Positions 1-33,480 of a stretch of DNA of 33,480 bases are shown one piece after another (position 1 is the first letter of the stretch; each line of letters begins with the position of its first letter). The stretch is from Abditibacteriaceae bacterium (GTDB lineage Bacteria; Armatimonadota; Abditibacteriia; Abditibacteriales; Abditibacteriaceae). The stretch covers positions 1 to 33,480 of the forward strand of contig JANMKN010000298.1 of the NCBI GenBank assembly GCA_031372065.1, written 5' to 3'. The notes under the pieces are model-generated. The model saw nothing but the letters and a program-made list of their open reading frames with translations. It was not told where the DNA came from and ran no database searches. The position numbers and the translations under genes are program-made.

Positions 1-80
1 AAGCTATAAATAATAAAATTGCAATACCACTGCAAAGTAAAACTGTACGTTTCATTAATTTTTCTTTTTTAGATGCCTAT

Positions 81-122
81 GGGACACGCTACGGCGTGTC
101 TGGACTCGCCGTAGCGTGTCCC
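81..122. repeat. REP-like 16-bp perfect inverted repeat (hairpin)
   Basis: GGGACACGCTACGGCG (81-96) pairs with CGCCGTAGCGTGTCCC (107-122), 10-nt loop; on the - strand the stem is preceded by GTGG as in GTRG-type REPs; no poly-T tail. Confidence 0.7.
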
Positions 123-191
123 CACGTTTTCATGAAATCCATGCTAACCAGTGCCAACTTGCGATAATCTTTAACAGATAACCTCAAAACC

Positions 192-1697
192 ATGACCTCT
201 CTTGAACAACTGAAACATCATCTGGCCGAAATTGACGACTTGAAAATGGCGGCGGGCGTGCTGGGTTGGGATCAGCAAACCAATATGCCATTCGGCGGCG
301 GCGAAGCGCGTGCGCACGCTTTGGGCACGCTGTCACGCCTTTCGCATGAAAAATTTGCCTCCGACGAAACCGCGCGTTTATTGGACGCTGCCGAAAAGGA
401 AACGCAGAGTTTGGCGCCCGATTCGGACGAGGCGTGCCTGATAAAAATCACACGCCGCGACTACGAAAAGTCTCGCAAGTTGCCAGATGAATTTGTCGCG
501 TCGTGGTCGCGCGATGCGATTTTATCCAACGAGGTGTGGCGTCATGCGCGCGGGGCCAACGATTTCGCGGCCTTTCAGCCGCATCTCGAAAAAATGCTCG
601 ATTACGCGCGCCGTCAGGCCGATTATTATGGCTTTGAAGGGCATCCTTACGATGCGCTGCTTGATGATTACGAACCCGAACTGAAAACCGACGAAGTGCG
701 TGCCATCTTCGCCGAATTGCGCGCCGAACAGGTGCCGCTTGTGCAAAAATTGGCCGAGCAAAGCGCGCCGCGCGATGAGTTTTTAGCGCGCGATTATGCG
801 CCGGAAAAGCAAGGCGAAATCGGCATGAACATCGTGCAAGCGTTTGGCTACGACACTTCGCGCGGGCGTCTTGATATTGCACCACATCCGTTTTGCACCA
901 ACTTCGGGCGCGACGATGTGCGCATCACGACGCGCTATCACAAAAACCAACCGGCGCAGGCGATTTTCGGCATTTTTCACGAAGCAGGGCACGCTTTGTA
1001 TGAGCAAAACACCGCGCCGAGTCTCAAACGCACGCCGCTGGCCTCAGGCGCCAGCATGGTTTTTCACGAATCGCAATCGCGCTTGTGGGAAAACGTCGTC
1101 GGGCGCAGTTTGGCGCTGTGGCAGCACTTTTGGCCGCAAATGCAAGCAGCGTTTCCCGAAAATCTAAAGGATGTTTCCGCCGAAGAATGGCATCGCGCCA
1201 TCAATCGCGTGTCGCCTTCCTTAATTCGCGTCGAGGCCGATGAAGTCACTTACAATTTGCACATTATGTTGCGTTTTGAATTGGAAGTGGCTCTTGTGGC
1301 GCGCGAGTTGGAAGTGAAAGATTTGCCCGAAGCATGGCGCGCCAAAATGAACGATTTTTTCGGCGTCTCGCCGCACGATGACAAAGACGGCGTGATGCAA
1401 GACACCCATTGGTCGAGCGGTTCATTCGGCTATTTTCCGACGTATGCGCTGGGCAATTTGATGGCGGCTCAAATCTGGAATACAGCTTTGGCGGCGCATC
1501 CCGAAATTGACGACGAAATCGCGCGCGGCGAATTCGGAACTTTGAAAAACTGGCTGACAACCAATTTGTATCAGCATGGCCGCAAGTTTTTGCCGCCTGA
1601 ATTGGCGCTCAAAGTGACGGGCCAGCCGCTCGCCGCCGCGCCCTATTTGCATTATTTGAAAAGCAAATATGAAACGCTTTATGGAGTTGCGAAATGA
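192..1697 (+). CDS. Carboxypeptidase M32 (carboxypeptidase Taq family)
   Basis: 501 aa; HPF, DVRITTRY, HEAGH (HEXXH), HESQS, IRVEADEVTY, QDxHW and GYFPTYALG motifs. Confidence 0.95.
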   Translation: MTSLEQLKHHLAEIDDLKMAAGVLGWDQQTNMPFGGGEARAHALGTLSRLSHEKFASDETARLLDAAEKETQSLAPDSDEACLIKITRRDYEKSRKLPDEFVASWSRDAILSNEVWRHARGANDFAAFQPHLEKMLDYARRQADYYGFEGHPYDALLDDYEPELKTDEVRAIFAELRAEQVPLVQKLAEQSAPRDEFLARDYAPEKQGEIGMNIVQAFGYDTSRGRLDIAPHPFCTNFGRDDVRITTRYHKNQPAQAIFGIFHEAGHALYEQNTAPSLKRTPLASGASMVFHESQSRLWENVVGRSLALWQHFWPQMQAAFPENLKDVSAEEWHRAINRVSPSLIRVEADEVTYNLHIMLRFELEVALVARELEVKDLPEAWRAKMNDFFGVSPHDDKDGVMQDTHWSSGSFGYFPTYALGNLMAAQIWNTALAAHPEIDDEIARGEFGTLKNWLTTNLYQHGRKFLPPELALKVTGQPLAAAPYLHYLKSKYETLYGVAK

Positions 1698-2170
1698 AAA
1701 ATGAAAAATTAAAAAGGCATAAAACAAACACGCGCCGCTCGTTTTGCCTTTTAGCTGTTACCTATTGCCTTTTGCTGTCGGGCTGCGATCAAAAACAGCA
1801 GGCGCAGTTGGAAAAACAAGTGGATGATGTGGCGACAAGCGTGCAAAAAACGACGACTTCCACTGTTGAAAACACGTTGCAGCAAGCGTTTCAGGCTTCG
1901 CAAACCGGCGGCGCGACGTTGCGCGTGAAAACGGCACTTTCGGTCAGCAGCCGCTTGGAAGGCGCGCGCATTGATGTAGAGTTGCAAGGCCAGAAAATCA
2001 TTTTGCGTGGCGATGTGGAAAACGCGGCGCAGAAAACAATTGCGCATTCTATCGCTCAAAATACTCTTGATCCCAAATTCAAAGTCGTCAATCGTTTAGT
2101 TGTGAATTCTTCAAAGAAATCATTATCCGATGGCAAAACTCGCCGCGACACAAATCGAAACGCCCGTTGA
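1694..2170 (+). CDS. BON-domain lipoprotein
   Basis: Lipobox LLSGC; C-terminal VKTAL..IDV..IILRGDV..A..IA..VVNRL BON pattern; ATGA overlap with the M32 gene. Confidence 0.8.
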   Translation: MKNEKLKRHKTNTRRSFCLLAVTYCLLLSGCDQKQQAQLEKQVDDVATSVQKTTTSTVENTLQQAFQASQTGGATLRVKTALSVSSRLEGARIDVELQGQKIILRGDVENAAQKTIAHSIAQNTLDPKFKVVNRLVVNSSKKSLSDGKTRRDTNRNAR

Positions 2171-4373
2171 AGCAGCGAGTGAAAATGCGAGCCAGCCCAA
2201 CGCCGATACGCATGGCGGCGTAACGCGGCGCGTGGTCATCTTCTGCCTCATCACGGCGGCTTTTTTCGGCTTTATCAACCCGATTATTGATGCCAAACTC
2301 GCCAACACGTTTTTAGGCGCGCAGCATTTGCCGCCGGGCGCTGTCGGCGTTTTGCTGGTTGTTTTATTAATCGTCAATCCATTTACGCGCTATGCTTCGG
2401 CGCGTCTTTCTTTTACTTATGTGATGAGCGGCGTGGCCCTGTTGTGCGCTGCTTTGGCGGCTTATCGCTGGCAAGAAAAACTGGGCGGCGCGCCTGTTGA
2501 TGGTGTGGTGTTGTGGACGCCCGCCGTTATCGCGGCGCTGATTGTGATTTGTCTCCTCATGGGGCGCCGTCCCTTGTCGCGCAACGAAACATTGGTCATT
2601 TATATTTCGTGTTTAATCTCGTGTTTGGTGCCCGGACATGGCGCGGAAAACTTTTTTATTCCGTGTTTAATGGGGCCGTTTTATTTTGCGACGCCGGAAA
2701 ACGCGTGGCTGACGAAATTTCTCGAACCCTTCACACCGCAATGGCTCACGCCCGCTTTGTGGGCCGATAAAGGCAACGCTTACGGGCCAATCGGCAAGCA
2801 ATTAGTAACCGATTGGTATTCGGGCAACGGCGGCCACATTCCGTGGCAGTTTTGGGTAGTGCCGCTTCTCGTTTGGTGTTCGTTGATCGTAGCGATTTAC
2901 ATCATGCTCGGCTGCATGGGCGTGATTTTGCGGGCGCAATGGGCCGAACACGAAGCCCTGGCGTTTCCCTTGTTGCGTCTGCCGATGGAACTGACCGAAG
3001 ACATGGATCGCGGCGATAAATATGGCGTTTTTAGCCACTTTTTGCGCAATCCTTTGACGTGGATCGGCTTTTTCATCGCGGTATGGATTCAACTGCAAAA
3101 CGGACTGAATTTTTACTTCCCCGATGTGCCGAAATTCCCTCTCGTCATGGAAACCGGGCCATATTTAAGCGAGCCGCCGTGGAACCAAATCGGCTGGACG
3201 CCGCTGCAAATTTATCCGATTGCCATCGGTCTGACGTTTTTATTAACCAGTGAAACTTCGTTTTCGTTGTGGTTTTTCTATTGGTTCGTGCGCTTTCAGT
3301 TAATCGCTGCTTATTACAGTGGTTTTTTGCCCAATGCGCTGCCCAATGCCTTGGGCGGCGGCGGCAAAAGTTTCATCGCTTATCAGCACGTCGGTGTGTA
3401 TTTCGCCTATGCAGTCCTCGTGTTTTGGACGGGTAGGGCACATTACGGTCATGTGCTAAAACGCGCTTTCAAACGCGTGCCACAAACCGAACGCGAACGG
3501 GGCGAAATGCTGTCGTATCCCGTTGCGTTTTGGGGCTTTGTTTTGTCGCTGGCGTTTTGCATCGGCTGGTCTTTGATGATCGGCGTCAGTTTGCCCGTCG
3601 CGCTTTTGATGTGGCTGTCGTATTTCGTTTTGGCGATTGGTTTAACGCGCGTTGTGGTGGAAGGCGGCTTGCTTTTTGTGCAGCAAGGCTGGACGGGGTT
3701 GGGCACCTTTGCGCAATTGATGGGTAGCGGGCCGGGGACGTGGCTGCCGCCGAATGTTTTGGTGCCCGGCGCGTTTTTGCAGCACGCCATTATGCACGAT
3801 TTTCGCGGCTTTTTGCTGCCGTCTTATGTGCAAGGTTTCAAGCTGGCGCACGATCAAAAATTAGCCAAGCGCCCGCTTTTGCTTTTAATCATCGCGGTCA
3901 TTGTCATCACCTTGCCGATGGGCGTTTTGATGCGCGTGAAATTAGGCTACGATGCGGGTGCGCTTGGCTTTCATTCGTGGTTTGCCAATGGCGGCGCGCA
4001 GCAACCGGCTTTTACATCCAATACGCTCATGGTGAGTCCAAAAGACATGAGCTGGTCGAATTGGTTTTTCCTGCTCGCGGGTATGATTTTTACCTGGCTT
4101 TTGATGGCCGCGCGCAGCCGTTTCGCGTGGTTCCCACTGCATCCTTTGGGCTATCTGGTTAACCTCGGCTACGCCATGAATACGCTGTGGTTTTCCATTT
4201 TTGTCGGTTGGCTTTTCAAAGTTGTCATCACGCGCTACGGCGGCGCCGACAGTTATCGCAAAACTACACCGCTGTTTTTAGGTTTGGCCCTCGGCGATGT
4301 GAGCATGATGCTCTTCTGGCTCATTATTGATGGATGGCAAGGCCGGACGTATCATTATTTGGTGCCGACTTAG
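2130..4373 (+). CDS. Polytopic membrane protein, DUF6785/DUF6784 type (OPT-like transporter candidate), paralog 1
   Basis: 747 aa, many hydrophobic segments; LRAQWAEHEALAFPL, TRVVVEGG, WFPLHPLGY and GLALGD motifs. Confidence 0.75.
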   Translation: MAKLAATQIETPVEAASENASQPNADTHGGVTRRVVIFCLITAAFFGFINPIIDAKLANTFLGAQHLPPGAVGVLLVVLLIVNPFTRYASARLSFTYVMSGVALLCAALAAYRWQEKLGGAPVDGVVLWTPAVIAALIVICLLMGRRPLSRNETLVIYISCLISCLVPGHGAENFFIPCLMGPFYFATPENAWLTKFLEPFTPQWLTPALWADKGNAYGPIGKQLVTDWYSGNGGHIPWQFWVVPLLVWCSLIVAIYIMLGCMGVILRAQWAEHEALAFPLLRLPMELTEDMDRGDKYGVFSHFLRNPLTWIGFFIAVWIQLQNGLNFYFPDVPKFPLVMETGPYLSEPPWNQIGWTPLQIYPIAIGLTFLLTSETSFSLWFFYWFVRFQLIAAYYSGFLPNALPNALGGGGKSFIAYQHVGVYFAYAVLVFWTGRAHYGHVLKRAFKRVPQTERERGEMLSYPVAFWGFVLSLAFCIGWSLMIGVSLPVALLMWLSYFVLAIGLTRVVVEGGLLFVQQGWTGLGTFAQLMGSGPGTWLPPNVLVPGAFLQHAIMHDFRGFLLPSYVQGFKLAHDQKLAKRPLLLLIIAVIVITLPMGVLMRVKLGYDAGALGFHSWFANGGAQQPAFTSNTLMVSPKDMSWSNWFFLLAGMIFTWLLMAARSRFAWFPLHPLGYLVNLGYAMNTLWFSIFVGWLFKVVITRYGGADSYRKTTPLFLGLALGDVSMMLFWLIIDGWQGRTYHYLVPT

Positions 4374-4479
4374 GCTTTTGGACTTTGGTCTTAGGTTTTT
4401 AGTGCCTTGACTAAATTATGAAATCTCAAATCGAATTACTGGACGACGAAAAACCAAAAACCAAAGTCCTAAAACCCAA
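4370..4479. repeat. Imperfect 30-bp inverted repeat of degenerate heptamers enclosing the start codon at 4418
   Basis: 4370-4399 matches the reverse complement of 4450-4479 at 25/30 positions. Confidence 0.65.
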
Positions 4480-6469
4480 AAATATCACGCCCCGCGCCAT
4501 TCTTCTTAGCCTGCTTCTCGCGGCGTTTTTCGGTTACGCCAACCCGCATATTGATTTTTTGTTTAGCAACACGTATTTGGGTGCCACGCATTTGCCGCCG
4601 GGCGCGCTGGGCGCTTTGATGCTCTTGCTGGCCGTCAATGGCGTTTTGCGTTTTATCGGGCCGCGTTTTCGCTTGGCGCGCAACGAACTTTTGACGATTT
4701 TTATTACCACGCTTTTTTCGTGTTTGGTGCCGGGACGCGGCGGCGAATTATTTTTCATTCCCAACACCGTGGGCGCGTTTTATTATGGCACGCCGGAAAA
4801 CAAGTGGCGCGATTTGCTGTTGCCGCATTTGCCGGGTTGGATTTCGCCCGCGCGCACGCCAAACGGCAATTATAACGGGCCATTAGTCGAAGCGTTTTAT
4901 AACGGCGGGCAAAGCGTGCCGTGGGCGTTGTGGATTGGCCCCACTGTGGCGTGGGCGATTTTGATTTTCAGCATTTACACCATGCTTGGCTGCCTTGCGG
5001 TGATTCTGCGTGCGCAATGGGCCGATTATGAAGCGCTGACGTTTCCGCTTTTGAAATTACCTTTAATGATGACGGAATCGCCCGCAGGGATGAGCGATGA
5101 GGGCGGGATGAAAATGGGAAATTCATCCTTTTGGAAGAATCCAACGATGTGGGTTGGCTTTGGCATTTCGGTGTGGATTCAGGGCTTGAACGGCCTCAAT
5201 TATTACTTTCCCGATGTGCCGCCATTCCCATTGATTTTGGACAGCGGACGTTATTTCAGCGAGCCCCCGTGGAACCAAATGGGGCCGTTTGTTTTTCGCG
5301 TTTTGCCCTTTGCCGTTGGCGTTTCGTATTTGCTGTCGAGCGAAGTGGCGCTCTCGTTCTGGTTCTTTTATTTGCTGCACAAGTTTTCTTATATCGCGGC
5401 GTATCAAGCCGGTTTGCCGCCCGGCGCGTTGCCCGAACCGACATGGACGCGCGGCTTTGCCAAGGCTTTTATTTCGTATCAGCAAATCGGCGCCATGTGG
5501 ATGTATGCCGCGCTGGTTCTCTGGATTGGCCGCGCGCATTTGGCGCACGTTGTGCGGCGCGCTTTATGGCGCGAAAGGGCGCGCGACAACGAAAAAGACG
5601 AAGCACTTTCGTATCCCGTGGCGTTTTGGGGCTTCCTCCTTTCGTCGCTCGTTTTGGTTGGCTGGACAACATTGGCAGGCGTGCGATGGGAATTAGCTTT
5701 ATACATCTGGCTCAGTTATTTTGTGATTGCGCTGTGCCTGACGCGCGTGGTCGTCGAAGGCGGAATGCTTTATGTCAATCACGGCTGGTCGCCGCTTTTG
5801 CCATTGGCGCATTTGGTGGGCGCCGGGCCGGACAAATGGTTCAACGTCGAAAGCGTGGTGCCCGGCGCGATGATTCAAAATTCGCTGCTGATTGACCTCA
5901 AAGGCTTTTTGCTGCCGAGCTTTTTGCAAGGCTTCAAATTGGCGCGTGACCAAAAAATTCCGCTGCGCCCGCTCTTTGTTTTGATATTCGCCTGCATTGC
6001 CGTGGCGTTTGTCATGGGCGTGCATACGATTCTTAATATCGCCTACAGCGAAGGCGCTTTGAAGATGAATTCGTTTTGGGCCAACAGCGGCACGCAGGAA
6101 CCGGCGCGAACCGCGAAAGAAATCGCGGGCGGCGTGCAAGATTCGTTTTTGACCAACTGGCTCTGGACTTTCATCGGCGCTTTTGTCACATGGGGTTTGG
6201 TTATCTCGCGCATGAGATTCGCGTGGTTTCCGCTGCATCCGCTGGGCTATATTATGTGGTCGCCTTATGTAATGTATGCCTTTTGGTTTTCGATTTTTCT
6301 CGGCTGGCTTTTCAAAGTAATCATTACGCGTTTTGGTGGCCCGGAAACGTATAAACGCCTGATTCCAGCCTTTTTGGGCCTCACTTTGGGCGATGTAACG
6401 ATGATTTTGCTGCTCAACGGCCTTGATATGTGGCAAGGCCGCACTGGACATCAATTAATGCCGGGCTAA
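4418..6469 (+). CDS. Polytopic membrane protein, DUF6785/DUF6784 type, paralog 2
   Basis: 683 aa; shares NTxLGAxHLPPGA, CLVPG, LRAQW, FPDVPxFP, SEPPWNQ, SYPVAFWGF, RFAWFPLHPLGY and WQGRT with the upstream gene. Confidence 0.75.
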   Translation: MKSQIELLDDEKPKTKVLKPKNITPRAILLSLLLAAFFGYANPHIDFLFSNTYLGATHLPPGALGALMLLLAVNGVLRFIGPRFRLARNELLTIFITTLFSCLVPGRGGELFFIPNTVGAFYYGTPENKWRDLLLPHLPGWISPARTPNGNYNGPLVEAFYNGGQSVPWALWIGPTVAWAILIFSIYTMLGCLAVILRAQWADYEALTFPLLKLPLMMTESPAGMSDEGGMKMGNSSFWKNPTMWVGFGISVWIQGLNGLNYYFPDVPPFPLILDSGRYFSEPPWNQMGPFVFRVLPFAVGVSYLLSSEVALSFWFFYLLHKFSYIAAYQAGLPPGALPEPTWTRGFAKAFISYQQIGAMWMYAALVLWIGRAHLAHVVRRALWRERARDNEKDEALSYPVAFWGFLLSSLVLVGWTTLAGVRWELALYIWLSYFVIALCLTRVVVEGGMLYVNHGWSPLLPLAHLVGAGPDKWFNVESVVPGAMIQNSLLIDLKGFLLPSFLQGFKLARDQKIPLRPLFVLIFACIAVAFVMGVHTILNIAYSEGALKMNSFWANSGTQEPARTAKEIAGGVQDSFLTNWLWTFIGAFVTWGLVISRMRFAWFPLHPLGYIMWSPYVMYAFWFSIFLGWLFKVIITRFGGPETYKRLIPAFLGLTLGDVTMILLLNGLDMWQGRTGHQLMPG

Positions 6470-6516
6470 TTGAAAATTACGCAACGAACGGCAATCGCGC
6501 TTTTCCTATTGTGCGC

Positions 6517-7686
6517 ATGAAATCCTGGAAGTTTTATATTGCTGTCGCTTTTGGTATTGGGCTTTTGTTGCCCGCGCAAGCGCAGCCGTTAGAAAAACCA
6601 GCCGAGGCGGAATTGCCGCATATCAGCGTGGCACAATTATCCACTTTAGTCGGTGGGCCAACGAAAGTGTCGCTGCATTACGAAAACGCAGAATTGGACA
6701 CCGTAATCAAGGAAGTCTCGAAAAAATTCGCCGTGCCAATTGCGCTTTTGCAGCGCACGGGCGCCAAAGGGCTGGTCACTTTTGATTTGCAAGACGCGCC
6801 GCTGTGGACAGTGTGGGAAACGCTGCGCGCGCAGGTGCAATATGACCGCGAAGGGCCAAAAGCCTCGGCGCGGCGCTCGCTGTTGCTCTTGCCTGTTACC
6901 ACGCCCGATACCACTTGCGAAACGCCCTTATTTCAAGTGCGCACCTCCGGGTTGCGCACTCATGCCAAAGGTTGGTCAATGGCATTTTATTTTGTGGCTG
7001 ATCCCAAAGTTGATATTGCGCTTTCTGCGAGCCTTGTGCGCCTGACCGAAGCCGTAGACGAGCAAGGGAATCCTTTTTCAGTTGAGAATGTGCGCGCCAC
7101 ATGGATTTCTTCGACGGTGCCCTCGCTATTTTACACATCGTTATCCCAAACCGGAGCCAAACCGACAGGCAAAAAACTGGCGCGCTTGCGCGGCGTTCTA
7201 ACGGCGTATGCCATTCTCCAGCGGGAAGATTGGGAAATGCCACTGGAGAAATTACCCGCCGAGAAAATCGGGACTCATGATGGTGTAAAAGAAATACTAA
7301 GTGTGAGCGCGGTGCAGCCTGAGGAAACGAAAGAGCGTTACAATGTGGAATTGAATCGCGCTTTTAAGTCGCTTATTGCTTATCGCTTTTGGAATGGCGC
7401 GCAGACACGCGCAAATTGGGCTTATACCTCGGCACTTTTTGCAAAAGTGCAGTTGCAAGACGGGCAGGGGCGCTCTTTTTATTTGCGACAGATCAAGCGG
7501 GATGATAACTACGAAAATGAATTTTATTTTTACAATTGGATAGGCCAATTCGAGCGCACGCCAGAAGACCGGCAGGACAGCGACATTTTGCCCGAAGGCG
7601 AGCCGGTAAAACTTATTTGGTCAGTGCCAACCGCTATTTATCGTTTTGAGTTGCCCTTTGAACTGACTGACGTGCCGATAAACTAA
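6517..7686 (+). CDS. Secreted hypothetical protein
   Basis: Long ORF; ATG at 6517 gives a signal peptide (MKSWKFYIAVAFGIGLLLPAQA); no family recognised. Confidence 0.65.
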   Translation: MKSWKFYIAVAFGIGLLLPAQAQPLEKPAEAELPHISVAQLSTLVGGPTKVSLHYENAELDTVIKEVSKKFAVPIALLQRTGAKGLVTFDLQDAPLWTVWETLRAQVQYDREGPKASARRSLLLLPVTTPDTTCETPLFQVRTSGLRTHAKGWSMAFYFVADPKVDIALSASLVRLTEAVDEQGNPFSVENVRATWISSTVPSLFYTSLSQTGAKPTGKKLARLRGVLTAYAILQREDWEMPLEKLPAEKIGTHDGVKEILSVSAVQPEETKERYNVELNRAFKSLIAYRFWNGAQTRANWAYTSALFAKVQLQDGQGRSFYLRQIKRDDNYENEFYFYNWIGQFERTPEDRQDSDILPEGEPVKLIWSVPTAIYRFELPFELTDVPIN

Positions 7687-7691
7687 GGGCC

Positions 7692-8330
7692 ATGTCCAAT
7701 CCGCTACTGCTTGACTTCCCCGACGGATTTGAAACTGAGCGTTTAATCATCCGCGCGCCTCGTCCCGGCACGGGCGCGTTGCTTAATGTTGCTGTGCGCG
7801 AATCGTTGAATGACTTGAGTGTGTGGATGCCGTGGGCCGATCACGAACCACCAATTGAAGAATCGGAAGAGCATTGTCGTCGCTCGCACGCGAAGTTTTT
7901 ATTGCGCGAAGATTTGACGTGGCATTTGTGGCTTAAAGACGGAACATCACAAGGCACTTTCGCCGGTAGCAGCGGCTTGCATCGCATAGATTGGAACGTG
8001 CCCAGATTTGAAATCGGCTATTGGTTGCGCACCAGTTTGCAAGGGCGCGGCTTGATGACCGAAGCCGTGATTGGAATTAAAGATTTTGCTTTTGAAAAAC
8101 TTTTCGCGCGCCGCGTGGAAATTCGCTGCGATGCGCGCAACGAAAAAAGCGCCGCTGTTGCGCGCCGCGCCGGATTCCAATGCGAAGGCTGTTTGCGTCA
8201 CAATACGCGCGACCACCACGGCACCTTGCGCGACACTCTCGTTTTCTCGCTCGTGCGCGCTGATGCTAAAATGAAGTGCGAGGAGTCGGACTATGAACAA
8301 AACACTGGGACTTTGCCTGCTTTCGGTTAG
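7692..8330 (+). CDS. GNAT N-acetyltransferase, RimJ/RimL family
   Basis: ETERLIIR, EIGYWL, QGRGLMTEA, NEKSAAVARRAGF.EG.LR motifs. Confidence 0.9.
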   Translation: MSNPLLLDFPDGFETERLIIRAPRPGTGALLNVAVRESLNDLSVWMPWADHEPPIEESEEHCRRSHAKFLLREDLTWHLWLKDGTSQGTFAGSSGLHRIDWNVPRFEIGYWLRTSLQGRGLMTEAVIGIKDFAFEKLFARRVEIRCDARNEKSAAVARRAGFQCEGCLRHNTRDHHGTLRDTLVFSLVRADAKMKCEESDYEQNTGTLPAFG

Positions 8331-8949
8331 TGCGTGCGCTTTGATAGTGGGCGCCGCTACTTTGCGCGAAAAAACTGCCGCGCCCGATTTGGAACCACTG
8401 GATACAGCCATGCACGCGCGTTTTGAAGTGCCCGAAAATTTCGGTATGGGCCGCTTGTTTCAAAGGCCCGAACACGCCACAAAGCCGGTTTTAGCCTCTG
8501 CCGCAGCGCGTAAAGCCTCCGTCGAATTGAAATCGCAAGGCTGGAATGTCAATTTTTATTTGGGCGGGCGCGAGTTGCTTGACCCCAAAGTGGACGTTTT
8601 GGCAAAACCGCGCCTTATCCCACAACAAGCAACCGACAAAATGATTCGCATACAAGAGCCGCCGCAGCGTGCCTTGCGTGGCCCGGTGCCCGTCGGCATC
8701 GAAGCGGAGAAAATGCCGAATCCCGATCAATTGCAAATTGCCGAGAAATCGCGTCAGGCACTGCAATCTCTGATGGCCGACAAAACGAAATCCGAATTTC
8801 GCTCACAGATCGGCGATTGGAATCTGGTGGCGTATCCGGTTAATGCCACCCAAAAAGAGTGCGTCAGTTGTCATCGCGGTTCCAAGCCAAGCCCTCAAAT
8901 CGGCGACACTTTAGGCGTTACTGTTTATGCGTATCGTCGCGCGCTTTAA
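8293..8949 (+). CDS. Exported c-type heme protein (DUF3365/Tll0287-like)
   Basis: N-terminal signal/anchor; C-terminal CVSCH followed by IGDTLG. Confidence 0.7.
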   Translation: MNKTLGLCLLSVSACALIVGAATLREKTAAPDLEPLDTAMHARFEVPENFGMGRLFQRPEHATKPVLASAAARKASVELKSQGWNVNFYLGGRELLDPKVDVLAKPRLIPQQATDKMIRIQEPPQRALRGPVPVGIEAEKMPNPDQLQIAEKSRQALQSLMADKTKSEFRSQIGDWNLVAYPVNATQKECVSCHRGSKPSPQIGDTLGVTVYAYRRAL

Positions 8950-8964
8950 AGGAGTCGCTTCGCT

Positions 8965-9099
8965 GTGAACCCAAACAAAATCAAAAAATTCTTGCTGATT
9001 AAGCTGATTTTAAGCGTGATTTTCTTCTTCATCATTGCGGCGATTTTTTACTTTGCCGTTTATTGCCCGATGAGCCAGATTAACAGTGTTTTAGGCTGA
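8965..9099 (+). CDS. Small single-pass membrane protein (44 aa), not in ORF track
   Basis: AAAGGAG at 8948-8954, GTG 8965, MNPNKIKKFLLIKLILSVIFFFIIAAIFYFAVYCPMSQINSVLG; fills the gap between convergent genes. Confidence 0.55.
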   Translation: MNPNKIKKFLLIKLILSVIFFFIIAAIFYFAVYCPMSQINSVLG

Positions 9100-9101
9100 A
9101 A

Positions 9102-10442
9102 TCAGGGCATGGCTTTTGGCTCTGGTAACTTCGGTAAATTGCGGCGCCATGTGAGTGCTGCCTCGCTCATTTGCCGCGCGATCTCTGGTTGCTGCAAGGC
9201 CAAATTCTTTTCTTCGTTGGCATCGGTTTTCAAATCGTAAAGTTCGGCGTCGCTTCCATCGGCATTGATGAGCAGTTTCCAGTTGCCACTGCGCATCGCC
9301 ACGTTCGGGCTGCGGTCACGGCCTGCGGCGTAAGCGAACGATTCGTTATTGCGTCCGTATTCCCAAAACAGCGGTTTGGTGCGCGCTTGCGGCGTGCCAA
9401 GCAATGCTGCACTGAGATTTTCTCCATCCAAAGGCGCATTTGGCACTTGCGCGCCGCCAATAGTCGCTAACGTCGGCAGCATATCAACGCCGCAAATGAG
9501 CGTTATGTCGTCGGTTTTTCCGGCAGGCACATGGCCGGGCCAATAAGCAATAAACGGCAGGCGAATGCCGCCTTCATAAAGGCTCAGTTTGCTGCCGCGC
9601 AATTGCGTGGCGCGTTCTCCTTTGAAAGTCGGTAACGGGCCGTTATCGCTGGCGTAAATTAAAAGCGTATTCGGCGGCAAATTATCCAGCAATCTGCCGA
9701 TTTGCTTATCGTTTTCTACAATCACACGCGCTAATTTTTTTCGTGTGTCGCCTTTAGGGAGTGCGCCGTCATCTTCGCCGGGCACCCAGGGCGTATGCAC
9801 GTCATCGGGCCACAAATTGATAAAACATGACTTGTCTTGGTGGCGCGCTAAAAAATCCAGCGTTTTGTCCACGAAAAACGCGGTGCGCTCCCAGCGCTTG
9901 ACTTTGTCTTGCGGCGACCAAATCCAATCGGTCGCGGTGATGTCGGGATGTGGCTCTGGGCTTTCCCATGTGCCGATGCCTTCATCGTAGCCATAAGCCG
10001 CGAAAAGCGGCATATCTTTCACGTCGCGCCCGCCGCCCAAATGCCATTTGCCGATGTGCGCCGTGGTGTAGCCCGCTTGGTGCAAAACGCGCGGCAAAGA
10101 GGGCGCTTTGGCGTCCAAAAAATCGGCCTGCTCGCACTCGCGGTTGCCTTTTTTCGTTTGCAAATAACTGGTGATGTTCCAGCGCGCTGGAAAACTGCCG
10201 GTGATAAGTCCGCAGCGCGACGGCGAACAAATCGGCGCCGCCTGATAAAACTGCGTGAACTTGGTGCCGCCTTGCGCCAAGCGGTCAAGATTCGGCGTCG
10301 GCGCGATTTTGCCGCCATACGGCCCGATGTCGCCCGGCCCCAAATCATCGGCCAAAAAGAAAATGATATTCGGCTTTTCGGGCGTCGCGGCGTGGGTCAT
10401 GGAAATCGAAAAAAACAGGGTCAGTAACAGGAAAGATTTCAT
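9102..10442 (-). CDS. Secreted Cys-type sulfatase (arylsulfatase A-like)
   Basis: KPNIIFFLADD, CSPSR, GKWHLG, SDNG, LYEGGIRLP; signal peptide. Confidence 0.93.
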   Translation of the reverse strand: MKSFLLLTLFFSISMTHAATPEKPNIIFFLADDLGPGDIGPYGGKIAPTPNLDRLAQGGTKFTQFYQAAPICSPSRCGLITGSFPARWNITSYLQTKKGNRECEQADFLDAKAPSLPRVLHQAGYTTAHIGKWHLGGGRDVKDMPLFAAYGYDEGIGTWESPEPHPDITATDWIWSPQDKVKRWERTAFFVDKTLDFLARHQDKSCFINLWPDDVHTPWVPGEDDGALPKGDTRKKLARVIVENDKQIGRLLDNLPPNTLLIYASDNGPLPTFKGERATQLRGSKLSLYEGGIRLPFIAYWPGHVPAGKTDDITLICGVDMLPTLATIGGAQVPNAPLDGENLSAALLGTPQARTKPLFWEYGRNNESFAYAAGRDRSPNVAMRSGNWKLLINADGSDAELYDLKTDANEEKNLALQQPEIARQMSEAALTWRRNLPKLPEPKAMP

Positions 10443-11464
10443 TGTTTTGTGATGGCGGGCGCTTCGCTACACAGCCATGTGAATAATTCGCGCACGCGCG
10501 TTTTTTGCTGATCGTTGATTTTTAAATAACGATAAGCGCCGTTTTCCTGCGCTTTCCACGAGGTGAAGCCATCGTTTTCGACGGTAATCGTGCCGTTTTC
10601 CGACACATCAAAGTAGCTGCGATCTGGAAAAACGGCGTAGAGAACGGCGGTCAAATCCCACGTCGGGCGCTCGTGGGGCGGCGCTTCATACAAATAATAG
10701 GCTTCTTTGAGCGGATGATGCGCCACGTAGTCGTAATCGCGCGTGATGCTTTGCGCCGAATAGGGCACGGCGATGCCGATTTCAAAGCCCGACCACACCA
10801 TCGGCGTCGGCCACTGCGTCGCCAGTTTCTGCGCCAAGGGAATGTCCTTGATGACGTTGTATTCTTTGTAATGCGTATCGTTGCCGATGTTGGTAAAAGC
10901 GCCTGCCATCAACGACAATAATTTCACTTTTTGCTTCACTAAATCGCGCCCGCTCAAGGGCGAAAATTCATCGGCGGGCGAATCCAGTAAACGCGCTAAA
11001 TTGGTGCTGAAACCCACTTGAACTATCGTCACCGCGCCATCAGGCTGCTTGCTGAGTGTTTCGCGCAGCACTTTGGTGGCGTCTGGCGCGTCGGCGCCGC
11101 TGTTCAAATCGTGCGGATAACGCGCTTTGCCGTCGTCCATCGCGTCGGCGAGTTTGACAAAGCTACCGTCACTGCCGCGCACGCCATTTTTTACCACGCC
11201 AATTGGAATGTTGCCGCGCCCGTAAAATGTGTTAACGGCATCCACAAACGCGGCGGCTTTGGGCGTGTCGTTGGTGACTGTCACAGCCAAAAGTTCGCAG
11301 GCGCCGCGTTTTTGCAGGTTGTGAATCAATCCAAGCGCCAAAACATCGTCCACATCGTTGCCGATGTCGGTATCGAAAATAATAGGCGTTGGCGCGGCAA
11401 AAGATGAGGCGCTAAAGCCGAGCGCAAAAAATAGCAAGCCAATTCGGGCAAAGGGAAATCTCAT
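10439..11464 (-). CDS. Secreted nucleoside hydrolase-like protein (IUNH fold)
   Basis: DTDIGNDVDD Ca-binding motif, G..TNLA, MAG, EYN, WDLTAV; signal peptide. Confidence 0.85.
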   Translation of the reverse strand: MRFPFARIGLLFFALGFSASSFAAPTPIIFDTDIGNDVDDVLALGLIHNLQKRGACELLAVTVTNDTPKAAAFVDAVNTFYGRGNIPIGVVKNGVRGSDGSFVKLADAMDDGKARYPHDLNSGADAPDATKVLRETLSKQPDGAVTIVQVGFSTNLARLLDSPADEFSPLSGRDLVKQKVKLLSLMAGAFTNIGNDTHYKEYNVIKDIPLAQKLATQWPTPMVWSGFEIGIAVPYSAQSITRDYDYVAHHPLKEAYYLYEAPPHERPTWDLTAVLYAVFPDRSYFDVSENGTITVENDGFTSWKAQENGAYRYLKINDQQKTRVRELFTWLCSEAPAITKQ

Positions 11465-11488
11465 GGAATCTATTTCAACAGAAAATTT

Positions 11489-12628
11489 TTACTTTGGCTT
11501 TTCCACGACATAAAAATACATCAGCGCGCCACCTTTGGGAGCGTTTTTGAAATCGGGTTTGAACTTGAGGCGCATTTTGGCGGAGCCTTGGCGCGGCGGC
11601 ACAAAATCGTAATTTTTGTCGGGCCGCAAAAGCGCCAGTTGCGCGACATCGCCTGCATCGGAATTGATAGCATCCCACACGCCTTTGGCTTGCCAGAAGC
11701 GTTGCACATCGGCCACAGTCCAGCCGCCCCACAAACTCACGCCGAAAAAGCCGCCGCCATGCCGCGCCGCGATAATGCTGGCGCTTTCCGAATCCGCTTC
11801 TTTGATGAAAAGCAAATACAATTTGGAACTGTCTTTCGAACAGCCGATGCTGGCGCGGCACGAACGCATATGATCGAAATCGGGAATGTGCCCGGCGTCT
11901 TGCGGCGTCGAAGGCGCTGGCTGTTTGACTGGCGGCAAGCTAAACGGCTGCAATTTCAGCGGCTTGCCGTCTTTGATTAAACATTGTGCGCTACCGCCGC
12001 CAAAATCAAATTCGCGCGCCAAAACTTGCGACGATGGTTTGTGAAATATCTTGAAAACCGGCGCGCCATTCTGATATTTCACGCCAAAACTCCAGCGATG
12101 ATTGGCGCCCCAATTATGCACTTTGCCATTGATAACAACGGGCGAAACATGAAATGCCGCGCCGCTGGCCCATTTTGAGCCGCCATGATAGCCAAAAAAC
12201 AAGCCGTTCCACAACGCGATAACGCGACCTTCGCTTTTGTTCAATTGCCGCGTCATTTGCGCCGCGCCGCGATTCCAATAAAAACAATGATTATCCCACG
12301 GCTTTTTGTCATCGGAATCTTGATCGAACATCGCAAAACGCAATTTGGGATTGGCCTTGAAATCGAATTCAATCAGTTCGCAAACGGTGTGGTCGAACGA
12401 AGAATTGTCTATCCAATGCGTCACGCCGCGTGTGGGTGACTCTTTTTTGGCGTTCGGCCACGGCCATTTGGCCAACGGTGCTGGGTCGGTTTGCGCCGTG
12501 CCAAGTTGCACAGTCTTTACATCATTCAGCCAACGCTGTTTGGCAAAGAACGTGGCGGTGCCGCCAAACAAAAGCACCGCGAGAAAAATTACACGTTTGC
12601 GGCGTTTTGAAAATTTATCGTTCGACAT
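11489..12628 (-). CDS. Membrane-anchored phosphodiester glycosidase (NAGPA)-like protein, divergent
   Basis: N-terminal anchor; WNGLFF, RASIG and DAINSDAG resemble the NGGFF, RTAIG and AxNLDGG motifs. Confidence 0.5.
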   Translation of the reverse strand: MSNDKFSKRRKRVIFLAVLLFGGTATFFAKQRWLNDVKTVQLGTAQTDPAPLAKWPWPNAKKESPTRGVTHWIDNSSFDHTVCELIEFDFKANPKLRFAMFDQDSDDKKPWDNHCFYWNRGAAQMTRQLNKSEGRVIALWNGLFFGYHGGSKWASGAAFHVSPVVINGKVHNWGANHRWSFGVKYQNGAPVFKIFHKPSSQVLAREFDFGGGSAQCLIKDGKPLKLQPFSLPPVKQPAPSTPQDAGHIPDFDHMRSCRASIGCSKDSSKLYLLFIKEADSESASIIAARHGGGFFGVSLWGGWTVADVQRFWQAKGVWDAINSDAGDVAQLALLRPDKNYDFVPPRQGSAKMRLKFKPDFKNAPKGGALMYFYVVEKPK

Positions 12629-14324
12629 GGCTCAGGTCGCGGCGCATAAAATAAAGCGTTATCAGAAAGCAAAGCAAGCCCAGCAAAAACAGACCGCCGG
12701 GCACAAAAAACACATCGCGTGGCGAAGCCGGTGGTAAATCGCGGTAAGACGAAATGTAGCCACCCGGCTGCAAATGTGCTTGCGCCTCTAACGGATTGAG
12801 ATGGTTCAACGCGGGCACATAAGGAAAACAAATTATGCCGAGCAAGGCCACCGCTGTCGCCACGAAGTTTTGCCGCGACAGCCACGAAACCAAAGCGCCC
12901 CATGATGTGGCAAACCACGCTGTTGAGAACACTAAAAGCCCTGTGCCCATCATATGAGTGCCTGTCAAACCCGCGCCCCCATCGAAACGTGGAATGGTGC
13001 AGGGCAAAAGCGCCGGAAGTAAAGACAGCGAATAATATGCGATGACAATGACCGTGCCCGCGACTTTGCCCCACAGAATTTCGCGCGGCGTGAGGCAGGT
13101 CAGCATCAGAAATTGCAACATTCCGGCGGCGCGTTCGCGGGTGAAGGCGCTGCTGCCCAAAGCCGCGCCCGTTAGAGCGGCGGCTATAATCCAGAGCGAG
13201 GCAAAAATGCCCCAAAAGAAAGAGCGCGCGCCAGAATCGGCCAGCACTGCCAAAAAATAGCCGCCGAATGCCAACGCGACGAAGGCTAATGAACAACCCG
13301 CGCCACCGCCCGGTTGGGCGCCGACGTGCTGCGCCTTCAAGCGCAAATGCACGCGCAATTCGCGTTGTAAAACCGGGTTTTCAAAGCGCAAAAGTTCTGC
13401 GCCCGGCATATCCCAGCGTTTATAGCGTTCGGGGTCGTTTAAAGCCAAATCTTTGGTGTATAAATCGTTCGACGTGACCGAAATCGGCTCGCCGCGACCA
13501 ATATCCAGCGTCATAGGCCGCGCTGCATCCGGCGCATCCATCCAGGTGCGCTTGATTTCGGGCCGCATTTCCTTCATTGGCTGCCCCAATTGCCAGACGG
13601 CATTTGCAAGCAGACCCGCTATCACTACAATTTCAAACGAGATGACCCCAATAAGGAGGAGTGCGCCTCCAACATAGGAAGAAAAGAACAAGGGCAAGAT
13701 GATAAGAGGCCCGGCCCAACCCCAAAACCATGTGTTGACTAACGATTGAGCTATCGCCTCATTTAAGCGCGAAACTCTGGTTGAACTCCACAAACCCACT
13801 GTCGCGCCCAGCACAGCGGTGAGGGCTTGAAGCAAAGAAGCGCCGATGAATTCCTGCGGTGAGAGGCCGCCCAATTGAAAGCAAATCGCCGCCACAGGCA
13901 ACGGCACCAGCAACAATAAGGCGGCTAAGGCCAGCGCCGACAGCCATTTGCCGTGAATAATTTGCTGCTTGGTCAACGGCGCGAGCAGCAAATTTTCAAG
14001 CAGCCCACGTTCGCGCTCGCCCGCGATGGCTCCCGCCGTCAAAAGCGGCGCTAAAATCAGCCAACCCGCCATTTGCCATTGATTGAATTGAATAAACAAG
14101 GCGCGTCCGGGCAACGCTTTGCGAGTGTCCAGCATAAGGGCATCCATCAAATCACGACCTTCGGCGGCATCCCGATAATTAAAATACGCCAGCACCGCTA
14201 AAGCGATGGCGTAGCCAAAAACAATATAAAAGCTACGATTGCTACGCCAACGCGCACGAATTTCGCGGCGCAAAACCGGATTCGGTTCGGAAGGTAAGAA
14301 AGCCTGAATCAGCGAATTCACCAT
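12615..14324 (-). CDS. ABC-2 type permease with two tandem permease domains
   Basis: NPVLRREIR/NPVLQRELR, ERERGLLENLLLAPL/ERAAGMLQFLMLTCL and IIHGK/ILWGK repeated; hydrophobic. Confidence 0.8.
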   Translation of the reverse strand: MVNSLIQAFLPSEPNPVLRREIRARWRSNRSFYIVFGYAIALAVLAYFNYRDAAEGRDLMDALMLDTRKALPGRALFIQFNQWQMAGWLILAPLLTAGAIAGERERGLLENLLLAPLTKQQIIHGKWLSALALAALLLLVPLPVAAICFQLGGLSPQEFIGASLLQALTAVLGATVGLWSSTRVSRLNEAIAQSLVNTWFWGWAGPLIILPLFFSSYVGGALLLIGVISFEIVVIAGLLANAVWQLGQPMKEMRPEIKRTWMDAPDAARPMTLDIGRGEPISVTSNDLYTKDLALNDPERYKRWDMPGAELLRFENPVLQRELRVHLRLKAQHVGAQPGGGAGCSLAFVALAFGGYFLAVLADSGARSFFWGIFASLWIIAAALTGAALGSSAFTRERAAGMLQFLMLTCLTPREILWGKVAGTVIVIAYYSLSLLPALLPCTIPRFDGGAGLTGTHMMGTGLLVFSTAWFATSWGALVSWLSRQNFVATAVALLGIICFPYVPALNHLNPLEAQAHLQPGGYISSYRDLPPASPRDVFFVPGGLFLLGLLCFLITLYFMRRDLSHVER

Positions 14325-14437
14325 AAAAATAGGCCTGATAAAACTTTGGTTCTATTTTCCCATTTTGCGAGGTAACGTGTCGCAAAAGGCCCTCGCACGC
14401 CTGTTTCTGCGATTTTCGGGGCCATAATTACCAATTC

Positions 14438-14488
14438 CGGCCCCGCGCACGCGAATATCGGCCCCGCGCACGCGAATATCGGCCCCGC
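14438..14488. repeat. 21-bp tandem repeat, about 2.4 copies
   Basis: CGGCCCCGCGCACGCGAATAT at 14438 and 14459, partial copy at 14480; followed by TATTCGCGT, complementary to part of the unit. Confidence 0.9.
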
Positions 14489-14585
14489 TATTCGCGTTGG
14501 CGGAGCTGCGCGCGCCGATGGCGGAGCCACTATTCTCAATTTTCCGGCTTATAACGGGCATAATTTCGCTACACTGGCAAGTCAC

Positions 14586-15866
14586 ATGGCACATAGCGAA
14601 ACCGACTCCTTCGCCAATTACGGCGATGAGAATGTGATTCACGATTACGAAGCGCATCTCAACCCGTCGCTGGCAGCGTTGATGAAATTTGTCGGCTACG
14701 ACAGCGTGGAAATCGAAGCGCACGGCTGCGTGGTGAAAGATTCGCGCGGACGCGAATTTCTCGATTGTTTGGGCGGCTACGGCACCATGAGCGTGGGCTA
14801 TTCGCACCCAAAAGTCATCGCCCGCGTGCGGGAGCAGCTCGAACGGCAAGCGTTTTCATGCCGTGTTTTGTTCAACGCCACGCAAACGCGCCTCGCCAAA
14901 AAACTCGCCGAAATCGCGCCCGGCGATTTAAGTTGCGTGTTCTTTTGCAACAGCGGCGCCGAAGCCGCCGAAGCCGCTATCAAACTGGCGCGCCTGAAAA
15001 CGGGGCGCACCAAACTCGTTTCGGCTATTGGCAGCTATCACGGTAAAACACTCGGCGCGCTTTCGGTTTCGGGCCGCGACCGCTACAAGACACCCTTTCA
15101 ACCGCTGATTCCCGATTGTCTGCAAGTGCCTTTTGGCGATGTGTCGGCGCTCGAAAATAGCGTGGACGAAAGCACCGCCGCGCTGCTTTTGGAGCCAATT
15201 CAAGGTGAAGGCGGCATTATAGTGCCGCCCGATGGTTATTTAAGGGCCGCGCGCGACATTTGCGACAAACACGGCGCGCTTTTGGTTTTTGACGAAGTGC
15301 AAACCGGCCTCGGACGCACCGGCAAAATGTGGGGCTGCGATTGGGAAAACGTCGCGCCCGATATGCTGCTTTTAGCCAAAGCCTTATCGGGCGGCTGTGT
15401 GCCGATTGGCGCGGTTGTCGCCACGCCCGAAGTGTGGGAGGTGTGGAGCGAAAACCCGCTCATTCATTCGTCCACTTTCGGCGGCAATCCCCTCGCGTGC
15501 GCGGCAGGTTTGGGCGCGATTGAAGCGATTGAAAGCGAAGATTTAGTGTCGCGCTGCCAAAAGCAAGGCGAAAAGCTGATGGCCGCCATGCGCGCTGCTC
15601 AAGCAAAATATCCCGGCACCATTTTGGAAGTGCGCGGGCGCGGCCTCATGATTGGTGTTGAATTCGCGCTCGATGACATCGCCGGCCTTGCCGTCGCCGG
15701 TTTAGCGGGCCGCAATGTGTTGTCGGCTTACACCTTAAATAACCCAACCGTAGTGCGCTTCGAGCCGCCGCTTATCATCAGCGACGCCGAAATCGAATGG
15801 GCCGCGAGCGCTTTCGATGAAGCTGTTTCATCTACCGCCGAATTGCTACAAGGAATCGAGAATTAG
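14586..15866 (+). CDS. Class III PLP aminotransferase (putrescine/acetylornithine aminotransferase-like)
   Basis: FLDCLGGYG, NSGAEA, YHGKT, EPIQGEGG, DEVQTGLGRTG, AKALSGG, STFGGNP. Confidence 0.92.
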   Translation: MAHSETDSFANYGDENVIHDYEAHLNPSLAALMKFVGYDSVEIEAHGCVVKDSRGREFLDCLGGYGTMSVGYSHPKVIARVREQLERQAFSCRVLFNATQTRLAKKLAEIAPGDLSCVFFCNSGAEAAEAAIKLARLKTGRTKLVSAIGSYHGKTLGALSVSGRDRYKTPFQPLIPDCLQVPFGDVSALENSVDESTAALLLEPIQGEGGIIVPPDGYLRAARDICDKHGALLVFDEVQTGLGRTGKMWGCDWENVAPDMLLLAKALSGGCVPIGAVVATPEVWEVWSENPLIHSSTFGGNPLACAAGLGAIEAIESEDLVSRCQKQGEKLMAAMRAAQAKYPGTILEVRGRGLMIGVEFALDDIAGLAVAGLAGRNVLSAYTLNNPTVVRFEPPLIISDAEIEWAASAFDEAVSSTAELLQGIEN

Positions 15867-15899
15867 TCAATTGTCATTAGTTTTTGGTCATTTGTTTTT

Positions 15900-15956
15900 C
15901 TGACCACTGACCACTGAACTACTGACCACTGACTACTGACCACTGACCACTGACCA
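15900..15956 (+). repeat. Heptamer tandem repeat (CTGACCA)n, about 8 units, STRR-like
   Basis: CTGACCA units with two variants, running up to the ATG at 15959; degenerate inverted units (TTAGTCA, TTGGTCA) at 15863-15890. Confidence 0.9.
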
Positions 15957-15958
15957 AA

Positions 15959-16420
15959 ATGCCCACAATTACTGCTGAAATCATCATTCAGGCGCCGCTT
16001 TTAGAAGTCTGGGAAATGGCGCAAGACGTAGAAAATTTGCCGGATGTCATGCCGGATTTGGACGAAGTGAAAATTCTCGAAGACGAGAAAACCTCGCCCG
16101 CCACACGCCGCACCGTGACGCAATGGACGGGTCGCATCAAGCAATTCAACCGCAAGATGGCGTGGACAGAAGAAGACGTGTGGAACTACGAAAGTTTTAC
16201 CTGTCACTTCTGGCAAATCAAAGGCGATTTCGACGAATACAAAGGCGAATACAAATTCACCCGCGAAGGCACCGGCACACGCGTGACAATTGAAGTCACC
16301 TATCTTTTTAACGTGCCCCTTCTCGGCGCCTTGATGAACAAAGTCGTGCAAAAACTAATGCAAGACAACAGCGATTCGCTTTTAGCGGCACTCAAACAAC
16401 GCTGCGAAAACGCAAGTTAG
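15959..16420 (+). CDS. SRPBCC/START-fold (polyketide cyclase/Coq10-like) protein
   Basis: 153 aa; IQAPLLEVW..AQDVE.LP..MP, W.E, Q.KGDF..Y.G.Y, P.LG pattern. Confidence 0.85.
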   Translation: MPTITAEIIIQAPLLEVWEMAQDVENLPDVMPDLDEVKILEDEKTSPATRRTVTQWTGRIKQFNRKMAWTEEDVWNYESFTCHFWQIKGDFDEYKGEYKFTREGTGTRVTIEVTYLFNVPLLGALMNKVVQKLMQDNSDSLLAALKQRCENAS

Positions 16421-16441
16421 CCGTTCGCCGCCAAAAGCAAG

Positions 16442-16473
16442 AGAGCGACGCCAGTTTTGGCGTCGCTCTTTCT
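16442..16473 (+). terminator. Intrinsic terminator between convergent genes
   Basis: AGAGCGACGCCA-GTTT-TGGCGTCGCTCT, 12-bp stem, then TTCT. Confidence 0.75.
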
Positions 16474-16493
16474 GTTATTAAACTGTCTGGGTG

Positions 16494-16928
16494 TTACTGA
16501 TAAGTCCGCCCGTCGTGTTTGAGCCAACCTGCCGTGTGACGCCCTTTTGGGTCGTGGTGTGTCCAGTGGACCATACCTCCCTGTTCGTTCCACACATATT
16601 CGCCGTAGAAGCGGACGCTATCGCCCTTCTGGAGCCCGACGACTCTCGGTGCGATGTCGATGTTGTGCGCAATAAGCACCGTCTGACCTGATGCGAGGCG
16701 AACGATGAAACGTTGATGTCTGCTGCCATTGAGGTCATCCGGCAAGAGGCGAATGACTACGCCTTCGTCTTCAACCTGGACATTGCTCTTTCTGTTTTTG
16801 AATGCGCGCCCGGCTGGACTGTCGCCGCTGACCGCACCACCGTTTGGCGCCGAGAACTGAACGGCACGGCCACAGGCTGTCCAGCTCAAGGCACATATAA
16901 GGATTGCGGCAATGTAAATCCGTTTCAT
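16494..16928 (-). CDS. DUF3465-family exported protein (possible lipoprotein)
   Basis: GSRHQRFIV, IAHNIDIAPR, GEYVWN, HWTHHDP.GRH..GW motifs; RBS GGAGG. Confidence 0.85.
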   Translation of the reverse strand: MKRIYIAAILICALSWTACGRAVQFSAPNGGAVSGDSPAGRAFKNRKSNVQVEDEGVVIRLLPDDLNGSRHQRFIVRLASGQTVLIAHNIDIAPRVVGLQKGDSVRFYGEYVWNEQGGMVHWTHHDPKGRHTAGWLKHDGRTYQ

Positions 16929-17014
16929 AGGAAATATCCTCCCAACATTTTCTGAGTGTTAGTGGCGAATTTTATCTCAACCGCGCCTTCGCCGCAGGTG
17001 GAGTTCCCGCGCAG

Positions 17015-17102
17015 CAACAACGCCTGAACTCACCCACCGCCGGAGGCGTAGCGAGGCACGAACGGAGCGTAGGGCGTCGGGAGCAGGGCTTGGTTAGGCG
17101 AC
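17015..17102 (-). mobile_element. attC-like integron cassette recombination site
   Basis: On the - strand: GTC-GCCTAAC-CAAGC-CCTGCTCC-CGAC...GGTGAGT-TCAGGC-GTT; the cassette start GTCAGGCGAC (17184-17175) complements GTCGCCTAAC at 9/10 positions. Confidence 0.7.
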
Positions 17103-17173
17103 GGCGCAGGAACAACAGGGTCATCGCGCTTCCCGTCATTTTTTGCCTTACTGTTTGTCCTTTCAATGAATTG
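17102..17173 (-). pseudogene. Internally deleted copy of the 17717-17917 gene and its flanks (empty cassette)
   Basis: 17102-17149 matches 17683-17730 at 45/48; 17149-17173 matches 17917-17941 at 25/25; the 187 bp between them is absent. Confidence 0.85.
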
Positions 17174-17372
17174 AGTCGCCTGACTTGCAATTATAAAAAC
17201 GTTTTCCGCATAATATATGTCAAATTGGGATCAAGGTTTACGTCGTCACCACCGAAGGCCACGAAAAAGGCTCCAACGCCGAAAAGCTGACCGCATGAAA
17301 CCAAAAAGCGGATTGAAAAATCCCAGCCCGCTTTTTGTTGTTTTAGAGAACATCGAAAGGAAAGGAAACACC

Positions 17373-17609
17373 ATGAAAAACGGAATTTGTCCCAAATGCC
17401 AGAGCGGCGAAGTGTATCGGCACAAGGGCAGTGAAAACAGTGAACGAATCACACTAAAGGAAGCCGCTATTCCTGTATTTGGTGCGTTTGCTCAAATCAC
17501 CTGGCCAGATAAATACGTCTGCCTCTCCTGCGGCTACATCGAGTATTACTTGCCGGAAGCAGCAAACCTCGAACTCGTGAAAGAGAATTGGGAGAAGGTC
17601 AAGCCGTAA
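17373..17609 (+). CDS. Small zinc-ribbon protein (78 aa)
   Basis: RBS AAAGGA before ATG 17373; CPKC...CLSCGYIEYY; strong hairpin follows. Confidence 0.8.
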   Translation: MKNGICPKCQSGEVYRHKGSENSERITLKEAAIPVFGAFAQITWPDKYVCLSCGYIEYYLPEAANLELVKENWEKVKP

Positions 17610-17611
17610 AG

Positions 17612-17656
17612 GCAAACAAAAGCGCCGCTCGTTTTTCGAGCGGCGCTTTTGTTTGC
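17612..17656. terminator. Bidirectional intrinsic terminator
   Basis: 20-bp perfect stem GCAAACAAAAGCGCCGCTCG / CGAGCGGCGCTTTTGTTTGC between convergent ORFs. Confidence 0.85.
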
Positions 17657-17716
17657 TTTAATTTCTCGCAGCAATCAAGCGGCGGCGCAGGAATAACAGA
17701 GTCATCGCGATTCCCG

Positions 17717-17917
17717 TCATTTTTTGCCTTTGCGGAGCATATTGGTAATAAGATTGTTAGTGAGAGCGCCCATTGGACCTGCGATGCCAATAGCAACTGC
17801 TATGTTGCCGGTTGCCTGCCATGTGAGCCACCCAATACCGGCTCCTGCGCTCGCGCTCAAAAGAGTGGCGATAGCCTCAGAGCGCCACGATGGTTTGTCG
17901 CTTGGTTCTTGTTCCAT
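17717..17917 (-). CDS. Small membrane protein (66 aa), cassette-derived
   Basis: RBS AAAGGA; two Gly/Ala-rich hydrophobic segments and basic C-terminus; stop lies upstream of the terminator. Confidence 0.65.
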   Translation of the reverse strand: MEQEPSDKPSWRSEAIATLLSASAGAGIGWLTWQATGNIAVAIGIAGPMGALTNNLITNMLRKGKK

Positions 17918-18034
17918 ACTGTTTGTCCTTTCAATGAATTGCGTTCGTCTTTCCTCCGCAGTGTTGAACCCGTTGTAATCTTCTTTAGGAAGACCATATT
18001 TGAGACGTGACTCAGTTAGAAAACCCTTGTTTCG

Positions 18035-18086
18035 GTGCCTTTAATTGGGTTGGTGTAACGCAGTTTGCCAACCCAATTAAAGGCAC
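18035..18086. repeat. 19-bp perfect inverted repeat
   Basis: GTGCCTTTAATTGGGTTGG (18035-18053) / CCAACCCAATTAAAGGCAC (18068-18086). Confidence 0.85.
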
Positions 18087-18265
18087 AAAAGAGCCTCAAG
18101 ATTGTCTTGTAAGTTTAGCTTAAAGCAGACGCGCTGTTGTGAGGAATAATGTTATTATGCCGCAGTTTTGCAGATTAATACACAAAATGTTCTATCAAAA
18201 ACGTGAAAAACGCAATCACGCAAACTGCGGAGGTTTATGACGCAGGGCGATTGCCATCTAAACCC

Positions 18266-19435
18266 CTAAACCCCGCGCCAACTGGACGGCAAAAATAAAT
18301 CGGCGTAGGTTTGTGAAGCGAAGCGGTCTGTCATGCCTGCAACGTAATCGCAAACGCAGCGCGCTTGATCTTCGATAGATAAACCATCCCATTCGCGGTC
18401 AAAATTAAAACGCGATTCATCGCCGCGCATCAATTGCGGGTCTTTCATAAAACGCTCAAACAGCGCGTTGATAAGCAGCCGCACTTTAGGCGTTTCGATG
18501 GCGGTTTTCTTTAAATAAACGTTGTCGAACATCCAGTTTTTCAGCTTATCCGTTGCTTCGCGCACTTCGTCTTCCATTTCGAGAACGGGTTTCACTTGCC
18601 CGTCTTGCAGGCTTTGATTGATAATCGCGCCGACCATTGTGGTTATGCGTTCCGATTGAGTTTTTCCCAGTAATTCCACGCAATCTTGGGGCAAATCGCT
18701 GTCGCGAATTAAACCGGCGCGGATGGCATCGTCAATGTCGTGATTGACATAGGCCACGCGGTCACACATTCGCACCACTTGGCCTTCCAATGTCGCGGGC
18801 AAATCGCCCGATGGACGCGAGGCGTTGTTATCGAGCGCCAGATTTCCTTTGTCGGTTGCTAAGGTTTCTTCGGTTTTCCAGTGGCTGGTGCCGCCGACAT
18901 TGAGGTTCTTTTTGCCCTTCGAGTGATACAAAATGCCGTCGCGCACTTCCCATGTTAAATTGAGGCCTTGCCCGCGTTTTTCCAAGTGATCTACAATGCG
19001 CAGCGATTGTTCGTAGTGGCGAAATTGCGCGCCGGGAACATAACGGCGATAGGCTTCATCAAGCGCGTATTCACCGTCGTGACCAAAGGGCGCGTGGCCC
19101 ATATCGTGGCCAAGGCCAATCGCTTCAGCGAGGTCTTCGTTGAGTCGCAAAGCGCGAGCGACTGTGCGCGCGATTTGCGTGACTTCCAAAACGTGCGTGA
19201 GGCGCGTGCGATAATGGTCGAGTTGCGGCGAGACAAAAACCTGCGTCTTGTGCTTCATACGCCGGAACGCCTTGCAATGCAAAATGCGGTCGCGGTCACG
19301 CTGAAACGCCGTGCGCAAAGCGTCGGGTTCTTCGGGCTGGAAGCGGCCTCGCGTTTGGGTTGAGCGCGTGGCGCGCGTGTCTAACCATAAATCTTCGCGT
19401 TGTTCGAGCATCTCGCGGATGGAAGTTTCACTCAT
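18266..19435 (-). CDS. dgt: Deoxyguanosinetriphosphate triphosphohydrolase (HD family)
   Basis: RTAFQRDRDRILH, KTQVF, RTRLTH, GHDMGHAPFGH.GE, DYVAGMTD. Confidence 0.93.
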   Translation of the reverse strand: MSETSIREMLEQREDLWLDTRATRSTQTRGRFQPEEPDALRTAFQRDRDRILHCKAFRRMKHKTQVFVSPQLDHYRTRLTHVLEVTQIARTVARALRLNEDLAEAIGLGHDMGHAPFGHDGEYALDEAYRRYVPGAQFRHYEQSLRIVDHLEKRGQGLNLTWEVRDGILYHSKGKKNLNVGGTSHWKTEETLATDKGNLALDNNASRPSGDLPATLEGQVVRMCDRVAYVNHDIDDAIRAGLIRDSDLPQDCVELLGKTQSERITTMVGAIINQSLQDGQVKPVLEMEDEVREATDKLKNWMFDNVYLKKTAIETPKVRLLINALFERFMKDPQLMRGDESRFNFDREWDGLSIEDQARCVCDYVAGMTDRFASQTYADLFLPSSWRGV

Positions 19436-19443
19436 ATTTTCCT

Positions 19444-20094
19444 CTATTCCGTGCCAAAAGCGCGGTCACCGGCATCGCCGAGGCCGGGCACGATGTAACT
19501 GCGCTCGTCTAATTTGTCATCAATGGCGGCGCAGGTGATATGCAAACCCGGATAAGCCGCGCCGATGCGCTGCAAAGCGGGGCGCGAAGCAATTACCGAG
19601 ACTACACGAATTTTTGCTGTATCCGCGCCGCGCGAAGTGAGTTCCTGCATCAATTGAATCAGCGTGCCACCGGTTGCCAGCATCGGTTCGGGCAACAAAA
19701 AACGCTCTTGCGGGGAAAGTTTGTCGGGCACGCCGGACATATAACAATGCGCTTCGGCAGTTTCTTCGTCGCGCCGGTAGCCGACATGATAAACGCGGGC
19801 ATGGGGCAAAAGCGGCATACAGCCTTCAGTTAAGGCCAGCGCGGCGCGCAAAATCGGCACGATAGCAATTGGTTGCTCCCAATCAAGGCGCGTGGCCGAT
19901 AATTTCACATCCAGCGGCGTTTCGATTTCAACTTTTTGGGTGGGAAGCCAGTCGCGGCAGGTTTCGTAAGTCAGCCAGCGGCCTAATTCGGCCATCGCCG
20001 CGCGAAATTGCGGCATTGGCGTGGTGCGGTCACGACAAACCGACAAAAAATGGCCTATTAAAGGATGTTGCGGCACCAAAACGTTTACGGCCAA
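19444..20094 (-). CDS. upp: Uracil phosphoribosyltransferase
   Basis: HPLI, VPILRA, RDEET, PMLATGGT, YIVPGLGDAGDRAFGT; start probably TTG 20094 rather than 20433. Confidence 0.92.
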   Translation of the reverse strand: MAVNVLVPQHPLIGHFLSVCRDRTTPMPQFRAAMAELGRWLTYETCRDWLPTQKVEIETPLDVKLSATRLDWEQPIAIVPILRAALALTEGCMPLLPHARVYHVGYRRDEETAEAHCYMSGVPDKLSPQERFLLPEPMLATGGTLIQLMQELTSRGADTAKIRVVSVIASRPALQRIGAAYPGLHITCAAIDDKLDERSYIVPGLGDAGDRAFGTE

Positions 20095-20255
20095 AGCGTC
20101 TGCTTTGTAAGTTGTGTCGTCGTTTTGAGCGTTTATAAAAATTCCTCCCGAAAAACAACAAAAGCCGCTGAGAAAACGATGGTTAGCACCAAATCGCGTC
20201 TTGGCTCTTCGCAAAGTATATACCCGTGTTGTGCCAGTTGGTAAAATCCGTTGGC

Positions 20256-20681
20256 ATGAGCAACAACGAAACCGCTTCGCCCAAAATTCGCGCGCTTTAT
20301 GAGGCCGCTTTAGCCGTGCGAAGTCGCGCTTATGCACCTTATAGCGGTTATTTTGTCGGCGCGGCGGTGCAAACCGCAACAGGCGCCATTTATGTCGGTT
20401 GCAATATGGAAAACGCTTCTTACGGTGCGACAATTTGCGCCGAGCGCGTTGCCATGGGCGCGGCGGTGAGCGCCGAAAGTCGCCCGCAAATTGTCGCGGT
20501 GATGATTGTCACCGATGCCGAAATACCGTGGCCTCCGTGTGGAATGTGCCGTCAGGTCATCGCCGAATTTGGCGCCGATTGCCAAATCTATTGCGCCAAT
20601 TTAGGAGGCGTGATGCAACAAACGCCCTTTGCTGAACTTTATCCGCAATCGTTTTCGATAGGACATTTGCAAAATACATGA
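20256..20681 (+). CDS. cdd: Cytidine deaminase (homotetrameric type)
   Basis: AYAPYS.Y.VGAA, GCNMENASYG.TICAER, PCGMCRQ; ATG 20256. Confidence 0.93.
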   Translation: MSNNETASPKIRALYEAALAVRSRAYAPYSGYFVGAAVQTATGAIYVGCNMENASYGATICAERVAMGAAVSAESRPQIVAVMIVTDAEIPWPPCGMCRQVIAEFGADCQIYCANLGGVMQQTPFAELYPQSFSIGHLQNT

Positions 20682-21160
20682 GGCAAATTCGTCTTTTAAC
20701 AGCTCAAGATGAGCCATTAATCTGGCATTTTTTGATGTTAGCCGCGCACGAAAGCGAAATGCAAATTGTGCAGGGCAATCCGCAATTGGCGCGTTACGCG
20801 GCGAATTGGGGCAAAAAAGGCGATGGTGGCTGCGTCGCGTTTGATGCAGATAAAGCCATCGGCGCGGCTTGGTGGCGCTTGTGGGAAGGCGAGGACAAAG
20901 GTTTCGGCTATTTGGCTGACGATGTGCCGGAACTGGCGATGGCTGTTTCGCCCGCGTGGCGCGGACAAGGAATCGGCGCGCAATTATTGGACGGAGTTTT
21001 GCAGGGCGCACAGGGCAGTCATCGCGCAGTGTCGCTTAGTGTGCGTGCTGATAATCCTGCCGTGCGGCTTTATGAGCGTGCTGGATTTGAAAAAGTGCAG
21101 GGCAGCGAAGCGGTCAATCGCGTGGGCGGCACATCGTTTATCATGCAGCGTTTTCTATGA
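20678..21160 (+). CDS. GNAT N-acetyltransferase
   Basis: PELAMAV.P.WRGQGIG, LSV..DNPA.RLYER.GF; ATGA overlap with cdd. Confidence 0.9.
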   Translation: MRQIRLLTAQDEPLIWHFLMLAAHESEMQIVQGNPQLARYAANWGKKGDGGCVAFDADKAIGAAWWRLWEGEDKGFGYLADDVPELAMAVSPAWRGQGIGAQLLDGVLQGAQGSHRAVSLSVRADNPAVRLYERAGFEKVQGSEAVNRVGGTSFIMQRFL

Positions 21161-21505
21161 AGCAAACACTTCAATTCATCGGCCTTTTGACCGTTTCCAA
21201 TACGTTTATGACCATTGCATGGTATGGTCATTTGAAGCATAAAAATGATTGGCCTTTATGGATGGCCATTGGCATCAGTTGGTTAATTGCGTTGGCTGAG
21301 TATATTTTTCAGGTGCCCGCCAACCGCATTGGTGATGAGAAGTTTTCGCTCACACAGCTTAAAGTGACGCAGGAGTGCGTGACTTTAAGCTGTGTTCCTG
21401 ATTTACGCAGCTCTTGTTTTCCGTGAACCAATAAAGTGGAACACCGCTGTTTCGATGTTGCTGGTTGTGGGAGCAGTGTTTTTCGCGTTTCTCGGTAAAA
21501 AGTAG
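21157..21505 (+). pseudogene. DMT-family small membrane protein (DUF486-like) with a +1 frameshift
   Basis: SNTFMT.AWYGHLK, SW.IA..EY..QVPANRIG, QLKV.QE.VTL; continues in another frame as VFLIYAALVFREPIKWN...FLGKK* after one extra base near 21387. Confidence 0.8.
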
Positions 21506-22260
21506 GTGGCTTTTAAACGCTGCGCTTAGGTTTACAAAGACGGGAATCGGCGCGGGCAATAAGTTGAATGGACGATGGTTCAGGGTCGTGATAAGTCAGC
21601 ACTCCGACACATCGGCGGCGACGGCATAGAAGGCAAAACTGAGCAAAGTCAAAAACGCGCCTGCCACAACGCAAGAACGCGTTGAGAAAGCAGCCACAGC
21701 GACAAGCTAACGCCAAAAGATACAAAAGTTGTAAGCAACATTTCACCTTTTGTGGCCGGAAGCAGCCTCACATAGGCAAAAGAGAAAAACGGTATTATAT
21801 ACAAGGCCAAGAAGGTTCGCGCACGTTATCGAAGGCAGCACGCACTTGACGCCGCCCGCCCGAACGTGTCCTTTTTGGTGAAGATTCCGAGACAGAAGAG
21901 TTGGCAGCAGAACCTTTTCCAAATTTTTGTGGGGGGCGATAATTTGCCATGTGCAGTGAAAGTGCGACACAGTAGAATCGACTCAACCGATAATCCCCTA
22001 CTGGCCCACCATCAAACGGAGAACAACGCGAATTAACTATATATTAAACCGGATTTTCAATGATTGTGAAATGGCAGTTAGCGCCATTTAGGGAGGGTAT
22101 ATTATTTTATAGGTGTAATGTGACGAGTTTCTCAGGAGTTAATGGATAAGCCAAAATTAAGAGAAATCCAGCTATAAACCGGTATATAAATTGCCCTACA
22201 GTTCTGCCTGAGGTGGGAAGGTAGCTTTTGCTTGCCAATCGTTAGTTATCGCGTTACCCT

Positions 22261-22294
22261 TTTCAAGTAGTTTGCAATTTCAAGTAGTTTGCAA
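22261..22294. promoter_or_regulatory. Perfect 17-bp direct repeat upstream of the EPS operon
   Basis: TTTCAAGTAGTTTGCAA twice, in an AT-rich intergenic region about 100 bp before the start codon; regulatory role is inferred. Confidence 0.5.
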
Positions 22295-22391
22295 ATGGTC
22301 AAGTGCCGTTTGTATTGTCGTTCATTTTTTGGCGGTCACCTTTTCCACTGACCGTTTTTGCTGTTGATTTCGAGTTAGATGAGGTTTGCGA

Positions 22392-25300
22392 ATGGCAACC
22401 GAGAATCCTGAAATGCGACCCGGCGAAGGGCCGGTTGTGCCACCTAATCCCCCTGAAGGCGCTACCCCTCTGCCGGGCCGCACACGCGAACGTGTCGGCG
22501 CCCGCACGGTGTTTGTTGAAAGCGGTGCGCCTGTGCCGGGCACGTCACGTCCCCCGATGACGCCCACACGGCGCCGCCTCTTGATTTTCACTTGGTGTGC
22601 GTCGTTTTTCATGTTGCTGTATTTGGTGTTCATGTGCCTGTCGTTTTTCGCGCCGGGCTACGACCTCAAAGACCGCATCGCGTCCATCTTCTTGCTCATT
22701 GGCACGCTTTATATCATGGTGCATAGCCTTGGCTATGCGAACTCTATGGTAAAGGCTTCGTGGGGCTACAATGAAGTGCGCCGTCGCGCGTTTACGCCTC
22801 ATGTAGCGCCTCCAGTGGCCTGTTTGCTGGCGACTTTCAATGAGCCACCTGAAGTTGTCGAAGAAACCATCGCCGCTTTGGTGAACATGGAATACGACAA
22901 CAAGGAAATCGTTATTTTGGACGATTCCACCCGCGAGGAGAACCGCGTGGCGATGCGCGAATTGGCGGCGCGTTATGGCGTGCAAGTCCGTCAGCGTACC
23001 AATCGCAAAGGTTACAAAGCGGGCGCGATCAACGAATATCTGCAAGAATCCGGCACCAAATATGTGGCGATTTTCGACGCCGACGCGGTGCCCGCCCACA
23101 ATTTCTTGCGCGATTTAATTCCAATTCTCGAAGAAAACCCCAAACTTTCGTTTGTGCAAACGCCGCAGCATTATGCCAACGTGGATATTTCCAATGTGGC
23201 GCTGGCAGCGGCGCGTCAGCAAAACGTTTTTTACGAATACATTTGCGAAGGCAAAAGCTATTCGAAAGCCGCATTTTGCTGTGGCACCAACTTCATCGCG
23301 CGCCGCGAAGCCTTACTTGATGTGGGCGGCATGGACGACACCACGGTAACCGAAGACTTTGCCACCTCCATTAATTTGCATACCAAAGGTTGGGACAGCG
23401 CTTATTACAATCAGGTTTATGCATACAGTCTCGGCCCGGAGACCTTAGCAGCATACTTCACGCAGCAGCAGCGCTGGGCGTTTGGCAGTGTCAAAACCGG
23501 CTGGAATTTGTTGAAAGCCTTTGTGGGCGGCCCGCAACGGATGCGCATGGGGCAGTGGTGGGAATATAGTTTATCCACCAATTATTATTGGGTTGGTCTC
23601 ATCAACTTGATTTTTATTTTGCTGCCGATGCTTTACATTTTCTTCGGTGTCAAGCCGTTGCGGCAGGATGTGTTTACCTATTTGATGCTGTTCATTCCGT
23701 ATCTCATCTTTTCGATGAATATGTTCTATACGGGCATGGAACAGCGCGGCTATAAATTGACTGATATGCTGCTGGGTCAACAGGTCAACTTCCTGTGCTT
23801 TCCGGTGCATTTGGTGGGCGCGTTTTCGGGTTTGTTCAATTTGAAGCGACCTTTTGGTGTAACGCCCAAAGGCGAAAAAGGACGCATGGGTTGGCTGGCG
23901 TTGTGGCCGCAGTTATTAGTGCTGATTTTATCGGCGATTGCGTTTTTAGTTGGTTTTTACAAGGCGTTTATCACCGGCACGGCGCGCAACGACTCGGCGA
24001 TGGCGATTAACTCGCTGTGGGCTTTGTATCATGTGTTTTTGTTATCGGGCATCTTTCGCTTGAATAAGCCGGTGCGCACGCGCGATGAGCGTTATTTCGA
24101 TGTGCCCGCTTCACAAGCGGCAGGCACTGGTGTGCGCGGCGTGACGCCACCACCGCGCGTGGAACACCGTCCTACAACAACAGGACACATGGCTTTGATC
24201 TTGGCTATCATCTCGATGTTGGGATTGCTCTGCGGTGTATTTACCATTGGACATTGGCTTACGCAGGACACGGTGCGCTCCAATGTATATATATTAGACC
24301 GCACCGTAGGCCGCGATTATCAGGAACATCGCGTTTTGACGTGGACATTGAACTTCCTGAAAGTGCGGCACAACGGCAAGATTTATCCCCAAGATAAAGG
24401 CGCCGATTTATCGAGTTACAACTTTGCCACCGATTATTATGGTTTCGAGCCGCAACCGGAAACGCAGCCTGATAATGGCTTTGTCAAAGACACCAAAAAC
24501 GCTGCGACGCCGGGCACGGATGCGCAAGAAGAAGGCAAAGGCAACGTGCAAGATTTGCTGTCTATCGGCAAAGATAAGCCATTGCCACAAAATCTATCCA
24601 CGCCGGGCGTGCTTTATTTAGTGGATACCATCGGCGAATTCGTTGAATGGGATTACAAAAAGAATCGTTATGTGCGTTATCGCAACCCATCACGCGGCAT
24701 CATAACCGAAGACGTGGCACCGATTCAAGATTTTTACAATCGCAATGGTTTGCTCATCGGTGAGTGGAACACGGTGTCCAATCCGACGCAATTCACCAAC
24801 GATGACGAAGAATTGTTGGTGCAGCGCGGCCTGATGGAAACGCGAAAGGGTCTGAAATATTTGCAAGAAACTGAGTTGCCCAAACGCGAAAAAGATTTGG
24901 CCTTAGCGCGCAAATACAACAATAAAACCGGCATTGCTGAGTTGGAAAAGCAGATAAACGGCCCCGATGGCACGAAAGAACGCATCCAGCGCCATAAGGA
25001 ACAATTGGCGCAATTGGTTCCGATGATGCAGGGCTATGAAAAGAACCGCCCTTCGTCCAATGCGCGTAAAGAAGTCCAAAAACTGCTTCATGTGACTTAT
25101 AAAGGTTGGTATGGCCGCTTTGTGGATCACATTGAACAAGAACGTGAATACGATTACCAGATGTGGAAAAGCATTCGCGATGAGGAACAAAAGCGCTTGA
25201 GCAAAGGCAACGATTATGAGCCGCATGGTCCGTTGTTTGTGTTTTATCGCGACGGCGCCAATCAGGTTTATAATCCTGATACCAAAAAAGTGGAAGATAA

Positions 25301-25844
25301 TCCGTTCTCGGAGCCGATTGTCATCACCGAAGAGGAATTGGCACCGGGTGGCATCAACGAAGTGGCGGCGATTCACAAAGCTGGTTCGGGCGAGGCGGCG
25401 GGCGACACATTGCTCAAAGACGTGGCCGATACGGTTCCGTATCACTACTGGTTTGACGTGGTGCAAGCCGCACCCGGCACTCGCGTTTTGGGGTGGTATA
25501 AGCTGCGTGTGAAGAAATCGGCGGCGACTCGTCTTGAAACCGCTGGATTCCCAGCGACGGCCCTTCAACCGGACAAAGACAACGACGATGTCGTGGTGAT
25601 CACACTGCCTGCTTTGGTGGCTTATCGCGAAGGAAATCAACTGCGTTCGTTGTATTTTGCGGGCGATGCTTCCGATTATTCGCTGGTGCCGCGTTTTGCT
25701 GAAATTGCGCCGTCCACAGGCGGTATCGCTTATTTCTTGGGCCACCGTGCCGGGCCGTTCTCGATGAAGTATTTCTGGAACTATTATCAACCAGTGTTGA
25801 ATAATGTCTTCCAGCAGGAGTCGGCCATTCGTTTCACGGGATAA
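22392..25844 (+). CDS. Cellulose synthase-like GT2 polysaccharide synthase fused to a large C-terminal extracytoplasmic domain
   Basis: LDD, KAGAIN, FDAD, QTPQ, FCCGT, TED, QQQRW, FGVTPKG and TM helices; then an extra TM and ~520 aa soluble domain; RBS GAGG before ATG 22392. Confidence 0.88.
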   Translation: MATENPEMRPGEGPVVPPNPPEGATPLPGRTRERVGARTVFVESGAPVPGTSRPPMTPTRRRLLIFTWCASFFMLLYLVFMCLSFFAPGYDLKDRIASIFLLIGTLYIMVHSLGYANSMVKASWGYNEVRRRAFTPHVAPPVACLLATFNEPPEVVEETIAALVNMEYDNKEIVILDDSTREENRVAMRELAARYGVQVRQRTNRKGYKAGAINEYLQESGTKYVAIFDADAVPAHNFLRDLIPILEENPKLSFVQTPQHYANVDISNVALAAARQQNVFYEYICEGKSYSKAAFCCGTNFIARREALLDVGGMDDTTVTEDFATSINLHTKGWDSAYYNQVYAYSLGPETLAAYFTQQQRWAFGSVKTGWNLLKAFVGGPQRMRMGQWWEYSLSTNYYWVGLINLIFILLPMLYIFFGVKPLRQDVFTYLMLFIPYLIFSMNMFYTGMEQRGYKLTDMLLGQQVNFLCFPVHLVGAFSGLFNLKRPFGVTPKGEKGRMGWLALWPQLLVLILSAIAFLVGFYKAFITGTARNDSAMAINSLWALYHVFLLSGIFRLNKPVRTRDERYFDVPASQAAGTGVRGVTPPPRVEHRPTTTGHMALILAIISMLGLLCGVFTIGHWLTQDTVRSNVYILDRTVGRDYQEHRVLTWTLNFLKVRHNGKIYPQDKGADLSSYNFATDYYGFEPQPETQPDNGFVKDTKNAATPGTDAQEEGKGNVQDLLSIGKDKPLPQNLSTPGVLYLVDTIGEFVEWDYKKNRYVRYRNPSRGIITEDVAPIQDFYNRNGLLIGEWNTVSNPTQFTNDDEELLVQRGLMETRKGLKYLQETELPKREKDLALARKYNNKTGIAELEKQINGPDGTKERIQRHKEQLAQLVPMMQGYEKNRPSSNARKEVQKLLHVTYKGWYGRFVDHIEQEREYDYQMWKSIRDEEQKRLSKGNDYEPHGPLFVFYRDGANQVYNPDTKKVEDNPFSEPIVITEEELAPGGINEVAAIHKAGSGEAAGDTLLKDVADTVPYHYWFDVVQAAPGTRVLGWYKLRVKKSAATRLETAGFPATALQPDKDNDDVVVITLPALVAYREGNQLRSLYFAGDASDYSLVPRFAEIAPSTGGIAYFLGHRAGPFSMKYFWNYYQPVLNNVFQQESAIRFTG

Positions 25845-25923
25845 CAGACGTGAAACACGATTTTAAATTTGAATTGCAGTCGCCTTTTAGAAACTGCATT
25901 TTGGAACAGACTCAATTTTTGAG

Positions 25924-28900
25924 GTGATTGCCATTCTTTCGCATGACGCTTCCACCAAACGCCGTCCGGTAAATTCCGCGCAGGCCATAGAAGCTAACAA
26001 CCAGAACAGTCGACGCGGGCGAAAAAACGTGTTGATGATCGCATCTTCATCGTTGCTACTACCACTGGCGGCGGTGGTGATTACGGGGGCCCAGGCTGCG
26101 CCGGAAAGACCTGCCTCAGCCCGTGTTCGCCTCAAAGCGTCGTCTATCTCCAAAGCGCGCCTTCCAATCGCAGCGCTGGCTGCATTGGCCCGTGCGCGTC
26201 GCTTGATGACACCTGAAATGACACAAGCCGACGAGGGCAACATTCCCGCGATTGAAATCAGCTTGCAACACGCTATTGAACTGGCGCCGGAATGGGTGGA
26301 AGCGCGACGCGTTTTCGCTCGCTGGAAAACGGCGCGGCATCAATGGGACGCAGCAGCGAGCGGTTGGCGGACCGTGTTGGAACTGGCGCCGCGTGACCGT
26401 GAAGCCCAAAGCGAAATCCAAAACGCCACACGCCACGCCGCCGATATGCCTGTTCCGACTTTTGTGTTGGCCGCGCAGCCCTTGGTGCGCTTTGGACACG
26501 ATCTTAGCGGCGGGTTCAATGACGAATTATGGACGGTGGCGCAGTGGAATTATCATGCGCTCATCGAAACGCGCGTTTCCGCAAAAGTAGAAAAATTAGG
26601 CCTTCAGCCTTTGCCGCCATTGCCACCTCTGGGGCTAAAAGCAGTGGGTAAGGTAGTAGACACTGCTCAGGCGCTGGACAATTCGTCCAAAAAAGCACTG
26701 GAAGCGACGACTCCTGCCGAAACTCCGGTAGTTCCGGTCGTCCCCGGTGTTACGACCATCATTGTGCCCGAAGAAGATGGCATTCCTGTGACGCCGCCGA
26801 ATGCAACAGCCGATGGCGTAGCCATTGAATTGCCTGCCGCGCCGCAAAATGTGCCGATGGAAGCGCGTGTGGCCTTAGCGCGAGGTCGCCAACTGGCCGG
26901 ACTGATGGAAGCGTTGCCCGAAGCCGAAAATTGGGCCTTAACCGAATTGCAACGTGCTATAGAACTGGCGCCTCAGTGGGTGGAAGCGCAGCGCGAAATG
27001 GCACTGTGGCAAGAAGAACATGGCGATTGGAGCGCTGCCACGCAAAGCTGGGAAAAAGTCGCCGCCTTAGTGCCCAATGACGCACGGGTGCGGATGGCTT
27101 TGCAAAATGCGTTGGGCATGGTCGAAGCTCAAAACTTATGGGCCAATCGCTCGTTGGTGACGCTGGGCCACGATTCTTCCAACCCCGTCGGGCAGGGAGA
27201 CCGGCTCAGTGTAGTGGCTCTGGCTGCACCATTGCCCGCGCCCGACACCGATTTGAAAACTGCTTTTTCGCTGTTGCCACGTGTGAGTTTGGACGAAGCT
27301 GTCAAAGTGGAAGTGCAAGCGGCTGCCGTTGCTATCGGAAGTGCTGGTGACGAAAAAGTATTGCTGGCCCAAGCTCCTGTAGAACCACAAGCTCCCATAG
27401 CACCCACCGCGCCGACGCCACAGGTGCCAACATCGGAGGCACCAGAGCCTCCGCCTTCTCCTGCCGCTGATACCTTAATTCCTGTAGCCCCGGCTCCGGC
27501 TCTGCCAGAGGCAGCGGCACCAACGATTGATATCGGCACACCTGTCGTGGCAGGCACTGGCGCAGACAATCAACCACCTGTGGATTTGACGCCGGTTCCC
27601 ACTGTTCCCGCTTCGCCTCCGACCATAAACGGTTCGGCAGTCAACGTAAAAACCGTGTTGCCGGGCGCTGCTTCGTTGCCGAAACCAGTGACTAAGCCGA
27701 TGGTTAAGCCAAAGGCCAAGAAATCAGCCAAAAAGCCTGTCAAAACGGCAAAAAAGCCAGCAGTAAAATCGGTAAGCACCTCCAAAAAACGGGCGGCAGC
27801 CGCGTGGCCGTTTGTTAATCAGGCGGGCAAGGCGATGGCGGCTAAGAATTTCCCTGTCGCGCTGGCTAATTATCAAAAAGCCTATGCGCTTGACCCGAAA
27901 AATCCCTATTCGCTCTTTGGCATTCCCAATGCGTTGATGATTCTCAAGCGCTATCCCGAAGCCATTGTGGGATTCAAGCGCTTTTTGGCGTCTTATCCTA
28001 ATCATTCCAGAGCTTTGCGCGGTTTGGCCGATTCGTATACGTTTAGCGGCCAATTCGAAGAATCTGCCGCTTTAAATGGGCAGATTGTGGCGGGCAATCC
28101 CAAGGATTCGGGAGCGGCGCTACAAGCGGCTCAAGTGCTGGCGTGGTCGAAAAAATACCCGGACTCAGGCCGTTTTTATCGTATGGTGTTGGCGGTGCAG
28201 CCGAACAACGGCGATGTGTGGACGGAATATGCCGAAACGCTGTCTTATGCCAAAGACGAGCGCGCTCGCGAGGCCTTTGTCCGCGCTTTAGAAATCAAAC
28301 CGCAATCGCACCGCGCCATGTTGGGCTTGGCGAATTTGCTGTCATGGAATGGCAATTACGCGGAGGCTGTGCCGTATTACGGTGAAGTCTTGAAAGCCGA
28401 CCCGAACAATCTCAAAGCGCGCATTGCTTTGGCCGATGCGCTGACGTTTTCCAGCCGCGCGCCAATGGCGATTAACGAATACGAAACGGCTTTGAAATTG
28501 GCGCCCGATTCGCCCGAAGCGCGCCTCGGTTTGGGCCGCGCTTTGACACTTGCCAAGCGCAACGACGAAGCCATCGCGTTGCTTTCGCCTCTGGTCAAAG
28601 AACAGCCGACCAACACCGAAGCCTTAGAAATGCTGGCGGTAGCGCAAATTGCCCAGCAACCCGGTGCTTCAGTAGCGACTTTCGAAAGTCTGCTGAAATT
28701 ACAAGATCAACCGGCAACACGGGCCGCGACGCTGGCTAATATCGGCGATTTACGCGTGAAGTTGAACCAACCCGACGAAGCGCGGGCCGCCTATGACGAA
28801 GCCGTAAAATTGGCGCCCTTGGACAACAAAATCGCGCTGTCTTACACGCGCGCTTTGATGCGCAGCGAACTTTACGCTGAAGCCGAGCCGTTGCTTGCCG

Positions 28901-29889
28901 GTGTTTTGCAGCGCGACCCTGCCAATCAAGCGGGTTTACTGTTGCAGGCTACAATGGCGGCGCGCATGGGGCAAAACGAACGCGCGGCGGCGCTCACCGA
29001 ACAGTTGCAGGCAATGCCTGTGGATGTCAGCGACGATGCGTTGAATTTGTTCTATGCCTTGCGTGGTTCGGGCAATTCCGCTTCGGCCAATCGTTTGTTG
29101 GCACAGTTGGCCGAAGTAGGCAGTGTCACACCAGAAAATCTGATCAAAGTCGCCAATGCCGTGCGCGATACCGGTCAGGAAGAAGCCTCTTACGCGCTTT
29201 ATCAACGTGTGTTGCAAGCCGATCCCGAAAACGTGGAAGCGCACCTCGAACTGGCCGAGGCCTATATGCGCCGCAAGGAATTCGATACTGCGCAAAGGGA
29301 AGTTGACGCCGTTTTAACGCATCAGCCGGGTAATGTGCAAGCCAAAGTGATGGGCGCGACCTTAGCTTTGCGTCGTGCGCATAACGATTCCACCTACGAA
29401 AATGCGACGATTGTTGCCAAAGAAGCCTTGGCAAAAGACCCGAAGAATATTCCCGCGCGGATGTTAGTGGGAGAAGTTTCATCTACGCGTTCAGACTTCG
29501 CACAGGCTGTGGAAAATTATCGGGTTGTGCTGGAAATTCAGCCGACCAACTTGCAAGCGAGGCTCGGCTTGGCGCGCAACCTGTATTATCTTAAGCAGGT
29601 AGATGATAGCATCAAAGAGTATCAATTGCTGATTCAACAAGCGCCGGATGATGCCATCGTTAAGTTGGAACTGGCGCAGCTTTTTCTGGATCGCAACCGC
29701 TTGGATGAAGCTCAACGCTTGTTTGTGACCGTTCTGAAAGCAGCGAATTATCCGTTGCCCGAAGGCGTGGCCCAACTCGCACGTCTTGTGCCGGGAAGCG
29801 GCGACATCGTTTCGGCAGGGACAGAGCGCGCCTTGCGCGAATTCGCCGTGCAGCAAAAGAATCGTCAAACAAACAAAACCGGTGGCTAA
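25924..29889 (+). CDS. Giant exported TPR protein with Pro-rich and Lys-rich linkers
   Basis: 1321 aa; many A...Y..AL...P.N..A...LA repeats; N-terminal hydrophobic stretch ending in AQA; start uncertain. Confidence 0.85.
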   Translation: MIAILSHDASTKRRPVNSAQAIEANNQNSRRGRKNVLMIASSSLLLPLAAVVITGAQAAPERPASARVRLKASSISKARLPIAALAALARARRLMTPEMTQADEGNIPAIEISLQHAIELAPEWVEARRVFARWKTARHQWDAAASGWRTVLELAPRDREAQSEIQNATRHAADMPVPTFVLAAQPLVRFGHDLSGGFNDELWTVAQWNYHALIETRVSAKVEKLGLQPLPPLPPLGLKAVGKVVDTAQALDNSSKKALEATTPAETPVVPVVPGVTTIIVPEEDGIPVTPPNATADGVAIELPAAPQNVPMEARVALARGRQLAGLMEALPEAENWALTELQRAIELAPQWVEAQREMALWQEEHGDWSAATQSWEKVAALVPNDARVRMALQNALGMVEAQNLWANRSLVTLGHDSSNPVGQGDRLSVVALAAPLPAPDTDLKTAFSLLPRVSLDEAVKVEVQAAAVAIGSAGDEKVLLAQAPVEPQAPIAPTAPTPQVPTSEAPEPPPSPAADTLIPVAPAPALPEAAAPTIDIGTPVVAGTGADNQPPVDLTPVPTVPASPPTINGSAVNVKTVLPGAASLPKPVTKPMVKPKAKKSAKKPVKTAKKPAVKSVSTSKKRAAAAWPFVNQAGKAMAAKNFPVALANYQKAYALDPKNPYSLFGIPNALMILKRYPEAIVGFKRFLASYPNHSRALRGLADSYTFSGQFEESAALNGQIVAGNPKDSGAALQAAQVLAWSKKYPDSGRFYRMVLAVQPNNGDVWTEYAETLSYAKDERAREAFVRALEIKPQSHRAMLGLANLLSWNGNYAEAVPYYGEVLKADPNNLKARIALADALTFSSRAPMAINEYETALKLAPDSPEARLGLGRALTLAKRNDEAIALLSPLVKEQPTNTEALEMLAVAQIAQQPGASVATFESLLKLQDQPATRAATLANIGDLRVKLNQPDEARAAYDEAVKLAPLDNKIALSYTRALMRSELYAEAEPLLAGVLQRDPANQAGLLLQATMAARMGQNERAAALTEQLQAMPVDVSDDALNLFYALRGSGNSASANRLLAQLAEVGSVTPENLIKVANAVRDTGQEEASYALYQRVLQADPENVEAHLELAEAYMRRKEFDTAQREVDAVLTHQPGNVQAKVMGATLALRRAHNDSTYENATIVAKEALAKDPKNIPARMLVGEVSSTRSDFAQAVENYRVVLEIQPTNLQARLGLARNLYYLKQVDDSIKEYQLLIQQAPDDAIVKLELAQLFLDRNRLDEAQRLFVTVLKAANYPLPEGVAQLARLVPGSGDIVSAGTERALREFAVQQKNRQTNKTGG

Positions 29890-29919
29890 AGCGATAGCTA
29901 AAGCGGCATCGCAAGATTT

Positions 29920-32900
29920 ATGGAAATAGTGACTTTAACGGGCATAAAACGCATTGAACCGCAGAAGTTTTTAAGGAGCACCACGAACCACATGCAAAGC
30001 ACGAACACCACGGCGCCTACAAAGGCGCACAATCAAGACGGTAAAGTGCTGCATTGTATCTGGAGCCGCAGCCTGCGTGGAAGCCTGAAACAAGGCCAAC
30101 GCCAGACGGCGCGCTGTATTTTGCTGGTCGTCACTGGCGCAACACTGGCATGGCCGATGGCCGATGCTTTTGCCAGCCCGTCTCGCAAAGCTGCGGCGAA
30201 AAGTGCCAAGCGCAGCAAGAAAAAGCAGACAATGCGCAAAACTCTGGCGAAAAGACCAATCGCCAAAGTTAGCGCGCAGACGCGCTATATGCAAGTGGGC
30301 GGCGTTCTGGCGCGTCCCGGCGAGAATCCCGCTGTTTTGCAAGTGCAAACTTCAGCGATTCCCACTGCTACCAATGTGACGGTGGCGTCCACTGTTATCG
30401 CTCAGGCACCTACAGAAGTTCCCACCGCGCCTGTTGCCCTCGCGCCCATAGCGCCAGAGCCTGTATCGCCCACACCGGTCGCACCGGCACCAGTCGCACC
30501 AGATGCTGGCGTATTGCCAGTTGTGCCTGTCGCGCCGATAGTTCCAGAAACGCCAGTTGTCATCGTCGTTCCGGTGACACCGGGCACGCCTGTGGTGCCT
30601 GCAACAGGAGAAAATTCGGCGGTGCCTGAAGCCAATTTGTCGGCGCCCGAAGCGGTAGGCAATCAAGCCGAAGCGTTGCGCGGTTTGGGCGAAATCCGGC
30701 GGCGCCAGCAGCGTTACGATGAAGCGGTGGACTTTTTCCGGCGCGCCTCGCTGCTTGATCCGGGCGATATTAAAGCGCGCGTGGGCCTTTCTCAATCGCT
30801 GCGTGGCCTGAAAAATTATCAGGAAGCCTTGGTTGAATCGGAAAAGGCTTTGGCGCTTGACCCCAATAATTTAGCGGCGCGCGTCATTCACGCACAGTTG
30901 CTGGGCGATAACAATCGTCCCGATGACGCCGCCAAGGAATTGGATGCGTTGGTTGCCTCGCTGCCGGAGAAGCCTTTGCCCGAAACGTATGCGGCTTTGG
31001 CGCAAGCGTTTGTCGGCTTGCACAACTACGATGCGGCGCTGCAAATTTTAGGGCGCGGGCATCAGGATTATCCAACCGATGCCTTTATCTCGCGCAATTT
31101 GGCCGAGACACTGACGTATTCCAAGCGTTGGGATGAAGCCATCACCGCGTGGGACGCTCTGATTGCCGTTGATGCGCAAGATGCCGATTCGTATTTAGGC
31201 AAGGCGCGGGTTTACAATTATTCATCGCGCGAAGATCAAGCCGAGCCACTTTACCGCCGCGTGCTGGAAATTGAGCCGGATAATTATCAGGCGCGCGTTG
31301 AATTGGCGGACATTGTCGGGCGTCGTGGCAACTGGCCCGAAGCGATTACGCTTTATCAGGCGGCGTTGGAGAAAAATCAAGGCGATTTGCCAACCCGCGT
31401 CGAACTGTCGCGCGTGCTGCGTTACAGCGGGCGCTATGCGGAAGCCGAGCAGGAACTCAATAAGGTTTTGGAAACCGACGCGAAATTCGCCCCGGCGCTG
31501 ACCGAACGCGGCATTTTGCGCGGCCAGAACAAGAAATACGATCTGGCGATTGCCGATTTGCAAAAAGCTCTTGAACTGACACCCAATGATGTTTATGCGC
31601 AGTTTGGACTGGCCGAAGTGCTGGGCTACAACAAAAAATACGACGAAAGCATCGCGCTTTATCGCAAGGCGCTGGCCCAAGAGCCGGACAACCAGAAAGG
31701 TCGCGTGCAACTTGGTTTGGTGTTGTCGTATGCCAGTCGTGGCGAAGAGGCTCTCAAAGAATTTGAGACAGTTTTAGCCGCCAATCCAGCCAACGTCAGC
31801 GCGCAAATCGGCAAGGCTGACACGCTGGCGCGCTTGCAACGCTATCCCGAAAGCATCGCGCTTTACGAAAGCATTTTAAAAACTGACCCGCAGAATCGCC
31901 GCGCCAACGCGGGGCTTGCGGAAGCCTACATTTACGCGAAGCAATATACGAAGGCGCTGGCGATTTACGACAGGTTGGTGGTGGCTGACCCGAATGATAT
32001 CAATTTGGCAGTTGACCGGGGCCGCGCTTATGGCTATGCCGGAATGCATCACGAAGCTGTGAAGGCGCTGCGCCCGATTGTCGTTGCACACCCGGAAAAC
32101 CTTGACGCGCAGTTGTATTTGGCTGCTGCCTTGGCCGATTCCGGTGAGCGCGCGTTGCGCGAAGAAGCAATTGGGCACTACAAGGCTGTAATCGCGGCTG
32201 ATCCGAACAACTGGGACGCGCATTTAGGTTTGGGGCGTGTGTTGAGTTATCAAGGGCGCACTCGCGAAGCCGAGGTTGAACTGCGCCGTGTGATTGCGGC
32301 CCGTCCGAATGATCCCAATGCGTATTATTCTTTGGGTGAAGCCGTGCGCTATGCGAAGCCGTTTGACGCCAAAGACTATTATGAAAAGGCGCTGAAACTG
32401 GGCGCTACAGGCTACAACGCCAATCGTGCCTCGCTTGCGCTACGCGAACTGCGTCGTGAGACGCATCCTTCGCTGGAATTGTCGTATCGCCGTTACACCG
32501 ACACCAATGGCGTTCGCTTGACCGAATATGGTGGTGGCCCCACCTTCCGCACCCGCGCGGGCACCATTGGCGCGTTTTATCACACCGGCACTTACAAAGA
32601 TGATGGTGTTTCGCAGTCGCGCCGCACTATGAGCCTCTTGCTGGCGCGCAAATTCGGTGGCATCAGCGCGCGTTTGATGTTGCATCGCGTGGCTTATGGC
32701 ACTGCGCCGGATCGCTCGCTCTTTGATTTGATGTTGGAAAAAGCGCGCGGTGACCGCAAGCGTTTCTGGGCCAATATTGGACGCGATGAAGTCATCGAAT
32801 CGCTCGGTGCCACCAACGCGGGCATCACGCGGCAGGTTTATCGCGCGGGTGTCGAATGGCCGTTAGCTGCTCATGTTGATCTTGATTTGGAAGGGCGCTA

Positions 32901-33309
32901 CTTCCGTTATTCTGATGGCAACAACCGCACCACGTTGCGGCCTTCGATTTATTATCGCTTGAAGCGCACTTCGCCCACGCTGCGCATCGGTTTGGGTTAT
33001 GTGCGCGATAATACGAAGTTTCTTTCGCCGATTCCCACGCCGTATTATGCGCCGCAGGATTACAGCACCTTCGTGGCGCTGGCCGATTATGTGAAAACCA
33101 TCGGACGCACGCAATACGGCGTGTTCTTGGCGCATCCTCTGAGCAACAGCACAGGAAGCGGCGGCGTGAATCGTCCGGCAGACACCTTGTTTGGTTTCCT
33201 CAGTCACGACCTCAATGAGGACTTGCAATTGTTCATCAATGGCGGCATCGTGCGTGGCCCGAACTTCGATTCCGACGATATTACCGGTGGCCTGCGTTAT
33301 TGGTTCTAA
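29920..33309 (+). CDS. TPR plus C-terminal outer-membrane beta-barrel protein (BcsC/PgaA/PelB-like exporter)
   Basis: Long TPR run, then ~280 aa of alternating beta-strand pattern ending GGLRYWF (beta-signal); start may be ATG 29992 (AAGGAG upstream). Confidence 0.82.
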   Translation: MEIVTLTGIKRIEPQKFLRSTTNHMQSTNTTAPTKAHNQDGKVLHCIWSRSLRGSLKQGQRQTARCILLVVTGATLAWPMADAFASPSRKAAAKSAKRSKKKQTMRKTLAKRPIAKVSAQTRYMQVGGVLARPGENPAVLQVQTSAIPTATNVTVASTVIAQAPTEVPTAPVALAPIAPEPVSPTPVAPAPVAPDAGVLPVVPVAPIVPETPVVIVVPVTPGTPVVPATGENSAVPEANLSAPEAVGNQAEALRGLGEIRRRQQRYDEAVDFFRRASLLDPGDIKARVGLSQSLRGLKNYQEALVESEKALALDPNNLAARVIHAQLLGDNNRPDDAAKELDALVASLPEKPLPETYAALAQAFVGLHNYDAALQILGRGHQDYPTDAFISRNLAETLTYSKRWDEAITAWDALIAVDAQDADSYLGKARVYNYSSREDQAEPLYRRVLEIEPDNYQARVELADIVGRRGNWPEAITLYQAALEKNQGDLPTRVELSRVLRYSGRYAEAEQELNKVLETDAKFAPALTERGILRGQNKKYDLAIADLQKALELTPNDVYAQFGLAEVLGYNKKYDESIALYRKALAQEPDNQKGRVQLGLVLSYASRGEEALKEFETVLAANPANVSAQIGKADTLARLQRYPESIALYESILKTDPQNRRANAGLAEAYIYAKQYTKALAIYDRLVVADPNDINLAVDRGRAYGYAGMHHEAVKALRPIVVAHPENLDAQLYLAAALADSGERALREEAIGHYKAVIAADPNNWDAHLGLGRVLSYQGRTREAEVELRRVIAARPNDPNAYYSLGEAVRYAKPFDAKDYYEKALKLGATGYNANRASLALRELRRETHPSLELSYRRYTDTNGVRLTEYGGGPTFRTRAGTIGAFYHTGTYKDDGVSQSRRTMSLLLARKFGGISARLMLHRVAYGTAPDRSLFDLMLEKARGDRKRFWANIGRDEVIESLGATNAGITRQVYRAGVEWPLAAHVDLDLEGRYFRYSDGNNRTTLRPSIYYRLKRTSPTLRIGLGYVRDNTKFLSPIPTPYYAPQDYSTFVALADYVKTIGRTQYGVFLAHPLSNSTGSGGVNRPADTLFGFLSHDLNEDLQLFINGGIVRGPNFDSDDITGGLRYWF

Positions 33310-33320
33310 ACAAACCGAAC

Positions 33321-33362
33321 GCAAAAACGGCGTGCGAGAATTCTCTCGCACGCCGTTTTTGC
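33321..33362 (+). terminator. Intrinsic (probably bidirectional) terminator of the EPS operon
   Basis: 19-bp stem GCAAAAACGGCGTGCGAGA / TCTCGCACGCCGTTTTTGC followed by TTTT. Confidence 0.88.
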
Positions 33363-33437
33363 TTTTGACGTGAAACACTTGGTTTCGCAGCGCCCGTTAC
33401 AGGCTATAATACTTAAAGAGCGACTGCGTCGCTCGCT

Positions 33438-33480
33438 CCCCTCACCCGACCTCTCCCCCGAACGCTACGCTGGGGAGAGG
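33438..33480 (+). repeat. REP-like CCCCTCACCC..CCTCTCCCC..GGGGAGAGG palindromic element, at the window edge
   Basis: Stem CCTCTCCCC (33450-33458) / GGGGAGAGG (33472-33480) with a CCCCTCACCC leader. Confidence 0.6.

What the first reader, a model, noticed from the sequence alone, without database searches (positions are those of the whole stretch)
22392..33309. Minimal three-gene synthase-dependent exopolysaccharide system with non-canonical architecture
Seen: three large co-oriented genes with gaps of 79 and 30 bp, between an AT-rich upstream region and a strong terminator: a processive GT2 synthase, a TPR-only protein and a TPR-barrel protein. Known: cellulose (BcsABZC), PNAG (PgaABCD), alginate and Pel systems use a synthase, a TPR scaffold and a porin, plus a co-polymerase, a c-di-GMP receptor and a hydrolase or modifier. 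No separate bcsB, bcsZ, deacetylase or PilZ/GGDEF gene is in this operon. Inference: an undescribed beta-glucan or cellulose-like secretion machine with accessory functions fused to the synthase.
Basis: partly seen in the sequence, partly recalled or inferred. Interest (0 to 1): 0.85.

Follow-up and report, generated by a model that had tools for sequence, protein, structure and literature searches.

The report
Glucan exporter with remote PilZ–hydrolase partner
These three genes encode a sugar-polymer synthase and its export channel, conserved across one family of mostly uncultured bacteria; a fourth gene elsewhere in the genome, which joins a signalling-molecule sensor to a glucan-cutting enzyme across the membrane, likely completes an undescribed machine that probably secretes a mixed-linkage beta-glucan.

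Summary
The host is an Abditibacteriaceae bacterium. Gene 1 is an intact processive GT2 synthase without PilZ, fused through one extra helix to a 526-aa predicted periplasmic domain. That domain belongs to an unnamed widespread family with a class I glutamine-amidotransferase-like fold; it is not BcsB. Genes 2 and 3 are the halves of one ~2,000-aa TPR/PgaA-type barrel gene that is intact in most relatives. The 'missing' sensor and hydrolase appear to sit on another contig as one protein, PilZ–TM–GH26 (G000:C319:16731-18332). It is the genome's only PilZ hit and occurs in 21 of 22 family genomes with the synthase and 0 of 5 without (few independent losses). Its GH26 is closest to the lichenase CelH/Lic26A, and the synthase's acceptor-site residues lean to 1,3-linking CrdS/BgsA, so a mixed-linkage beta-glucan is the best guess. 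The scan reported the sister TPR-barrel/GT2/GH26 operon before on other DNA; this fused synthase and the PilZ–GH26 fusion were not found there or in eight literature searches. Partner binding and polymer are untested. New variant of a known kind.

The parts
22001..22391 (+). AT-rich leader, presumed promoter region
   Evidence: 40.2% GC, lowest 0.5% of genome windows; no Rfam match; sigma-70 hits not above chance
22392..25844 (+). Gene 1 (P0002, 1150 aa): processive GT2 synthase fused to a periplasmic domain
22563..24062 (+). GT2 core, aa 58-557: two N-terminal helices, GT-A domain with DD177-178, KAG209-211, DxD229-231, QTPQ256-259, FCCGTN295-300, TED320-322, PE349-350, QQQRW358-362, four more helices and the gating loop FGVTPK488-493
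   Evidence: alignment of relatives; AlphaFold model; best fold match BcsA, E 1.6e-25
24081..24260 (+). Low-confidence linker (aa 564-598) where BcsA has its PilZ domain, then an extra hydrophobic helix (aa 595-623) predicted to carry the chain to the periplasm
   Evidence: no PilZ Pfam hit
24264..25841 (+). C-terminal domain (P0001, 526 aa): class I glutamine-amidotransferase-like fold, member of an unnamed family of 370-400-aa membrane-anchored proteins
   Evidence: no Pfam or NCBIfam family; distant homologues; model pLDDT 89; structural matches Z 12.8-14.8
24801..25088 (+). About 95-aa helical hairpin inserted in the C-terminal domain, absent from the stand-alone homologues shown
25924..29889 (+). 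Gene 2 (1321 aa): signal-peptide-like N-terminus and TPR scaffold; N-terminal half of the fused exporter gene of relatives
   Evidence: aa 579-1273 match aa 294-1006 of a 2054-aa fused protein at 40%
29920..33309 (+). Gene 3 (1129 aa): signal-peptide-like N-terminus, TPRs and outer-membrane barrel; C-terminal half of the fused exporter
   Evidence: aa 241-1129 match aa 1166-2054 of the fused protein at 52%
32467..33306 (+). PgaA-type beta-barrel ending in Phe (P0003)
   Evidence: profile match to PgaA 4Y25, E 2.2e-4; PgaA_barrel in 10 of 49 members; HHalign 97.5% to barrels of the sister operon
33321..33362 (.). Strong hairpin with A/T runs on both sides; likely bidirectional intrinsic terminator

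Best explanation
The three genes encode an intact PilZ-less GT2 synthase and a split TPR/beta-barrel exporter that likely make and secrete a beta-glucan, probably mixed-linkage (1,3;1,4), and likely work with a PilZ-transmembrane-GH26 protein encoded on another contig. Shown by sequence and models: intact catalytic motifs, no PilZ in cis, the extra helix and GATase1-like domain, the PgaA-type barrel, intact c-di-GMP motifs (R15xxxR19, D49xS51xxG54) and catalytic glutamates (E350, E465) in the partner, and the shared distribution. Inferred: the synthase polymerises UDP-glucose and threads the chain through its membrane channel. The fused periplasmic domain sits at the channel exit as a non-catalytic guide or scaffold, in the place BcsB takes in cellulose synthase. 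The partner docks by its helix; its cytoplasmic PilZ binds c-di-GMP and frees the gating loop in trans, as Alg44 does for Alg8. Its periplasmic GH26 trims or clears the chain, as BcsZ does. The TPR halves lead the chain to the barrel.
For: The fused synthase is conserved: 51 of 52 hits to the C-domain carry GT2 Pfam families. It is in 22 of 27 family genomes, and its C-domain is in 0 of 137 other genomes of the phylum. The barrel gene follows it in 15 of 21 loci; 4 are cut by contig ends and 2 have it unlinked. The nearest GT2s in other phyla have a co-oriented GH26 (32 loci) or GH8 (12) in 44 of 59 loci and a TPR protein in 43 of 59, while 0 of 21 Abditibacteriaceae loci have either hydrolase. 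P0270 is the genome's best hit to the operon-linked GH26 profile (E 1.8e-78, next 7e-35) and its only PilZ hit; GGDEF gives 22 matches. P0270 orthologues occur in 21 of 22 genomes with the synthase and 0 of 5 without; the same five lack the barrel. They are in 0 of 137 other phylum genomes. RxxxR is in 92, DxSxxG in 93 and the acid/base motif in 94 of 94 orthologues. The best PDB hit of the GH26 is CelH, E 9e-47, against 1.6e-9 or weaker for other GH26s. Against S8 Table of PMC6821405, the synthase is CrdS/BgsA-like at RsBcsA positions 276, 298, 309, 317, 376 and 501 (mapped by eye).
Against: No direct evidence of contact between P0270 and the synthase. The co-occurrence rests on perhaps two losses (four of the five lacking genomes are one genus), and both genes are family-specific, so shared ancestry explains much of it; the identity correlation r 0.97 had no housekeeping control. 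G152 (80% complete) has the synthase but only a 40% paralogue. The P0270 gene is in pieces in G096 and G155. In the GH26 tree P0270 falls in the broad lichenase-like group but its nearest neighbours are not operon-linked, and deep nodes are weak. Its PilZ profile finds no clear relative in the sister loci (best E 0.047). The synthase is BcsA-like at positions 302 and 351 and matches neither type at 249, 285, 299, 336, 412 and 562. The synthase tree places the clade apart from both BcsA and BgsA. RiGT2 has PilZ motifs yet showed no c-di-GMP dependence (PMC10374906). The guide role of the C-domain is untested.
Confidence: 0.58

Rival explanations
1. A self-sufficient cellulose (beta-1,4) system: the fused domain replaces BcsB, activity needs no c-di-GMP, and P0270 is an unrelated family-specific enzyme.
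For: BcsA gives the best NCBIfam, PDB sequence and fold matches. Chlorobi relatives carry GH8, the BcsZ family. Positions 302 and 351 are BcsA-type. P0270 is unlinked.
Against: CelA score 236 bits against a cut-off of 699. No CrdS or BgsA structure appears among the PDB hits to compete. FCCGT in 58 of 58 sequences instead of FFCGS. BgsA-type pairs score slightly above BcsA (164-184 against 142-152 bits). GH8 in only 1 of 27 family genomes. P0270 tracks the operon.
Confidence: 0.15
2. Same machine with the same partner, but the polymer is a beta-1,3-glucan (curdlan-like) or another beta-glycan such as a glucomannan or beta-1,3-xylan.
For: CrdS-type residues at positions 309, 320 and 387. GH26 also holds mannanases and beta-1,3-xylanases.
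Against: Cys at position 318 is BcsA/BgsA-type, not CrdS. Mannanase-type GH26s form a separate, well supported clade. Xylanase hits are at E 6e-4.
Confidence: 0.15
3. The fused C-terminal domain is an enzyme that modifies the chain at the channel exit rather than a passive guide.
For: Near-invariant polar residues across 149 sequences (D12, T14, E21, H22, D121, E167, N169, R285, D468, D471 of P0001). Stand-alone members sit beside a different GT2 in 56 of 79 loci, so the family is tied to polysaccharide synthesis. The fold occurs in Agd3 and NDST1.
Against: No conserved Cys (at most 16 of 149 in any column), so no glutaminase triad. The same fold is an accessory domain in GH42, OST48 and IFT52 (accessory role recalled). 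A shared fold shows no function.
Confidence: 0.2

Closest known systems
Bcs cellulose secretion (BcsA-BcsB-BcsZ-BcsC), including BcsAB fusions
   Same: Processive GT2 with the same fold, DD/DxD/TED/QxxRW, KAG and FxVTxK motifs and the Glu that holds the resting state; TPR scaffold plus barrel; a periplasmic domain fused to the synthase as in BcsAB fusions (PMC8892547).
   Different: No PilZ in cis; no BcsB in the genome and no profile match of the fused domain to BcsB (1.2%); no GH8; FCCGT for FFCGS; two N-terminal helices, not four; barrel closer to PgaA than BcsC.
BgsBA mixed-linkage glucan system of Sinorhizobium meliloti and CrdS curdlan synthase
   Same: No PilZ; two N-terminal helices; QTPQ, FCC and several other diagnostic residues (PMC6821405 S8 Table).
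   Different: About 28-30% identity and a separate clade; no HlyD-type BgsB in the locus; export by TPR/barrel; different C-terminus.
Alg8/Alg44 of alginate synthesis
   Same: PilZ-TM-periplasmic-domain partner proposed to activate a PilZ-less GT2 in trans (PMC8892547 passage).
   Different: Alg44's periplasmic part is MexA/HlyD-like; here it is a GH26 with intact catalytic residues, and the gene is unlinked.
PgaABCD (PNAG)
   Same: PgaA-type TPR plus barrel; PilZ-less synthase.
   Different: Synthase is glucan-synthase-like (PgaC score 95 bits against cut-off 422); no PgaB or PgaD in the locus.
Uncharacterised TPR-barrel / GT2 / GH26(GH8) operon of Omnitrophota, Elusimicrobiota, Desulfobacterota, Planctomycetota and Chlorobi
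   Same: Same synthase clade (38-47% identity), homologous barrel, same GH26 subgroup.
   Different: There GH26 is adjacent and has only an N-terminal anchor, and the synthase mostly ends after the last core helix. Here GH26 is unlinked and fused to PilZ, the synthase has gained a domain, and the TPR tract is about three times longer.

Membership tests
Synthase-dependent exopolysaccharide system (general kind) | Processive inner-membrane GT2 with DD, DxD, (T)ED, QxxRW and membrane channel | tested here: met
Synthase-dependent exopolysaccharide system (general kind) | TPR scaffold and outer-membrane barrel | tested here: met
Synthase-dependent exopolysaccharide system (general kind) | c-di-GMP receptor and periplasmic hydrolase acting with the synthase | tested here: inconclusive
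   Candidate P0270 in trans with intact motifs and matching distribution; interaction not tested
Synthase-dependent exopolysaccharide system (general kind) | Polymer is made and secreted | not testable with these tools
   needs biochemistry
Bcs cellulose synthase (BcsA/BcsB) | C-terminal PilZ domain on the synthase | tested here: not met
Bcs cellulose synthase (BcsA/BcsB) | BcsB co-polymerase, separate or fused | tested here: not met
   PF03170 0 hits in the 94% complete genome; HHalign 1.2%
Bcs cellulose synthase (BcsA/BcsB) | NCBIfam CelA/BcsA cut-off and FFCGS acceptor motif | tested here: not met
   236 against 699 bits; FCCGT in 58 of 58
BgsBA mixed-linkage glucan system | Adjacent HlyD-type BgsB | tested here: not met
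   none in the window; genome not searched for HlyD
BgsBA mixed-linkage glucan system | Synthase in the BgsA clade | tested here: not met
   separate clade in a 58-sequence FastTree tree; the S. meliloti pSymB ORF used as BgsA was identified by me from an HlyD+GT2 pair in an unannotated record
BgsBA mixed-linkage glucan system | BgsA/CrdS-type acceptor-site residues | tested here: inconclusive
   six clear CrdS/BgsA-type, two BcsA-type, six neither
PgaABCD | PgaC synthase, PgaB deacetylase and PgaD in the operon | tested here: not met
Class I glutamine amidotransferase (active glutaminase), for the C-terminal domain | Fold | tested here: met
   Z 14.8, rmsd 3.8 over 216 residues to 3RHT; Z 14.3 to 2GK3
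Class I glutamine amidotransferase (active glutaminase), for the C-terminal domain | Conserved nucleophile Cys | tested here: not met
   at most 16 of 149 Cys in any column
GH26 lichenase type (CelH/Lic26A), for P0270 | Catalytic HE and nucleophile E, similarity to CelH | tested here: met
   E350 and E465 invariant in 94 sequences; E 9e-47
GH26 lichenase type (CelH/Lic26A), for P0270 | Activity on mixed-linkage glucan | not testable with these tools
   needs an assay; Lic26A specificity is recalled

The most novel reading that the evidence does not exclude
Abditibacteriaceae run a mixed-linkage glucan secretion machine of a new layout. A single membrane-spanning PilZ-GH26 protein is at once c-di-GMP switch, co-polymerase anchor and periplasmic hydrolase, so synthesis and cutting are coupled across the membrane. 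The synthase has captured a domain from a second, equally undescribed GT2/HEAT polysaccharide system, and that domain defines a new family of polymer-handling or modifying proteins found in many phyla.
Probability: 0.4. Interest if true: 0.8.

Novelty: new variant of a known kind. Interest (0 to 1): 0.62.

Why it matters
Few bacterial mixed-linkage glucan synthases are characterised, and linkage cannot yet be predicted from GT2 sequence. This clade is a large untested group. A c-di-GMP receptor fused across the membrane to the system's hydrolase was not found in the papers searched and would be a new way to tie activation to chain trimming. The fused domain gives a first functional context to an unnamed family with at least 632 members. 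The PilZ-GH26 protein is on record for the named species Abditibacterium utsteinense (P0329; a cultured strain, recalled), so the idea is testable. The locus also warns that operon-only surveys can call a system minimal when parts are encoded elsewhere.

Tried and rejected
C-domain: no hit in Pfam, NCBIfam, PDB sequences or the ESM Atlas. Foldseek gave nothing at E <= 0.001; only the wide structural search resolved the fold. BcsB was not among its top 50 rows, which does not exclude it. The idea that ORF2/ORF3 are split by an assembly error was rejected: each has its own signal-like N-terminus, and all four genomes of genus g1 have a 1120-1185-aa barrel frame. No c-di-GMP riboswitch or other Rfam match upstream. 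The upstream DNA of four close relatives is only patchily conserved. No RNA holder was listed, so co-transcription is unchecked. Complex prediction of synthase with PilZ-TM was not available, so there is no verdict on binding. Cluster-member names could not be looked up. No RxxxR motif is conserved in the synthase's own linker. A second barrel paralogue on C10 (26% identity) lies among unrelated genes. Literature searches: Abditibacteriota + cellulose synthase: 2 irrelevant; HEAT/GT/YaiO operon: 2 irrelevant; GH26/GT2/TPR: reviews, none on this operon; PilZ + GH26 + c-di-GMP + synthase: 0 papers. The library lacks most subscription papers, and bioRxiv supplements were closed.
Full report
Observation. 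The three ORFs, gaps, AT-rich leader and terminator are real. The window is the whole contig C236 of a 6.1-Mb, 94% complete assembly. The closest full-length relatives are labelled Abditibacteriaceae or Abditibacterium.

Gene 1. All processive GT2 motifs are intact and nearly invariant in 58 relatives. The AlphaFold model (pLDDT 77) shows two N-terminal helices, the GT-A domain, interface helices, four more helices and the gating loop. A disordered linker (aa 564-598) follows where BcsA has PilZ, then one more helix (595-623) and a 526-aa domain. Helix counting puts that domain in the periplasm (inference). The best fold match is BcsA (E 1.6e-25), but the NCBIfam CelA score is 236 against a cut-off of 699. 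Glu350 aligns with the PE motif of BcsA whose Glu371 holds the resting state through a PilZ arginine (PMC10374906 passage; alignment), and it is invariant.

The fused domain. It has no Pfam or NCBIfam family. A search of 1.84 billion representatives gave 100 hits, mostly stand-alone 360-430-aa proteins with the same motif series and an N-terminal hydrophobic anchor. One member finds 632 relatives labelled Bacillota, Deltaproteobacteria, Patescibacteria, Cyanobacteria, Gemmatimonadetes and Methanofastidiosa. Of 79 metagenome loci, 56 have a different GT2 and 38 a HEAT-repeat protein close by, often with GGDEF or response-regulator genes; Paenibacillus cellulosilyticus shows the same set. That GT2 is far from gene 1 in the tree, so the domain was likely captured from another polysaccharide system. 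Its model (pLDDT 89) has a class I glutamine-amidotransferase-like fold: Z 14.8 to 3RHT, 13.4 to a GH42 middle domain, 12.8 to Agd3. There is no conserved Cys and no profile match to E. coli BcsB. A 95-aa helical hairpin is specific to the fused form.

Genes 2 and 3. Both are TPR proteins with signal-like N-termini. They map in order onto a single 2054-aa protein of a relative. Of 21 family loci, 15 have the barrel gene downstream: 11 as one gene of 1990-2208 aa, 3 split as here and 1 split as 461 + 1871 aa. Four loci are cut by contig ends, and two have the exporter elsewhere in the genome. The barrel is PgaA-type and homologous to the barrels beside the nearest GT2s of other phyla.

The wider clade. 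The 59 other loci (Dehalococcoidales, Omnitrophota, Elusimicrobiota, Desulfobacterota, Planctomycetota, Chlorobi) carry GT2s at 38-47% identity. In 44 of 59 a co-oriented GH26 (32) or GH8 (12) lies nearby and in 43 of 59 a TPR protein; many contigs are short (counted by hand from the table). No Abditibacteriaceae locus has a hydrolase (0 of 21). Earlier notes of this scan describe that sister operon, some with a PilZ gene in trans, which prompted the genome-wide search.

The partner in trans. PilZ and GH26 hits fall in one ORF, G000:C319:16731-18332 (P0270, 533 aa): PilZ aa 13-122, one hydrophobic helix 139-157, a predicted coiled stretch, GH26 about 245-530. It is the genome's only PilZ hit among 22 GGDEF matches and its best hit to the operon-linked GH26 profile. 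In 27 family genomes the synthase is in 22. P0270 orthologues (46% identity or more) are in 21 of those 22, the barrel in 21 of 22, and G157, G019, G159, G160 and G033 (77-95% complete) lack all three. Neither P0270 nor the C-domain is found in 137 other genomes of the phylum. Fisher's p is 7e-5 but overstates, since four of the five lacking genomes share a genus. Against: G152 has only a paralogue; the gene is in pieces in two assemblies; the GH26 tree supports subgroup membership, not strict orthology; the PilZ profile has no clear match in sister loci; binding was not tested.

Polymer. The GH26's best PDB match is endoglucanase H of Clostridium (E 9e-47), far ahead of other GH26s; that this module is a mixed-linkage-specific lichenase is recalled, not read. 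Against the residues that separate BcsA, CrdS and BgsA (PMC6821405 S8 Table) the synthase is CrdS/BgsA-like at 276, 298, 309, 317, 376 and 501 and BcsA-like at 302 and 351. It is CrdS-like at 320, BcsA/BgsA-like at 318, and neither at 249, 285, 299, 336, 412 and 562. The remaining positions were ambiguous or not diagnostic. This leans to a 1,3-containing glucan without proving it. In the tree the clade stands apart from BcsA and BgsA; no CrdS sequence was included.

Mechanism. See Best explanation. Shown: domain content, motifs, folds, distribution. Inferred: substrate, linkage, topology, activation in trans, the guide role of the fused domain, and co-transcription.

Papers. PMC8892547: passages and section 6. 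PMC10374906: passages. PMC6821405: passages, part 1 of 2 of section 5, S8 Table. PMC10237404: passages. PMC7112194: passages; no occurrence of GH26, Chlorobi or Armatimonad in the main text. bioRxiv 10.64898/2026.09.17.752320: abstract and outline only. No description of this system was found in searches; subscription papers and unseen supplements may bear on this.

Verdict. A new variant of synthase-dependent beta-glucan secretion, more interesting for the unlinked PilZ-GH26 fusion and the captured domain than for being minimal. Interest 0.62.

Noticed in passing
G000:C319:16731-18332 (L182:8732-10333): PilZ-TM-GH26 fusion P0270, the proposed fourth component. It lies divergently from a MutY-like gene and is often followed by a HATPase_c-domain gene.
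   Followed up: yes
L081:7723-15566 and L103-L181: A second widespread, unnamed operon built on the stand-alone form of the C-domain: a different GT2, a HEAT-repeat protein, a 370-aa or 1050-aa member (fused to an unknown ~700-aa domain), often GGDEF or response-regulator genes, sometimes GH16 or TPR proteins; some HEAT-GT2-domain fusions (P0153). No paper found.
   Followed up: partly
window 2130-6469: Tandem pair of DUF6785/DUF6784 membrane proteins (747 and 683 aa) followed by a 418-aa ORF with no family.
   Followed up: no
G000:C10:3842-4774: Second barrel of the same family (26% identity) without a neighbouring synthase; similar paralogues in 6 other family genomes.
   Followed up: partly
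L017/L205 and L202-L204: One genome has a second synthase copy (60% identity), and 7 family genomes have a further GT2 type with FLCGTN and IED/TED motifs, once beside a PA14/polysaccharide deacetylase gene.
   Followed up: partly
L022-L024: Dehalococcoidales relatives of the synthase lack exporter and hydrolase neighbours and sit with KaiC-like ATPase, histidine kinase and trehalose-synthase-like genes.
   Followed up: no
window 33420-33480: A further G/C-rich self-complementary stretch after the terminator, cut by the contig end; possibly a dispersed repeat.
   Followed up: no
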